A DNA stretch of 64,000 nucleotides from assembly GCA_963668315.1 (NCBI GenBank), contig OY764216.1, forward strand, positions 3,168,001 through 3,232,000. The letters are read 5' to 3'. The notes under the pieces were generated by a model. The model searched no databases and was not told the origin of the DNA. It saw only the letters and a program-made list of their open reading frames with translations. Origin of the DNA: Spirochaetia bacterium. Lineage in GTDB: Bacteria; Spirochaetota; Spirochaetia; DSM-2461. Positions 1 to 64,000 of the stretch are shown one piece after another (position 1 is the first letter of the stretch; each line of letters opens with the position of its first letter). The translations under genes and the position numbers were made by a program.

Positions 1-1346
1 CGGCCGGTCTCTCCTGTGCCTATTATCTTTCCCTTGACGGATATAGTGTTACGGTTTTCGAAAAAGAGAGCCGTCTGGGAGGAATGCTGACTCTGGGACT
101 TCCTAATTTCCGTCTGGAAAAGGATGTGGTGGAAGCAGAGATCGATATAATCCGGGAGATGGGCGTTGAGTTCAAAACGGGCGTGGAAGTCGGCCGGGAT
201 ATCACTCTCGATGAACTGCGTGTCCTGGGGTATGATGCGTTTTACGTGGCCATCGGTGCCCAGGGCGGCCGGATGATCGGTGTGGAAGGGGAAGAAGCCG
301 AAGGTGTCATGTCGGGAATTGAGTTCCTGCGCCTTATTAATCAGGATCAGACCAGAAAGCTTACCGGTAATACCGTCGTGATAGGCGGAGGCAATGTGGC
401 GATCGATGTCTCCCGGACGGCCGTTAGGGCCGGTGAGGGCGAAGTATTCCAGTTTTGTCTGGAATCGCGGGAGCAGATGCCCGCCCTGGAGGAGGAGATA
501 GCCGAAGCCGAGGAGGAGGGCATCTCTATCAATAACAGCTGGGGCCCCAAAAGGATTATTACGGAGAACGGCAAAGTAAAGACCGTTGAGTTCAAAAAGT
601 GTCTTTCCGTTTTTGACGGGGAAGGAAGATTCAATCCCCGGTATGATGAAGAAGACATATTGAGGGTAGATGCGGATAATGTCCTGCTCTCCGTAGGACA
701 GTCCATTGTCCTGGGCAACCTTCTGGAAGGAACCGCCGTGGAGACAAGACCGAATGGTGCTGTCATCGCCGATGATTTTACATTCCAGACCGGTGAGAAG
801 GATATTTTTGCCGGGGGCGATGTCTATTCCGGTCCCCGCTTCGCCATCGATGCCATAGCCGCGGGAAAACAGGCCGCCATATCCATTCACCGTTTTGTCC
901 AGCCCGGACAGAGCCTGGTTAACGGCCGTGATCGCCGTGTCTACAAGGAGCTTGATAAATCCGCCGCCGTCATTGAGAACTATGACAACACTCCCCGGCA
1001 GCTTCCTGCCCTAAAGGGAGAGGAGAAGGAGCATACATCTCATTTCCGTGATGTCCGGGGCGTGTTCACCGAGGAGCAGCTGAAAAAGGAGACCGAACGC
1101 TGTCTCGGCTGCGGCGCCACTATCGTGGACTCCTATATGTGTGTCGGCTGCGGCCAGTGTACGACCAAATGTAAATTCGACGCCATTTCTCTGGAACGTG
1201 TTTATGACGGGGAAGGGGTGGAATATTTCGATCTGAAGCCGGCTGTGATGAAGCAGATGCTGAAGCGCCAGGGAAAAATCGCCCTGAGAAAGGTAAAAAC
1301 TGCCTTCAAAGGGGACCGAAAATCCGCCGGAAACGGAGTATCCTGA
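1..1346 (+). CDS. FAD/NAD(P)-dependent Fe-S oxidoreductase (GltD-like, C-terminal 4Fe-4S ferredoxin domain); 5' end lies outside the window
   Basis: The frame is open from position 3 (AGLSCAYYL...VFEKE...GGML). Carries GGGNVA and FAGGD motifs and a C-terminal CxGC...CVGCGQCTTKC cluster. Confidence 0.9.
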   Translation, partial: AGLSCAYYLSLDGYSVTVFEKESRLGGMLTLGLPNFRLEKDVVEAEIDIIREMGVEFKTGVEVGRDITLDELRVLGYDAFYVAIGAQGGRMIGVEGEEAEGVMSGIEFLRLINQDQTRKLTGNTVVIGGGNVAIDVSRTAVRAGEGEVFQFCLESREQMPALEEEIAEAEEEGISINNSWGPKRIITENGKVKTVEFKKCLSVFDGEGRFNPRYDEEDILRVDADNVLLSVGQSIVLGNLLEGTAVETRPNGAVIADDFTFQTGEKDIFAGGDVYSGPRFAIDAIAAGKQAAISIHRFVQPGQSLVNGRDRRVYKELDKSAAVIENYDNTPRQLPALKGEEKEHTSHFRDVRGVFTEEQLKKETERCLGCGATIVDSYMCVGCGQCTTKCKFDAISLERVYDGEGVEYFDLKPAVMKQMLKRQGKIALRKVKTAFKGDRKSAGNGVS

Positions 1347-1350
1347 AATT

Positions 1351-1692
1351 ATGCATGAACTGGGAATTGTCATGTACATTGCAGAGACCGTCCAGGAATT
1401 GATGCAGGAGGAGAAGCTCACCGACGTAAGGAAAATTGTCCTTCAGGTCGGTGAACTTTCCTCCGTCATTCCGGGATATCTCCGGGAGTGCTACCCGGCG
1501 GCCGTGGACGGGACGGTCCTTGAGAATACAGCGTTGGAAATAGAAATTATTCCGGCGAACGGTAAATGCAGGGACTGCGGAGAAGTTTATAATGTGGTCG
1601 AAAAGAAACGAATCTGCCCCCAATGCGGAGCTGATCACTGGGAACTGCTCAGCGGGAAGGAATTCAATCTGAAGGAGATACTGGCCTTCTGA
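1351..1692 (+). CDS. hypA: Nickel metallochaperone HypA
   Basis: N-terminal MHE Ni-binding motif, VGELS, two CxxC zinc pairs (CRDC, CPQC), C-terminal GKEF; 113 aa. Confidence 0.93.
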   Translation: MHELGIVMYIAETVQELMQEEKLTDVRKIVLQVGELSSVIPGYLRECYPAAVDGTVLENTALEIEIIPANGKCRDCGEVYNVVEKKRICPQCGADHWELLSGKEFNLKEILAF

Positions 1693-1708
1693 ATCGGGGA
1701 GGCTGTGA

Positions 1709-2341
1709 TCAGGACAATTCCGCCGCCGTGTAGAACCAGTCCCGATCGACAGTCCTCCATTTTGTAAAACCGTATTCAGCGAATTTTATTCGGAAAAAAT
1801 CGTCCCCCGGCAGGATATCCTCCGAAACGGCCCGGTGCTTTTTATGATGAAGATTCAATGACCTCCGGTCCATGGAGTGGGCGATAATCAGCATTCCCCC
1901 CTTTTTCAGGTACCGGGCGGAATTTTTGAAAACCGGCTCAAAATCATCAAAATGGGGAAAGGTATTGTAGATAACGATCTTATCTATGTCATGGTTGAAA
2001 TCGAGAGGTTCAAGATAGGATTGGTGAAAGATCTTCAGAGAAGGGAATTTCCCCCTCAAAATATCAACCATGGCGCCGCATTGTTCAACCGAGTAGAGAT
2101 GGGAGATACCCGCCCGGAGATAATAGGGTATGGCAATGCCCGAACCGGAACCGACATCAATAATTTTGTTTGTACTATATAAAGGGTATAATCGAAATAT
2201 TCTCTCCAGCGCGATGTAATCGGATGTGCGGATTCTGGAATCCCAAATGGGGGCCTTCTGTTCAAAAAACAATTCCTTTGAGCCTGATGATATTTTGTTT
2301 ACTTCTAACGTCTTCATAATCTGTGTGTTGCCTAAAACCAT
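1709..2341 (-). CDS. Class I SAM-dependent methyltransferase (start may be 2317)
   Basis: IIDVGSGSG motif I, FPHF, LKKGGMLII. Confidence 0.85.
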   Translation of the reverse strand: MVLGNTQIMKTLEVNKISSGSKELFFEQKAPIWDSRIRTSDYIALERIFRLYPLYSTNKIIDVGSGSGIAIPYYLRAGISHLYSVEQCGAMVDILRGKFPSLKIFHQSYLEPLDFNHDIDKIVIYNTFPHFDDFEPVFKNSARYLKKGGMLIIAHSMDRRSLNLHHKKHRAVSEDILPGDDFFRIKFAEYGFTKWRTVDRDWFYTAAELS

Positions 2342-2657
2342 ATTGTATAATTATATGGAGGTTTTTATCATACCGTAATTGTTCCGGATTTGCAATAGTC
2401 TCAGACAGAAAGAACGTTCGGATTTTTCCTGTTCTCTCATGTCTTTTCTCTCTCCCTTCCAAAAATTGGAAAGGATTGTATGACGCTCTAGTATTTGTCA
2501 TAAATAAAGAATTTAATGATTTCCTTCTCGCACCGGCAGACCTTCGGCTTATAGGAATCGTCTTGTCTCGAATCCTCTTTTTACCCATTATCAATTAACA
2601 ATATGGTCAGAATGACTAGAACGTGATAAATTGATAAGGTTCTGAGGAGATGAAGTA

Positions 2658-3089
2658 ATGGAAGCCCTACTGAAAAAAGCTTTAGTCTTGTTTTTTTGTC
2701 TAATGGCCCTGTCCCTGTTTGCCAATACGGATGATATCCTTGACGGGATTTACGGGGAGAAAGAGATACCCCTTCTTCAGGGGACTTGGCTGGTCCTGGC
2801 GGGAGCCGGAGTGATAGACGAGTCGACCGACGCGTCGGCGGCCATGGGATACCTGGAGGAGAAGGGATGGGACGCCGATTCCGTTTTAACCCGGGGAAAA
2901 TTTTCCCTGCTGTTGATGGATAATTTTTCACTCCCCCGGGGAGTGATTTACAGACTGACCGGCTGGGAACACTACGCCCTGAGGGATCTTCTTTATCTGA
3001 ATATTCTTTCCGGAACGGCCGATGGGAACAGTCCCGTTTCGGGGTTCGATCTCATCGGCGGCCTGACAAATGTTCTGGAGGAGTTCTGA
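2658..3089 (+). CDS. Secreted hypothetical protein (SLH-like LTRG..F helix)
   Basis: RBS GAGGAG upstream, hydrophobic signal peptide, first gene of a tightly spaced operon. Confidence 0.7.
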   Translation: MEALLKKALVLFFCLMALSLFANTDDILDGIYGEKEIPLLQGTWLVLAGAGVIDESTDASAAMGYLEEKGWDADSVLTRGKFSLLLMDNFSLPRGVIYRLTGWEHYALRDLLYLNILSGTADGNSPVSGFDLIGGLTNVLEEF

Positions 3090-3090
3090 C

Positions 3091-4368
3091 ATGAAAAAAA
3101 TACTTATCCTTTCCCTTTTCATTCTTCTTCCCATGGCGGTGTTTTCCGAAAGCAGAGTTTATGGTACGGTGGAACACTACTTCAATGGCGGAAACAGAGA
3201 CGCCAGCAATCCCTATAATTTCACAAGCTTTGAGCTGGGTGTCGACAGTGACCTTTCGGCGGATCTTTCCTTTCATACCATGGTAGAGGCAGAAATGACC
3301 TGGGTTTTCGATGAAGGTGATTCCCCGGCCGCGGCCAACCTAGCTCTATACGGCTTCAGGTACCATAATTCCTCCCTGACGGTGGATCTGGGCAGGGTTA
3401 ATTTTCAGGATTCCACCGGTTATATCCTTGACCTGAATCTGGACGGTATGAAAATCAACTATGCCCTTACCGATACTCTCTCTCTGAGAGGAGGAGCCGG
3501 ATACAGCGGTATGACCTTTGATCACGCCACCGATCTTGTTAAAACAGAAAATGAGTCCCTCGAAGATGATTTCCTTTCCCCCGAAAGACTTATCGGTTTC
3601 CTGAAAGGAACATACCGCAATGAGGCGGGGTGGGAGGTTAACGCCCACTTCCTCGGTCAGACGAATTTCAACGGCAGCGACGATCCGCTCCTGCTCTGGT
3701 ATGCGGGAGCCTATGCTTCCAAAGCGGCGGGTGATTTTCTCATGAGCCTGGATTATACCTATTCCGGCGGGAAAACGAGCACCGTCTATCTGGGCGACGT
3801 TTATGAAAATGACATGACCGGTCATCTGCTCTACGGGGAGATCGGTTATTACCCCAACAGCCTTCGTAATAGGGGCGTTCGTTTCGTCCTCTCCGGATTG
3901 TATACGAGCGGAGACAGTTACGACGTGCGGGAAGAGAACAGTCCCGGAGCCGTTTCTACGGTAGAACCGGACGGAAAAAGCTCTCTTTTCATACCCATCA
4001 GCCGGACCCTTATCGGCAGTCAGCTGGGAGAGCAGGCGGGAAACCTGGCTTTCGGAAGGATTGAAGGGGGATTTGTCCCCCTGAAGGGACGTTTTGATGA
4101 GAATCTGGTGGGGTTTACTCTGGGCTCTTCCGTGTATATGAGAACGGCCAACGGACCGATTCAGGCCTACGGTCTGAACAGTCTCTCCGACTCTTCCTAT
4201 CTGGGGACGGAGATTAACGGAGAAGTGATATTCCGTCCTTTTTCCGATCTCGGCCTGTCTATCGATAATCAGATCTTCCTCCCCGACACCTCGTCCGACG
4301 GTGCTTTCGCCGGATCGAGGGACGATCTGGAGTATGCCCTGGAAGTGGTTCTTTCCCTTTCTATATAA
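3091..4368 (+). CDS. Probable outer-membrane beta-barrel protein
   Basis: Signal peptide, amphipathic beta-strands rich in Gly and aromatics, terminal strand YALEVVLSLSI, RBS GGAGGAG. Confidence 0.65.
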   Translation: MKKILILSLFILLPMAVFSESRVYGTVEHYFNGGNRDASNPYNFTSFELGVDSDLSADLSFHTMVEAEMTWVFDEGDSPAAANLALYGFRYHNSSLTVDLGRVNFQDSTGYILDLNLDGMKINYALTDTLSLRGGAGYSGMTFDHATDLVKTENESLEDDFLSPERLIGFLKGTYRNEAGWEVNAHFLGQTNFNGSDDPLLLWYAGAYASKAAGDFLMSLDYTYSGGKTSTVYLGDVYENDMTGHLLYGEIGYYPNSLRNRGVRFVLSGLYTSGDSYDVREENSPGAVSTVEPDGKSSLFIPISRTLIGSQLGEQAGNLAFGRIEGGFVPLKGRFDENLVGFTLGSSVYMRTANGPIQAYGLNSLSDSSYLGTEINGEVIFRPFSDLGLSIDNQIFLPDTSSDGAFAGSRDDLEYALEVVLSLSI

Positions 4369-4378
4369 GGAGTTTCCT

Positions 4379-5065
4379 ATGAAAAGCAGATTATTATTCT
4401 TTTTTATATTATTGATGATACCTTCCCTATTTTTGACTGCGCAGGAAGCCGTTCTGGCACGGGTCTCGGGACAGGTGAAAGTTTCCGTCGATTCCGTCAC
4501 CTGGACCGCGGGAGAGCAGGGAACGGTCCTCGAACCGGGTACGGTCATTTCCACCGGATTCAAATCCACCGCCCTTATTAAGACTGCCGACGCCGAGATC
4601 GAGGTGTCCCAGCTTACCCGCTTGACCCTTGAGGAGCTGACCGAGAGGAACAATACAATCCATACGACCCTTTTTCTGAACGGCGGACGCATCAATACCG
4701 AGGTCTCCCGGGAGAAAGTGCGCCATGATTTTACCGTCCGCAGTCCCGTCGCCACCGCTTCGGTGCGGGGTACGGGATTCTCCTTCGACGGGAGAAATCT
4801 TGCCGTACGCCATGGCTCGGTTCTGATTCAGTCGGGAGGGAGATCGGTTCTGACCTACCGGGGGGACCGGGTCTCCGTTTCGGGTAGCGGCATGCCCGAA
4901 AGCCGGGGAAGCGCTATGAAAAGACAGACGGAAGTCACCGCCTTGCTGACCCTGGCCGAAGGGGAAGAGGACGAGACCCCGGTTACGGACGGATCGCCGG
5001 CCCGGGAAAACCTGGCCGATGAGATCAGCAGTGAGCTGGCCGATCTTACCATCACCGTTCAATAG
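4379..5065 (+). CDS. FecR-domain periplasmic protein
   Basis: Signal peptide; ISTG..S.A and FTVRSPVATASVRGTGF (FecR VRGT motif). Confidence 0.85.
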   Translation: MKSRLLFFFILLMIPSLFLTAQEAVLARVSGQVKVSVDSVTWTAGEQGTVLEPGTVISTGFKSTALIKTADAEIEVSQLTRLTLEELTERNNTIHTTLFLNGGRINTEVSREKVRHDFTVRSPVATASVRGTGFSFDGRNLAVRHGSVLIQSGGRSVLTYRGDRVSVSGSGMPESRGSAMKRQTEVTALLTLAEGEEDETPVTDGSPARENLADEISSELADLTITVQ

Positions 5066-5075
5066 GAGGCATACT

Positions 5076-5963
5076 ATGAAAATGAAAATATCCCTTGCGT
5101 TGACAATACTGTCCTTTCTCCTGCTTTTCGCCGGCTGTGAAATGGAGCCCACGGAAAGAACGGGGACCGTCGAGATTAATGTCTCCCGGCCGGAAAGGCT
5201 TTCCGGGACATCGGAATCTCCCTCCAGAGTTATCTCCAGGACAGCCCAGAGTCTGGTCGTCATCGCCTATCCTTCCTATGAAGACAATCTCCCTCTGGAA
5301 ATATATAGCTTTTCCGATTCCTGGGAAGCCGTTGATGCGGTGCTGGCCAATCCCCAGGCAAAAAGCCTTATCCTTGATCTTTCCGCCGACGATACGGCCC
5401 AACTGAGCGGTCTGGAACCGGGGGACTGGACGTTCATCATTCTCTCCTATCCCCTGGTCAAGACAGAAGAGGATCTGAGCAGCTCCGAAACTCTGGATGC
5501 CGGTTCCAGCACCTCCTTCTTCATAGGGAAGAACATTGAAATCCAGGGCGGTTACAACCATATCGATGCCGCTTTGGATCCGAGTGATTATCAGGAGGTT
5601 GACAGTTCGTCCGATCCCTATGGCTACTACTACGGAAATACCTCTCTCTCTCCCGGAGTATCCGGTTTTTTTATATTCACCGGTATGACCACGGGTGAAT
5701 ATAAAATCCAGGATGGAAATTTCGGATATCCGGCGGGGACGGAGATCTATTTCTATGATGATAAGAGCAGGCCGATTCCCTATGTGTATGCCATTGATAT
5801 CACGACTGAGTCGTACTTCTGGACTATGAATATTCCGGCGGGCAGCGAATCTCTTATCATTGAGATTTATAATCCCGATTTAAATCTGATCATTAACGTG
5901 GATCGTTCCCAACTGGGGAACTGGCCCTATAATATATTGACCATAACGGACGGAACCGTATAA
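5076..5963 (+). CDS. Hypothetical lipoprotein
   Basis: RBS AGGAGG; lipobox LLFAG-C. Confidence 0.75.
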   Translation: MKMKISLALTILSFLLLFAGCEMEPTERTGTVEINVSRPERLSGTSESPSRVISRTAQSLVVIAYPSYEDNLPLEIYSFSDSWEAVDAVLANPQAKSLILDLSADDTAQLSGLEPGDWTFIILSYPLVKTEEDLSSSETLDAGSSTSFFIGKNIEIQGGYNHIDAALDPSDYQEVDSSSDPYGYYYGNTSLSPGVSGFFIFTGMTTGEYKIQDGNFGYPAGTEIYFYDDKSRPIPYVYAIDITTESYFWTMNIPAGSESLIIEIYNPDLNLIINVDRSQLGNWPYNILTITDGTV

Positions 5964-5978
5964 GGGGTAAATATTTCC

Positions 5979-8684
5979 ATGGAATTACGGAAAATCAGCT
6001 GGTACCTTTACCCCCTGGCGGGATTTCTTCTTATTTTCGCCTTTTCCCAGACCCGGGCTTTTCAGTTCATGGAGTATCGTATTTTCGACCAGGCCCTGAG
6101 AGTTCTGCCCGCTCCCGCCGAGGACGAAAGAATTCTCCTGTTGGAAATTGACGACCCCTCCATCGCCGAGGCGGGAACCTATCCCCTGGGACGGGACATG
6201 ATCGCCGACGGCACCGTTTTCTTCTGGGAAAACGGGACGGATTACGCCGTTTTCGATTCGGACTACATCGATATCAGCCCCCGGGGTGTGGACGAACGGT
6301 ATCTGAGGGATACCATGCCCTATGAGGTCAGTTCAGCCGTGGGTGAGGTGGAGTCCTTCGGTACCGGCCTGGTGGACGCGTTCCTTTCCGGTCAGATTCC
6401 CCCCGAAGCGGCCGGCGACTATCTGGAGCAGTACCGTGAGTACTCCCGGTCCATGGAAGACCGCATCCTGGAGAGGATGGACCAGGTCGTGATGGATAAG
6501 GACGCCTACTTCGGAGAACGGCTGGCCCTGTACGGCAGGGGGATCATCTCCCTGGGGATCCTGGACGATGTGGATCCCTATGTGACCGACGACCGGCGGG
6601 AGGCGGGGAAACCATTTGCCCTTTCCCCTGTGGATGACAGGGGATGCCCCGTTGAAACCGCCCTGGACATCAGGCCTTCCATCTCCCCGATCAGCAGCCG
6701 TGCCCTGGCCCTGGGATTCACCCGGGTGAATATCGATGAAGACGGCGTCCGCCGGCGCATCAACCTTTTGTACCGCTGGAAGGATTTCTATTTTCCCCAG
6801 CTGGGATTCGCCCTGATCTCCGAACTCCTTCAGCCGGAATCCTATATTCTGACTGACAGAAGCATTATCCTGGAGGGGATGACCGGCCCGGCGGCGGGAG
6901 AGAGAACTTTTCTGACCATTCCCGTGGACGGGGAGGGGAAGATGCTCATAAACTGGCCCCATGCCACTTTTCGGGAGAGCTTCCGCCATCTTTCATTTTA
7001 TAAACTGATTGTCCATGATATTTATGCCGACAGCCTTATGCGTAATCTGGAACAGCTGGAATCCTGGGGCCTTCTGGGAATGTACGGGGGGGACAATCCC
7101 CTGGATCTACTGCGCTATTCACGGGACTATCTGGAGGGGGCCCTCGCCGGTGACGAATCGGCCGAAGGGGAGGAGTACCGGTCCATCCGCGATGCGGCCT
7201 ACCGGGCCGTTGCCGATCTGGCCTCCGGTGATTTCGAGACGGCGGCTCTGGATGAGATCGATTACTATCTGGGACTGCCCGATTTTCCCGAAGCCCAGAA
7301 AGGGGCGCTCGAGGATATGAGAGACGCCCTTCCCCTCCTGATGGATAATCTGGAAGAGCTGTCGGTGGAGATCATGGAGCTGCGGGAGGAAATTCATCAA
7401 TCTCTCAGCAATTCCTATGTCATTATGGGGTACACGGGAGAATCCACCGAAGATATCGGGGTGACTCCCTTCGAGAATCAGTATATGAATATGGGCCTTC
7501 ACGGAGCGGTCGTCAATACGGTGCTCCAGGGGGATTTCCTCGAAGAGGCTCCTTTCGGGATGACCGCCTTTCTCGCTTTTGTACTGACGGCAATCATTAC
7601 GGTCATGCTGCGCCGGAGCAGTCCCGCCCGTTCCATTTACACCGCTTCGTCCCTGGCCCTTATCAGCATCGCCGCCCTGCTGATCTTTTTCCGTCTGACC
7701 GGTATCTGGCCGGGATTTCTCATGCCCCTTTTGAGTCTGTTCGTTACGTCCCTCATTGTGATCATCGTCAAGTTCGTCTACGAGAACCGGGAGAAGGGTT
7801 TTATTAAAAACGCCTTCGGCCAGTATATGTCCACGGAGGTGATTAATTCTATTCTGCGCGATCCCTCCATGCTGCGCCTGGGAGGGGAAGAGAAGGAGCT
7901 GACCGCCGTCTTTACCGATGTGAAAGGGTTTTCCACCATTTCGGAGCAGTTGACTCCCCAGCAGCTGGTCGTGCTCCTGAACCGCTACCTGACCACATTC
8001 AGCGATATCATTCTGGAGCATAGGGGAACGATTGACAAGTTTGAAGGGGATGCGATCATTGCCTTCTTCGGAGCCCCGGCTAATCTGGAGCATCATGCCC
8101 GCGCCGCCGTACTGAGCGCCTTGGACATGAAGAAGGCCGAAAAGTGGCTTAACGTGGAATTTACCGGAGATTCGGGCCTTTCTCCCCAGCCCCTGCTGAC
8201 CCGAATAGGCATGAATACGGGTCCCATGGTGGTAGGCAATATGGGAACGACCCAGAAAATGGATTATACCATCATGGGAAACGCCGTGAACCTGGCCGCC
8301 CGGCTGGAAGGGGTGAACAAGCAGTACGGAACCTGGACTCTCTGCTCCCACTATACCTATGACATGGTCAGAGACGACGTGGTGGCACGCCCTCTGGATA
8401 AAGTCAGGGTTGTGGGCATCAAGGAACCGGTACAGCTCTATGAACTCTGGGAGGAATCGGCCCTGTCCACTCCTGAAATGCGGGAGCAGCTGGCTTTTTT
8501 TGAACGGGCCATGACGCTATTCAACGGGAGGAGCTGGCAAGAGGCGGAAAAGCTTTTCCGAGAGTATGAGTCCCTGTTCCCCGATGATAAAACCGCTTCC
8601 GTTTATATTAAACGCTGTGTCCAATATCAGAAAAATCCCCCCCGGGACAACTGGGACGGGGTCTATAATCTGACCGAAAAATAA
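5979..8684 (+). CDS. CHASE2-domain class III adenylate cyclase
   Basis: N-terminal CHASE2 (IDD.SI, DEDGVRR, TPF...G.HG), three TM helices, FTDVKGFSTISE, IDKFEGD, YTIMGNAVNLAARLE. Confidence 0.93.
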   Translation: MELRKISWYLYPLAGFLLIFAFSQTRAFQFMEYRIFDQALRVLPAPAEDERILLLEIDDPSIAEAGTYPLGRDMIADGTVFFWENGTDYAVFDSDYIDISPRGVDERYLRDTMPYEVSSAVGEVESFGTGLVDAFLSGQIPPEAAGDYLEQYREYSRSMEDRILERMDQVVMDKDAYFGERLALYGRGIISLGILDDVDPYVTDDRREAGKPFALSPVDDRGCPVETALDIRPSISPISSRALALGFTRVNIDEDGVRRRINLLYRWKDFYFPQLGFALISELLQPESYILTDRSIILEGMTGPAAGERTFLTIPVDGEGKMLINWPHATFRESFRHLSFYKLIVHDIYADSLMRNLEQLESWGLLGMYGGDNPLDLLRYSRDYLEGALAGDESAEGEEYRSIRDAAYRAVADLASGDFETAALDEIDYYLGLPDFPEAQKGALEDMRDALPLLMDNLEELSVEIMELREEIHQSLSNSYVIMGYTGESTEDIGVTPFENQYMNMGLHGAVVNTVLQGDFLEEAPFGMTAFLAFVLTAIITVMLRRSSPARSIYTASSLALISIAALLIFFRLTGIWPGFLMPLLSLFVTSLIVIIVKFVYENREKGFIKNAFGQYMSTEVINSILRDPSMLRLGGEEKELTAVFTDVKGFSTISEQLTPQQLVVLLNRYLTTFSDIILEHRGTIDKFEGDAIIAFFGAPANLEHHARAAVLSALDMKKAEKWLNVEFTGDSGLSPQPLLTRIGMNTGPMVVGNMGTTQKMDYTIMGNAVNLAARLEGVNKQYGTWTLCSHYTYDMVRDDVVARPLDKVRVVGIKEPVQLYELWEESALSTPEMREQLAFFERAMTLFNGRSWQEAEKLFREYESLFPDDKTASVYIKRCVQYQKNPPRDNWDGVYNLTEK

Positions 8685-8700
8685 CGGTTTTCCTCCCATG

Positions 8701-8732
8701 CTCCCCGGTCCGTCAGTGAAGGGACCGGGGGG
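8701..8732. terminator. GC-rich hairpin after the cyclase gene (possible terminator or stabiliser)
   Basis: CTCCCCGGTCC...GGACCGGGGGG, an 11-bp stem with one G-U pair. No clear U-tract. Confidence 0.45.
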
Positions 8733-8747
8733 AAAGGAAGATTTTCA

Positions 8748-8801
8748 TTGACAGTTCCGCCTGAGGGGGAGTAGCATATTACCATGCGTGAACGGTAACG
8801 C
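8748..8801 (+). promoter_or_regulatory. Putative sigma70 promoter with a downstream palindromic operator
   Basis: TTGACA (8748) - 18 nt - TAGCAT (8772), followed by the imperfect palindrome GCGTGAACGGTAACGC (8786-8801). Confidence 0.4.
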
Positions 8802-8851
8802 TGAAGTGCATGTATGATCTGCCGCGATTTGTAACTATTTCAGGGGGGATT

Positions 8852-10387
8852 ATGAATAATCTGTTTGAAGAGGCCAGCCCCGAATCGCAGGGAGTCTCTT
8901 CTCTGGCTGTCAAAGGCTTGCTCGATGCCTGTGAAGAGAGGGGAATAGAACTGAACAGCCTTATGGTTATCCGCCATGGCTGCAAAATCGCCGAGGGCTG
9001 GTATAAGCCTTACGGTCCGGAAATTCCCCATGCCATGCACTCTTTCACCAAATCGGTCAGCGCCATGGCAATGGGGATTGCCGAGGAAGAAGGTTTCCTT
9101 TCACTGAATGATAGGGTTATCTCCTATTTCCCCGATAAACTGCCTCTCCATGTCAGTGAGAACCTGAAGGAGATGACTATCGAACATCTTCTTACCATGA
9201 CCTGCGGCCACGAGGGGGAAACGCAGAGCTTTATGGGAAAAGACGGTACTGATTATGCCCGATGTTTTCTGGAACAGGATGTAACCTATAAACCGGGGAC
9301 CCATTTCGCCTACAATACCCTGGGATCGGATATGCTGGGCCTTATTCTTGTTAAGGCGACAGGACTCCAGATGACCGAATTCCTGAAACCCCGACTTTTT
9401 GATCCCCTGGGCATAAGCGGCTATTCCTGCACCCGTACCCATGAGGGGTTCGAGCATACCGGCGGCGGCCTTTTCCTCCGTACGGAAGATATGGCCCGGC
9501 TGGGACAGCTCTATCTGGACAGGGGAAAATGGAACGGCCGGCAGCTGGTGCCCGAAGCCTTTGTTGACTCCGCCACCAGATCCCACATCAGGCAGGAGAG
9601 AAATGAATGGAATAAGGGAGAGGAACTTTTTGCCGGATACGGCTATCAGTTATGGCTTAACACTATTCCGAATAGTTACCGCTTCGATGGATTCTACGGT
9701 CAGCTGGCCCTTGTTCTGCCCGATCAGGATATGGTAGTCGCCCTGACATCGTCAACCATGCGTATCGATACCTTGCTTACCCTGGTATGGGACTGCCTGC
9801 TGCCGTCAATCTCCGATTGCCCCCTGCCCGCAGATGAAAAGGCCGAGAGGGCATTAAGGGAAAAACTGGGACATCTTGAAATTATCTTTACCCGGTCCCG
9901 GAAAAGATCGGCACGGGAAAAGGAGATCGGCGGTAAAAAAATTATCTTCCCCCATAACGACTATTCCATGATTCCCGAAAACCGTGTCTGGCTACTGGAG
10001 CGGGAAGGCGTCCCGAGCCGGGGGATAGAAGAGTGTTCCTTTGTATTTGACGGGGAAACGTGCCGCATGACATTTCGTGAAAACGGGAAGGAAACCGTCC
10101 TGCCTCTGGGTATGGAAGGAGTGCCGCTTGAGGGTGTGCTGAACACTCCCGGGCTTGAACGCCATATCCTGGCGCTGGGAACATGGCTGAACGATGCTGT
10201 CCTGCAGGTGGAATGGCGCCATTACATGTCGGCCAATCACCGTTATATTCAGTTTGATTTTTCCGGGGAAGAGCCCCTGGTGACCTTCAGCGAGACACCT
10301 AACGATATCGACAGGGGAACGGATTTTCTCTATCGGCCCCGTAAAACGTTCCTGTGCTCCCTGGCGGTCAAGGGACGCGTGGGATAG
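8852..10387 (+). CDS. Serine hydrolase, beta-lactamase class C / PBP-like family
   Basis: SFTK (SxxK), LLTMTCG, PGTHFAYN, GYGYQLW. Confidence 0.88.
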   Translation: MNNLFEEASPESQGVSSLAVKGLLDACEERGIELNSLMVIRHGCKIAEGWYKPYGPEIPHAMHSFTKSVSAMAMGIAEEEGFLSLNDRVISYFPDKLPLHVSENLKEMTIEHLLTMTCGHEGETQSFMGKDGTDYARCFLEQDVTYKPGTHFAYNTLGSDMLGLILVKATGLQMTEFLKPRLFDPLGISGYSCTRTHEGFEHTGGGLFLRTEDMARLGQLYLDRGKWNGRQLVPEAFVDSATRSHIRQERNEWNKGEELFAGYGYQLWLNTIPNSYRFDGFYGQLALVLPDQDMVVALTSSTMRIDTLLTLVWDCLLPSISDCPLPADEKAERALREKLGHLEIIFTRSRKRSAREKEIGGKKIIFPHNDYSMIPENRVWLLEREGVPSRGIEECSFVFDGETCRMTFRENGKETVLPLGMEGVPLEGVLNTPGLERHILALGTWLNDAVLQVEWRHYMSANHRYIQFDFSGEEPLVTFSETPNDIDRGTDFLYRPRKTFLCSLAVKGRVG

Positions 10388-10417
10388 GGAATATAAATAT
10401 GATCCAGGAGGGATTTT

Positions 10418-11242
10418 ATGAAAACATACAAGGATATAGTCTACAAAAAAACCGAGACGAGGGATCTTTGCCTTGATCTCTATCTGCCCGAGGACGCCGA
10501 CCCGCCCCTGATTCTGTGGATCCACGGAGGAGGCTGGCGGGACCTGAACAAGGAGTGGTGCCTCGTCATGCCCCAGCTCGACAAGGGGTATGCGATCTGC
10601 AGTGTGGATTACCGCTATACCGACGAGGAGGTTTTTCCCGCCCAGATGCATGATTTGAAGGACGCCCTGGCCTTCCTGAAGGAAAAAGCTTCTGAATACG
10701 GCTATGATTCGTCCCGTATCGCCGTATCGGGAGACTCCGCCGGCGGTCATCTGGCCGAGATGATGGGAGTGTCGGCAGGGAATAAAAACTGGGAAAAAGG
10801 GGAGGGCGATTACAGCGTTCAGGCGGTGGTGGATTTTTCCGGCGCCGTAAGAATTGAAAACCCCGAGCATGGGGACTGCTTTTCCCAGCTTGTCGGTGCC
10901 CCTATGGGGACGAAAACCTATGCTCAGAACGCGGCCATAGCCCGTCCGGTCCACTATATCGACGGCTCGGAACCTCCCTTCCTTATTCTTCACGGCTCGG
11001 CCGATCCGGTGGTATCCCAGGATGATCCCCGTACCCTCAGGAATGCCCTGGAACAGGCGGGCGTGCCGGTTCATATGTATCTGGTGCCCGGGGGAGACCA
11101 TGGGCTTTCGGGAAATATCGTCGATGGCGTGATCGGCGAATTTCTGGATTACTATCTCAAAGGGATAACAACCGTGATCACGCCGGAGCTGCAGCCCTGT
11201 CATGACAGGACGGTGCCCCTGACGGAGAGATATATCAGATAG
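10418..11242 (+). CDS. Alpha/beta hydrolase (HSL-like esterase)
   Basis: HGGGW oxyanion motif, GDSAGG nucleophile, HGSADPVV, GGDH. Confidence 0.9.
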   Translation: MKTYKDIVYKKTETRDLCLDLYLPEDADPPLILWIHGGGWRDLNKEWCLVMPQLDKGYAICSVDYRYTDEEVFPAQMHDLKDALAFLKEKASEYGYDSSRIAVSGDSAGGHLAEMMGVSAGNKNWEKGEGDYSVQAVVDFSGAVRIENPEHGDCFSQLVGAPMGTKTYAQNAAIARPVHYIDGSEPPFLILHGSADPVVSQDDPRTLRNALEQAGVPVHMYLVPGGDHGLSGNIVDGVIGEFLDYYLKGITTVITPELQPCHDRTVPLTERYIR

Positions 11243-11285
11243 GCGAACGGGACAAAACAGAAAGATAAGAATATAATAAACCGCC

Positions 11286-12068
11286 ATGGACAGTTCTCGC
11301 ATCAAGGAAATACGATTTTCCTTTATAGCTTTTTTCTTTTCCCTTCTCTTCTCTTTTCTCATTCGCTTTCTCTATCTCTGGGGAACCCCCCTCTGGTTTA
11401 ATACGTTCCCCCATGCCTCCGCCCATCGGTTTCTGCTGGCTTTAAGCCTCTATTTTCTCTGCTGCGCGGTTTTCTTTTTTCTTCAGCTGGTCCGGGAAAT
11501 CGGAGAAGAAAAAAAACGCTTCCGGGAAATCTTTTTCCCCTCCTTTCTTCCTGCGGTGCTCTTTGCGGTTCTCGTTCTGTCCGGAATGTCACTTCAGGGT
11601 TTGCAGAGATTTGCGGGGATGGCCGATACGGCCTTCTGGTTTATCGTGGCGGTAACCTTATTCTCCCTGCGAAGAAAAACTCCTTCCCGGCCGATGGGGA
11701 AAATCATGACCCTGTGGCTTGCCTCCGCCGGGATTCACTTCATTCTGGAAATCCTTTCCCTTCTCTTCCTTATACCCGGCCTTCCGGCGATCACCCTGCA
11801 GTTTCTGCTATTTTCTCTCTGCTCCCTCTATTCAGGGTTAAGCTCTCCCTTTCCTCTGGCGGAGAATGCCGATGAAGCGGCGCAACTCTACGGCTTGTCT
11901 CCCCGGGAGAAGGACGTCCTTTCTCTTATCATGGAGGGCAGAACAAACGAGCAGATCGGGGAGGAACTCTATATTTCTCTCTCCACGGTAAAAACCCATG
12001 TGTCGCGAATTTTCGAAAAAACAGGGGCGAGAAACAGGCTTGAGGCCGCGGCTTTATGCCGAAAATGA
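11286..12068 (+). CDS. Membrane-anchored LuxR-family transcriptional regulator
   Basis: Several N-terminal TM helices; C-terminal LSPREKDVL...TNEQIGEELYISLSTVKTHV HTH. Confidence 0.9.
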   Translation: MDSSRIKEIRFSFIAFFFSLLFSFLIRFLYLWGTPLWFNTFPHASAHRFLLALSLYFLCCAVFFFLQLVREIGEEKKRFREIFFPSFLPAVLFAVLVLSGMSLQGLQRFAGMADTAFWFIVAVTLFSLRRKTPSRPMGKIMTLWLASAGIHFILEILSLLFLIPGLPAITLQFLLFSLCSLYSGLSSPFPLAENADEAAQLYGLSPREKDVLSLIMEGRTNEQIGEELYISLSTVKTHVSRIFEKTGARNRLEAAALCRK

Positions 12069-12150
12069 CCGAATCATACTTTCGGCGGATACAGGAAAAT
12101 CAGGAAAAACCGATAGGATACACCGGATGAATGAATCCAAGGAGGTTTAC

Positions 12151-13335
12151 ATGAAAAAAATGCTGTCTGGAGTCCTGCCTTTTCTGGCCATGTTCGTACT
12201 CGTCACAGGGAGCGTTGTCCTATCCTGCGCCACCGGTTCCTTCCGTGATGACAGGCTAGTTTCCCTGAAGGCGGAAGTCACCCCGGAAGGAAAAATCCTT
12301 ACCCTGTGGGTACTGTCGGAAATACAAAGCGTAATTGTCGTGGATGGGAGCAACCGGTCAAGGAAAATCGAGCTGACTCCCGATGAATGGCGCTACGACG
12401 GCGAGGAGGGGGTACTGACACTCCGGAAGGATGTTCCCTTTGAGACGTCTTATGCCGTGGTTCAGGGGTGTCCTTCTGCGCCGCCGACCTTTATCCTGAC
12501 AAACATAGGGAATTATGACGATCTGCTGGTCATACTTGATAACCGGCTAGCCATCGAAGGATATGACTATACCGTTGACCGGGACTCGGATCGCCTGATG
12601 TTCCGCGAGGGGGTGAACCTTAACCGGGAGGAGTGGTTCATCCGTTATCCCGGGGAAGAGGGAACTGTTAGTCTGGGAGAGGGGAAGCCGGAGAACCGCG
12701 ATAAGATCGCCTACCTGGAAGCGGAGCATCAGAAGCGGTTTCTCGATTCATGGTACGACAAACAGGAGGCCTTCTGGTTTTTAGAGGAAGGCGATGGCCG
12801 GGGAAAGCCTCAGCTCGTAAGACGGGCCGCTACGGACGGGGAGCGGCGGGACATGAAATCCTTCCCCCTCTCGGTCTGGAAAGTACGGTCCGATGCGCGG
12901 TTGTCCGAACTGTCCAGGGAGATGGGGTTTTCCCTGTCCCTGCCGGAGGAAATCGCCGTAAAGGAGTCTATTCCCTTTCTGATGACGGGCAAGACCATTG
13001 AGGAAACCTTCAGCGAAGGGAAACTTGTCAGGAAACTCCATATAAGCTATGAAAATGGCGAGAACAGCGTGGACCTTGTTCTCGTCTCCCGGGGAGAGGT
13101 TGAGCCGGAAGCTCCGGAACGGGTGATAGATGATCGGATCATCGATCTGGGCCGGCCCGTTCGCCGTGTCCGTCAATGGGGTCTTGTCTCTCAGGGGATG
13201 GGGGAAAAGCCCGAAGTCGGCAGTTATACCTCCTGGACCTGGAGTCAAGGGGATGTCCGTTATTTTATCGGCTGTGAATCGGACGAGGAAGAGCTGTACC
13301 GGTCGATCATAAGCCGAATCCTGAAAAAGGGGTAG
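12151..13335 (+). CDS. Hypothetical lipoprotein
   Basis: RBS AAGGAGG; signal peptide ending VLS-C. Confidence 0.7.
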   Translation: MKKMLSGVLPFLAMFVLVTGSVVLSCATGSFRDDRLVSLKAEVTPEGKILTLWVLSEIQSVIVVDGSNRSRKIELTPDEWRYDGEEGVLTLRKDVPFETSYAVVQGCPSAPPTFILTNIGNYDDLLVILDNRLAIEGYDYTVDRDSDRLMFREGVNLNREEWFIRYPGEEGTVSLGEGKPENRDKIAYLEAEHQKRFLDSWYDKQEAFWFLEEGDGRGKPQLVRRAATDGERRDMKSFPLSVWKVRSDARLSELSREMGFSLSLPEEIAVKESIPFLMTGKTIEETFSEGKLVRKLHISYENGENSVDLVLVSRGEVEPEAPERVIDDRIIDLGRPVRRVRQWGLVSQGMGEKPEVGSYTSWTWSQGDVRYFIGCESDEEELYRSIISRILKKG

Positions 13336-13363
13336 GGCGGGGAGGTCAACTCCCGGCAGCTTA

Positions 13364-13392
13364 TTGCCAAAAAACGTTTATATCTATACAAT
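13364..13392 (+). promoter_or_regulatory. Sigma70 promoter of the gatCAB-aspS operon
   Basis: TTGCCA (13364-13369) - 17 nt - TACAAT (13387-13392). Confidence 0.65.
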
Positions 13393-13393
13393 A

Positions 13394-13452
13394 GCCGGGT
13401 ATATTATTATTGTTACCCGGCACGTCCGGGCTATTAAGGACGGTATAAAAAC
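13394..13452 (+). promoter_or_regulatory. Structured gatC leader with a 16-nt segment complementary to the gatC Asn-codon tract
   Basis: Inverted repeat GCCGGGTA / TACCCGGC. 13400-13415 is the exact reverse complement of 13653-13668. Alternative pairings CCCGG/CCGGG and CGTCC/GGACG (SD). Confidence 0.6.
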
Positions 13453-13752
13453 ATGAAAAAAGAAGAGCTGCTAACCACAGCCTCTCTGGCCCTTCTGGAG
13501 CTGGAGGACGGCGAAGTGGAACGTCTGGGCGAAGAAGTCGCCCGTATGCTGGATTACTTCGAAATGATGACCAAACTGGACGTGGACGGCCTCGAGCCCA
13601 CCACCCACGCTTTCCAAAAAGAAAATCGCCTTCGCGCGGACAACCTTAATAATAACAATAATAATATAAATAATAATTTCAATAATGATCTGATCATGGA
13701 GAACGGCAACGACGTGGAGGACGATTTCTTCGTCATTCCCAACGTTCTGTAG
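13453..13752 (+). CDS. gatC: Asp-tRNA(Asn)/Glu-tRNA(Gln) amidotransferase subunit C, with a poly-Asn tract
   Basis: 99 aa; LALLEL...LDVDGLEPT...NRLRAD...FFVIPNVL; lies upstream of gatA. Confidence 0.92.
   Translation: MKKEELLTTASLALLELEDGEVERLGEEVARMLDYFEMMTKLDVDGLEPTTHAFQKENRLRADNLNNNNNNINNNFNNDLIMENGNDVEDDFFVIPNVL
13642..13686 (+). repeat. Imperfect (AAT)n tract encoding NLNNNNNNINNNFNN
   Basis: AAC CTT AAT AAT AAC AAT AAT AAT ATA AAT AAT AAT TTC AAT AAT: 12 Asn codons in 15. Confidence 0.95.
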
Positions 13753-13799
13753 AAGGGAAGGGGGGCTCCCAGTCCCGGACGTTCCGTCCGGCCCTGCGA

Positions 13800-13892
13800 C
13801 CGGGTTTTCCGCTCGAACAGCCTTCATGCGTCCGGCCTATCCGGCTCTGTGCCCGCCGCCGGGCCGTACGCGGCTGTAACCGCTCCAACCCC
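13800..13892 (-). ncRNA. Flavo-1-like structured RNA / repeat element in the gatC-gatA spacer
   Basis: The minus strand reads GGGGTTGGAGCGG-TTACAGCC...GGCTGTTC-GAGCGGAAAACCCGG. This resembles my recollection of the Flavo-1 motif of Bacteroidota and Spirochaetota and was not checked with a covariance model. Confidence 0.45.
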
Positions 13893-13929
13893 TGCCCCGT
13901 ACGCTCAAGTTTAAAATCAAGGAAATAGA

Positions 13930-15315
13930 ATGAAAGATTTGCAAGACTGGAAGCGAGTGTTGTCCACTCCCGAATCGGTCAAGAAATACAAAGAATACGT
14001 CAGCACCTGGGAGAAGAAAATCGGCTCTCTCCTGGAGTGGAAGCTTCCCGAGAAGGGCGCCGCCGCCCAAGATTCCCCCCTGGCCGGCATTCCCTTCGCC
14101 GTGAAGGATAATATCGCCGTGGAGGGCTACAAGCTCACCTGCGGCTCCAAAATCCTGGAATTCGTAAAGGCCCCCTATACGGCGACGGGCGTGAAAAGCC
14201 TGCAGGACGCCGGCGGCTATGTCATGGGCAAAACCAATCTGGACGAGTTCGGCATGGGCTCCTCCACGGACAACTCCGCCCTCAAGCAGACGAACAACCC
14301 CTACGACACCTCCCGCGTGGCCGGCGGTTCCTCCGGCGGCTCGGCTGCGGCTGTGGCGGCGGGAATCGTTCCCTTCGCCCTGGGTACCGATACGGGCGGC
14401 TCCGTACGCCAGCCCGCCGGTTTCTGCGGCATCTACGGTCTCAAACCCACCTACGGTGTCGTTTCCCGCTACGGCCTCACCGCCTACGCCTCCTCCCTGG
14501 AAGTGTGCGGCGTCTGCGCCCGTACCGTGGATACGACAAGAGAAGTATTCCATGCCATGAGAGGCAAGGACGAGATGGACCAGACCACCATCGACTACGA
14601 GCCCGTTTCGGCGGAAGCCAAAACCGTGGGCGTCCTGAAAATCGCCGAAGGCAGCCTCTCCGATGATGTGGCCGCCTCCTACGAAACAAGCAAGAAACGG
14701 CTGGAGAAGCTGGGATACATCCTCAAGGAGATCGAAATCCCCGCCATGGAGTACGTGGTTCCCGCCTACTATACCATCGCCACCGCCGAAGCGAGCGCCA
14801 ACCTGGCCCGTTTCAACGGCATGCGCTACGGCCTCTCTCCCATATTCGCCGAATCCCCCGACGACCTGATGCGTTACAGCCGGAACCTGGGATTCGGGGA
14901 AGAAGTAAAGACCCGTATCCTTCTGGGGACCTTTGTCCTCCGTTCCGGCTTCCAGGACCAGTACTACGTGCGGGCCCAGAAAATCCGTACCCTGATCCGC
15001 CAGGAAGTGGATGGGATCTTTGACGAGTGCGACGTGATCATGCTGCCCCTTTTTCCTTCGGCGGCTTTCCATCACGGCCAGTCGGACCTGACCTCCTTCC
15101 AGCAGAAACAGGCCGACCTCTATACCTGTCTGGCCAACCTGACCGGAGCTCCCGGCCTGGCCGTTCCCTCCTCCGTTGAGAAGGGCCTTCCCGTGGGCAT
15201 CCAGCTGATGGCACCTCCCTGCGGAGAGGACCGGCTTTTTAACGTGGCGGAGAACCTGGAAAAGGAGTTCCCCGCACCCAGACCGGCCGGATACAGCGAA
15301 GAGTGGAGGGCGTAA
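13930..15315 (+). CDS. gatA: Amidotransferase subunit A
   Basis: Amidase signature: VKDNI, GKTNLDEFGMGSST, GGSSGGSAAAVA, GTDTGGSVRQPA. Confidence 0.97.
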   Translation: MKDLQDWKRVLSTPESVKKYKEYVSTWEKKIGSLLEWKLPEKGAAAQDSPLAGIPFAVKDNIAVEGYKLTCGSKILEFVKAPYTATGVKSLQDAGGYVMGKTNLDEFGMGSSTDNSALKQTNNPYDTSRVAGGSSGGSAAAVAAGIVPFALGTDTGGSVRQPAGFCGIYGLKPTYGVVSRYGLTAYASSLEVCGVCARTVDTTREVFHAMRGKDEMDQTTIDYEPVSAEAKTVGVLKIAEGSLSDDVAASYETSKKRLEKLGYILKEIEIPAMEYVVPAYYTIATAEASANLARFNGMRYGLSPIFAESPDDLMRYSRNLGFGEEVKTRILLGTFVLRSGFQDQYYVRAQKIRTLIRQEVDGIFDECDVIMLPLFPSAAFHHGQSDLTSFQQKQADLYTCLANLTGAPGLAVPSSVEKGLPVGIQLMAPPCGEDRLFNVAENLEKEFPAPRPAGYSEEWRA

Positions 15316-15318
15316 AAA

Positions 15319-16758
15319 ATGGCTGATACAATGATCAAAGATAAGTATGAAACTTTCGTGGGACTGGAGATCCATATCCACCTGCTCACGGAAACCAAAA
15401 TGTTCTGCGGCTGCAAGGCCAACTACGGTGACGAGCCCAATACCAATGTCTGCCCCGTCTGCCTCGGCTACCCCGGAGTTCTTCCCACGGTGAATGAAAA
15501 AGCCATGGAGATGGGATACGTGGTGGCCCGGGCTCTGAACTGCCGCCTGAGCCGGAAGACCTACTTCGAAAGAAAGAACTACTTCTATCCCGATATGCCC
15601 AAGAACTACCAGATCTCCCAGTTCCAGGAGCCCGTGGGAGTGGACGGCTACATCGAATTCGAGTTCGAAGGGGAAGTCAGGAAAATCCGTATCCACGACG
15701 TCCATCTGGAAGAGGACGCGGGCAAGATGATCCACGCCGGCGATATGTCTCTCCAGGACTTCAACCGCGCCGGTTACCCCCTTCTGGAGATCGTTACCGA
15801 GCCGGATCTGAAGAGCGGCGAGGAGACCGAAGCCTTCCTGCGCGCCTTCCGACGGACCGTCCGCTACCTGGGCGTCTGCGACGGCAATATGGACGAGGGT
15901 TCCATGAAGTGCGACGCCAACATCTCCATCAATCTTCCCGGCGCGGGACTGGGAACCAAGGTGGAGCTCAAGAACATGAATTCCCCCCGTTTCGTCCGCC
16001 GGGGACTCCAGTACGAGGCCCAGAGACAGGCGGAAGTCCTGGACAACGGGGGCACCCTGATTCAGGAAACCCGCCTCTGGAACGAAAACCACGACATTAC
16101 CGAGACCATGAGAACCAAGGAAATGGCCAACGACTACCGCTATTTTCCCGAGCCCGATATGCCTCCCTTCTGTCCGGACGATGCTTTTATCGCCCGGGTG
16201 GAAAAATCCCAGGTGGAACTGCCCCTGGCCCGTAAGCACGACCTGATGCGCAAGTACGCCATCAGTTCAGATCAGGCCGAGTTCATCCACGACGAGAAGG
16301 TCAATGCCGACTATTTCGAGAAGACCGTGGCCCTGGGGGCCGATCCCCAGGCTATCTACACCTGGCTCTCTTCGGATGTGCAGAAGGAGCTGAACCTTCT
16401 GAATATGACCCTGACCGAATCGCCCCTGACTCCGGAGAGATTCGCCGCCCTTCTCAAGCTCCTCGATGAGGAGACCATCAGCGGAAAGATCGCCAAGCAG
16501 GTGCTTATCGATATCTTCGAAGAGGATGAAGATCCCGCCGCCATCGTAGAGAAGAAGGGGCTGAGCCAGATCAGTGATCCCGCTGTTATTTCAGCGGCCG
16601 TGGATAAGGTCATCGGCAGTAATCCCGAGGTGGTGGCCGCCATCGGGGAAGGCGATCAGAGACAGAAAGGTTTTCTGGTCGGACAGATCATGAAGGAGAC
16701 CGGAGGACGGGCCGCTCCCGCTCTGGTCCAGAAAATTCTTGCCGAGAAACTGGGCTGA
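15319..16758 (+). CDS. gatB: Amidotransferase subunit B
   Basis: GLEIH, RKNYFYPDMPKNYQISQ, HLEEDAGK, YRYFPEPD, C-terminal YqeY-like domain. Confidence 0.97.
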   Translation: MADTMIKDKYETFVGLEIHIHLLTETKMFCGCKANYGDEPNTNVCPVCLGYPGVLPTVNEKAMEMGYVVARALNCRLSRKTYFERKNYFYPDMPKNYQISQFQEPVGVDGYIEFEFEGEVRKIRIHDVHLEEDAGKMIHAGDMSLQDFNRAGYPLLEIVTEPDLKSGEETEAFLRAFRRTVRYLGVCDGNMDEGSMKCDANISINLPGAGLGTKVELKNMNSPRFVRRGLQYEAQRQAEVLDNGGTLIQETRLWNENHDITETMRTKEMANDYRYFPEPDMPPFCPDDAFIARVEKSQVELPLARKHDLMRKYAISSDQAEFIHDEKVNADYFEKTVALGADPQAIYTWLSSDVQKELNLLNMTLTESPLTPERFAALLKLLDEETISGKIAKQVLIDIFEEDEDPAAIVEKKGLSQISDPAVISAAVDKVIGSNPEVVAAIGEGDQRQKGFLVGQIMKETGGRAAPALVQKILAEKLG

Positions 16759-16772
16759 CCTAGGAGAGAAGA

Positions 16773-18047
16773 ATGGAAAGAACACTAATTAAAGAGATAA
16801 AAGATTCCGTGGGAAAGGATGTTATGCTTTCCGGTTGGATTCACCGTATTCGCGACCTCGGCGGCGTCACCTTCGTCATTTTGCGTGACCGGTCCGGAAA
16901 ATGCCAGGTCGTGACCAATGATCCGGTGGAACTGAACCAGGAAACCGTCGTACAGGCCTATGGAAAAATCGCCGCCAACGACAAGGCGCCCGGCGGTTAT
17001 GAATTGATACTGGACCATTTCGACGTTCTCGGTGCCGCCGCTCCGGAGCTTCCCTTTCCTGTTAACGGGGACCCCTCCAAGGTGGGGATCGAGCTCACCC
17101 TGGATCAGAGAATGATCTCCCTCAGAAATCCCCAGATCCTCTCCATCTTCCGTCTGCAGGCGGCTCTGGTAAAATATTTCGGAGAGTATCTCCGCAGCAA
17201 GGATTTTACGGAGATCAAGTCCAGCAAGATGATCGGAACCGGGACCGAGGGGGGAACCAGCGTCTTTACGGTGGAGTATTTCGACCGCAAGGTTTTCCTG
17301 GCCCAGTCGCCCCAGTTCTACAAGCAGGCCATGGTCTCTTCCGGCCTGGAAAGGGTTTTCGAGATCGGCCATGCCTACCGGGCGGAGAAGCACGAGACCT
17401 CCCGGCACATAAACGAATATGTCTCCATGGATGTGGAGATGGGCTTCATTCAGTCCGAACTGGATATCATTGAGCTGGAAAGAGGCTTGCTGGCCTACAT
17501 TTTCGATCAGGTCAATGGGAACAACAAGGATGATATGGATGCCTGGGGCGCCACCTGCCCCACCGGAGAGCAGATGAGGAAAGCTCCGATTATCTCCCAT
17601 GACGAGGCCAAGCAGATCATCCGGGACAAGCTGGAAAGACGTGTCTTTGAGATCAGCCCGGAAGGGGAGAGAGTCCTCTGTGCCTGGGCCGAGGAGGAAC
17701 ACGGTACACCTCTTGTCTTCGTCAACGAATTTCCCCGCCGCAAGCGTCCTTTCTACACCTATCCCAAGGGAACCAAGACCATGAGTTTCGACTTGCTCTT
17801 CCGCGGTCTGGAAATTACCACCGGCGGCCGCCGTATCAACGAGTACGAAATGCTCCGTGAGACCCTTCCCCGTTTCGGCATGACCGAAGAGGAGCTGGGC
17901 GGTTATGCCGATATTTTCAAGTACGGCTGCCCCCCCCACGGAGGCTTCGCCATCGGCCTTGAGAGACTGACCCAGAAGATCATGGGGCTGAGCAACATCA
18001 AGGAGTGCTCCCTCTTTCCCCGTGACAGAAGACGGGTCACTCCCTGA
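16773..18047 (+). CDS. aspS: Non-discriminating (archaeal-type) aspartyl-tRNA synthetase
   Basis: 424 aa with no GAD insert; LAQSPQFYKQ, YRAEK, PPHGGFAIGLER, FPRD; co-operonic with gatCAB. Confidence 0.92.
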   Translation: MERTLIKEIKDSVGKDVMLSGWIHRIRDLGGVTFVILRDRSGKCQVVTNDPVELNQETVVQAYGKIAANDKAPGGYELILDHFDVLGAAAPELPFPVNGDPSKVGIELTLDQRMISLRNPQILSIFRLQAALVKYFGEYLRSKDFTEIKSSKMIGTGTEGGTSVFTVEYFDRKVFLAQSPQFYKQAMVSSGLERVFEIGHAYRAEKHETSRHINEYVSMDVEMGFIQSELDIIELERGLLAYIFDQVNGNNKDDMDAWGATCPTGEQMRKAPIISHDEAKQIIRDKLERRVFEISPEGERVLCAWAEEEHGTPLVFVNEFPRRKRPFYTYPKGTKTMSFDLLFRGLEITTGGRRINEYEMLRETLPRFGMTEEELGGYADIFKYGCPPHGGFAIGLERLTQKIMGLSNIKECSLFPRDRRRVTP

Positions 18048-18060
18048 CGGAGAGGATATG

Positions 18061-18098
18061 AAAAAAGCCGCCCGAGTTGTTCGGAGCGGCTTTTTTTT
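18061..18098. terminator. Bidirectional intrinsic terminator
   Basis: AAAAAAGCCGC-CCGAGTTGTTCGGA-GCGGCTTTTTTTT between the convergent aspS and argF genes. Confidence 0.88.
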
Positions 18099-18116
18099 AT
18101 TTATAAAGGAAAGTGA

Positions 18117-19106
18117 TCAGTTCAGGCTGGCCACCATGGCGGCTTTGATGGTGTGCATGCGGTTCTCCGCTTCGTCAAAGACAACGGACCGGGGGCTGCG
18201 GAAAACCTCGTCGGTCACTTCCATCTCGTCCAATCCGTACTTCTCTTTCACTTCCCGGCCCACGGCGGTATTCAGATCGTGAAAGGCGGGGAGGCAGTGC
18301 ATGAATATCGTATCGGGATTGCCCGTTTTATCCATCATGGCTTTATTCACCTGATAGGGCTTCAGAAGTCTGATCCGCTCTTCGAACTGATCCTCCTCTC
18401 CCATGGAAACCCAGACGTCGGTATAGATGATATCCGCATCCTTCACCCCCTCGGCGATATCCTCGCAGAGATTGATGACAGCTCCTGTCTCCTCGGCCAT
18501 CTTACGGCACTCCCGCACCAGTTCGTCGGAAGGAAAAAGGGAAGCCGGGGCGACGGCGCTGAACTCCATTCCCATCTTGGCTGCCCCGATCATCAGGGAG
18601 TTCCCCATATTGTTGCGGGCGTCTCCGGCGTAGGCCAGTTTCACCTTGTTGAGAGGCTTGGCCACATGTTCTTCGATAGTAAGAAGGTCGGCGAGAATCT
18701 GGGTGGGATGGTAGAGATCGGTCAAACCGTTCCAAACGGGGACTCCCGAAAACTTCGCCAGGGCTTCCACCGTTTCCTGCTTGAATCCGCGGTACTCAAT
18801 GCCATCGTAGAACCGGCCGAGGACCCGGGCCGTATCCTCAATGGACTCCTTTTTGCCCATCTGGCTGTTGGTGAGAAAGGTGACCTGGCCGCCTTCGTCA
18901 AAAACGGCCGTTTCAAAGGCGCATCTCGTTCTGGTGGAAGTTTTATCAAAAATAAGACAGATGTTTCGTCCCGCCAGCAGGTCCCCTCTGATCCCGGCTC
19001 TTTTCTTTTTTTTCAGATCATGGGACAGATCAAGGAGATAACGGATCTCCCGGGGGGTGAAGTCTTTCAGAGTCAGCAGACTGCGTCCTTGTAAATTAAT
19101 GGGCAT
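18117..19106 (-). CDS. argF: Ornithine carbamoyltransferase
   Basis: STRTR, HPTQ, DVWVSMG, HCLP; RBS GGGAGG before the ATG at 19106. Confidence 0.95.
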
Positions 19107-19205
19107 TTCAGGCCTCCCACACAAATAAGATAGGGTAAAAATATAGGATAAAAGAAAAAAGATTTCTACCCCGTACCCTTTCTCTGCCCCTGCATTTAGT
19201 ATATA

Positions 19206-20564
19206 ATGCGCCCTGTGCGAAGCTTTTTCCGGTCCGATAGGATTATCATCTTTTCCTATTTCCTCGTTGTCATATTTCTGGGAACCCTGTTGCTTTTCCT
19301 CCCCCTTTCATGGAATGGGCCCCGTCCCCTGTCTCTGCTGGATGCTTTTTTCACCGCCGTGTCCGCCGTTTGCGTGACCGGGCTGGCCGTTGTGGATACC
19401 TCTCTGTTTACCCGGACAGGGCAGATCTTTCTGATAAGTCTCATACAGCTGGGGGGGCTGGGTATCGTCACCTTCTCCACCCTGTTTCTCATCATCCCCG
19501 GACTTCGCATGTCACTGAACAGAAGCCAGATTCTCCTTGATTTCAATCCGGAGAAGGGAAAAAGGGATCCCCGGCGCATTATCCGGGTTATACTCCTCTA
19601 TACCCTGGCCATTGAAGGAGCGGGAGCCGCGATCCTTTCCCTTCTTTTTCGAAGGAGGGGGGTACCCGAACCCGTCTTCAATGGTATCTTCCACGGCATC
19701 TCCGCCTTCTGCAACGCCGGGTTTTCCCGGTTTTCCAACAGCCTTGAAGATTTCGCCCTCGATGTTCCGGTGAATCTGACCGTTATGGCTCTTATCATTA
19801 CCGGCGGCCTGGGGTTTATGGTACTCCAGGATCTGGTGCGAAAGATCTTCTTTCCCGGACATCGTCTCCGCTATCATTCGAAGCTGATGCTTCTGGCCAC
19901 TCTCGTGCTGATTCTGGGGGGAACGGTTTTTTTCTATCTGGCTGAAAGGGAGAAACTTTTTCTATCCCTTGATGGAGCGAGGATAACAAACGGTCAGAAA
20001 TGGCTTCTGGCCCTTTTCCAATCGGTAACGGAAAGGACCGCCGGGTTCAATACCGTATCCCAGGGGGATCTTTCCCTCTCTTCCCAGCTTTTCAGCCTGC
20101 TCCTGATGATTATCGGCGGAGGATCCGGTTCGACGGCGGGAGGGATCAAGGTCACCACGGCGCTGATGATTTTCTTTGTCATGGTCAACGGACTGAATAC
20201 CCGGGGTGAGGTCCGCTTCTTAAAGCGGCGGATTCCCTCGGAGGTCATAAACCGGGCGTCCCTCTTCTTCCTCAAGGCCGTGGGATTTCTGTTCCTGCTG
20301 CTGATGGCCCTGATTTTTACAGAAGCCCATAATGCCCCGGATACGAAAGAGCTCCGGGCGCTCGTTTTCGAAACATTCTCCGCGCTGGGTACGGTGGGGC
20401 TTTCCCACGGGATAACGCCCTCCTTGTCGTCCGGAGGAAAACTGATAATCGTGATTGCCATGTTCGCCGGTAGAGTCGGACTCTTCACCATGATACTGCC
20501 CCGTAGGGACAGGGTCGAGGAGCGGCATGTGGACTGGCCCACGGGGGAGGTACTCATAGGATGA
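19206..20564 (+). CDS. Trk/Ktr potassium uptake membrane subunit (KtrB/TrkH)
   Basis: [38 protein letters not shown]. Confidence 0.93.
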
Positions 20565-21277
20565 AACAATTTGCCATAATCGGGGTGGATACGTTCGCCA
20601 AAAGCCTTTTGGAGGAGCTGATAGCCGTGGACTGCGAAGTTCTGCTTATCGACAGAAACAGGGATATCATCGACTTCTATAAAGACGATGTGACGGAAGC
20701 TTATGTGGCGGACGTTATAAACGAGGAGACCATCAACCGTCTTGTCCCCACAGATATCGACGGGGTCATCGTGGATCTCGGTTCCAATATCGAAGCGTCC
20801 GTTCTGGTAACCAATTATCTCAAGAAGATGGGTATTAAAAATGTGCACATCAAGGTTAATTCCGATCGGCACGGGGAAATCCTTGAGATTATCGGGGCGG
20901 ATAATGTCATCTATCCCGACCGGGAAGCCGCCCGCCGTCTGACGCCTCTTCTTCTTTCCTCCTCCCTTTTTAATTATGTGCCCATAGGAAACGGTCTGGT
21001 CATGGCCGAGGTCTCTCCGCCGGCCAAGCTGCTCGAAGGTCAGGAAATCGATGTCCGGCGGACATACGGCATCAATATCATCGCGTACCGAAGCGTCGAC
21101 GGGGAGTATATTTTCTACCGGAGGGAGCATCAGTTCGCCGCCGATGATATTATGCTTGTCGTGGGAAGCGAAGCGGACCTTCTGGGATTCGCCGACAAAG
21201 AGCTGCCCGTTACGACATCGGCCACCCACAAAATCCCCTATCTCCTCAAGAGGTTTTTCAAGGAAGGAAAGCATTGA
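20561..21277 (+). CDS. Trk/Ktr RCK regulatory subunit (KtrA/TrkA)
   Basis: N-terminal KQFAIIG Rossmann fold, GAD.VIYP; overlaps the upstream gene. Confidence 0.88.
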   Translation: MKQFAIIGVDTFAKSLLEELIAVDCEVLLIDRNRDIIDFYKDDVTEAYVADVINEETINRLVPTDIDGVIVDLGSNIEASVLVTNYLKKMGIKNVHIKVNSDRHGEILEIIGADNVIYPDREAARRLTPLLLSSSLFNYVPIGNGLVMAEVSPPAKLLEGQEIDVRRTYGINIIAYRSVDGEYIFYRREHQFAADDIMLVVGSEADLLGFADKELPVTTSATHKIPYLLKRFFKEGKH

Positions 21278-22251
21278 TCTGGTCCCGGGAATATCTGAAG
21301 GACGACTGGTACCGTTCTTACCCTTCTCAGCTGGACGGGAAAGCTATTGATGAAAGACGGTCGAAAGCCGCCGCCGCTCTGGACAGGGATTCCTCCCGGG
21401 TCTGGGGCGATCCCTTTGAAAAACTGTCCCCCGGGACCTGTTCTGTCGATCTGGACAGGGCGGATCCTCAGATAGGACGGGCGGGAGAGTTTCCCGGTGA
21501 TCCGGCCGAACTGGAAGCCGCCCTCCGGTCGCTCATGCCCTGGCGCAAGGGCCCCCTGAACTATTTCGGAACCCACATCGATGCGGAATGGAAAAGCAAC
21601 CGCAAATGGACGAGGGTGGAGCCCCACCTGCCCGACCTGAGGGGAAAGAGGGTGTGCGATGTGGGATGTAACAACAGTTACTACCTGTTGCGGATGCTTC
21701 CCCGGGATCCGGAGCTGCTTCTGGGGATCGACCCCATGGTAAGATACTGGTTCAACCACCGCCTCCACCAGCTCTATGTGAACGACAGCCGGCTTCACTT
21801 TGAGCTTCTCGGAGCGGAGGATCTGGATCTCTATCCCCGTTTTTTCGACGTTGTTTTCTATATGGGAATTCTCTACCATCGGCGCAGCCCCATCGACAGC
21901 CTCTCCTCTGTCGCCCAAACCATGAGGCCTGGGGGGACGCTGATTCTGGAATGCTCGGGCATCCCCGGTGACGAACCCTACTGCCTCATTCCCGAGTCCC
22001 GCTATCTGAAGGCGCCGGGTTACTGGTTTCTTCCCACGGCTTCGGCACTGGTGAATATGCTGGGGCGAACAGGTTTTTCCGATATTGAGGTTTTCCATAC
22101 CCATAAGCTGGAGAAGGAAGAACAGAGACAGACCGACTGGGCCCGCTTTCAGTCTCTGGAGCATTTTCTTGATGAAGAGGACGAGACCAAAACCGTGGAA
22201 GGCTATCCCGCCCCGGTAAGAATCTATGTCAAGGCAAAGAGAAAAGCTTAG
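21274..22251 (+). CDS. cmoB: tRNA U34 carboxymethyltransferase
   Basis: LMPWRKGP, IDAEWKS..KW, DVGCNN.YY, MGILYHRRSP, TVEGYPAP. Confidence 0.93.
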   Translation: MIWSREYLKDDWYRSYPSQLDGKAIDERRSKAAAALDRDSSRVWGDPFEKLSPGTCSVDLDRADPQIGRAGEFPGDPAELEAALRSLMPWRKGPLNYFGTHIDAEWKSNRKWTRVEPHLPDLRGKRVCDVGCNNSYYLLRMLPRDPELLLGIDPMVRYWFNHRLHQLYVNDSRLHFELLGAEDLDLYPRFFDVVFYMGILYHRRSPIDSLSSVAQTMRPGGTLILECSGIPGDEPYCLIPESRYLKAPGYWFLPTASALVNMLGRTGFSDIEVFHTHKLEKEEQRQTDWARFQSLEHFLDEEDETKTVEGYPAPVRIYVKAKRKA

Positions 22252-22265
22252 TTTTCTCCCGGCAC

Positions 22266-22295
22266 TTGACACCATTGGATAAAATAGGATATGGT
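22266..22295 (+). promoter_or_regulatory. Putative tRNA operon promoter
   Basis: TTGACA (22266) - 18 nt - TATGGT (22290), just upstream of tRNA-Asp. Confidence 0.5.
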
Positions 22296-22307
22296 ACCTT
22301 CACATTC

Positions 22308-22381
22308 GGAGGCGTAGCGAAGCTGGTTATCGCGCCGGCCTGTCAAGCCGGAGATCGCGGGTTCGATCCCCGTCGCTTCCG
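22308..22381 (+). tRNA. tRNA-Asp (GTC)
   Basis: Acceptor GGAGGCG/CGCTTCC, anticodon arm CCGGC-CTGTCAA-GCCGG, T-loop GTTCGAT. CCA not encoded. Confidence 0.96.
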
Positions 22382-22394
22382 CATTTTTTATTAT

Positions 22395-22467
22395 CGGGCT
22401 GTAGCGCAGCGGCTAGCGTACATCGTTCGGGACGATGGGGTCGCCGGTTCAAATCCGGCCAGCCCGA
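22395..22467 (+). tRNA. tRNA-Pro (CGG)
   Basis: Acceptor CGGGCTG/CAGCCCG, anticodon arm CATCG-TTCGGGA-CGATG, T-loop GTTCAAAT. Confidence 0.96.
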
Positions 22468-22595
22468 ATATTTTAGGTAAAAAGCATAGACAAAAGAGAA
22501 CATTCCGTTAGATAATACTGCAAAGGGCTGTTTTTTTTCTTCCGTGTAAATCCTTTCTACAGTTGATTAAGAAGACAGCCGAAAATGGTAGTGAC

Positions 22596-23480
22596 ATGAG
22601 AAATTACCGGAATAACCTAATAATCTTTCTTTTATCCCTTATTCTTCTTCAGACTTATAATATCTGGGGTGAATCGTACCGTGTGGTCCGAGGTGACACC
22701 CTTTATTCCATTGCCCTTAAATATTCCGTATCGGTCAAGGAACTGATGACCCTCAACAACATCGAGAATCCTTCGGCCCTCTCCGTGGGAATGGATCTGA
22801 TTATTCCGGGAACCGAACCGGCCGATAGTAGCTCATCCGGGACCTACACCGTTGTCGGAGGCGATACCTATTACAGTATTTCCAGAAAACACGGGATGTC
22901 CGTCTCCGACCTGCTTTCACTGAACCATCTGACGGCCGGTGATATCCTTTCCATCGGACAGACTCTGGCGGTATCAGGAGCAAACCCCGGGGAAAACATA
23001 CCCGCCACCCCCGTACAGGTAAAGCCGGAACCGCAACCGGAAACGGAAAGGGTTACCGAAAAGAGGGAAGAGGGCAGAACCGTTCTTCCCGTAACCGCCG
23101 GCCCCTCCCTCGTACTGGGAAGAACCGGCCGGGATGCCAGCCGGCCCGAATGGCCCGTCACCGGTCCTCTCTATTCGGTTGACGGCGATTTTGAAGGGGT
23201 TATGATAGAGAGCGTCCCCTCCACCTATGTGGAAGCCGTATCGGGCGGCGAAGTCGTCTGGGCCGGACCCTATTGGGAGTTCGGTCAGATCGCTCTTATC
23301 GAAAGCGAGGGCTACATCTATTTCTATGGGGGCAACAGCGATATTTTTGTCAATGTGGGACAGAAAATCACTGTCGGAACCAGAATAGGGCGGCTCGAAA
23401 ACATTGACGGCAAGGGAAATTTGTATTTTACTGTATTTAAAGAGGGAAAAGTAATCGACCTGGCCATGGCCGGGAATTAG
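22596..23480 (+). CDS. LysM x2 plus degenerate M23 (NlpD-like) protein
   Basis: YRVVRGDTLYSIA and YTVVGGDTYYSIS LysM repeats; WPVTG...GEVVWAG...VNVGQKI M23 fold lacking the Zn-binding His residues. Confidence 0.88.
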   Translation: MRNYRNNLIIFLLSLILLQTYNIWGESYRVVRGDTLYSIALKYSVSVKELMTLNNIENPSALSVGMDLIIPGTEPADSSSSGTYTVVGGDTYYSISRKHGMSVSDLLSLNHLTAGDILSIGQTLAVSGANPGENIPATPVQVKPEPQPETERVTEKREEGRTVLPVTAGPSLVLGRTGRDASRPEWPVTGPLYSVDGDFEGVMIESVPSTYVEAVSGGEVVWAGPYWEFGQIALIESEGYIYFYGGNSDIFVNVGQKITVGTRIGRLENIDGKGNLYFTVFKEGKVIDLAMAGN

Positions 23481-23489
23481 GGGGATAGG

Positions 23490-24476
23490 ATGGAAGAGCT
23501 GCTCAAAGAGCCTCATGGTAAGATGGTAAGGCACCCGGATGATGAAATCGGCGAGCAGAGCGAAAACGACCCCCTTGCGTTATATCTGAAGCAAATTTCC
23601 TTTTATGATCTCCTTACCATGGATCAGGAGCAGGCCATCGGGGAGAGGATTGACGATATCAAGGAAACCATCGAAGCCATGGATGAGCAGCTTGAGGAAA
23701 AAGTGCTTACCAGTGAGAGCTACGATCTTGCCCTGAGTCCTCTTAACGAAGAGCTTTATGAACTGAAAAATCAGATGATCCAGTCCAATCTGCGGCTGGT
23801 TGTATCCATCGCCAAGAAATACCAGAACCGGGGCATGTCTTTTCTCGACCTTATCAATGAGGGAAATATCGGATTAATCGAAGCGGTTGAACGGTTCGAC
23901 TACTCCCGGGGCTGCCGTTTCTCCACCTACGGGACATGGTGGATCCGTCAGGCCATCATAAAATCCCTGGCCGACAAGGGACGGGTGATCAGAATCCCCA
24001 TCCATATGCTGAATTCCATTAAGAAATGCTATTACGTGGCCAAGGAACTCACGCAGGAACTGGGCAGGAACCCCACCGAGAAAGAGCTGGCCGAGCAGAT
24101 GGGCATAGATGAGGCCAAGGTAAAGGAAGTCATACAGCTTTCCCAGGAAACGGCCAGTCTCGACACAACCGTGGATGACGATCATATGACCCGCCTTTCC
24201 GAACTCATTAAGGACGATATGACCAAGGAGCCGATGGATGCCGTCTTTAAGAGTAACGTCCACGAGACGCTGAACGATGTGCTCGGACAGCTGTCTGAAA
24301 GGGAAAAGCGCATTATCGAACTTCGCTACGGCCTAAACAACAAGACTCCCCTGACCCTGGAGCAGACGGGCCGCATCATGGGAATTACCCGGGAGAGAGT
24401 CCGGCAGATTCAGGAGAAGGCAATCGTCAAACTGAGAGGTTTCAAGGAGATCCAGGAGCTGGAGGAATTCATCTAG
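23490..24476 (+). CDS. Group 2 sigma70 factor (RpoS-like)
   Basis: Region 1.2 DPLALYLKQI; region 2 NLRLVVSIAKKY and FSTYGTWWIRQAI; region 4 TLEQTG...TRERVRQIQ; no region 1.1. Confidence 0.93.
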   Translation: MEELLKEPHGKMVRHPDDEIGEQSENDPLALYLKQISFYDLLTMDQEQAIGERIDDIKETIEAMDEQLEEKVLTSESYDLALSPLNEELYELKNQMIQSNLRLVVSIAKKYQNRGMSFLDLINEGNIGLIEAVERFDYSRGCRFSTYGTWWIRQAIIKSLADKGRVIRIPIHMLNSIKKCYYVAKELTQELGRNPTEKELAEQMGIDEAKVKEVIQLSQETASLDTTVDDDHMTRLSELIKDDMTKEPMDAVFKSNVHETLNDVLGQLSEREKRIIELRYGLNNKTPLTLEQTGRIMGITRERVRQIQEKAIVKLRGFKEIQELEEFI

Positions 24477-24477
24477 C

Positions 24478-24720
24478 ATGAAGCCTCTTTTCTATGTGAC
24501 CCTTCCCGATGATTTTGATGAAAAATGTTCGGAGAGCGGCGGGGGGTTGTTCCTGGATATGGACGACCCTTACAAAGAGGCGGCCCGTCGTTTGACAACG
24601 GGAAAAGTATATCCCGTTTTGGAAGTCTCCGATGACGACAGTCTCGTTCTTGTAGATGATTCCGGTCGTCTCTATAAAATAAACAGCAGGATGGTTAAAT
24701 TTTCCGATGGAGCTGGTTAA
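24478..24720 (+). CDS. Small hypothetical protein
   Basis: GGAGG upstream; sits tightly between the sigma and GAF genes; LTTGKVYPV beta-rich segment. Confidence 0.65.
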   Translation: MKPLFYVTLPDDFDEKCSESGGGLFLDMDDPYKEAARRLTTGKVYPVLEVSDDDSLVLVDDSGRLYKINSRMVKFSDGAG

Positions 24721-25177
24721 GGCCCTGACTGAAATCTCTTCGCTCATCGCAGGTTCCCATACGCAGGAGGACATGTTTTGTCATCTGGTACAGCGGACCT
24801 GTTATGAGACGGGCTCGGATTTTTCCGTAGTTTTCACCCTTTCCGGTGCGGCCGAGTTCCATACCCTGGCAACGAGCCACAGGAAAAGGGATGAATATTC
24901 TTTCGTCGCAGACGGGGATTTCGAAGATTTTCTCAGGGAATGTACGGAATATATTGTTTCTCATAAAGCGGATAAGGGCCCCTTCCCGCAGCTCCTTCTC
25001 AGGGAGACCATGAAAAGCGCAGCCGCCTTTCCCCTGAGAGTAAAAAATGAATTGAAATTTATCCTCATCCTCAATTCGGGGAAGGATATGTACTATAATG
25101 AAGAAAAGCTTCTATTTCTGGAATCTTCCTGCCGCGTCATGCAGGAAGCGCTGGGCCGTGTCTTCAGCCGGGAATAG
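24707..25177 (+). CDS. Stand-alone GAF-domain protein
   Basis: MKSAAAFPLRV...FILILNS...YNEEKLLFL GAF-like C-terminal pattern; 156 aa. Confidence 0.7.
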   Translation: MELVKALTEISSLIAGSHTQEDMFCHLVQRTCYETGSDFSVVFTLSGAAEFHTLATSHRKRDEYSFVADGDFEDFLRECTEYIVSHKADKGPFPQLLLRETMKSAAAFPLRVKNELKFILILNSGKDMYYNEEKLLFLESSCRVMQEALGRVFSRE

Positions 25178-25192
25178 GAGAAGGAGTTCTCT

Positions 25193-27727
25193 ATGATGGA
25201 ATGGCTTCGGGACATGTCGCCCCTCTGGCTTCTGATCCCCGCGGGCATTATGATAATGCTCTTATTGCTGCTTATCAGAAGGCTTATGTTTGTGCGCCGT
25301 CTGAACAGAATTGAAAAGGGAGAGGTTTTTTCTGGAAACTTGTCCCGAAAGGAACTGGTACGCTATTACCATCTGGTAGAAAAGAAAATGGCCAATCCCG
25401 ACTCTCCCCTTTTCAAAAGAGAAGAGATCGGGAATCTATGGGTGGAGAAGCTGATTCAGACGGGAGGGGCCAAATGGTTTCGTCTCATTGCCGCCCATTT
25501 TCCCGGAGAATATCTTTATCCCTGTTTCCTTCAAAGCCTGAAGAAAAGGAAACTATTCAAGGTTTTTCAGGAAAATCTCGATCCCGATGATATTCTTACC
25601 ATGGAAAAACTGGGGATGAGCTGCGGCTCCCAGCCTTTCGACGGTAAAACGGCTTCCGAACTTCTGGACAGCCGAAAAAATATCCTGCGGAAAATGATAG
25701 GTTCAGAATCGGCGGATGTCCGCTTTTTCGCTTACAATATCCTTGTCCATTACGGTGATGACCTCTCTTTAAAAACGGTTATGAAGGGATTTGCCGACAG
25801 CTCGCGCCCGGTGAGGAAACTGCTTGTAGAAAAAACGCCCTTTGATAACCGTTCCGAAGCCTATGCCCTGCTGGAAAGTCTTCTTTTTACCGATCCCAGC
25901 CAGTCGGTGAGAAAAGCCGCCGCCCTGCGCATAAAGAAGGACTTCGGAGATTTAAAGAAGATAGACATAACAAAAATGTCCGTGGATCAGGCTCTCCATT
26001 ATCTGACCCTTATGGATCCCGAATCGGATAAGGACGAAATCAGTGCTCTCGAATTTCTGAAATCCGAAGATAAGTCCCTTGTCAGAGAATCGGCGCTATT
26101 TCTGCAGAAGCGCGGTGTTCTTCTCCGTTTTGCCGTAGAACTGCATCTGGGGGACAGGGATGATTTTGACAGGAAAGTGGAACTTTTAAAGCGGGCTGTC
26201 AAAGTGAATGTCACCGGTTTTTTCGATAACTATCCCTGGGAGAGCGATGCGGCCCTTCTGGCGGCGGCGGAACTTCTCAAGGGGAGGGGAGATCTGGATA
26301 TCCTCGAGAAAATGGCCTCCTCTGTCTTTTCCCGCGACCCCTATGGATCGGAATACTCTCTGGAAATATATGAAACTCTGGTCTATGCCGTTGACGGAAC
26401 GGCTTCCGATGAATGCCACAGGATGAAAGCCCTGGAACTGAAAAAATACCAGAATGACCATCGGATTATGAATATCCTGCTCGCCTCCATCCCCGGGGAA
26501 AGGGAGTTCTATTATCGGGACGATCTCTTTTACCTCTTGGAACACGGACAGGACTTCTGCCGGCGCCTTGTCAGGGAACGGTTGAAAGAATATGAACCGG
26601 CCCTGATTCTGACTCAGCTGAACGATAAGCTGCTCGATGAATCCAATTCCGTCCGTTTCCGTTCCGATGTGCTTATGATTCTGGCCGAATTCCATCTCGA
26701 TTACACCCTTCAGATGATCATGGAGCATCTTCCCCTTCTCGATGAGGATGAGCTTCTGGAGATATCATCGGCCCTGGAACTCTTTTCCCGGGAAAAACTC
26801 CACTCCCTGGCGGAAATCCTCTTTGAATCCTGCGACGGCGATATCCATCGCTCTCTCATCTATGCCCTTCCCCTGGCCGAAGCCCGGTTGTTTCTTGACC
26901 GTCTGCGGAAGCTGCTCGGAAGCAGGGACTGGGACATCCGCAACGCGGTGCTCGTCAAACTTCACGGGATGGGAGAGCTTACCCTATCGGGGGGACTCCC
27001 CATGCTTAACGATCCGGATGAACACGTCAGGATGACGGCCGTGTCTCTCTTGATGGATCTGGATGAAGAGGATGTCCGGGAAGTGATCGGCGAACTTCTC
27101 AGAAGTGAGAAAGAGTCGGCCTCGGTGAAAAAAGCCATTATCATGGGGCTGATTAAATCGGAGAATGACGGCTCCCTTGATCTGCTCTTTGATTATATGG
27201 CCCGCCTGGAAGAGGGGAGGCCGAAGATCATCGAGCTTCTTGCCCTGAGGCATGACCGTTTTCATGTAGAAGGTCTGGTGAGGAACTATCTGAAAGCCGA
27301 ACCGGCCTTCAGGGAAGAGCTGAAGCATCTCTTTGTTCATCTGGGGATTTCCATGGGTGAGTCGTTGGCGCTGATTCTCAGGGAGCAGTCCACCGAGGCA
27401 CGGAAAATGATTGAGGAGATCCTGGCTGAGGGCGGTTATATCGACCGTCTGGCCGCTTTGCTGAACAGCCCCGAAGTATCCCAGCGGATAGGGGCAGCCG
27501 AGGGACTTATCGCCATGGAGACGAAGGATGCGCTGAAAGCGGCCCTACTGGCGGCGGGCGATCCGGAGAAAGCCGTGAGAATTGCCCTGGTGAAGGCTCT
27601 GGAAAGGCTGAACACTCCGGGTACCAATGAAATGATGGCGGATCTTTGTGAAGATCCGGATAAAAAGGTGCGCCATTTTGCCCTTTGGGCCAGGGAACGC
27701 CTGGAAAGCCGCAACCGGAACTTCTGA
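25193..27727 (+). CDS. Membrane-anchored HEAT-repeat protein
   Basis: N-terminal TM helix; repeated D..x.VR..A motifs (DPSQSVRKAA, DPDEHVRMTA, DPEKAVRIA, DPDKKVRHFA). Confidence 0.85.
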   Translation: MMEWLRDMSPLWLLIPAGIMIMLLLLLIRRLMFVRRLNRIEKGEVFSGNLSRKELVRYYHLVEKKMANPDSPLFKREEIGNLWVEKLIQTGGAKWFRLIAAHFPGEYLYPCFLQSLKKRKLFKVFQENLDPDDILTMEKLGMSCGSQPFDGKTASELLDSRKNILRKMIGSESADVRFFAYNILVHYGDDLSLKTVMKGFADSSRPVRKLLVEKTPFDNRSEAYALLESLLFTDPSQSVRKAAALRIKKDFGDLKKIDITKMSVDQALHYLTLMDPESDKDEISALEFLKSEDKSLVRESALFLQKRGVLLRFAVELHLGDRDDFDRKVELLKRAVKVNVTGFFDNYPWESDAALLAAAELLKGRGDLDILEKMASSVFSRDPYGSEYSLEIYETLVYAVDGTASDECHRMKALELKKYQNDHRIMNILLASIPGEREFYYRDDLFYLLEHGQDFCRRLVRERLKEYEPALILTQLNDKLLDESNSVRFRSDVLMILAEFHLDYTLQMIMEHLPLLDEDELLEISSALELFSREKLHSLAEILFESCDGDIHRSLIYALPLAEARLFLDRLRKLLGSRDWDIRNAVLVKLHGMGELTLSGGLPMLNDPDEHVRMTAVSLLMDLDEEDVREVIGELLRSEKESASVKKAIIMGLIKSENDGSLDLLFDYMARLEEGRPKIIELLALRHDRFHVEGLVRNYLKAEPAFREELKHLFVHLGISMGESLALILREQSTEARKMIEEILAEGGYIDRLAALLNSPEVSQRIGAAEGLIAMETKDALKAALLAAGDPEKAVRIALVKALERLNTPGTNEMMADLCEDPDKKVRHFALWARERLESRNRNF

Positions 27728-27758
27728 TGTTTCCTGAGGGACTTTCATCCCTCCGCGG

Positions 27759-28541
27759 CTAATCGATACGCCTGATGCGGCAGTAATAGATGGGACCTGC
27801 CTTATCGTGATCGGGAAGGATATGATGTCCGTATCGGGTGTTTTCTCCCTTTTCAAAGAGGGGCGGTTCCACGGCGAAACGGCCTTTTCTTTTTTTGAGA
27901 AGCCTGTCTATGATCATATCGTTTTCCTCTTCGGCCAGAGCGCAGGTACTGTAGACGATCAGCCCTCCGGGTTTGACCGTTTCCAGGGCGGAGCAGAGAA
28001 GGGAAAACTGCCGGGGGGCCAGACTTTTAATCCGTCCGGGAGACCATTTTTTCAGGTGTTCCGGTGAATTGAGGACGTGACGTTCCGAGGAGCAGGGCGC
28101 ATCAAGAAGAATCTTGTCGTAGGAGGAGGGTTCGTATCTGTACCAGAGGGAACCGTCATAACCGGTATATTCGATATTTTCCCGCCATTCCGGTCTGAGA
28201 TGGTTCTCCATGACCTGTCTGAGCCTCCTCCGTCTGTCCGGGGAGAGGTCATTCACCGTCAGCCGGCCCGTCCCGCCAAGGGCGGAGGCCAGAATCAGGG
28301 ATTTACCCCCCGGGGCGGCGCACATATCCAGGACGGATTCGCCCTTTTCCACGGCCAGTTCTCTGGGGGGATAGAGGGAGGCTTCGTCGAGAAAATAGGG
28401 TTGGAGCAGATCCTCCTCAAGGGAATAATGGTCAATTTCCCCATAGAGTGAGGTTTTCAGGGCGGGCCATCTCTCCCCCCATCTTTTTGAATAATACTCT
28501 TCGAAGAGAACATCTCCGGTTTTTCTATCTTTTTTTGCCAT
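27759..28541 (-). CDS. RsmB/NOP2-family RNA m5C methyltransferase
   Basis: LDMCAAPGGKS, DKILLDAPCS, IVYSTC, EEND. Start is uncertain. Confidence 0.92.
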   Translation of the reverse strand: MAKKDRKTGDVLFEEYYSKRWGERWPALKTSLYGEIDHYSLEEDLLQPYFLDEASLYPPRELAVEKGESVLDMCAAPGGKSLILASALGGTGRLTVNDLSPDRRRRLRQVMENHLRPEWRENIEYTGYDGSLWYRYEPSSYDKILLDAPCSSERHVLNSPEHLKKWSPGRIKSLAPRQFSLLCSALETVKPGGLIVYSTCALAEEENDMIIDRLLKKRKGRFAVEPPLFEKGENTRYGHHILPDHDKAGPIYYCRIRRID

Positions 28542-28760
28542 TTTCACGACTATCATGCCATATTCAAAGGGATTTGATCCAGTGCCGTGATAAAAGAGGA
28601 GGGATAATCCTTTTGTTCCCGCCTGCCCCTCTCTTTCGAAAGGGGGAATTCCCGCGCTTTTTTTGTGCAACCCTTTACTTTGCCCCCCCATATGTACTAT
28701 TTTTTAAGGAATGGGGACAGACATTTACCCCCGAGATTTCCCACCAAAAAGGAGGCCATT

Positions 28761-30518
28761 ATGGCTGATCAGGAGATAAGGCAGAAAGCGGAGAGTTATC
28801 TGGACCAGGAGTGGAACAGCGTCTTCAAGGATGAGGTCCGCCAGCTTATAGATAATAATGACGATAAGGAGCTGCGCGAGCGGTTCTACCGGGAACTGGA
28901 TTTCGGAACGGGAGGACTCCGCGGCGAAATCGGCGGCGGATATAACCGTATGAATTCCTACACCGTGGCCAAAGCGACCCAGGGGCTGGCCAACTATATC
29001 AAGGCGAACGGGCCTGCGGACAAGCAGAGCGTCGTCATATCCTATGACAGCCGGAACTACTCCGATCTTTTCTCCCAGACCGCGGCGGAAGTACTGGCGG
29101 CCAACGGGATAAAAACCTACCTCTTCACATCGCTGAGACCCACGCCGGTTTTATCCTTTGCCGTACGCAAGCTGGGCACGTGCGCGGGAATCATGGTCAC
29201 CGCCAGCCATAATCCGGCCAAGTACAACGGCTATAAGGTTTTCTGGGAAGACGGAGCCCAGGTCACTCCTCCCCACGATAAGGGCATTATTACCGAAGTG
29301 GCGAAGGTCACCGATAATATCAGGAGAATCGACCTGGAAGCGGCCCTTGCCGCCGGATCTATCGTCATGGTCGATAAAGAGATCGATGACGCCTATAACG
29401 ACATGTGCAAGGCTCAGTGCCTCAGGCCCGAACTGGTCAGGGAGAAGGGGAAGAATCTGAAGATCGTTTATACGCCTCTTCACGGAGCCGGAACGGTACC
29501 TGTGGAACGGCTTCTTTCCGATGTGGGCATAGAAGTCTTTACCGTTCCCGAACAGCGGGAGCCGGACGGGGACTTTCCCACCGTGGCTTTTCCCAATCCC
29601 GAAATCACTCCCGCCATGGACCTCTCCCTCAAATACGCCCGTAAACAGGGCGCCGACCTTGTCATGGGGACAGATCCCGACGCGGACCGAATCGGTATTG
29701 CCGTACCCGACGGCGACGACTGGACTCTCATTACGGGTAACCAGCTGGGCGCTCTTTTGACGGACTATATTTTCCGGAGCCGCCAGGAACAGGGCCTGAT
29801 GCCCGACCGGCCGGCTTTCATCAACACCATCGTGACGACGAATCTCCAGTTCGATATCGCCCAGGCCTACGGAGCCGCCTGTTTCAAAGTACTGACGGGA
29901 TTCAAGTACATCGGCGAGAAGATAGGCGAGTGGGACAAAACCGAAGAGTATCAGTACATCTTCGGCGGAGAAGAGAGCTACGGCTTCCTCGTGGAAACGG
30001 ACGCCCGGGACAAGGATGCCGTCTCCGCCGCTCTTCTGACCGCAGAGATGGCTCTCTGGAATGTTAACCGGGGCTTTACCGTTCTGGATCACCTCAAGGA
30101 GATCTGGCAGACCTACGGCTACTATGAGGAGTTCCTCATTTCCCAGTATTTTGAAGGGGAAGCGGGAGCGGGTATTATGGCCGGACTGATGAAGACTCTC
30201 CGGGAGGACAAACCCCGTGAGTGGGGCGATCTCAAAGCCCGCTCTCTCATGGATTTCAAGGACGGGACGACCGTGGATCTGGAGACGGGAAAGAAGGAGA
30301 AGAATATCGATCTGCCCTCATCCAACGTTCTCCAGTTTGTCATGGAGGACGGAAGCCTCGTCACGGCCAGACCCTCGGGAACCGAACCGAAAATTAAATT
30401 CTACGGTTCCTGCTGTGTGAAACCCTGTGTTGATCTGGAAGAGGCGAAGAGAGTCACTTCGGCGCGCATTAAAAGCGTGGAAGCCCGGGTGGGAGAGCTG
30501 ATCAAATCGGTCCAGTAG
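28761..30518 (+). CDS. pgm: Phosphoglucomutase / phosphomannomutase
   Basis: [43 protein letters not shown]. Confidence 0.93.
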
Positions 30519-30584
30519 ACTGACTGTGTAGACTGACAGGCCGCTTCCCCTGAGTGTTTCCGGACATCCCGGGGATGGGGCGGT

Positions 30585-33500
30585 TCAGTCTTCCACAGGC
30601 CCCAGCAGGTAGGAATGGTTTCTGCCGATCTCTTCAATGAGCCTTATCAGGGTAAGATCGGAGGGAAGGGATCCTTCACACCTCCCCCCGGGGGACATAT
30701 TCCCTTCGTAAACCAGACCTTCGGAACGGATGAACACCTTTGCTCCTTCTATGAAAAATCCTCCGTTCCGGCTGTCGTCGAAATCCTCCTTCCTTGAGAA
30801 AAGGGTGATTTTCTCCCTGTAGGGACGGCCGTCCCAGGGGCAGAAGGTAGCACAGTTGCCGCATTCGTTACAGTAGGCGTCCAGATGAATGATCTGCCGG
30901 CTGTTCTTCATGTCGGATAGTTCTATGGCTATGTTGGCCCTGTTGGGACAGACGTCAACGCACTTCTCGCATCTAATATCGCAGCTGAGGCAGCGTTCTC
31001 CTTCCCGCCGGGCGAAAATTTCGGCGTCATAGGGGATTTTCCTGTCCAAAGGTTCCAGAATAAGGCCCTTCTTCGGGGACATTCCCCTGTCTGTCGCGGC
31101 AGGGGGCAGAGAGGGTTCCCCGACGGGACTTTCTCCTTCCCTTCTGAGCAGTTCATTCACCGCCTTGCGGGCATCCGCCATGGCGCCTACGATGGTGGAG
31201 GGGCCAGTCCGTCCGTCGCCGATGATGAACACACCGGACCGTTCTGTTTCGTTATTCCCGTCAACCATAACGTGCCCTCTGCTGTCGGCGGGCAGTCCGG
31301 CTGCCGAGAGTTCTTCCCGGTCCACCCTTTCCCCGATGGAGGGAATGAGCGTATCGCAGGGGATCCTTTCCGTCACATCCGTGGGAACGGCCTGCCTGCG
31401 GCCCGATTCATCGGGTTCCCCCAATGCCATCACGCGGAGGGTCACCGTTCCGTCATCATTCAGACATTCCGGATTTCTCAGCCAGAGGAAAGAGATGTTT
31501 TCGGCCAGGCACTCCTCATACTCCTCCTCGGTGGCGGGCATCTGCCTTTCCGAACGGCGGTAGACGAGAGTGACACTTTCCACACCCTTCACCTTAAGGG
31601 CCGCCCGGGCCGAATCCATAGCCGTATCTCCCGCGCCGGCGACAACCACGTGACGACCCAGTTCAAGGGAATCCCTTTCCCTGTTGAAGCGATTGATGAA
31701 GGTAAAGGAGGGAAGAAGGCGTGAGCTGTCCCCCGTGATGGGAAAGGGACGTATCCTGTCGGCTCCCAGAGCGAGAAAAACATAGCTGAATCCCTGCTCC
31801 TTAAGGGATTCCAGGGAAAAATCCCAAGTATAATTCAGCCGGATATCCACCCCCAGACTTTCCACGAAGGCCACATCCTTTTCAATGGCTTCCCGGGGGA
31901 TGCGGAATTCGGGAATATTATGCTCCACCACGCCTCCGGCCTTATCGTTTTCATCGAAGACCGTAACGGGAAAACCCTTTCTTGCCAGAAATGAGGCCGC
32001 CGCCAGTCCGGCAGGTCCGGCTCCGATAACGGCTGATTTCGGTCCAGCCGGCGGCTTGCGGGAAGATAGGCCCTGCCTGTACAATTCAAATCCCTTTTCC
32101 AGGGCGATTTTCTTCATTTCCCGAATTTCCACCGGCCCTTCATAATCCCGCCGGGTGCAACGGTACTGGCACTGGTGGGCGCAGATATGGCCGGTGATGA
32201 AGGGCAGGGGGTTTTTCTCGTATATCAAAGAAGCCGCCTCGCCGTATTTTCCCGCCGCCGTCAGGGCTATATACTCCGGTATGTCCTGGCCGATGGGACA
32301 GGCAACCTGACAGGGGGCCAGAAAGCAGTCGTAAAGCGGAAGGGATCCGCCGGTCTTAACCGGGGTATATCCCCTCGTCCTTTTAGGGAGCCAGCGATTG
32401 TCATCTGAGAGGCTTCGCCGGGCCAGCTCTTCCAGGGCATTCACATCGATGGCCTCTCCGTCATAGGGCTCCAGGGTTTCCATGAAGCGGGCCAGTTCGG
32501 CCATTCTGCGGTATCCTCCGGGCTTGAGAAAATCCGTGGCCGCCGTTACCGGGGCAATGCCGGTTTTCAGCACCTCTTCCATGGTGAGGCGGTTCAGGCC
32601 GCCCGAAAAGGAGATGGGGATCGCACCGGAAAATTCCCGGCTGATCCGGGCGGCCACATTCAGGGACAGTGGATAGAGCAGCCGGCCGGACATATACATC
32701 TCATCCCCGGGAAGTATATCCAGTTCGTTAATTGTACCCAGTGTGTTTGTCAGTTTCACTCCGAAAAAGCGGTGATGTTCTTCCGCCAGAGATTTCAGCC
32801 GTCTGAGCATGGGAACCGCCTCGTCCCAGGAAAGGTCGCGGGCGAAGGCCTCCGGTGAGAGGCGAATGTATTCATAACCGGATTTCATGATGAGATCCCT
32901 GACAAAATCATAGCCCAGCAGGGTCGGATTCAGTTTGACAAAAGTATTGAGTTTCTTCTCGGTGAGCATATAGGAGACAATCTGCTCGATTTCGGCGGGG
33001 GGGCAGCCGTGCATGGTGGAGAGGGTCAGCTGGGAACAGATTTTCGGCGGGATGCGCTCTTCCAGCCCTTCGAGAGAGGAGAACTCCTCATGGCTCTCGA
33101 TGATCCGCTTCAGCTCACCCTTATACTTCAGGAAAAGAGGATGCATGGAAGCGTCTTTCAGAGACTCTATGAAATAATCGATTTTGGGACTTTTTATTCC
33201 TTCCAGGTCGTAACCGACGCTCATATTGAATATGAAGGGGGAGGAATATTCTTTTTTACGGAAAAAGAACGCTTCGAGAAGATGCAGGGTAAACCAGGCC
33301 TTCAGATATTCATCGTAAGCCTTGGGCACGGTAAATTCGCTGGACCACTCCGTATTGAAGCACTCGTCCCGGCAGTCAATGCAGGGTTTGGCAATATCCA
33401 GCGTATCAAGAATCTGCACGGTTTTAAGCTCTATGAAACGGGCGCCGCAAAGGTAGGCTGTTACGATATTCTGGGCCAGCTGAGTATGGGGGCCGGCGGC

Positions 33501-33671
33501 CGGTCCGAGAATGGTGACGCAGCTTTCTCCGAAAACCTTATAATGGCTCCCGCTGGTTTTACGGAAAAACTGTTCCTCCTCGACAGCGAAAATCGAATGA
33601 AAACTGCGGTATTCCGTAAAAATCCGGTGGATCAGTTCCGAAAAAGAAAGAGGCCTCATCAGGTCAGACAT
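30585..33671 (-). CDS. ygfK: YgfK-family Fe-S flavoprotein oxidoreductase
   Basis: GPAAGPHTQLAQNI, STMHGCPP, VKLNPTLLG, GAGPAGL, C-terminal CEKCVDVCPNRAN and CNECGNC. Confidence 0.93.
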   Translation of the reverse strand: MSDLMRPLSFSELIHRIFTEYRSFHSIFAVEEEQFFRKTSGSHYKVFGESCVTILGPAAGPHTQLAQNIVTAYLCGARFIELKTVQILDTLDIAKPCIDCRDECFNTEWSSEFTVPKAYDEYLKAWFTLHLLEAFFFRKKEYSSPFIFNMSVGYDLEGIKSPKIDYFIESLKDASMHPLFLKYKGELKRIIESHEEFSSLEGLEERIPPKICSQLTLSTMHGCPPAEIEQIVSYMLTEKKLNTFVKLNPTLLGYDFVRDLIMKSGYEYIRLSPEAFARDLSWDEAVPMLRRLKSLAEEHHRFFGVKLTNTLGTINELDILPGDEMYMSGRLLYPLSLNVAARISREFSGAIPISFSGGLNRLTMEEVLKTGIAPVTAATDFLKPGGYRRMAELARFMETLEPYDGEAIDVNALEELARRSLSDDNRWLPKRTRGYTPVKTGGSLPLYDCFLAPCQVACPIGQDIPEYIALTAAGKYGEAASLIYEKNPLPFITGHICAHQCQYRCTRRDYEGPVEIREMKKIALEKGFELYRQGLSSRKPPAGPKSAVIGAGPAGLAAASFLARKGFPVTVFDENDKAGGVVEHNIPEFRIPREAIEKDVAFVESLGVDIRLNYTWDFSLESLKEQGFSYVFLALGADRIRPFPITGDSSRLLPSFTFINRFNRERDSLELGRHVVVAGAGDTAMDSARAALKVKGVESVTLVYRRSERQMPATEEEYEECLAENISFLWLRNPECLNDDGTVTLRVMALGEPDESGRRQAVPTDVTERIPCDTLIPSIGERVDREELSAAGLPADSRGHVMVDGNNETERSGVFIIGDGRTGPSTIVGAMADARKAVNELLRREGESPVGEPSLPPAATDRGMSPKKGLILEPLDRKIPYDAEIFARREGERCLSCDIRCEKCVDVCPNRANIAIELSDMKNSRQIIHLDAYCNECGNCATFCPWDGRPYREKITLFSRKEDFDDSRNGGFFIEGAKVFIRSEGLVYEGNMSPGGRCEGSLPSDLTLIRLIEEIGRNHSYLLGPVED

Positions 33672-33740
33672 AATTCGTTCCCCCTGTTATCCTGTACCCT
33701 TTAATCATAGTATGGAATTGGACAAAATTGGGAAAATTAT

Positions 33741-33769
33741 TTTACAAAACGGATAAACAAGCGTAAGAT
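33741..33769 (+). promoter_or_regulatory. Putative sigma70 promoter of the ygeY operon
   Basis: TTTACA - 17 nt - TAAGAT in the AT-rich divergent spacer. Confidence 0.5.
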
Positions 33770-33802
33770 ATTGATGAGTTATCCGAAAAGGGGGAGGGAA
33801 TT

Positions 33803-34999
33803 ATGGAAGAGAAAATATGGGAAATGGCGCAGAAATACAGAGATTATACGGCGGATCTGCTTTCCCAGCTGGTCAGGATTCCTTCCTATAGCGGACAGGA
33901 GAAAAATGTTTGCGAAAGAATTACCGCCCTCTGCGAGGAAGCCGGTTTCGATGAGGTCCGGACGGACAAACTGGGCAATGTCATAGCACGTATCGGATCG
34001 GGGAAAAAAATCCTCGCCTTCGATGCCCATATCGATACGGTGGAAACGGGGGATAAGGGTGCCTGGGAGAAGGATCCCTTCTCGGGGGATGTGGACGATG
34101 TCTATGTCTGGGGGCGGGGGAGCTCCGATCAGAAAGGCGGAGCCGCTTCCATGATTACCGCCGGACGTATTTTAAAGGAACTGGGATACGATAGGAATTT
34201 CACCCTTCTCTTTACCTTTACCGTCATGGAAGAGGATTGCGACGGCCTTTGCTGGAAGTACCTTATTGAGGAAGAGAAGATTCTGCCCAGTTACGCCGTA
34301 TCCACCGAACCGACGAGCTGCCGTCTTTACCGGGGCCACAGAGGACGGATGGAGATGGAAGTGAAGATCAAGGGCGTTTCCAGTCACGGCTCCGCCCCGG
34401 AGCGGGGTGTCAGCGCTGCCTATAAAGCGTCCCGCGCAGCCCTGGCCCTGGAGAAACTGAATGAAAACCTCAAACCCGATGAGGGGAATTTTCTCGGTAA
34501 GGGAACCATTGTCGTTTCCCAGATGGCCGTATCCGGGCCCAGCCAGTGTGCCGTGCCCGATCAGGCCATGCTCTATCTCGACAGACGCCTGACCTGGGGG
34601 GAAGATGCCGATCTGGCTATTTCCCAGGTCAGGGAAGCCATCTTTGAGGCCCTGGGGGAATATCCCGAATCGGTCACCATGCCCCGCTACGAGGAGAGGG
34701 GGTACCGAAATCTGGACTATTTTCAGGAACTTTATTTCCCTACCTGGAAAATCGAAGAGTCCCATCCCCTTGTTCAGGGGGGGGTAAAAGCCTATGAGGC
34801 TCTGTTCCAGAAAAAGCCGGAGGTGGACAAATGGACCTTTTCCACCAATTGCGTAGCCATCTGCGGCCGCCACAAAATACCCTGCATAGGTTTCGGACCG
34901 GGCGACGAGAAGGAAGCCCATGCCCCCAATGAGAAGAACCGGGTAGACGATCTGGTCATCTGCTCCGCCTTTTATGCCTCCCTGGCCTTTTCCCTATAG
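33803..34999 (+). CDS. ygeY: YgeY-family M20 hydrolase
   Basis: DAHIDTV, GRGSSDQKGG, EEDCDG, GHRGR, HGSAP, AHAPNE. Confidence 0.93.
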   Translation: MEEKIWEMAQKYRDYTADLLSQLVRIPSYSGQEKNVCERITALCEEAGFDEVRTDKLGNVIARIGSGKKILAFDAHIDTVETGDKGAWEKDPFSGDVDDVYVWGRGSSDQKGGAASMITAGRILKELGYDRNFTLLFTFTVMEEDCDGLCWKYLIEEEKILPSYAVSTEPTSCRLYRGHRGRMEMEVKIKGVSSHGSAPERGVSAAYKASRAALALEKLNENLKPDEGNFLGKGTIVVSQMAVSGPSQCAVPDQAMLYLDRRLTWGEDADLAISQVREAIFEALGEYPESVTMPRYEERGYRNLDYFQELYFPTWKIEESHPLVQGGVKAYEALFQKKPEVDKWTFSTNCVAICGRHKIPCIGFGPGDEKEAHAPNEKNRVDDLVICSAFYASLAFSL

Positions 35000-35008
35000 G
35001 AAAATGTT

Positions 35009-35950
35009 ATGGGAAGGCGCATCGTTATTGCCATAGGGGGAAATTCCCTTATCAAGGACGGTCACCATCTGGCCGTGGAAGATCAGTATGAGGCCATTTG
35101 CCGGACGGCCCGTTCCATAGCCCGGATCTGCCGTGAAAATCAGGTCCTGGTAACCCATGGCAACGGTCCCCAGGTCGGGTTTATTCTGCGCCGGTCCGAT
35201 ATCGCCCACGAAAGAGACCATATGCACCGTGTCCCCCTGGTAAGCTGCGACGCCGATACACAGGGGGCTATCGGGTATCAGATTCAGCAGGCCCTGGACA
35301 ATGAATTCCGCACAGAAAATATTCAGAAAAAAGCGGTCACTCTGGTTACCCAGGTGCTGGTGGACCGGGATGATCCGGCCTTTTCCTCGCCGGCCAAGCC
35401 TATCGGCTCATTCTACACGAAGGAGCAGGCCGATATTCTCAGGGCGACAAACACGGACTGGATGATGAAGGAGGATGCCGGCAGGGGGTTCCGGCGGGTG
35501 GTCCCCTCACCCCTTCCCGTGGATATCGTGGAGTTTGACGCGATTAAAACCCTCTATGACCGGGGCTTCATCCTGGTGGCCGCCGGAGGCGGGGGTATCC
35601 CCGTTATCAAAGAAGGTGACCTTCTCCGTGGGGTAGATGCGGTTATCGATAAGGACAGGGCTTCCGCCCTTCTGGCACGTATGCTTGAATCGGATACTCT
35701 GGTAATATCCACCGCGGTGAGACAGGTATCCCTCAACTACGGAACGGAGGAAGAAAAGGCTCTGGGACGGATTGACCGGCTTACCATGAAGGGCTACCTT
35801 AAGGAGGGGCATTTCGCCGAAGGCAGCATGAAGCCGAAAGTCGAGGCCGCCCTGGATTTTCTGGATGGGGGAGGGCGGGAAGTCATCATAACCGATCCTG
35901 AACATCTTGAAGCGGCACTGGAAGACCGTGACGGAACGCGCATAAATTAG
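35009..35950 (+). CDS. arcC: Carbamate kinase
   Basis: AIGGN, THGNGPQVG, KPIG, RRVVPSP, AVIDKD, GSMKPK. Confidence 0.95.
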   Translation: MGRRIVIAIGGNSLIKDGHHLAVEDQYEAICRTARSIARICRENQVLVTHGNGPQVGFILRRSDIAHERDHMHRVPLVSCDADTQGAIGYQIQQALDNEFRTENIQKKAVTLVTQVLVDRDDPAFSSPAKPIGSFYTKEQADILRATNTDWMMKEDAGRGFRRVVPSPLPVDIVEFDAIKTLYDRGFILVAAGGGGIPVIKEGDLLRGVDAVIDKDRASALLARMLESDTLVISTAVRQVSLNYGTEEEKALGRIDRLTMKGYLKEGHFAEGSMKPKVEAALDFLDGGGREVIITDPEHLEAALEDRDGTRIN

Positions 35951-35961
35951 GAGGCAATGGC

Positions 35962-37152
35962 ATGGACAACAAAATGACAAACATGGTGAAAGCTCTGGAG
36001 GGATTGAATACTTCAGCCCTGTTCGGGGATGATTTTTTCCTTACCTGGGACAAGAGCCGGGAAGAGCTGGAAGGGCTTCTGATGACGGCGGAAATACTCA
36101 GGGCCATGCGGGCGGACAATCTTTCTGCCCGGCTTTTCGAAAGCGGTCTGGCTATCTCCCTTTTTCGGGACAACTCCACCAGAACGCGGTTCAGCTTCGC
36201 CAGTGCGGCGAACCTTCTCGGACTGGAAGTGCAGGATCTGGAAGAGGGAAAATCACAGATCGCCCATGGCGAGACTGTCCGTGAAACGGCCAATATGATC
36301 AGTTTTATGGCCGACGTGATCGGTATCAGGGATGACATGTACATCGGCAAGGGGCATACCTATATGGAAGAGGTCTCCCGCGCCGTGAAAAAAGGCTACG
36401 AGGAGGGCGTCCTCCAGCAGAGGCCGACGGTGGTCAACCTGCAGTGCGATATCGACCATCCCACCCAGTCCCTGGCCGATTTTCTCCATCTGGTGAATCA
36501 TTTCGGCGGCATTGAAAACCTCAAAGGAAAGAAAATCGCCATGTCCTGGGCTTACTCTCCCTCCTACGGCAAGCCCCTTTCCGTTCCCCAGGGCGTGGTG
36601 GGGCTGATGACGCGTTTCGGAATGGATGTAACCCTGGCCCATCCCGAAGGTTATGAGATTATGAAGGACGTGGAGGATCTGGCGGCAGGAAACGCCGCCG
36701 CGTCGGGGGGGAGTTTTAAAAAGACCAATTCCATGGAAGAGGCTTTCAGAGGGGCCGATATCGTTTATCCGAAAAGCTGGGCTCCCTACAGGGCCATGGA
36801 AACAAGGACGGATCTTTACGGAAAGGGTGATTTTGACGGCATAAAGGCTCTGGAAAAGGAGCTTCTGGCTCAGAATGCCCGCCATAAGGATTGGACCTGC
36901 TCGGAGAAACTGATGAAAGAGACCAATGATGCCCTCTATCTCCACTGCCTGCCGGCAGACATTACAGGTGTCAGCTGCGAACAGGGAGAAGTGGATGGTT
37001 CCGTTTTCGACAGATTCAGGGAACCGCTCTACAGGGAGGCCGGCTATAAACCCTATATCATCGCCGCCATGATATTTTTGAGTAAAGTCAAGGATCCCGC
37101 CAAAGGGCTCCGTACGCTTATCGACCGGGGAATCTCCCGGATTACACTATAA
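35962..37152 (+). CDS. ygeW: Knotted carbamoyltransferase YgeW
   Basis: FRDNSTRTRF, NLQCDIDHPTQ, WAYSPSYGKPLSVPQG, HCLPAD. Confidence 0.95.
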   Translation: MDNKMTNMVKALEGLNTSALFGDDFFLTWDKSREELEGLLMTAEILRAMRADNLSARLFESGLAISLFRDNSTRTRFSFASAANLLGLEVQDLEEGKSQIAHGETVRETANMISFMADVIGIRDDMYIGKGHTYMEEVSRAVKKGYEEGVLQQRPTVVNLQCDIDHPTQSLADFLHLVNHFGGIENLKGKKIAMSWAYSPSYGKPLSVPQGVVGLMTRFGMDVTLAHPEGYEIMKDVEDLAAGNAAASGGSFKKTNSMEEAFRGADIVYPKSWAPYRAMETRTDLYGKGDFDGIKALEKELLAQNARHKDWTCSEKLMKETNDALYLHCLPADITGVSCEQGEVDGSVFDRFREPLYREAGYKPYIIAAMIFLSKVKDPAKGLRTLIDRGISRITL

Positions 37153-37166
37153 ATTAAGGAGTTTTT

Positions 37167-38624
37167 GTGATTGATCTTACGTTAAAAGAGGATGTTAGAA
37201 AGAAAAATATAGAGAGATGCCGGGAGAAGGGCATTCTTCTTCCCACCTTTGCCCAGATGAAAAATCCCGAGACGATTCCCTCTTCCGTGAAGGATAAACT
37301 GCGTCAGACCGGATTATGGGATCTGGACCCGGTCAACCTCTTCCGCATTACCTGGCGGAATGAACCGGTCCCTTCGGGGGGAACCTTCGGCGGGGTGAAT
37401 TATATGGAAATCCCCAAAGAGCTGACCGGAGTAAACGCCCGCATTATCGCTCTGGTGGGAAAATGGTTTCCCACGGGCGCCCATAAGGTGGGGGCTACCT
37501 ACGGCTGTCTCGCCCCGGCTCTGGTTTCGGGCAACTTCGATTCCACCAGCCAGAAGGCCGTCTGGCCCTCCACGGGGAACTACTGCCGGGGAGGAGCCTA
37601 CAACAGCGCCCTCCTGGGCTGCGATTCCATCGCCATCCTTCCCGAGGAAATGAGTCGTGAACGGTTTGAGTGGCTCTCCAAAATCGCCGGCGAGGTTATC
37701 GCGACTCCGGGATGCGAAAGCAATGTCAAGGAAATTTTCGACAAATGCCATGAACTGAATGCGGAACGGGGCGATGACATTGTCATTTTCAATCAATTCG
37801 ATCAGTTCGGCAATTATCTCTGGCATTATGAGATCACCGGATCTGCCATAGAAGCAGCCTGCGCCGAGCTGGGTGTGAAATCCCTGGCCGGTTATGTCTC
37901 CTCCACCGGATCGGGGGGCACCATCGCCGCGGGTGATTACCTGAAAACCCTCTATCCCCGGATGAAAATCGGGGCGGCCGAAGCCCTGCAGTGTCCCACC
38001 CTTCTCAGAAACGGATTCGGCGGACATCGTATTGAAGGAATCGGCGACAAGCATGTGCCCTGGATTCATAATGTGCGGAATACCGATATGGTCGTCGCCG
38101 TGGATGACGAGGACTGCATCTCCCTCATGAGACTCTACAACGAGGAGGAGGGAATCCGTTTTCTGGAAGCGGCGGGAATGGACAAATCTTTCAGAGAAAA
38201 ACTGCCCTTCCTGGGGATTTCCGGAATCGGCAACCTCATCGCCTCCATAAAAATGGCCAGGTATTACGAAATGGACAGTGACGATGTGATCTTTACCGTC
38301 TGCACCGACTCCATGGATATGTACGATTCCCGTATGAAGGAGTATCATGAAAAATACGGCGCCTTCACCGACAAGGAGGCCCAGAGGGTTTATGCCCGGG
38401 CCGTGGAGGGGCAGAAAATCGACGGGACTCTGGAGCTTAATTATTACGACAGACTCCGTGTGCATAACCTCAAGTACTACACCTGGATAGAACAGCAGGG
38501 TAAGGTTACCGAAGAGCTCAACAGGCAGTGGTATGACAAATCCTACTGGAATGCCGTTCCTCCGAAGGCCGAAGAGATCGACCGGATGATCAGGAAGTTC
38601 AATGAAGAGGTCCAGGCCGGTTAG
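37167..38624 (+). CDS. Fold-type II PLP-dependent enzyme of unknown function
   Basis: FPTGAHK Schiff-base Lys, STGN, GSGGT phosphate loop, HRIEGIG; GTG start after AAGGAG. Confidence 0.85.
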   Translation: MIDLTLKEDVRKKNIERCREKGILLPTFAQMKNPETIPSSVKDKLRQTGLWDLDPVNLFRITWRNEPVPSGGTFGGVNYMEIPKELTGVNARIIALVGKWFPTGAHKVGATYGCLAPALVSGNFDSTSQKAVWPSTGNYCRGGAYNSALLGCDSIAILPEEMSRERFEWLSKIAGEVIATPGCESNVKEIFDKCHELNAERGDDIVIFNQFDQFGNYLWHYEITGSAIEAACAELGVKSLAGYVSSTGSGGTIAAGDYLKTLYPRMKIGAAEALQCPTLLRNGFGGHRIEGIGDKHVPWIHNVRNTDMVVAVDDEDCISLMRLYNEEEGIRFLEAAGMDKSFREKLPFLGISGIGNLIASIKMARYYEMDSDDVIFTVCTDSMDMYDSRMKEYHEKYGAFTDKEAQRVYARAVEGQKIDGTLELNYYDRLRVHNLKYYTWIEQQGKVTEELNRQWYDKSYWNAVPPKAEEIDRMIRKFNEEVQAG

Positions 38625-38625
38625 T

Positions 38626-39831
38626 ATGATATTGTATCGCTGCACAACCTGCGGGAAAAGTTATGAAACGGATGATTTGATCTACCGCTGTCCCGAATGC
38701 TCCTCGAAAGGGGTTAAGGACGGTTTTCAGAGGGGAAATCTGCTGGTGGAGTTTGATCCGTCGATTATTGAGGGAAGGACGCTCCCCCTTGATCCCCTCT
38801 CTCTTTTTCCCTATGAGATTGATTTTCACGACTCCTTTCCCGCAGGCGGCACGCCTCTGGTCAGGCCCGGAAGACTAAGGCAGGAGGAGGGTTTTCCCCG
38901 GCTTCTCTGCAAGTGCGAGATGGCCAATCCCTCCGGTTCCTACAAGGACCGGGCCTCCCTTCTGGTGGCGGCCCAGGCGAAGGCGCTCGGCGTTGATAAG
39001 ATCGTTCTGGCCTCCACGGGTAATGCCGGTTCGGCCATGAGCTGCGCCGGCGCCGCCCTGGGGCTGGACGTGGTTCTCTTTGTCCCCGCCACGGCGCCCC
39101 TGGAAAAACTGGCCCAGTCGGTTTTCTACGGCGCCCGGGTCATTCCCGTAAAGGGAACCTATGACAACGCCTTTGCCCTTTCCCTGGAATATTCGGCCCG
39201 TTTCGGAGGGATAAACCGGAACACCGCCTACAATCCCATGACCATAGAGGGCAAGAAAAGCGCCGCCGTTGAGATTATCAATCAGATGGGCGGGGAAGTT
39301 CCCGATCTGGTCTATATTCCCGCGGGCGACGGCGTTATCTACACGGGAATGGTTAAGGGCTTTTCCGATCTGAAAAAGGCGGGGTTCATCGACCGCTTTC
39401 CCCGCTGCGTGGCTGTCCAGCCCCGGGGCAGCAACGCCCTCTACCTGTCGTGGAAGGAGGGCCGGGAAGTCCTCCTGGACAAAACGGATACAAAGGCCGA
39501 TTCCCTGGCTGTCTGTTCTCCCGCCTGCGGTGAACCGGCCCTTCAGTTCATGGAGGCGTCCGAGGGATGGGCCGTGGAAGTGTCCGACGGCGAGATTGGC
39601 GATGCTCAGGAAAAGCTGGCCGCCGGGGCGGGGCTTTTTGTCGAGCCCTCCTCCGCCGCGGCTCTGGCCGGTATGAGAAAGGACAGAAAGGAAGGAAGGA
39701 TTTCCGGTAAGGAAACAGCGGTGCTGCTGCTCACCGGAACGGGTCATAAGGATATGAAGGCCGTTATCGACCGGATCTCTCTGCCCGAGCCGGTGGAATG
39801 TACTCTCGATGAGGTGATGAAGCATGTATGA
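38626..39831 (+). CDS. Threonine synthase-like PLP enzyme with an N-terminal zinc ribbon
   Basis: CTTC...CPEC, NPSGSYKDR, ASTGNAG, PAGDG, EPSSA, LLTGTGHKD. Confidence 0.85.
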   Translation: MILYRCTTCGKSYETDDLIYRCPECSSKGVKDGFQRGNLLVEFDPSIIEGRTLPLDPLSLFPYEIDFHDSFPAGGTPLVRPGRLRQEEGFPRLLCKCEMANPSGSYKDRASLLVAAQAKALGVDKIVLASTGNAGSAMSCAGAALGLDVVLFVPATAPLEKLAQSVFYGARVIPVKGTYDNAFALSLEYSARFGGINRNTAYNPMTIEGKKSAAVEIINQMGGEVPDLVYIPAGDGVIYTGMVKGFSDLKKAGFIDRFPRCVAVQPRGSNALYLSWKEGREVLLDKTDTKADSLAVCSPACGEPALQFMEASEGWAVEVSDGEIGDAQEKLAAGAGLFVEPSSAAALAGMRKDRKEGRISGKETAVLLLTGTGHKDMKAVIDRISLPEPVECTLDEVMKHV

Positions 39832-41143
39832 TTTAGCTGTCAAAAACGGTCTTGTTTACCGGAACGGCCGGTTGGAAGAGGCCCACGTCTATATTAAGGA
39901 CGGTATCATTGAGGAAATTTCCTCCCGGGAGTTTGGGGCAAAGGAGACACTTGAAGGGGAGGGGAAAAAAATATTTCCCGGTCTTATCGATCCCCATGTC
40001 CATTTCGCCCTCTCCGTGGGGAACTTCCGTTCCGCCGATGATTTCGCCAGCGGTTCCGCCGCGGGTCTTTTCGGTGGGGTGACAACCTATATTGACTTTC
40101 TCGATCCGGTAAATAGGGGCTCCCTCGTGGAGGAGGCTTTCGAGCGGAGAAAAGCCCTGGCCGCGAAAAGCTGTTCCGATTACTCCTTTCATACCTGTGC
40201 GGCAAACCCCGAGGGGCAGACCGAAGGAATTACCGAAGAATCCCTGCGCCTGAAAATGCCTTCCATAAAGGTTTTTACGGCCTATTCCGAAACGGACAGA
40301 CGAACCTATGAGAAGGAGCTGGCCGAATTTCTGGCCCTGTCCGAGAAAAGGGGAACCGTGCTCCTGGTTCATGGAGAGGATGAGGATCATATCGTCAGCG
40401 ATCCGCGGTTCGGACCGGAGGATCTGACTTTCAGCCGACCCCGAAAATCGGAACGGTCCATGGTGGAGAAACTGTGCTCCCTTGTCGAAGAGAAAAGGGG
40501 CCGCCTCTATCTTGTTCATACCACCTGCGGAAGCTCCGTGGAATATGCCAGGGAAAGGCTGGGGGATCTTTTCGGGAAAAATCTTTTCATGGAGAGCTGC
40601 CCCCAGTATTTCTTCCTCACCGAGGAGGATCTCAAGGGGGACGAGGGGTATAAGTACGTCCTGGCTCCCCCTCTCCGTTCTCTCAAGGAGACAAAGAAGA
40701 TCACCGAAGAGGCTTCCCGTCTCTTTTCCATAGGGACCGACCACTGCCCCTTTATGCTGGCGGAAAAGAAACGGTCCCTCCTGAGCCGGATTCCCTTCGG
40801 AATCGGGGGCATAGAGTACTCTTTTCCCCTTATGTACGGTCTTTTCAAAGAGAGCATTGTCGATAAAATGACCGTCAATCCGGCCCGTTTATTCGGTTTA
40901 TACCCCCGCAAAGGGGTTCTGGAACCCGGTTCCGACGGAGATTTGTTTCTTTTTCACGAAGAAGGGAGTACAATAGTAGGAACGGGACATTCCCGGTGCG
41001 ACTACAATGTTTATGAGAATTTTCCCGTGGGCGGCCGTGTGGAGAAGACCGTTCTGAGAGGAAAAGTCGTCATGGACGGGAGAAACGTGATCCCGGAGGA
41101 AGGACGTTTTCTGGAAAGGGAGGCAGGCATTGAAAGCCATTAG
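39824..41143 (+). CDS. Dihydropyrimidinase / hydantoinase (HyuA/YgeZ-like)
   Basis: PGLIDPHVH, GGVTT, GTDHCPF, NPARLFGLYPRKG. Confidence 0.88.
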   Translation: MYDLAVKNGLVYRNGRLEEAHVYIKDGIIEEISSREFGAKETLEGEGKKIFPGLIDPHVHFALSVGNFRSADDFASGSAAGLFGGVTTYIDFLDPVNRGSLVEEAFERRKALAAKSCSDYSFHTCAANPEGQTEGITEESLRLKMPSIKVFTAYSETDRRTYEKELAEFLALSEKRGTVLLVHGEDEDHIVSDPRFGPEDLTFSRPRKSERSMVEKLCSLVEEKRGRLYLVHTTCGSSVEYARERLGDLFGKNLFMESCPQYFFLTEEDLKGDEGYKYVLAPPLRSLKETKKITEEASRLFSIGTDHCPFMLAEKKRSLLSRIPFGIGGIEYSFPLMYGLFKESIVDKMTVNPARLFGLYPRKGVLEPGSDGDLFLFHEEGSTIVGTGHSRCDYNVYENFPVGGRVEKTVLRGKVVMDGRNVIPEEGRFLEREAGIESH

Positions 41144-42449
41144 CAATGTTCGAATTTATGATTTTATCCATTATCAGGCCCGGGGCTATGTCGTTTTCGA
41201 TGAAACCATAGCCGAGACGGGACCGATGGAGGGATTCGATGAGGCGCGACGTAAATACGGCCTTTCCGACGGGGATATCACCGACGGCAGGAACAGGCTG
41301 CTCATTCCCGGACTGGTGCTGGGGCATACCCATATCTATTCCACCTTTGCCCGCGGGATGGCCCTGCCTTTCAATCCGCAGAACTTTCAGGAGATACTGG
41401 AACAGCAGTGGTGGAAGATGGATGCCGCCCTGGACAGGGAAGAGATTTATTACAGCGGTCTTGTCAGCGGCCTCGGCTATATCAAGCACGGAGTGACCAC
41501 CATTATCGATCACCATGCCAGCGGGCGGGATATAAGGGGCACTCTCAACGAGCTGAAGAGAAGCGTGGTGGACGAGATGGGGCTTCGCGGCATGTTCTGC
41601 TTTGAAACATCCGACCGTTTCGACCGGGAGGCCTGCATCGAGGAAAATGTGGATTTCCGCGACCAGGAGGAGGAGGGATTATGCGCCTCCCACTTCGGTA
41701 TGCATGCTTCCATGACCCTATCCGACGATACTCTGGTGAAAATCTCCCGCCGTCTGGAAGGACGTCCTGTTCATATTCATGTGGCCGAAAGCCGGATGGA
41801 TCAGGAGGACTGCATGAGCCGTTACGCCATGGGACTGGTAGAGCGGCTCGATAAATTCGGCCTTCTCAACAAGGACAGCATCCTGGTACACGGTATTTAC
41901 CTGAGTGAAAAAGAGATGGATCTCATCGCCGAGCGGGAGTGCTATGTCGCCCTGAATCCCCTTTCCAATATGAATAACGGAGTGGGGCTGCCCGATTACC
42001 CCCTTCTGAAAAAGCACGGAATCCCCTGTATCATCGGCAATGACGGCCTGGGAACTTCGGTGGCCAACGAATGGCAGGCCCTGCTCTTTTCCACCCATTA
42101 CAAGTACAGGGATCCCATGGCGTTCGATCTGGGGGATCTGCACCGGATGATTCTCAACAGTTACGAATACGCCTCCCGGATGCTCAAAACCGATCTGGGT
42201 AGGATTAAAAAAGGCTATGAAGCGGATATGATCCTCATTGACGAGGATAATCCCACCCCCATGGGAGACGGCAACGCCCTGGGACATCTGCTCTACGGCA
42301 GCGCCGCCGCCTTGAGGCCTTCCCATACCTGGTGCCGGGGAAAGCTGAAGATGGCCGATTACCTCTATACAGAAGATGTTTCCTCTATTTATGAGAAAAG
42401 CCGTGAACAGGCCGCCCGCCTCTGGAATGACCTGGGAGCTCCCCTGTGA
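41130..42449 (+). CDS. ssnA: SsnA-like amidohydrolase
   Basis: HTHIYS, GVTTIIDHHAS, CFETSDR, HASMT, HIHVAE, SNMNNGVG. Confidence 0.88.
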   Translation: MKAISNVRIYDFIHYQARGYVVFDETIAETGPMEGFDEARRKYGLSDGDITDGRNRLLIPGLVLGHTHIYSTFARGMALPFNPQNFQEILEQQWWKMDAALDREEIYYSGLVSGLGYIKHGVTTIIDHHASGRDIRGTLNELKRSVVDEMGLRGMFCFETSDRFDREACIEENVDFRDQEEEGLCASHFGMHASMTLSDDTLVKISRRLEGRPVHIHVAESRMDQEDCMSRYAMGLVERLDKFGLLNKDSILVHGIYLSEKEMDLIAERECYVALNPLSNMNNGVGLPDYPLLKKHGIPCIIGNDGLGTSVANEWQALLFSTHYKYRDPMAFDLGDLHRMILNSYEYASRMLKTDLGRIKKGYEADMILIDEDNPTPMGDGNALGHLLYGSAAALRPSHTWCRGKLKMADYLYTEDVSSIYEKSREQAARLWNDLGAPL

Positions 42450-44548
42450 GACGGGATATCAGTGAAAGCATCAACAAAGTTGATAACGGGGAAAAAATAG
42501 GCGGATCCGGCCTCTATCTCAACGATATCGATTTTAAGGATTTCTATTACGCCCTGACTTTGCGGTCCGCTGTCTGCAGGGGACGGATTAAGAACATCCG
42601 ATTTCCCGAGGAAAGGGAAGATGTTTTCATTGTCGATCACCGGGATATCCCCGGGAACAATTATGTACAGATCCTTGAGAAGGACTGGCCCGTTTTTACC
42701 GACGGCCCGGTCAGTTATCTCGGTGAACCGATACTTCTTGTCACAGGCCCGGACAAAGCCGTACTGGAAGATTATCTTGGCCGTATAGAAGTGGAATATG
42801 AAGAGGAGGAGCCCATTCTGACTCTGGAGGATTCCGTCGCAAAGACCGACCCCGTGGTTAGCTATAAAATCGACCGGTGGGACGGGGAAAAACTCGCCGG
42901 GCCCGATATCCGTTTCTACGGCGAGACCTTTTCCACGGGCCGCCAGGAGCAGGTGTACATTGAGCCCCAGGGCGTAGCGGCGGAGTTCACCGGCGGCGGA
43001 GTGAAGCTTACCGGCTCCTATCAGTGCCCCTATTATGTGAAGAACGCCGTTATGAATACCCTGGGCTGGGGACCGGAAAAAGTCCGCGTCGTTCAGGCCG
43101 TGACCGGCGGCGCCTTCGGGGGAAAAGAGGAGTTTCCTTCCCTCATAAGCTGCCAGGTTGCTGTGGCCTGTGTGAAGCTGAAGAAAACGATCAAGCTGGT
43201 TTACGACCGGTCAGAGGACATGGCGGTGACAACCAAACGCCATCCGGCCCTCATCGAATATCAGGCTGCCCTGGATAAAAACAACAGCATCGTCGGCATC
43301 AAGATGGACGTGAAACTGGACGGGGGAGCCACGTCAGGGCTTTCATCGGTCGTTCTTCAGAGATCCATGATCGCCTCCTGCGGGGTCTATACCTTTGAGA
43401 GCGTTCTTGTCACGGGCGGGGTCTATCTGACCAACACGGTTCCCAACGGGGCTTTCCGGGGATTTGGAGCGCCTCAGACATTCTTCGCCCTGGAAACGTT
43501 TATGACCCATCTGGCCGGACATCTGGGAATAGACCCTCTGGATTTCCGTCTGAAATATCTGGCACGCCAGGGGGACCCCACTTCTACGGGGGGACTCTAC
43601 CGCGATCCCATTCTTATGGAAGATATGCTCCGGAATGTGCTGGAACGTTCAGGCTACCGGGAGAAAGCGAAGCTCTATGGCGATCCTTCCGATTCCCGGG
43701 GTATCGGAATCTCCTTCTTCCTCCATGGCTGCGGTTTTACCGGCAGCGGCGAAGCGGACCATATCAAGGCCAAGGTCTTCCTGAAAAGGGATGATCAGGG
43801 CCGCGTGTATATCCTTGTTTCCAATGTGGATATGGGCCAGGGGTTCAAGACGACCATGATCAAGGTCGTGGCCCATACGCTGGGACTGCCCCTGGACCAG
43901 GTCGTTTTTGAGAATCCCGATACGGAATACGTTCCCGATTCCGGGCCGACCGTGGCTTCCCGCTCCACTATGATCGTGGGAAGGCTGCTTGTGGAGGCCT
44001 GCGGAAAACTGGAATCCCGCACGGGGGCCTGTACCGTCGAGGCAAACTACTCCCAGCCGGATTATATCAAGTGGAATCTGGACCGGATGGAAGGAGATGC
44101 CTACCCGGCCTACTCATGGGGAATCAATGTCATCGAGGTGGATACGGACCGGGATACTCTGGAAACGAGGGTGACCGGAGCCTGGACGGTGCATGATGTG
44201 GGAAAGGCGATCGACGACAGGATCCTCAAGGGGCAGGTGGACGGCGGACTTCTCCAGGGCGTGGGATACGGCCTGTGGGAGAAAATGGAAGTGAAGGACG
44301 GGAAGGTGCAGCAGAGCACGGTGACCGATTACATCATTGGCACGGCCTCCGATTTTGTTCCGGTGGATAATGTACTCTTTGACAATCCCTACGCTCTGGG
44401 CCCCTTCGGTGCCAAGGGGGCGGGCGAACTGACCCTGATAGGCGGGGCGCCCGCCGCTGCCATGGCGGTGGAACAGGCGGCGGATGTGAAGATCAACCGG
44501 ATACCCGTGGTGCCCGAATATCTGATGGAGCTCAAGAGACATGGATAA
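42446..44548 (+). CDS. Xanthine dehydrogenase-family molybdopterin subunit
   Basis: GGAFGGK, AFRGFGAPQ, DMGQG, SGPTVASR, GQVDGG, GAKGAGE. Confidence 0.92.
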   Translation: MRRDISESINKVDNGEKIGGSGLYLNDIDFKDFYYALTLRSAVCRGRIKNIRFPEEREDVFIVDHRDIPGNNYVQILEKDWPVFTDGPVSYLGEPILLVTGPDKAVLEDYLGRIEVEYEEEEPILTLEDSVAKTDPVVSYKIDRWDGEKLAGPDIRFYGETFSTGRQEQVYIEPQGVAAEFTGGGVKLTGSYQCPYYVKNAVMNTLGWGPEKVRVVQAVTGGAFGGKEEFPSLISCQVAVACVKLKKTIKLVYDRSEDMAVTTKRHPALIEYQAALDKNNSIVGIKMDVKLDGGATSGLSSVVLQRSMIASCGVYTFESVLVTGGVYLTNTVPNGAFRGFGAPQTFFALETFMTHLAGHLGIDPLDFRLKYLARQGDPTSTGGLYRDPILMEDMLRNVLERSGYREKAKLYGDPSDSRGIGISFFLHGCGFTGSGEADHIKAKVFLKRDDQGRVYILVSNVDMGQGFKTTMIKVVAHTLGLPLDQVVFENPDTEYVPDSGPTVASRSTMIVGRLLVEACGKLESRTGACTVEANYSQPDYIKWNLDRMEGDAYPAYSWGINVIEVDTDRDTLETRVTGAWTVHDVGKAIDDRILKGQVDGGLLQGVGYGLWEKMEVKDGKVQQSTVTDYIIGTASDFVPVDNVLFDNPYALGPFGAKGAGELTLIGGAPAAAMAVEQAADVKINRIPVVPEYLMELKRHG

Positions 44549-45014
44549 GATAATCTTCAACCTTAACGGCAAATCGGTCAGCATAGAAAAGGACGGGTCC
44601 GCCCGGCTGCTTGATACGCTGAGAGATGACTTTTCCCTGACCGGTCCCAAGGAGGGATGCGGGGAAGGGGAGTGCGGAGCCTGCGCCGTCCTCATAGACG
44701 GGGTCATCGCCAATTCCTGTATCGTTCCCCTGGGAAATGTGGCGGGCAGGAATGTGGTCACCATTGAAGGTTTCTCCCGGACGGAACGATTCAAAGTCCT
44801 TGAAGCCAGTTTTGCCGAGTGCGGTGCCGTGCAGTGCGGTTTCTGCACGCCGGGAATGATGATCGCCGCCGAATCCCTCCTGAACGGCAACCCCTATCCC
44901 AACGATGAGGAGATCCGGGAGGGCATTTCCGGCAATCTCTGCCGCTGCACCGGCTACAATATGATCGTCGATGCGGTCAGGCTGGCCTCGGAAAAGGGGA
45001 AGGGCTTATGGTAA
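44541..45014 (+). CDS. XDH-family 2Fe-2S subunit
   Basis: GCGEGECGAC, QCGFCTPG, NLCRCTGY. Confidence 0.95.
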   Translation: MDKIIFNLNGKSVSIEKDGSARLLDTLRDDFSLTGPKEGCGEGECGACAVLIDGVIANSCIVPLGNVAGRNVVTIEGFSRTERFKVLEASFAECGAVQCGFCTPGMMIAAESLLNGNPYPNDEEIREGISGNLCRCTGYNMIVDAVRLASEKGKGLW

Positions 45015-45844
45015 ACGCGTATCCCCGCAGTCTGAAGGAAGCCTTGGAGATGCGTTCCGAAGGGTTTCGCCCCATGGGAGGCGGTACGGACCTGATGGTG
45101 CGTTACCGAAACCGATCGGGTCTTCTGCCCCGGTTTGACCAGCCTCTGCTTTTTTTAAGGAATCTGGAGGAGCTTAAAACCCTGGAAGAGAGGGATGGTT
45201 TTCTTCGTATCGGAGCCGCCGTTACCCTGAGGGAACTGCTGGCCTCGCCCCTGACTCCCGGGCCACTCAAGGATATCTTCCTGAAAATGGCATCCTACGC
45301 TATACGGAGTGAAGCCACTCTGGCGGGAAACATAGGCAATGCGTCCCCCGCCGCGGACAGCCTTCCCTTCCTCTATTGCCGGGACAGTTCCCTGACTCTG
45401 GCCAGCCGCCGGGCAGAACGAACCGTATCTCTGGCGGATTTTATCACCGGACCGGGGAAAACTCTTCTGGGCGGGGACGAAATCATCAGGGATATTGTTA
45501 TTCCCCTGAAAACGAGCGATATCTCCTTTCATAAAAAAGTGGGGGGACGCCGTTCGGACGCTATTTCCAAGCTCTCCTTTTATGGGGAGGTCTACCGGGG
45601 AAGCGGGGGCGTGGAAGATGTGCGCCTGGCCTTCGGTTCCGTCGCCCCCCGGGTTGTCCGTCTTCCCGAAGGGGAAGACATGATTCTGAAAGCTCTTGCC
45701 GGAAAAAAAGAATGGGGCCCTGTTGTCGAATTTTACGGTAAGGCCGTCACCCCTATTGACGATCAGCGCTCCACCGCCCATTATCGTAAAGAAGTTTCCC
45801 TGAATCTCTTAAATCGTTTTTTGGAGCTGCTCACTCAATTATGA
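45008..45844 (+). CDS. XDH-family FAD-binding subunit
   Basis: GGGTDL, IRSEATLAGNI, ASPAAD, PIDDQRST..YR. Confidence 0.92.
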   Translation: MVNAYPRSLKEALEMRSEGFRPMGGGTDLMVRYRNRSGLLPRFDQPLLFLRNLEELKTLEERDGFLRIGAAVTLRELLASPLTPGPLKDIFLKMASYAIRSEATLAGNIGNASPAADSLPFLYCRDSSLTLASRRAERTVSLADFITGPGKTLLGGDEIIRDIVIPLKTSDISFHKKVGGRRSDAISKLSFYGEVYRGSGGVEDVRLAFGSVAPRVVRLPEGEDMILKALAGKKEWGPVVEFYGKAVTPIDDQRSTAHYRKEVSLNLLNRFLELLTQL

Positions 45845-47094
45845 CAATTGTAATAAAAGGAAATTTTATCGATACCCCCTCGCCGGAGAAATTCCGGGTC
45901 AGAGAAGAGGGTTATCTTGTTATCGAAAAGGGAAAAGTCCGCGGATACCGCGACACACCGCCCCGGGATACGGGGGAGGGGCAATTTTTCGATTACGGTG
46001 ATAAACTGATTATACCCTCTTTCTGTGATATGCACCTTCACGGACCCCAGTTTCTGCAGAGGGGCCTGGGGATGGATCGGGAGCTTATCGGCTGGCTGAA
46101 TGACTATACCTTTCCCCGGGAAGCCCGTTACGGCGATCCTGCCTACGCCCGGGATGCCTATGAGGTCTTCGCCGATTCTCTCTATCAGGCCGGATCTCTC
46201 CGTTCCTGCGTGTTCGGGACGGTCCATCGGAAGGGGACGGTTATTCTAGCCGAGGAGATGGAAAAGAGGGGGCTGGCCGCCTGCGTGGGCAAGGTGAACA
46301 TGGACAGCAATGCCCCCGATTATATCCGGGAGACGGGGGAGGAATCCCTGAGGGAAACGGTAAAATTTCTTGATGATATGGCCGGATTTTCCCGCATAAT
46401 GCCCATTATCACACCGCGCTTCGTCCCCAGCTGCAGCGGGGAGCTTCTCGGAAAGCTGGGTGATCTGGCAAAGGAAAGAGATCTGCCCGTTCAGTCCCAT
46501 CTGTGCGAAACCGTCCAGGAAGTGGCCTGGGTTAAGGAACTTTTTCCCGAGGGTGAAAGCTACAGCCATGTTTATGATAAAGCCGGCCTTTTAAGAGAGG
46601 GAAAGACTCTTATGGCCCACGGTATCTATATGAGCGAGGACGATCTGGATAGGATTAAAAGGACAGGCACGGCTCTGGTTCACTGTCCCGATTCCAATCT
46701 GAATCTGGCCAGCGGCATTATGGATACCTCCGGCCTTATGGACGGCGGGATAAACCTGGCCCTGGGTTCCGATGTGGGGGGGGGCCATGAGCTCCCCATG
46801 AACCGGGTGATTATCAGCGCCGTTCAGTCCTCCAAAACCCGCAGGCATTTTCTCGGACGCGGCAGAGAACTCTCCCATGAGGAAGCCTTCTACCTGGCCA
46901 CGAGGGGAGGTCTCAGCATCTGGGACAATACGGGCTGCTTTGACGAGGGCTGTCTCTTTGACGCCCTTGTTATTGACGACAGGATGCCCCATCGCGAGGA
47001 GCTGACCCTGACCGACCGTCTTTACCGTTATCTTTACACCTCTTCTGGAGGAGATCAGATAACAGCCCGGTTTCTTGAGGGACGGCGGATCTAA
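45841..47094 (+). CDS. guaD: Guanine deaminase
   Basis: DMHLHGPQ, WLNDYTFP, ITPRFVPSC, QSHLCE, HCPDSN, GSDVGGG. Confidence 0.92.
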   Translation: MTIVIKGNFIDTPSPEKFRVREEGYLVIEKGKVRGYRDTPPRDTGEGQFFDYGDKLIIPSFCDMHLHGPQFLQRGLGMDRELIGWLNDYTFPREARYGDPAYARDAYEVFADSLYQAGSLRSCVFGTVHRKGTVILAEEMEKRGLAACVGKVNMDSNAPDYIRETGEESLRETVKFLDDMAGFSRIMPIITPRFVPSCSGELLGKLGDLAKERDLPVQSHLCETVQEVAWVKELFPEGESYSHVYDKAGLLREGKTLMAHGIYMSEDDLDRIKRTGTALVHCPDSNLNLASGIMDTSGLMDGGINLALGSDVGGGHELPMNRVIISAVQSSKTRRHFLGRGRELSHEEAFYLATRGGLSIWDNTGCFDEGCLFDALVIDDRMPHREELTLTDRLYRYLYTSSGGDQITARFLEGRRI

Positions 47095-47101
47095 AGGATT
47101 A

Positions 47102-48214
47102 TCAGCTCTCTTCGTTTTCACCGGAGGGCAGCGTCAGCTGCCTCTGGTTGAGGATCTCTTCCATTTTATCCGGATTGCTCAGTGCCTTCAGGAGTTCCTT
47201 CTGCGATTCCTGAAGAACACGCCAGTCCTCTTCTGTCAGTTCTATGGGCTCGAAATCGGGTGAGTTCATAAAATTGTTCAGCTGTGACTGGAGGCCCGTA
47301 AAAAACTTGCTCTCCACCAGGGTATCCAGCCAGGGGAAATCCTCCTGGGGTTTCTTGTTCCCCTGCCGCTGCCCCAGGGAATCGAGTTCCATGGCCAGTT
47401 CTTTGCGGACTTCCTTGTCGGAAACCAGCTCTTCAATCCGGGATTTCAGATTCTCTATGGTCCGGTTTTTCTCCTCCAGTTCCCTGAGATGCTCCCTTTC
47501 CATCATCTCCGAATGGGTTTTGGCATAACGCATATAGGACGCCAGCTCATCCGCATTGCCCGAGAGCCGGTTCAGTATGGAGGAGAGGCGCAGCATGCGT
47601 TCATTCGCCATGGTATAGGGATAGCGGACCCTATGGTCGATCTCTCCCCAGGCTTCCTCGTAAAGGGTTCTGACCTGAACTTCCACTTCATAGGTTTCGG
47701 CGCCCGGCGAGGTCAGTAGCTGATAGTGAACCGAACGGTAGCCGAACTGATGCTCCTGGATGGCACAGTCCTTGTCCTTATAGTACTGGAGGATTCTTTC
47801 CGAATCGCCGTATCTCACATAGGCCGTCGGTTTCTCTGCCTGTTTCCATCCGGAAATGATAAAGTCATGGATCTCGGCCCAGTCCTCCTTGAAAATATGG
47901 AGCGCCCGTATTCCTATGAGATCGGTAATCTTATCCCTGTAGTTATTACGGGTTATCTGTTCCTGGGGACTGATTTTCATCTTGCGGAGTATCTTTTCCA
48001 GAAGATGCTCTTCATTTTTTATCCGATAATTGATGGAATGGATGGAGGAGCAGGTAAGGAGGGCGTTAACAATGGTCTGACCAGTGATTTCCAGAGCCGG
48101 TTTCAATTTCCGGTAATCTGCCAATATCGCTTCCAGTTCAGCCCAGTGTCGGTCGGCCAGTATGCAGTCTTCCTGATTCTTCAGGTATTCATTGTAGAAC
48201 TTTTCCCTGGTCAT
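47102..48214 (-). CDS. RelA/SpoT synthetase-domain protein (small alarmone synthetase-like) with a C-terminal coiled coil
   Basis: YRIK, DLIGIR, GYRSVHY, EVQVRT, EAWGEIDH; no hydrolase, TGS or ACT domain. Confidence 0.88.
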   Translation of the reverse strand: MTREKFYNEYLKNQEDCILADRHWAELEAILADYRKLKPALEITGQTIVNALLTCSSIHSINYRIKNEEHLLEKILRKMKISPQEQITRNNYRDKITDLIGIRALHIFKEDWAEIHDFIISGWKQAEKPTAYVRYGDSERILQYYKDKDCAIQEHQFGYRSVHYQLLTSPGAETYEVEVQVRTLYEEAWGEIDHRVRYPYTMANERMLRLSSILNRLSGNADELASYMRYAKTHSEMMEREHLRELEEKNRTIENLKSRIEELVSDKEVRKELAMELDSLGQRQGNKKPQEDFPWLDTLVESKFFTGLQSQLNNFMNSPDFEPIELTEEDWRVLQESQKELLKALSNPDKMEEILNQRQLTLPSGENEES

Positions 48215-48346
48215 ACGTTTAATATACTCCCAAACGGGTAAATTGTTACAAAAAAATTGGGGCTTTTTTGCCCGTTTTATCGGAAAGGCCGATTCTGTTT
48301 TCTTTGTGAAGCCCTTGTTGGTCCGCTCTCATCGGGGTAGAATAGG

Positions 48347-49477
48347 GTGATGATTGTTAAAATTGAAAAAATCGTTCCCGGCGGTGATGGAATGGGACGG
48401 GTTGACGGAAAAATCGTTTTCGTCCCCCTGGCCCTTCCCGGAGAGACGCACCGCGTAACAACGATTAGCGATAAAAAGGGCTTTGTCCGGGCCGAATCGG
48501 AAGAAATACTGGAAACCGCCCCCTCTTCCGTAGAGAGAGCCGAACCTTTCTGCCCCCTTTTTGGAAAATGCGGCGGCTGCAATATGCAGCATTTGTCCTA
48601 CGAGGCACAGTTGAAGGCTAAGGTCGACATGGCTCTGGATACCCTTTCACGCCAGGGCGGGGAAAATCTCGCCGGAGTTTTCTCGGAAAATCCGATCATA
48701 CATCCCTCTCCTGACAGGGGGTATAGAAACAGGGCTCAGTTTCACAGAAGAGGCGATCTGGCGGGATTCAGAGCCCGGAACAGCCATGAACTGGTACCCC
48801 TTTCCCATTGTCCCCTTCTGACGGAGGGCATTAATCACTATATCGGCCGCGGCCGAAGCGGATCATTTCCATCGCGGGAGAGGTTCACCCTCCTCGGAGA
48901 CGGGGAGAACTGCTGGGTGGAGGGGATACACCGGCGGGCTCAGATTGATCTGATGGGTAAGAAGATCCTCCTGAATCCGGGACTGTTTTTTCAAAGTAAC
49001 CTGTCCCTTTTTCCGAAGCTCGTCGAAAAGGTTCTGGCCTTCGCCGGCGACGGGGAAACTTTTATAGACCTTTACAGCGGTGTGGGGGTCTTTGCCATGT
49101 TTCTCGAGGACCGGTTTGAGAAGGGAGTCGCGGTGGAATCATCCCGGGGAGCCCTCGAATATGCCCGCATGAACCTGACTAAGACGGATTTCTACGAGGA
49201 GCCCGTTGAGAAGTGGGTTGAGAAGGAAGCCCGCTTAACTCCTGACTTTCTTGTGGTTGATCCGCCGAGAACCGGTCTTTCCCGCACGGCCCGGGAGGCC
49301 GTCCTGGCCCTGGCGCCGCATAGAATCTCCTATGTCTCCTGCGATCCTGTGACGCAGGCCAGGGATCTCAAGGAACTCACCGCCGGAAAGTACCGCCTTG
49401 CCGGTTACGAGCTTTTTGATTTTTATCCCCATACGTCCCACATGGAAGGGCTGGCCCATCTGGAGCGCTGCCGGTGA
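48347..49477 (+). CDS. 23S rRNA m5U methyltransferase (RlmD/TrmA family)
   Basis: TRAM domain, CPLFGKCGGC, YRNR, FFQSN, DLYSGVG, DPPRTG, YVSC, FYPHT.H.E. Confidence 0.9.
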   Translation: MMIVKIEKIVPGGDGMGRVDGKIVFVPLALPGETHRVTTISDKKGFVRAESEEILETAPSSVERAEPFCPLFGKCGGCNMQHLSYEAQLKAKVDMALDTLSRQGGENLAGVFSENPIIHPSPDRGYRNRAQFHRRGDLAGFRARNSHELVPLSHCPLLTEGINHYIGRGRSGSFPSRERFTLLGDGENCWVEGIHRRAQIDLMGKKILLNPGLFFQSNLSLFPKLVEKVLAFAGDGETFIDLYSGVGVFAMFLEDRFEKGVAVESSRGALEYARMNLTKTDFYEEPVEKWVEKEARLTPDFLVVDPPRTGLSRTAREAVLALAPHRISYVSCDPVTQARDLKELTAGKYRLAGYELFDFYPHTSHMEGLAHLERCR

Positions 49478-51180
49478 GGAAGCCCCCTTTTTTACTCCTT
49501 CTCCTGGCCGTTATGGTCATAGCTTCCTTTCAGACAGGAGCGCAGGAGGGGGGACAGTCACAAAGGGAAGCCCTCTGGAAGCGTGCGGTGGGAGGGGAAA
49601 TCTCCTCCTGGCAGGCTGTCGGGCCGGACGGGATCATCTATCTTATCGGTGATGACCGGGCCCTTCATGCCCTTTCCCCCCGGAACGGTGAGGATATATG
49701 GCTGTACCGACCGGGGGGAAGACTCTCCAGTTTTCTGGCGGTCAGCCCCGACGGCACCGTTTATATTCAGAACCGGGACAATGAAATTTTTGCGGTCAAT
49801 CCCGGCGGGGAAGCCCGATGGAAATGCGTCGTGGAGAGCCCTGTCAGGCAGATGCCCGCCCTCACTCCCGAGGGAACACTGATCTTCCTTATGGACCGGG
49901 GCCTTATGGCGGCCCTATCCCGCAAGGGGGATATTCTCTGGACAGAAGAGCTCCATTCGACTCCGACCGCCTCACCCATTATCGATTACAGAGGCCAGAT
50001 CTATGTGGCCGTTGAAGAGGGGATCCTCTGCTATAATCTGGACGGGGACAGAAAATGGGCCCTGGGACTGGAGGGAATCACACGGCTGGCAGTGGATAGG
50101 AAAGGGCGTATCTACGGGTTTACGGCCCGGGGACGCATCCGGTCATTCAGCCATTCGGGCGAACAGCTCTGGGATTCCGGCACGGAACCGGGGGAGGTCG
50201 TCTCCCTGGCTCTGCGCGAGGATGACGTTCTCATTCAGACCGCCGACGGGGTGATTTTCCGGGCCGATTCCATCGGATCGGAGAGCTTCTACCAGGGCCC
50301 GATGCCCCTTGCACCGGGCTATCTTACCGAGAGCGGCCGGCTCTGTTTCTTCGACCGGGACAACCGTTTCGTCTCTCTGGATTTCGAATCGGGAGAAGAG
50401 GAAGTCCTCTTTACCGTTCCCGATGTCCCGTCACCCCCTCTGGTCACCGAAGCGGGGCTGATCCTTTTCGGGGCGGCGGACTGGCGCTTCTACGCCTACC
50501 GGGGAGAAAAGCCCGATGACGGGTGGAGCCAGTTCCGCGCCAATCCCCGGAGGGACGGATCGCTTTATGCCGTTCTCACTCCCGAAGCCAAGGAGAAACT
50601 CTACCGGGACGATACCCGCTGGATCTACTACAACTATTTCACCGCCACAGAGGATCCGGAAGACCAGATGGACCTGGTGGATGAGGTCCGTTCCTACGGG
50701 GAGGACCGTTCCCTCCTGGAAGAGTCCATTCCCTTCTGGGATCTTCTGATGATGAAACTGACCCAGACCCATGACGACCGTACCTATATGGTGGGGGACA
50801 GGGGCTATCGGGATAATCCGGTCGTCCGGGCCGAAGCCTACCGCCTACTGGGAGACTGGGCCGTTTATCCTGCGCGTAATTCCCTTCTGGCCCATGTGAA
50901 TCAGGAAAGGGACCCTCTTGTCCTGGCCGCCGCCTGCTATGCCCTGGGGCAGATCGCTTCGGACTGGGACGGCCGTTCGGCCGACGCCATTGGGAAAATC
51001 GTCAGAAATCCGGCCAATCTCCGTTCGCCCCGTCTGGCCGAGGAAGCGGGTATAGCCCTTGAGCAGATTATGGTCTACAACGGCGGAAAGGTCGCCGAAA
51101 CCTGCTGGGAGTACTACTCCCTCATCCTGGAAAGTCCGGCCGTCTCTCAGGATGTGAAAAACATATTGATGGAAAGGTAG
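49474..51180 (+). CDS. Secreted PQQ-like beta-propeller protein with a C-terminal HEAT-like domain
   Basis: Signal peptide; repeated PDG.IY / G...W blade motifs; C-terminal VRAEAYRLLG and ALGQI. Confidence 0.78.
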   Translation: MRKPPFLLLLLAVMVIASFQTGAQEGGQSQREALWKRAVGGEISSWQAVGPDGIIYLIGDDRALHALSPRNGEDIWLYRPGGRLSSFLAVSPDGTVYIQNRDNEIFAVNPGGEARWKCVVESPVRQMPALTPEGTLIFLMDRGLMAALSRKGDILWTEELHSTPTASPIIDYRGQIYVAVEEGILCYNLDGDRKWALGLEGITRLAVDRKGRIYGFTARGRIRSFSHSGEQLWDSGTEPGEVVSLALREDDVLIQTADGVIFRADSIGSESFYQGPMPLAPGYLTESGRLCFFDRDNRFVSLDFESGEEEVLFTVPDVPSPPLVTEAGLILFGAADWRFYAYRGEKPDDGWSQFRANPRRDGSLYAVLTPEAKEKLYRDDTRWIYYNYFTATEDPEDQMDLVDEVRSYGEDRSLLEESIPFWDLLMMKLTQTHDDRTYMVGDRGYRDNPVVRAEAYRLLGDWAVYPARNSLLAHVNQERDPLVLAAACYALGQIASDWDGRSADAIGKIVRNPANLRSPRLAEEAGIALEQIMVYNGGKVAETCWEYYSLILESPAVSQDVKNILMER

Positions 51181-51233
51181 ATTTCTTCGTTTCAGACTAT
51201 CTTCGGTTTATCCTTTTTGATATAATCGCGTTT

Positions 51234-53069
51234 ATGAAAAAGGATAACGAAAATTCCAACCTAAGAAATATAGCCATCATAGCCCACGTTGACCACGGTA
51301 AAACAACCCTTGTTGACGCTCTTTTCAAGCAGTCCGGTCTTTTCCGGGAAAACCAGGAGACCGAAGAACGTCTCATGGACAGCATGGATCTGGAAAGAGA
51401 GAGGGGCATCACCATAGCCGCGAAAAACTGTTCCATCAAATGGAAAGGTGTCAAGGTCAATATTCTTGATACTCCGGGCCATGCCGACTTCGGAGGCGAA
51501 GTGGAAAGGGCCCTCTCCATGGTGGACGGCGCCATTCTTCTGGTCGACTCTTCCGAAGGCCCTCTTCCCCAGACCCGTTTCGTTCTGGGAAAAGCGCTGA
51601 ACGCGGGACTGAAGATCATCGTCGTCATCAACAAAATAGACCGACCCGATGCACGCTGTCAGGAAGTTCTGAATGAGGTTTATGATCTCCTTATCGATCT
51701 TGATGCCGATGAGGAACAGCTGGAATTCCCCCTGTTCTACGCCAACGGGCGGGACGGCATTGCGGGGAAATCCCTCGATGAGCCGATGGAGAACCTTCAC
51801 GGTCTTCTGGATGCCATCGTGGAAGAGATTCCCGGACCCAGCTATGTGGAGAACGAGCCCTTTCAGATGATGGTTTCCGACCTCTCCTATTCTGATTATC
51901 TGGGCCGCCTGGCCGTAGGTAAGGTAGTGAACGGCAGCGTCAAAGCCCGGGACGGGCTGATCTGTCTGGGAGACGGGGGCAAACAGACTCCCCTTAACGT
52001 AACGAAAATCCAGGTTTACCAGGGTCCGAATCTGGTGGAGACCGAATCGGTGGAACCCGGTGAAATCGTCGTTCTCGCCGGTATCGATGATGTTTTTATC
52101 GGCGATACCATCTGTCACCGTTCCGATCCCAAGGCCCTGAAGAGACTCACTGTCGACGAGCCTACGGTCAGTATGCGCTTCACGCCCAATACCTCTCCCT
52201 TCCAGGGACAGGAGGGAAAACTGGTGCAGTCCAGCAAGATCCGTGAGAGACTCCAGAAAGAAACCATGCTCAACGTTTCCATTAAAGTGGAGGAAGATAC
52301 GAACGGGGAAGGTTTCATCGTCAAGGGCCGGGGCGAATTCCAGATGGTTATCCTGATCGAGACCATGAGACGGGAGGGCTTCGAACTCTGCGTGGGCCGT
52401 CCGGAAGTCATCTTCCATAAAAAGGACGGGAAAACCCTGGAGCCCATCGAGCATCTCTATGTGGATTGTGAAGAGGTCTACACCGGTATCGTCACGGAAA
52501 AGCTTTCCCAGAGAAAGGGCCGTATGCTCGCCTTCGTCAGCCATGAAAACGGTCGGGCGCGTCTGGAATTCTCCGTTCCTTCCCGGGCCCTTATCGGCTA
52601 CCGCGATGAATTTCTTACCGATACGAGGGGAACGGGTATCCTGAACTCCCTTATCAGCGGTTACGAAGAGTACCGGGGCGATTTCGCCGAGAGGCACACG
52701 GGCTCTCTTATCGGCGACCGTATCGGTGAAGCCGTTCCCTACGCGCTCTTTAACCTGGAGCCGAGGGGGGTACTTTTCATTACTCCCGGGGCGAGGGTTT
52801 ATGAGGGAATGATCGTAGGCGAGCACAACAGGGAGAATGACCTGAATGTTAACCCCTGCAAGACGAAAAAACTTACCAACATGCGGGCTTCCGGCAAGGA
52901 TGACGCGGTTGTTCTGACCCCCGTCATGCCCATGACGCTGGAAAGGGCCATCCAGTTTATCCGGGAGGATGAAATGGTTGAAGTAACGCCCCAGAATATC
53001 CGGCTCAGGAAAAGAACGCTCAGCGCAGCCGACCGGAAAGTGGAAAATAAGAAGGTCGGTGGAAAATAA
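51234..53069 (+). CDS. typA: Ribosome-associated GTPase TypA/BipA
   Basis: AHVDHGKTT, ERGITI, DTPGHADFGGEVER, NKID, GRGE, KKLTNMRASG. Confidence 0.97.
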   Translation: MKKDNENSNLRNIAIIAHVDHGKTTLVDALFKQSGLFRENQETEERLMDSMDLERERGITIAAKNCSIKWKGVKVNILDTPGHADFGGEVERALSMVDGAILLVDSSEGPLPQTRFVLGKALNAGLKIIVVINKIDRPDARCQEVLNEVYDLLIDLDADEEQLEFPLFYANGRDGIAGKSLDEPMENLHGLLDAIVEEIPGPSYVENEPFQMMVSDLSYSDYLGRLAVGKVVNGSVKARDGLICLGDGGKQTPLNVTKIQVYQGPNLVETESVEPGEIVVLAGIDDVFIGDTICHRSDPKALKRLTVDEPTVSMRFTPNTSPFQGQEGKLVQSSKIRERLQKETMLNVSIKVEEDTNGEGFIVKGRGEFQMVILIETMRREGFELCVGRPEVIFHKKDGKTLEPIEHLYVDCEEVYTGIVTEKLSQRKGRMLAFVSHENGRARLEFSVPSRALIGYRDEFLTDTRGTGILNSLISGYEEYRGDFAERHTGSLIGDRIGEAVPYALFNLEPRGVLFITPGARVYEGMIVGEHNRENDLNVNPCKTKKLTNMRASGKDDAVVLTPVMPMTLERAIQFIREDEMVEVTPQNIRLRKRTLSAADRKVENKKVGGK

Positions 53070-53094
53070 AAGGGTCTGGTGATAGAATAGTTCC

Positions 53095-53790
53095 ATGAAA
53101 AGAAGAATTATTATTTCCTTACTGACTCTCCTGATGGCCGCCTCCTGTGTTACAACGGGCGGTCAGGGAAAAATCTCCCTGACCGGAACGGGAACCGTGG
53201 CGGCCGTCCCGGACAGGGCGGGCTTTGACCTGAACTTCAGGGAATCGGGAGACACGACCGCTGAAGCCAGGGACAGGGTGAATGTTCTCGTCGATCGATC
53301 TCTCGCTGTGATCAGCGGGGAGGGAATCGCTCCGGAAAACATCAGAACCACCGGTATCAGCTATTATCAGAAAACACGCTGGGACGATGGGAAGGAAGTT
53401 TTTCTGGGGCAGGAAGCCGTCCAGACTCTGAGCATCACCGTGGATCTTGAGGAAAAAGCGGCGAATCTCAACCGGCTCATCGACAGCCTGGCCGAAATAG
53501 ACGGCATCGGTGTCGGGGGATTGACCTTTGAGGTCTCCCGTTCCAGCTCCTTCAGGGAGGAAGCCCGCCGTCTGGCCTTTGAGAATGCCCGAATGAGGGC
53601 GGAGCAGTACGCGGCTCTTGCCGGCAGGAAACTGGGAAAAGTCCTAACCCTGACGGAACAGCGCAGTTCGGCGGCTCCCATACGCTACTCCCTTATGGAA
53701 AAGGCCGCGGCCGACGGTCCGGCTACCCAGGTTCAGACCGGCTTGAATGAAATTACCGTTGTCATAGAAGTGGAATTCGAGTTAGAATAG
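53095..53790 (+). CDS. SIMPL (DUF541) domain lipoprotein
   Basis: Lipobox AAS-C; ISLTGTGTV...PD.A; A..NA..RA..YA; terminal VEFEL. Confidence 0.85.
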   Translation: MKRRIIISLLTLLMAASCVTTGGQGKISLTGTGTVAAVPDRAGFDLNFRESGDTTAEARDRVNVLVDRSLAVISGEGIAPENIRTTGISYYQKTRWDDGKEVFLGQEAVQTLSITVDLEEKAANLNRLIDSLAEIDGIGVGGLTFEVSRSSSFREEARRLAFENARMRAEQYAALAGRKLGKVLTLTEQRSSAAPIRYSLMEKAAADGPATQVQTGLNEITVVIEVEFELE

Positions 53791-53793
53791 CCC

Positions 53794-54816
53794 ATGGAAT
53801 CGGTTCAGACAATACAATTCGGTACGGCACAATCACTCATTTCCCTGGCTTCTCCCGCTGAAATACGGGATAGGATCGCTGATCTTTATGTGGCCGATGG
53901 CAACACGGCGGAATTCCTTTCGGATAAGCAAAGGGAATGCGCCGTGATTCTGCCTCCGGGGGAGTCGGAGAAAACCTTTACGTCCATAGAAAAGATTATT
54001 GCCCGGGCGGTTGAACTGAAGCTGGACAGAAGTTCTCTCATTCTGGGGCTGGGGGGGGGAGTCATCTGCGATATGACCGCCTTCGCCGCGTCCCTCTATA
54101 TGCGCGGATGCCGGGTAGAACTTGTCCCCACCTCTCTGCTGGCTATGGTTGATGCCTCCGTAGGCGGTAAAACCGGAGTGGATTACGGGGCCTTCAAGAA
54201 TATGATAGGAACCTTCTATCCGGCGGAGCAGGTGATCCTCTGTCCCGAATATGTAGCCACGCTGCCGCAGAAAGAGTTTTTATGCGGTCTGGCAGAAGCC
54301 ATAAAAACGGCTCTTCTCGGAGATCTTGAGATGCTGGAGCTTCTGGAGAGTGAAAAGAAGACCGTTTTGGAGAGAGACCCTTCTCTCGTTAAGGAGCTTA
54401 TCGTCCGCTGCGTCCGTTTTAAGGGACGGATCGTGGAGGAGGACCTGAAGGAGAACGGCGTGCGTGCCTGCCTCAACCTGGGGCACACGTTCGGCCATGC
54501 CCTCGAATCGGTAACGGGATTTTCTCGGGTGAGCCACGGGGAAGGCGTTGCCTGGGGTATCGCCAAAGCCGCCAAGGCAGCCTACAGCCGGGGGGATATC
54601 GGATCGGATTATCATGACAGGATTATTCGTCTTCTTGAAGGTTATGGTTATAATCTTTCCTACGATATCTCATCTGATGACCTGATGGAAGCCATGGGGC
54701 ATGATAAAAAGATCCGGGGTGGACAGAAACGATTCATTCTGCCATCCGGTCCGGGAAAGTTTACCATAACGCCCCTCGATGAGGAATTTGTCAGAGACAT
54801 TGTATCCCGGCCGTAA
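53794..54816 (+). CDS. aroB: 3-dehydroquinate synthase
   Basis: GGGVICD, PTSLLAMVDASVGGKTG, LNLGHTFGHALE, HGEGVA. Confidence 0.95.
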   Translation: MESVQTIQFGTAQSLISLASPAEIRDRIADLYVADGNTAEFLSDKQRECAVILPPGESEKTFTSIEKIIARAVELKLDRSSLILGLGGGVICDMTAFAASLYMRGCRVELVPTSLLAMVDASVGGKTGVDYGAFKNMIGTFYPAEQVILCPEYVATLPQKEFLCGLAEAIKTALLGDLEMLELLESEKKTVLERDPSLVKELIVRCVRFKGRIVEEDLKENGVRACLNLGHTFGHALESVTGFSRVSHGEGVAWGIAKAAKAAYSRGDIGSDYHDRIIRLLEGYGYNLSYDISSDDLMEAMGHDKKIRGGQKRFILPSGPGKFTITPLDEEFVRDIVSRP

Positions 54817-54837
54817 CGGGAGATCAGGAGACAATCC

Positions 54838-55362
54838 ATGAAAGCTTATTTTCTATTTGCTCTGGTTCTGGTAATCGGTGCCGGCTGTACAACCTATCAG
54901 CCGGAGGAATCTTCCCCTTCGGAGGAATCGGCGGGGGTGGTGAACGGAATAGGGGAAAACGTACCTCAAGGGGAAGTCTCCGAATCCTCTTCCCTCCTGA
55001 AGGAAAGGGGGTTTGAGGAGGCCGGAATAGGGTTTACCGGTCCGGCGGATAAAGAGTACCGCTCTTTTTTCAGCTGGGACGAGATGGCTGCCTATATCCC
55101 TCCCGAGGATATGTTCACCCCGATCGATTTTTCCACAGATATGGTACTGGCCTGTTTCATGGGGGAGAAGCCAACCGGCGGTTATATGAATTTGATTACC
55201 CGCCTTGAGGAGAGTTCCGATTCTCTGACCGTCTATGTTCAGATTGAGAAACCCCGGGAGGGGGATCTGGTCGCCCAGATGGTCACCTATCCCTGGTATG
55301 CCGTTGTCACGGAAATCACCGATAAGAAAATTGTCTGGGATGAGATCAGGGCAAACCGCTGA
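54838..55362 (+). CDS. Lipoprotein with a PrcB C-terminal-like domain
   Basis: Lipobox GAG-C; IDF...MGEKPTGGY...AQMVTYPW. Confidence 0.75.
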   Translation: MKAYFLFALVLVIGAGCTTYQPEESSPSEESAGVVNGIGENVPQGEVSESSSLLKERGFEEAGIGFTGPADKEYRSFFSWDEMAAYIPPEDMFTPIDFSTDMVLACFMGEKPTGGYMNLITRLEESSDSLTVYVQIEKPREGDLVAQMVTYPWYAVVTEITDKKIVWDEIRANR

Positions 55363-56650
55363 TCAGGGCGGCCTGTTCCGTATACCATTCGACAAGACCG
55401 GGAAAATCCCCGGGAGGACTGAGAATCGGCGACATCCCGATAATCTGCATGTGGTCCATGGGATACAGCTCTCCCCGGTAATTCCACACTCCTTTGGGAG
55501 GCGTCCCCAGGCCGTTCCAGTTTTTAATCACATCCCGGCTGTTGAGAGTAGGCCCTTTCATCGATCGTGTGTTGGCCGCTCCGTCATTGGGAAGCCATGT
55601 TTCGTCGATCTGTATCAGGGAAGAGCGGTAGCCTGTATAATGGCTTAGTATATCGCTGAGGGGGATAAGGGGGAGGCTTATGAGAGGATTGGGACGGTTC
55701 TCTCCCCGTCCGTTCTCATAGGTAATACGCGTTCCCCAGGAGAAGTAATATATGCCGGGCCGGGCTTCGACCCATCCGTTTGTCTCCCAGGCCCCTTCCG
55801 GCGCCAGATCAAAATCGGCGAAATCCTTGTTTGTCCATTCCCAGTCCCTTCGGGAGAGGAACTCCTTGATTCTCATCTCATATTGGAGGGAATCCTCCCC
55901 ATCCCTTTTCTGCGTCCATTCCCACTGATCGAGATTCATATCATTATGAATCAGAAAGTCATCGTCCCACTTAATGAGAAAGTCCACCGCCAGACTTGAA
56001 ATGAGATCGCGCTGACGGTAGCTGGTCATCTCGTATGTCAGGGTAGAGCCGTCATGGGGGGTCGATAAGGTCGTTATCGACTTGATCCACTCCTTTTTCC
56101 CATTGAACAGGGGACTGACCTCTTCTCCCGAAGCGTTTCTCTCCTCCTCACTGCCTTCTGAAAGCAGCTGGGCAACCATGCGGGCGGTTGTCCCTCCCAT
56201 GCTGTGGGCAATGATGTGAATTCTGCGGATCTCTCCGGTCGCCGGATCGATGGTCCCCCATTCGGGATAGATCCCCTCATAGGTTCTTCCGTAGCGGCTG
56301 TGTTCTGCTTTAAGGCTGTGCTCTTCCCCGTAATCAACCGTACCCCCCTTAAGGTAGGCGAAAAACTCGCAGCTCCTGTCCCAGTTGCTGCTCAGGGGAC
56401 CCACGCTGGCTGTACGGACATCATATCCGGCGTAACGTAGTTCCGCTTCAAGATTCGTACGGCCGCCCCAATACCAGAAATTGTCATAATTATCCTTGGC
56501 GAAACCGTTAAGGCCGTGCAGGAGGATAATCGGTTCACTGTTTTTCCATTCAAAAGAGGCGGGATGGGGATTTTCCGGTTCAGTTGTGGAACAGGATATG
56601 ACAGTTGCTGTTATCAAAGCGAGGTAGAAGGTCTTGAGAGTATTCTGCAT
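55346..56650 (-). CDS. Lipase (family I.5/I.6-like), probable lipoprotein
   Basis: LLHG, YWGG, VGPLSSNWDR, AHSMGG, STPHDG, NDG, DH; signal ending VIS-C. Confidence 0.9.
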   Translation of the reverse strand: MQNTLKTFYLALITATVISCSTTEPENPHPASFEWKNSEPIILLHGLNGFAKDNYDNFWYWGGRTNLEAELRYAGYDVRTASVGPLSSNWDRSCEFFAYLKGGTVDYGEEHSLKAEHSRYGRTYEGIYPEWGTIDPATGEIRRIHIIAHSMGGTTARMVAQLLSEGSEEERNASGEEVSPLFNGKKEWIKSITTLSTPHDGSTLTYEMTSYRQRDLISSLAVDFLIKWDDDFLIHNDMNLDQWEWTQKRDGEDSLQYEMRIKEFLSRRDWEWTNKDFADFDLAPEGAWETNGWVEARPGIYYFSWGTRITYENGRGENRPNPLISLPLIPLSDILSHYTGYRSSLIQIDETWLPNDGAANTRSMKGPTLNSRDVIKNWNGLGTPPKGVWNYRGELYPMDHMQIIGMSPILSPPGDFPGLVEWYTEQAALISGLP

Positions 56651-56751
56651 GGCCCTATGATATCCGTATCGCCGGTATTTTTCCAGCAAACGATTGATAA
56701 AATCCTCAAATAGCTCTATTTTAAAGGGAACTGTGATCTAAGGAGCCCCAT

Positions 56752-58692
56752 GTGAATCGTATTTTCCAGAGAAAAAATCTTTCCCTTGCCTTACCTGTTT
56801 TCGGGGAGATTCTGTTTCTCATCCTCTCTTTGGTTTTCATGCCCCCCTACGCCTGGAAGACCGGAGCGGGCATTATTTCTGTTGTCGCCCGGCTGCTCAT
56901 CATTGCGGCGCTCCTGGGGGGGATTCTGAGGTTTACCAATGAAAAAAAACGTCCCGATTCACGATTTTATGATAACTGGCGTCTCTTCACAGGTTATGTC
57001 ATCATTCTTACCTACGTATTTACCATCCTTCCCCAGGTCGTTGTGGAATTCCATCATGTGGAAGGCCTCGGCGGCTTCTATACGGTATGGACGGTACTGA
57101 CCTCCCTGTGGCCGGCTCTCCTCTGGATTCTCATGGGACGGGACGCCTATTGCCTTGCCTGGGGATATTCCGAGAAAGAACTCAGGGAAAGAAAGGAGAT
57201 TCATAAGGATAAGCAGAAGAAAAAGGCGTGGCAGAAGGAGAAGAAAGCTCAGAGGAACATCTGGGGGAATCTATGGGCCGAGTGGGTGGAACCTCTGGTC
57301 GGCGCCGTCTGCTGGGTACTGGTTATCAATCATTTCATTTTTCAGCTCTACCAGATCCCTTCTGAGTCCCTCTTTCCCACTTTCCAGGTGGGAGACCGTG
57401 TTCTGGTGGAAAAGCTGCGCTATGCCCCTAATGTCCCTTTGACGAAGTATAAACTCCCCCGGGTCGCTAAACCGAAAATCGGGGAAATTATCATTTTCAC
57501 GAACCCCAAGATGGAAGATCCCGAATCGGATTATTACTATAATTCCGTATTTTCCCGGGTGTTCAAAACCTTTGTCTATATGATTACCCTGACTAATGTG
57601 GATATCGACCGAATGCCCGACGGCTCCCAGAAGGAGAGTATGCTGGTCAAGCGTTATATCGCGGGGGAGGGGGAGAAGGTCTGCCTTCTGAACGACCGGG
57701 TCTATAAGAAAACGGCCGACTCCGGCTGGGTGGCCATGGAGGATATGGAAGGATTGAGGGAATTCGGCAAAGTGGGGCTGTTCCTTACCGATGAACCGAA
57801 ACTGCAGAGACAGTTCGAGACCAAGGACACAAGAGAGCTTTATCTTGCCGCGGCCGACAGGGTTGAGACCTGGTCTCTCGATAGCCTTCAGAGGTTATAC
57901 CACAAGGAGAGGGCAGATTTCCTGAACAATTATGAAGGGGGCAACGGCACGGATTTTCTCGGGAAGACCGGTAATTATCTGGCCAACAGGGATCCCCTGT
58001 CGGTGAAGCAGAACTTATACAACTTTTCCACCTTTCTTTATAACCGTTCAAGGCTGATGAATCTTTCCGCCCAGGATAGAGACTATCTTTATACCAATTG
58101 GCGGATTCTCATTCAGAACTACGGGTCCACGGTTCTTTACGACGAGATTTCCGATCTGTCCGCGTTTCTTGAGAAGGAGGGGGAGCATCCCGGCTACCTG
58201 GAAGAGCAGCTGGATTATGAAGGATCTCTTTCATCCGATCCCTCTCCCTATGAAGACTTTATGGTCCGCCTGAATCTGCTCTACAAGTGTCTGCGCCTCT
58301 CGCTCTATAACGAGCTTGCCGAGGGGACTCTGAATCTGGATAATCCCGACCTCGCTTCCGATACCCTCAAGGGTCTGACGGAGATTGCCGTGTATACCAA
58401 GGGAATTGGAATTTTCACACCCTTTGACGAGGCCAATTTTCCCGAATATCCCGCCGAAGCGGGGAACTACATCCCCGAGGACGAGTTTTTTGTCCTCGGA
58501 GACAACCGCTATGACTCTCTCGATTCCCGTCTGGGAGGGGATTATGTCTTTTTCTCCGTCGATCCTCTGGACCAGGGAGATTTTGCCTGTACCGCCGGTG
58601 AAAGCTGGGAGCCCCATACCATTCCCCTGAATCTTGTACACGGACGCTTGAGGATTCTCCTCTTTCCCTTCGGAAGGATGAAGATCTTCTAG
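56752..58692 (+). CDS. lepB: Signal peptidase I, large form with extra TM helices and an insertion
   Basis: IPSESLFPT (catalytic Ser), VKR (catalytic Lys), GDNRYDSLDSR. Confidence 0.88.
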   Translation: MNRIFQRKNLSLALPVFGEILFLILSLVFMPPYAWKTGAGIISVVARLLIIAALLGGILRFTNEKKRPDSRFYDNWRLFTGYVIILTYVFTILPQVVVEFHHVEGLGGFYTVWTVLTSLWPALLWILMGRDAYCLAWGYSEKELRERKEIHKDKQKKKAWQKEKKAQRNIWGNLWAEWVEPLVGAVCWVLVINHFIFQLYQIPSESLFPTFQVGDRVLVEKLRYAPNVPLTKYKLPRVAKPKIGEIIIFTNPKMEDPESDYYYNSVFSRVFKTFVYMITLTNVDIDRMPDGSQKESMLVKRYIAGEGEKVCLLNDRVYKKTADSGWVAMEDMEGLREFGKVGLFLTDEPKLQRQFETKDTRELYLAAADRVETWSLDSLQRLYHKERADFLNNYEGGNGTDFLGKTGNYLANRDPLSVKQNLYNFSTFLYNRSRLMNLSAQDRDYLYTNWRILIQNYGSTVLYDEISDLSAFLEKEGEHPGYLEEQLDYEGSLSSDPSPYEDFMVRLNLLYKCLRLSLYNELAEGTLNLDNPDLASDTLKGLTEIAVYTKGIGIFTPFDEANFPEYPAEAGNYIPEDEFFVLGDNRYDSLDSRLGGDYVFFSVDPLDQGDFACTAGESWEPHTIPLNLVHGRLRILLFPFGRMKIF

Positions 58693-58701
58693 CAAAAGCA
58701 T

Positions 58702-58730
58702 CAACCGGGAACGTGAAATGCTCCCGGTTG
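58702..58730. terminator. Hairpin between convergent genes
   Basis: CAACCGGGA...TCCCGGTTG 9-bp stem. Confidence 0.55.
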
Positions 58731-58741
58731 GCAAAATCCCT

Positions 58742-59875
58742 TTAGAGGGGGGTCAGATCAAATCCGGTCAGTTTTCCCGAAAGCCATGCAGGGATTTCGG
58801 GAAGAAGGGAGTTGTAGTACTCTATGACGGAGGAAAAGCTTCCTGTAAAATGACAGGCCGTTCCCGCCGCCAGCGTAGCGGTTCCGGCGGTGATCAGTTT
58901 TTTTCCCGTATCGTTGTGTTCCAGACAGAAATTTATCATATCGAGAACCGCGCCATAGAGATCGGCGGTCGAGGCGGAATATTTTTCTTCGATCATGCTT
59001 TTCAGTTGAAGGTAAACCGGGGAATGGGCGTCATCCTTTAGAGACAGTTCCTCAAGAAGAGTCAGAAGGGCTGGGAAAAGTTCCGCCGGATTGTTCCTGT
59101 CCTTGAAAAGGCTGTAGAACTCGGCCGCAGAGGAGCAGACATTCCTGAGAATCTGGAATTCGGAGGAATCTTTCCATAGTTTCAACTGCTTTTCCATGGC
59201 CTTCGATCCCGCCAGGAAGAGGACTTTTCCCGGAATGGTTATCCAGGGACGGGTTCCGAATCGTGCCGCTGTGGCTCCCGCCGCTGTGGCCGCACTGAAT
59301 CCGACGTACCATCGGACGGAACTCCATGTAAAGTCCTTTTCAAAGGCTCCCTTCGTAAGGGCCGTTTCCCCGGGGATAAGGCTCAGGGTAATGTTCTCCA
59401 CGCCGCCTATGGAATCGATGTAGCCTCTGACATCCGCCGATGAGCTCCCGATAAAGGCACTTATCTCTTCCCGGTATTCACGGGAAAGATCCGGTGATAG
59501 GGCCTCCATCCTTTCAATTACCCTTCCCACCGTCGCCCCGGTGTACATCGCTTCTATCAGGGCCATCTGCTCCTCTCCCTGCTCCTCTTCTTCGGAGACA
59601 AGCTTCAGGTAGGATTCGGGGGCTTCCAGAAAAGACTGTACTTGAGAGGCCGATTCTCCGCTGCCCATAAGTTCATCCTCTGCCGGTAACCCTTCCAGTC
59701 CCTCTAGCAGACCTGCCTCTTGCAGGTTTCTCACCGAGAGACTGATTTCCTCAAGGGGAGTCGATGGGAGAGAGGAATCATTTCCCCCCTGCATCGAGCA
59801 TGAGCTGATGAGAACAATCATCAGTAGCGCCAACGTGTTTGCCGGGAACGTTAAACCCGATTTTTTCTTGAACAT
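58742..59875 (-). CDS. Hypothetical lipoprotein
   Basis: RBS AAGGAG; lipobox ISS-C; Gly/Ala-rich hydrophobic helices. Confidence 0.72.
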   Translation of the reverse strand: MFKKKSGLTFPANTLALLMIVLISSCSMQGGNDSSLPSTPLEEISLSVRNLQEAGLLEGLEGLPAEDELMGSGESASQVQSFLEAPESYLKLVSEEEEQGEEQMALIEAMYTGATVGRVIERMEALSPDLSREYREEISAFIGSSSADVRGYIDSIGGVENITLSLIPGETALTKGAFEKDFTWSSVRWYVGFSAATAAGATAARFGTRPWITIPGKVLFLAGSKAMEKQLKLWKDSSEFQILRNVCSSAAEFYSLFKDRNNPAELFPALLTLLEELSLKDDAHSPVYLQLKSMIEEKYSASTADLYGAVLDMINFCLEHNDTGKKLITAGTATLAAGTACHFTGSFSSVIEYYNSLLPEIPAWLSGKLTGFDLTPL

Positions 59876-60032
59876 ATATTACTCCTTGCCGGAAGGGAGG
59901 GGGATTTTTTCCCCTTTTCTCAGAAAGAAGAGGATCGGTGGAAAATCGCTGCCCGAATCACGCTGTGTTGACATCCCGGAGGAATCATTCCAATATAGAA
60001 GGGATTAAGAAAAAGGACAGGGGAGGAATACT

Positions 60033-61019
60033 ATGAGAAAAATTCGCTGGGGACTTATCGGCTGCGGAGACATCTCCCGTAAACGGGTCGCCCCTGCTCT
60101 GCGAGATCTGGACTGCTGTGATTTTCAGGCTGTGGCCAGAGCGGACAGTGACAGGGCCGCGTCCTTCGCCCGGGAATTCGGGGCGGCGAAATGGTTCGGT
60201 TCCTGGAGGGAGCTCATCGGAGACAGGGATATTGATGCGGTCTATATTGCCACCCCCGTATCACTTCATAGCGAGCAGACAATCGCCTCCGCCATGGCAG
60301 GAAAGCATGTCCTCTGCGAAAAGCCGATGGGCCTGAACGTCAAAGAGTGCGACTCCATGATTCAAGCCTGCGACAACCATCATGTTTCTCTGGGACTGGC
60401 CTATTACCGCCATTTTTATCCTTTGGTTAAACGGGTGAAGGAGATCATGGCGGCAAAGGAGATAGGGGAGCCTTGTATGGCTGATATACAGGCCTTTGAA
60501 TGGTTTGACAGAAAACCGGGTGATCCCAGGGCCTGGCTGCTGGAGAAGGAGAAATCCGGGGGAGGTCCCATGATGGATTTCGGATGCCACAGGATTGAAG
60601 TTCTGCAAAATCTGTTCGGTCCCGTCCGTGATATACAGGCGGGTTTATTCAATCTTGCCCTAAAAGAACGGGATGTGGAAGATACGGCGGTTGTTTCCCT
60701 TCTTTTTGAATCTTCCGTTCAGGCCAGCCTCCGGGTCACCCATGCGTCTTTTGAATCCAGGGATACCCTGGATATATTCGGCACAAAGGGAAGTCTGCAT
60801 ATCCCCGTTTTGAATGGAGATACTTTGATCATAAAAACGAATGGGGGAGAAAGGATTGAGAAAATTCCGCCCCATGAAAATGTTCATCTTCCTCTGATTG
60901 AAGATTTTACCCATGCCCTGCTGGAGAAAAGAAAGCCCCTTGTGGACGGTTTGATCGGAAGAGAAGTCAGCCTTGTTCTGGACAGGATATACGGGAGGCC
61001 GGAAATTGATAAAACCTGA
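60033..61019 (+). CDS. Gfo/Idh/MocA-family oxidoreductase
   Basis: WGLIGCG, GKHVLCEKP, GGGPMMDFGCH. Confidence 0.92.
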   Translation: MRKIRWGLIGCGDISRKRVAPALRDLDCCDFQAVARADSDRAASFAREFGAAKWFGSWRELIGDRDIDAVYIATPVSLHSEQTIASAMAGKHVLCEKPMGLNVKECDSMIQACDNHHVSLGLAYYRHFYPLVKRVKEIMAAKEIGEPCMADIQAFEWFDRKPGDPRAWLLEKEKSGGGPMMDFGCHRIEVLQNLFGPVRDIQAGLFNLALKERDVEDTAVVSLLFESSVQASLRVTHASFESRDTLDIFGTKGSLHIPVLNGDTLIIKTNGGERIEKIPPHENVHLPLIEDFTHALLEKRKPLVDGLIGREVSLVLDRIYGRPEIDKT

Positions 61020-62037
61020 AACTCTGAAGCCCGGTGACCCTGTTGCCGTGCTGTCCCCTTCCTGGGGAGGACCTTCCGTGGCGCCCCATATCTATGAATC
61101 GGGGCTGAACACCCTGCGGGAGCTGGGGTTGAAGCCGGTCGAATTTCCCACTGCCCGTATGGATGCGGATGAATTATATAGGCATCCGGAATTAAGGGCC
61201 GAAGATATTAATAATGCCTTTGCCGATGAAAAAGTAAAGGGAATCATCTCTACGATTGGAGGGAGTGATTCCGTCCGAATCCTGAAATATCTTGATAGGG
61301 ACATAATCAGGAATAATCCGAAATTTCTCATGGGATACTCCGATTTCACCACGATTACCACCTTCGTCAATCAGTTGGGACTGGTAGCATTCAACGGTCC
61401 GTCGGTCATGGCGGGATTTTCCCAGTGGGAAAGTTTCACACCCGCCTATCGGAACTATCTGAAGACTTTTCTGTTCAATCCCCCGGAAGAGGGAACTCTT
61501 CCCGTCTTCTCCGCCTATTCCGACGGATACCCCGAATGGTCCGACCGGGCCAATACGGGGAAGCTTAATCCCCTGCGCGATTCGGACGGCCTCCATTTTC
61601 TACAGGGAAAGCATTCGGTCCGCGGCAGCCTGTTCGGCGGCTGCATCGAGGTGATGGATATGCTCAAGGGCACGGATTTCTGGCCGGAGAGTAAGTTCTG
61701 GGACGGGCGGATTCTCTTCCTGGAAACCTCCGAGGATAAGCCATCGGTGGATTACGTGACCTACTCCCTGCGGAATTACGGGGTGATGGGGGTGTTCGAC
61801 CGGATCGAAGGGCTTCTCATCGGAAGAGCCAGGGACTACAGCGATAAGGAAAAAATCAGCCTGGAAAGAGCCGTCTGTGAGGTGGTGGGAGAGGAGTTCG
61901 GCCGGAGTGATCTTCCCATTGTCGCCAATGTCGATTTCGGCCATACGGACCCCCAGGTTATCCTCCCTCTGGGGATCGATTTCGAGATCGATGTGATGGG
62001 GGAGAAAATTCTTCAGAAAGAGAGGGCCTTTTCCTGA
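61006..62037 (+). CDS. S66 LD-carboxypeptidase / MccF-like peptidase
   Basis: VLSPS, IGG.DS, GYSDFT, FLETSE, FGHTDP; TTG start after GGGAGG. Confidence 0.9.
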   Translation: MIKPETLKPGDPVAVLSPSWGGPSVAPHIYESGLNTLRELGLKPVEFPTARMDADELYRHPELRAEDINNAFADEKVKGIISTIGGSDSVRILKYLDRDIIRNNPKFLMGYSDFTTITTFVNQLGLVAFNGPSVMAGFSQWESFTPAYRNYLKTFLFNPPEEGTLPVFSAYSDGYPEWSDRANTGKLNPLRDSDGLHFLQGKHSVRGSLFGGCIEVMDMLKGTDFWPESKFWDGRILFLETSEDKPSVDYVTYSLRNYGVMGVFDRIEGLLIGRARDYSDKEKISLERAVCEVVGEEFGRSDLPIVANVDFGHTDPQVILPLGIDFEIDVMGEKILQKERAFS

Positions 62038-62080
62038 GGGGACCTAGGCAACGCATATCGGTCTGGATATAATAGCTGCC

Positions 62081-62692
62081 ATGTTGAAGCTTTTAATGCC
62101 CATCCTTCTGGTTATCGCCAATATTCTTGGATGGGTTATGATTATTCCCCAGCTCCGCAAACTCTACAAAAGCGGCAGCACCGAGGGGCTTTCCGCCCAG
62201 TGGATGGGAGTCGCTCTGGCCATGAACCTGGGATGGATAAGCTACGGAGCCGCCCTGGGGCTCTGGGGTATCGTTCCCGTTTCTGTCATCGCCCTGTTTC
62301 TTTACGGACTGATGGCGGTGCATTTCTGCCGGATAGATCGGGGCTCCTCCCTTTTTCTTCTGGCCGCGGGTTTTTTCGTTCCCTTTCTTCTGGTCCTGGC
62401 TGCTCTGACCTTTACCGACTGGAAAGGGGTGGGACTTTTTCTGGGCTTCGGTTACGCCGTCCAGTTCGCCCCCGCCACCTGGTCCGCCGTCAGTTCACCC
62501 CGGCCCGAGGGAGTGTCCATGCTCACATGGTGTTTCGCCCTGGCGGAGGGAATAATCTGGTTCCTCTACGGAATGAGCCAGAACGATACGGCCCTTGTCA
62601 TCGGCGGGGGAGGGGGCATGCTCATGTCGGCGGTCATAGTTCTGAGGATGCTGTTCTTCTTCAGCGGAAAAAGAAAAGTCCGGACGGTTTAA
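62081..62692 (+). CDS. PQ-loop / SWEET-like 7-TM membrane protein
   Basis: IIPQL...STEGLS and a second repeat FAPA...PEGVS...W..YG; about seven hydrophobic helices. Confidence 0.72.
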   Translation: MLKLLMPILLVIANILGWVMIIPQLRKLYKSGSTEGLSAQWMGVALAMNLGWISYGAALGLWGIVPVSVIALFLYGLMAVHFCRIDRGSSLFLLAAGFFVPFLLVLAALTFTDWKGVGLFLGFGYAVQFAPATWSAVSSPRPEGVSMLTWCFALAEGIIWFLYGMSQNDTALVIGGGGGMLMSAVIVLRMLFFFSGKRKVRTV

Positions 62693-64000
62693 TCCTGATC
62701 CTTTCCCGCCAGAAAATCTTCATAGCTGATAAGGGGGATTCCGTTTTTCCGGGCCTTCTGCAGCTTGCTGCTGGTGCCTTCCGGATCGTCGCAGACCAGG
62801 AGTACGGTGGATTTGGTTACGGCCGATCCCACCGTATAGCCCCGGGATTCGGCGAGGGAGGTCAGCTCTTTCCGGCCCAGGGGACCTTTGCCCGTCATAC
62901 AGACCTCTCCCTTCTCTCCTCCTTCCGCTTCTTCTATCTCAATAACCTGCAGAAGTTCCTCAAGAAACTCTTCGTTTTCCCTGTCATCCCGCCAGGCGAT
63001 GATATTCTGGCCGATGATATAGGTATCGTCTGAAAAGTTCCGGAAATCCTCCAGGGACTCTATTCCCAGCTTTTTCAGCGCCTTCTGCTGGACCAGGGGG
63101 ATGCCCAGTTTTCCGATCAGCTCCTGGGCGGTCATATGCTTTTTCGCCGCCGCCTGGGCGAGAAAATTGGAGATCTTTTTCTCTCCGAAACCCTCGAGAT
63201 CGGTGAAATCCCCTTCCGCCATCGTATAGAGATCCCTGATGGAGGTTACCTTCTGCTCCTTGAAAAGCTGCCTGATCGTTCCCTCGGCTATCTGTTCCAT
63301 GTCGCTCTGCCTTACCCAGTAAAGAATGGACTGAATCCTCCTTTCCGGGCAGGAGCGGTTGGTGCAGTGCAGATGGACGCCCCGGTCTTCCAGGGGAGAA
63401 TCGCAGACGGGACAGCGCCGGGGAACAAGAATGTCGATAAAGGAATCCCTTCTCCTGTCTTTGTTGGAGAGATTGGCCCGCACATAGGGAATCACGTCAT
63501 TGGCTCTCTCTATGATAAGCCGATCCCCTCCGACCAGCATCAGATCCCTGACGAACTGGGCGTTATGGAGTGTGGCCCTTTCCAGAGTGGCCCCGCCCAG
63601 TTCAATCGGCTCAAAACAGGCCACGGGAATCAGGTTTCCCTGGCGGCTTATCTGCCACTCTATGCTCTTAAGGGTGGTCTCTTTCCCTGCGGCGGGGGGC
63701 TTGAGGGCGATGGCGTAATGGTGATGGTGGTCCACTACCCAGCGGCTGTCTATCCCGTCGTGGAGGGAATTGTCATCTATGGTCAGAATCAGGCCGTCCG
63801 TCTCGTAAAGCCAGCGATCCCTGTCTTTCTCCAGATAGTCCCTGTAGGCCTGTTCCACATCGCCGTAGGTCACCCGGTGAAATTCAACGGCATGGAATCC
63901 CTCCCTCGCGAGAAGGGCGATTTTATCCGACTCCCTGCCGGGAAGGACCGAAGGGTCGTCGGAAACAATCTGGTAGCAGACAAAACGGACGTAGCGCAGA
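62689..64000 (-). CDS. NAD-dependent DNA ligase (LigA-like); 5' end lies outside the window
   Basis: The frame is open to the window edge. TDGLI, IALK, OB fold with ATLHN, CPVC...C...C zinc finger, HhH, C-terminal BRCT (SSKLQKA). Confidence 0.9.
   Translation of the reverse strand, partial: LRYVRFVCYQIVSDDPSVLPGRESDKIALLAREGFHAVEFHRVTYGDVEQAYRDYLEKDRDRWLYETDGLILTIDDNSLHDGIDSRWVVDHHHHYAIALKPPAAGKETTLKSIEWQISRQGNLIPVACFEPIELGGATLERATLHNAQFVRDLMLVGGDRLIIERANDVIPYVRANLSNKDRRRDSFIDILVPRRCPVCDSPLEDRGVHLHCTNRSCPERRIQSILYWVRQSDMEQIAEGTIRQLFKEQKVTSIRDLYTMAEGDFTDLEGFGEKKISNFLAQAAAKKHMTAQELIGKLGIPLVQQKALKKLGIESLEDFRNFSDDTYIIGQNIIAWRDDRENEEFLEELLQVIEIEEAEGGEKGEVCMTGKGPLGRKELTSLAESRGYTVGSAVTKSTVLLVCDDPEGTSSKLQKARKNGIPLISYEDFLAGKDQD

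What the first reader, a model, noticed from the sequence alone, without database searches (positions are those of the whole stretch)
13394..13686. Candidate Asn-tRNA-sensing RNA switch: the gatC leader is perfectly complementary to a poly-Asn codon tract inside gatC
Seen in sequence: leader 13400-13415 (TATATTATTATTGTTA) is the exact 16-nt reverse complement of 13653-13668 (TAACAATAATAATATA) in the gatC Asn tract. The match includes the AAC and ATA interruptions, which argues against a simple low-complexity coincidence in a GC-rich region. The leader segment fills the loop of the inverted repeat GCCGGGTA/TACCCGGC. Next to it are two mutually exclusive pairings: CCCGG (13416-20) with CCGGG (13426-30), or CGTCC (13423-27) with the SD region GGACG (13438-42). 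Established: ND-AspRS plus GatCAB synthesise Asn-tRNA(Asn), and codon-run attenuators sense aminoacyl-tRNA supply. Inference: ribosomes slowed on the Asn codons would mask the tract and change the leader's structure or stability. GatC would then act as its own leader peptide in feedback control of the pathway. The direction of regulation cannot be read from sequence. It depends on whether transcription starts near 13399, which would exclude the 5' arm of the hairpin.
Basis: partly seen in the sequence, partly recalled or inferred. Interest (0 to 1): 0.92.

Follow-up and report, generated by a model that had tools for sequence, protein, structure and literature searches.

The report
gatC mRNA senses its own asparagines
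In one spirochaete genus, the gene for a subunit of the enzyme that makes asparagine-charged tRNA has gained a run of asparagine codons and a matching 5' leader. The two are predicted to fold together over the gene's own ribosome-binding site, so ribosomes slowed by asparagine shortage would probably switch the gene on; this is conserved but not yet tested.

Summary
Observation confirmed and extended. The 16-nt leader/tract complement is exact, ranks 1 of 4,188 called genes, and is not an assembly error. All 4 species of the genus have a 52-54-nt leader, an Asn-codon insertion in gatC and a 12-16-nt perfect match. None of 27 other family loci has them, and 21 look leaderless. This gives a direction. 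Pairing hides gatC's own RBS; a ribosome on codons 62-72 lowers the cost of opening it by 1.6-6 kcal/mol, so slow Asn decoding should raise initiation. The genome has AsnRS plus ND-AspRS/GatCAB and no AsnA, so such feedback makes sense. Against: the helix core is invariant rather than covarying; 4 species are one origin; the SD helix alone is no stronger than chance; GlnRS is missing, so GatCAB is needed regardless; another genus has short Asn clusters without a leader. No RNA data. It works like mycobacterial poly-Cys attenuators crossed with the E. coli gnd internal complementary sequence. Not found in print. Pairing functional about 0.85; Asn sensing about 0.6.

The parts
13364..13392 (+). 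sigma70-type promoter (-35 at 13364-13369, 17-nt spacer, -10 at 13387-13392); predicted start about 13399
   Evidence: 10 of 12 consensus matches; same spacing in 4 of 4 congeners. The start is not mapped.
13400..13415 (+). leader segment 1, 5' strand of long-range helix 1
   Evidence: mean pair probability 0.89-0.98 in 4 species; 11-bp core invariant in 4 of 4
13416..13430 (+). small leader hairpin between the two long-range helices (junction arm)
   Evidence: folds and consensus; loop varies (X5 change at 13422)
13432..13443 (+). leader segment 2 with the Shine-Dalgarno; 13432-13439 is the 5' strand of helix 2 (extends further into the SD in G002 and G003)
13453..13752 (+). gatC, 99 aa, 16 Asn
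   Evidence: TIGR00135 above its cut-off; Asn count
13644..13651 (+). anti-SD in codons 64-67, 3' strand of helix 2
13653..13668 (+). 3' strand of helix 1 (codons 67-72)
13642..13686 (+). Asn-codon tract, codons 64-78 (12 Asn), including about 7 residues inserted relative to solved GatCs; proposed sensor
   Evidence: 7-residue gap against 3h0l_C and 2df4_C
13753..13929 (.). gatC-gatA spacer holding a dispersed repeat; not part of the device
   Evidence: 5 other hits at 74-88% in G000; 59-177 nt in congeners; replaced in X5
13930..18047 (+). gatA, gatB and non-discriminating aspS: the rest of the Asn-tRNA pathway, probably co-transcribed
   Evidence: gatA and TIGR00458 just under their cut-offs; gatB and NF003483 over; no + strand terminator in 13200-14000

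Best explanation
gatC is its own attenuator. Shown in sequence and by prediction: the 54-nt leader (segment 1, hairpin, SD segment) pairs with a nearly continuous 25-nt stretch of codons 64-72, and this closes the gatC RBS. Inferred: the first ribosomes load before that stretch is transcribed. After that, the RBS reopens only while a ribosome is melting or sitting on the tract. With plenty of Asn-tRNA (free Asn plus AsnRS) the ribosome passes quickly, the helices re-form and translation dies out. With little Asn-tRNA it dwells on the Asn codons, the SD stays free and more ribosomes load. The result is more GatC and, by polarity or mRNA protection (not tested), probably more gatA-gatB-aspS: negative feedback on tRNA-dependent Asn synthesis.
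For: The match ranks 1 of 4,188 genes and the Asn window ranks 1, in the gene that makes Asn-tRNA. Leader and tract are present together in 4 of 4 congeners (12-16 nt perfect) and in 0 of 27 other family loci (5-10 nt; at most 4 Asn in residues 57-80 against 12-13). In 21 of those 27 a -35-like hexamer sits 34-39 nt before the ATG, against 87-89 nt here. The 11-bp core is unchanged although gatA four-fold sites differ by 35-49% between these species. Both helices appear in single folds, cofolds and the consensus fold. Leader binding beats dinucleotide shuffles of the leader: 0, 2, 1 and 25 of 400 shuffles reach it. A modelled ribosome at codons 62-71 lowers the SD opening cost from 5.0/7.0/8.5/7.5 to 2.2-4.0 kcal/mol; at codons 80-90 it changes nothing. 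All 10 full-length protein relatives keep 7-11 Asn in 14 residues while the tract sequence varies. AsnRS is present and AsnA was not found. The AsnB-like genes sit among glycosyltransferase, NRPS and PKS genes. A toy kinetic model with assumed rates gives up to about 5-fold induction with pairing and only loss without it.
Against: The four species are one evolutionary origin. The helix cores are invariant: one search shows no two-sided change in either long-range helix, and one search shows one variable position. The SD segment alone binds the coding region no better than synonymous resamples (194-728 of 1000 as good). Whole-leader binding beats synonymous resamples in G000 and G001 (3 and 1 of 400), weakly in G002 (36) and not in G003 (158). 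Merely having 24 or more upstream bases paired at long range is common: 201 of 1,630 genes folded. In G000 the SD gain is only 1.6-2.7 kcal/mol, and masking a paired strand frees its partner by construction. GlnRS was found in 0 of 4 congeners against 30 of 34 other family genomes, so GatCAB is needed for Gln-tRNA whatever the Asn level. Genus g7 (5 genomes) and three single genomes have short Asn clusters at this site with no leader match. Two other G000 genes have 9-10-Asn runs. No consistent effect on the gatA RBS. In the toy model output falls again when slowing is strong.
Confidence: 0.6

Rival explanations
1. The pairing is functional but blind to amino acid. It is a gnd-type internal complementary sequence that caps GatC output or ties it to general ribosome traffic. 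Asn is a by-product: an AAU repeat matching a U-rich leader can only read as Asn, Ile or stop.
For: Explains all conservation data. A sister genus without a tract (g3) also shows predicted SD/start pairing with codons 69-78 in 3 of 4 loci (18, 0 and 25 of 500 resamples as good, the fourth locus 388).
Against: Asn codons continue past the paired strand (codons 73-78), and deeper relatives stay Asn-rich with different sequences. The top Asn run in the genome lies in the Asn-tRNA gene. Any leader sequence could have served for a blind helix.
Confidence: 0.2
2. The duplex acts on mRNA lifetime or transcription (a double-strand RNase site, 5'-end protection, or Rho access) rather than on initiation; ribosomes on the Asn codons still control it.
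For: Helix 1, the strongest and best conserved part, lies at the very 5' end and does not itself cover the SD. This route would explain control of the downstream genes, which one search does not.
Against: Helix 2 over the SD is kept in register in 4 of 4. No terminator on the + strand. No RNA data.
Confidence: 0.1
3. No functional pairing. The tract is a tolerated low-complexity linker; the leader motif is kept as a promoter-proximal or ribosome-loading element; the match is a relic of an inverted copy or of AT-rich chance.
For: Short Asn clusters without leaders in other spirochaete GatCs. Two unrelated Asn runs in G000. gatC is low in synonymous change throughout (38 of 81 conserved-residue columns vary against 217 of 333 in gatA), so invariance in the tract is less special.
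Against: Rank 1 of 4,188. Match kept across 35-49% four-fold divergence while flanks turn over. The single AAC sits opposite the leader G in 4 of 4. The other two Asn runs have no long upstream match (nothing else above 13 nt).
Confidence: 0.1

Closest known systems
Mycobacterial polycysteine leaderless sORF attenuators (bioRxiv 10.1101/834739; abstract and Discussion read)
   Same: Ribosomes pausing on a run of one amino acid's codons block an mRNA pairing that hides a ribosome-binding site; translational, with no terminator; controls that amino acid's pathway.
   Different: There the sensor is a separate short ORF upstream and the freed RBS belongs to the next gene. Here the run is inserted in the structural gene, about 200 nt downstream of the RBS it frees, which is the gene's own.
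E. coli gnd internal complementary sequence (bioRxiv 10.64898/2026.10.22.760973; passages read)
   Same: A stretch near codons 67-78 of a gene pairs with that gene's own 5' UTR and RBS and was proposed to inhibit initiation; both strands conserved. The geometry is nearly the same (codons 64-72 here).
   Different: gnd control is tied to growth rate and, in that preprint, to heat and an alternative ORF. No amino-acid codon run is described in the passages read. Here the internal strand is a run of the codons whose tRNA the operon charges.
[quoted passage not shown]
   Same: Same physiological problem: GatCAB and ND-AspRS kept beside AsnRS and regulated by tRNA-Asn status.
   Different: A T-box binds uncharged tRNA directly in a long leader (recalled). 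This leader is 54 nt and has no Rfam match of note; the ribosome would be the sensor.
Classical amino-acid transcription attenuators (trpL, hisL, pheM; recalled)
   Same: A run of cognate codons as sensor of charged tRNA.
   Different: No separate leader peptide and no terminator/antiterminator.

Membership tests
Ribosome-mediated translational attenuator (poly-Cys type) | Run of codons for the pathway's amino acid | tested here: met
   12 Asn in codons 64-78; top Asn window of 4,188 genes; operon makes Asn-tRNA
Ribosome-mediated translational attenuator (poly-Cys type) | Paused ribosome covers a strand that otherwise hides an SD | tested here: inconclusive
   Predicted in 4 of 4, but the SD helix alone is not above the null and there is no probing
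Ribosome-mediated translational attenuator (poly-Cys type) | Sensor is a dedicated short ORF upstream of the regulated gene | tested here: not met
   The run lies inside gatC, downstream of the SD it pairs with; no consistent effect on the gatA RBS
Ribosome-mediated translational attenuator (poly-Cys type) | Expression responds to the amino acid | not testable with these tools
   No RNA holder listed; needs reporters
gnd-type internal complementary sequence | Coding stretch complementary to the gene's own leader and RBS, both strands conserved | tested here: met
gnd-type internal complementary sequence | Pairing lowers translation in vivo | not testable with these tools
   Needs break-and-restore mutants
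T-box riboswitch | Stem I, specifier and T-box antiterminator recognised by Rfam | tested here: not met
   cmscan of 13200-14000 at E up to 5 gave only one weak miRNA hit in the spacer
Transcription attenuator | Intrinsic terminator after the sensor | tested here: not met
   No + strand terminator-like site in 13200-14000; Rho-dependent termination not testable

The most novel reading that the evidence does not exclude
A self-attenuating structural gene. An essential enzyme subunit gained, in one lineage, both a 5' leader and an internal codon run, so that ribosomes waiting for the enzyme's own product (Asn-tRNA) unlock their own mRNA's start site from 200 nt downstream. No leader peptide, riboswitch or protein regulator is needed. 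Such switches would be missed by searches for upstream ORFs and could be found by pairing codon runs with their own UTRs.
Probability: 0.55. Interest if true: 0.88.

Novelty: new variant of a known kind. Interest (0 to 1): 0.77.

Why it matters
If true, it puts an amino-acid sensor inside the regulated protein's own coding sequence, acting backwards on its own initiation; I found no such case in the searches run. It shows a way to regulate tRNA-dependent Asn synthesis without a T-box. It catches a regulator arising from a gene that is mostly leaderless in the rest of the family. It gives a functional reading to a low-complexity Asn run that would normally be dismissed. The whole device is about 350 nt, so it can be tested with a reporter in a laboratory strain.

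Tried and rejected
More leader-plus-tract sequences: a metagenome protein scan confirmed none of 588 candidates. The genome-contig scan gave 3 real loci, apparently the same congeners, and one unrelated hit. The deeper relatives P0008-P0010 have no retrievable DNA, so covariation could not be extended. The 'order' search repeated the family set. No RNA holder listed. Count of long-range paired UTR bases: not discriminating (1,630 of 4,097 genes folded). SD segment alone: not above the null. Control of the gatA RBS by tract ribosomes: no consistent effect in g1 or g7. Pairing of g7 Asn clusters with the gatC 5' end: no common helix. ND-AspRS as the partner gained with the device: rejected, as it is found in 28 of 38 family genomes. 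The alignment had one row on the wrong strand and was redone. Literature searches listed no paper describing this element (listings only; subscription journals are mostly absent; no supplements were read). The scan's earlier findings returned nothing.

Full report
Observation. Window 13400-13415 is the exact reverse complement of 13653-13668. The second stretch lies in gatC (13453-13752), the first gene of gatC-gatA-gatB-aspS, where aspS is of the non-discriminating type. Close relatives are titled Spirochaetales or Spirochaetaceae MAGs. For each of 4,188 script-called genes I took the longest perfect match between the 60 nt upstream and the first 400 nt of the gene. gatC scores 16, the next two 13, and most 6-8. 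GatC also has the most Asn-rich window in that set. A contig at depth 189, possibly this DNA's source, shows no difference over 13300-14100. Run X5, from another study, has 15 differences over 13300-13757; the nine that were listed all fall outside the paired segments, and six were not placed.

Anatomy. A sigma70-type promoter ends at 13392, which puts the start near 13399 and gives a 54-nt leader. Folded from there, all four species of the genus give the same architecture (consensus fold). Segment 1 pairs with codons 67-73. A small hairpin follows. Then the segment carrying the Shine-Dalgarno (13432-13439) pairs with 13644-13651, directly 5' of the first target. The leader thus covers a nearly continuous 25-nt stretch of the tract and closes its own RBS. 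Its outer hairpin needs bases upstream of the predicted start, and that hairpin and the CGTCC/GGACG alternative are not conserved (read by eye). Relative to solved GatCs the tract adds about 7 residues after the conserved R-x-D motif.

Distribution. The genus has four genomes; all have the tract, the leader and a 12-16-nt perfect match. A gatC match was found in 28 of 34 other family genomes, and I examined 27 of those loci. They have at most 4 Asn in residues 57-80 and matches of 5-10 nt. In 21 of them a -35-like hexamer lies 34-39 nt before the ATG, i.e. little or no leader, against 87-89 nt here. So leader and tract were gained on the same branch, which counts as one event. The 11-bp core of helix 1 is invariant while gatA four-fold sites differ by 35-49%. 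One flanking position is A-U, G-U, G-C and G-U in the four species. In helix 2, two species have an A-C mismatch but a three-pair extension into the SD. Ten full-length protein relatives, down to 78% identity, keep 7-11 Asn in 14 residues. Among 149 more distant representatives, one reaches 7 and three reach 5.

Controls, including those against. Leader-tract binding is -20.8, -14.3, -15.5 and -11.0 kcal/mol. Leader shuffles reach it 0, 2, 1 and 25 times in 400; synonymous resamples of the tract reach it 3, 1, 36 and 158 times in 400. The SD segment alone is no better than resamples. A plain count of long-range paired bases does not single out gatC: 201 of 1,630 folded genes equal it. The consensus fold shows no two-sided change in the long-range helices. 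gatC has fewer synonymous changes than gatA overall. A pattern search of 401 class genomes matched 19. By translation, eight outside the genus are gatC with three tandem Asn codons: five of genus g7 and three single genomes. None has a leader match above 7 nt, and most look leaderless. These clusters are unexplained.

Mechanism. Masking a ribosome footprint at codons 62-71 lowers the cost of opening the SD from 5.0, 7.0, 8.5 and 7.5 to 2.2-4.0 kcal/mol; footprints at codons 80-90 do nothing, and those at codons 20-58 shift it less and in both directions. This is partly built in, but it shows that the first Asn run sits where a paused ribosome covers both helices. The inferred cycle: early ribosomes load before the tract is made; each one that crosses the tract opens a window for the next; short windows let the chain die, long windows sustain it. 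A toy simulation with assumed rates (60 runs a point with pairing, 30 without) gave 4 to 20 proteins per mRNA at 4-fold slower Asn decoding in one setting and 2.7- to 4.3-fold gains in the other three. Output fell at stronger slowing in the fast-initiation settings, and without pairing it only fell. It shows feasibility and direction, nothing more. How the signal reaches gatA, gatB and aspS is open: the gatA RBS is not consistently affected.

Physiology. G000 has AsnRS. AsnA was not found in it or in three congeners. Its AsnB-like genes lie among glycosyltransferase, NRPS and PKS genes, and only one of three congeners has a full AsnB hit. ND-AspRS plus GatCAB is therefore probably the main Asn route, needed most when free Asn is lacking; PMC4206432 describes this arrangement for other bacteria (passages). 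GlnRS was not found in any of the four congeners but was in 30 of 34 other family genomes. GatCAB must therefore always supply Gln-tRNA, so the switch can only modulate. Why it would count Asn and not Gln is not explained.

Comparison. It works like the mycobacterial poly-Cys attenuators (10.1101/834739; abstract and Discussion read), but it fails their defining layout: there is no separate upstream ORF. Its geometry is that of the E. coli gnd internal complementary sequence (10.64898/2026.10.22.760973; passages), for which no codon sensor is described in the passages read. It is not a T-box and has no terminator. Searches listed no description of this element; the library lacks most subscription papers and I read no supplements.

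Verdict. The feature is real and conserved; the pairing is probably functional (about 0.85). Asn-tRNA-controlled release of gatC's own RBS is the best explanation (0.6), with amino-acid-blind fold-back control as the main rival (0.2). New variant of a known kind; interest 0.77.

Noticed in passing
L015, L016, L018 (genus g3, same family): gatC has no Asn tract, yet its SD and start codon are predicted to pair with codons 69-78 in 3 of 4 loci; L017 does not. Possibly a second internal-complement control of gatC.
   Followed up: partly
L193-L197 (genus g7), L185-L187: gatC with a short Asn cluster at the same site, mostly AAT codons. The g7 genes look leaderless, have GlnRS, and this ND-AspRS was not found in them. 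No pairing partner found.
   Followed up: partly
P0067: Another spirochaete-like GatC with a longer insertion holding 7 Asn in 14 residues; no DNA available.
   Followed up: no
G000-G003: GlnRS not found in 0 of 4 genomes of this genus, while 30 of 34 other family genomes have it.
   Followed up: partly
window 13800-13893: Dispersed palindrome-rich repeat in the gatC-gatA spacer, with 5 other hits in the genome.
   Followed up: partly
window about 13510-13560: A long hairpin inside gatC is kept in all four species with several tolerated changes; it may bring leader and tract together.
   Followed up: no
G000:C1:4249001-4334000 (L208-L211): Cluster with several AsnB-like amidotransferases, NRPS/PKS modules, glycosyltransferases and an integrase.
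   Followed up: partly
G000:C1:2955658 and 4763392: asnS and the second aspS have promoter-like boxes right before their start codons; a 7-nt pyrimidine-rich unit is repeated about 7 times upstream of that aspS (by eye).
   Followed up: no
G000:C1:2290103-2291827 and 2704094-2706346: Two other genes with 9-10 Asn runs in mixed AAC/AAT codons and no long upstream match.
   Followed up: partly
window 11998-13335: Upstream 445-aa ORF with no NCBIfam match.
   Followed up: no
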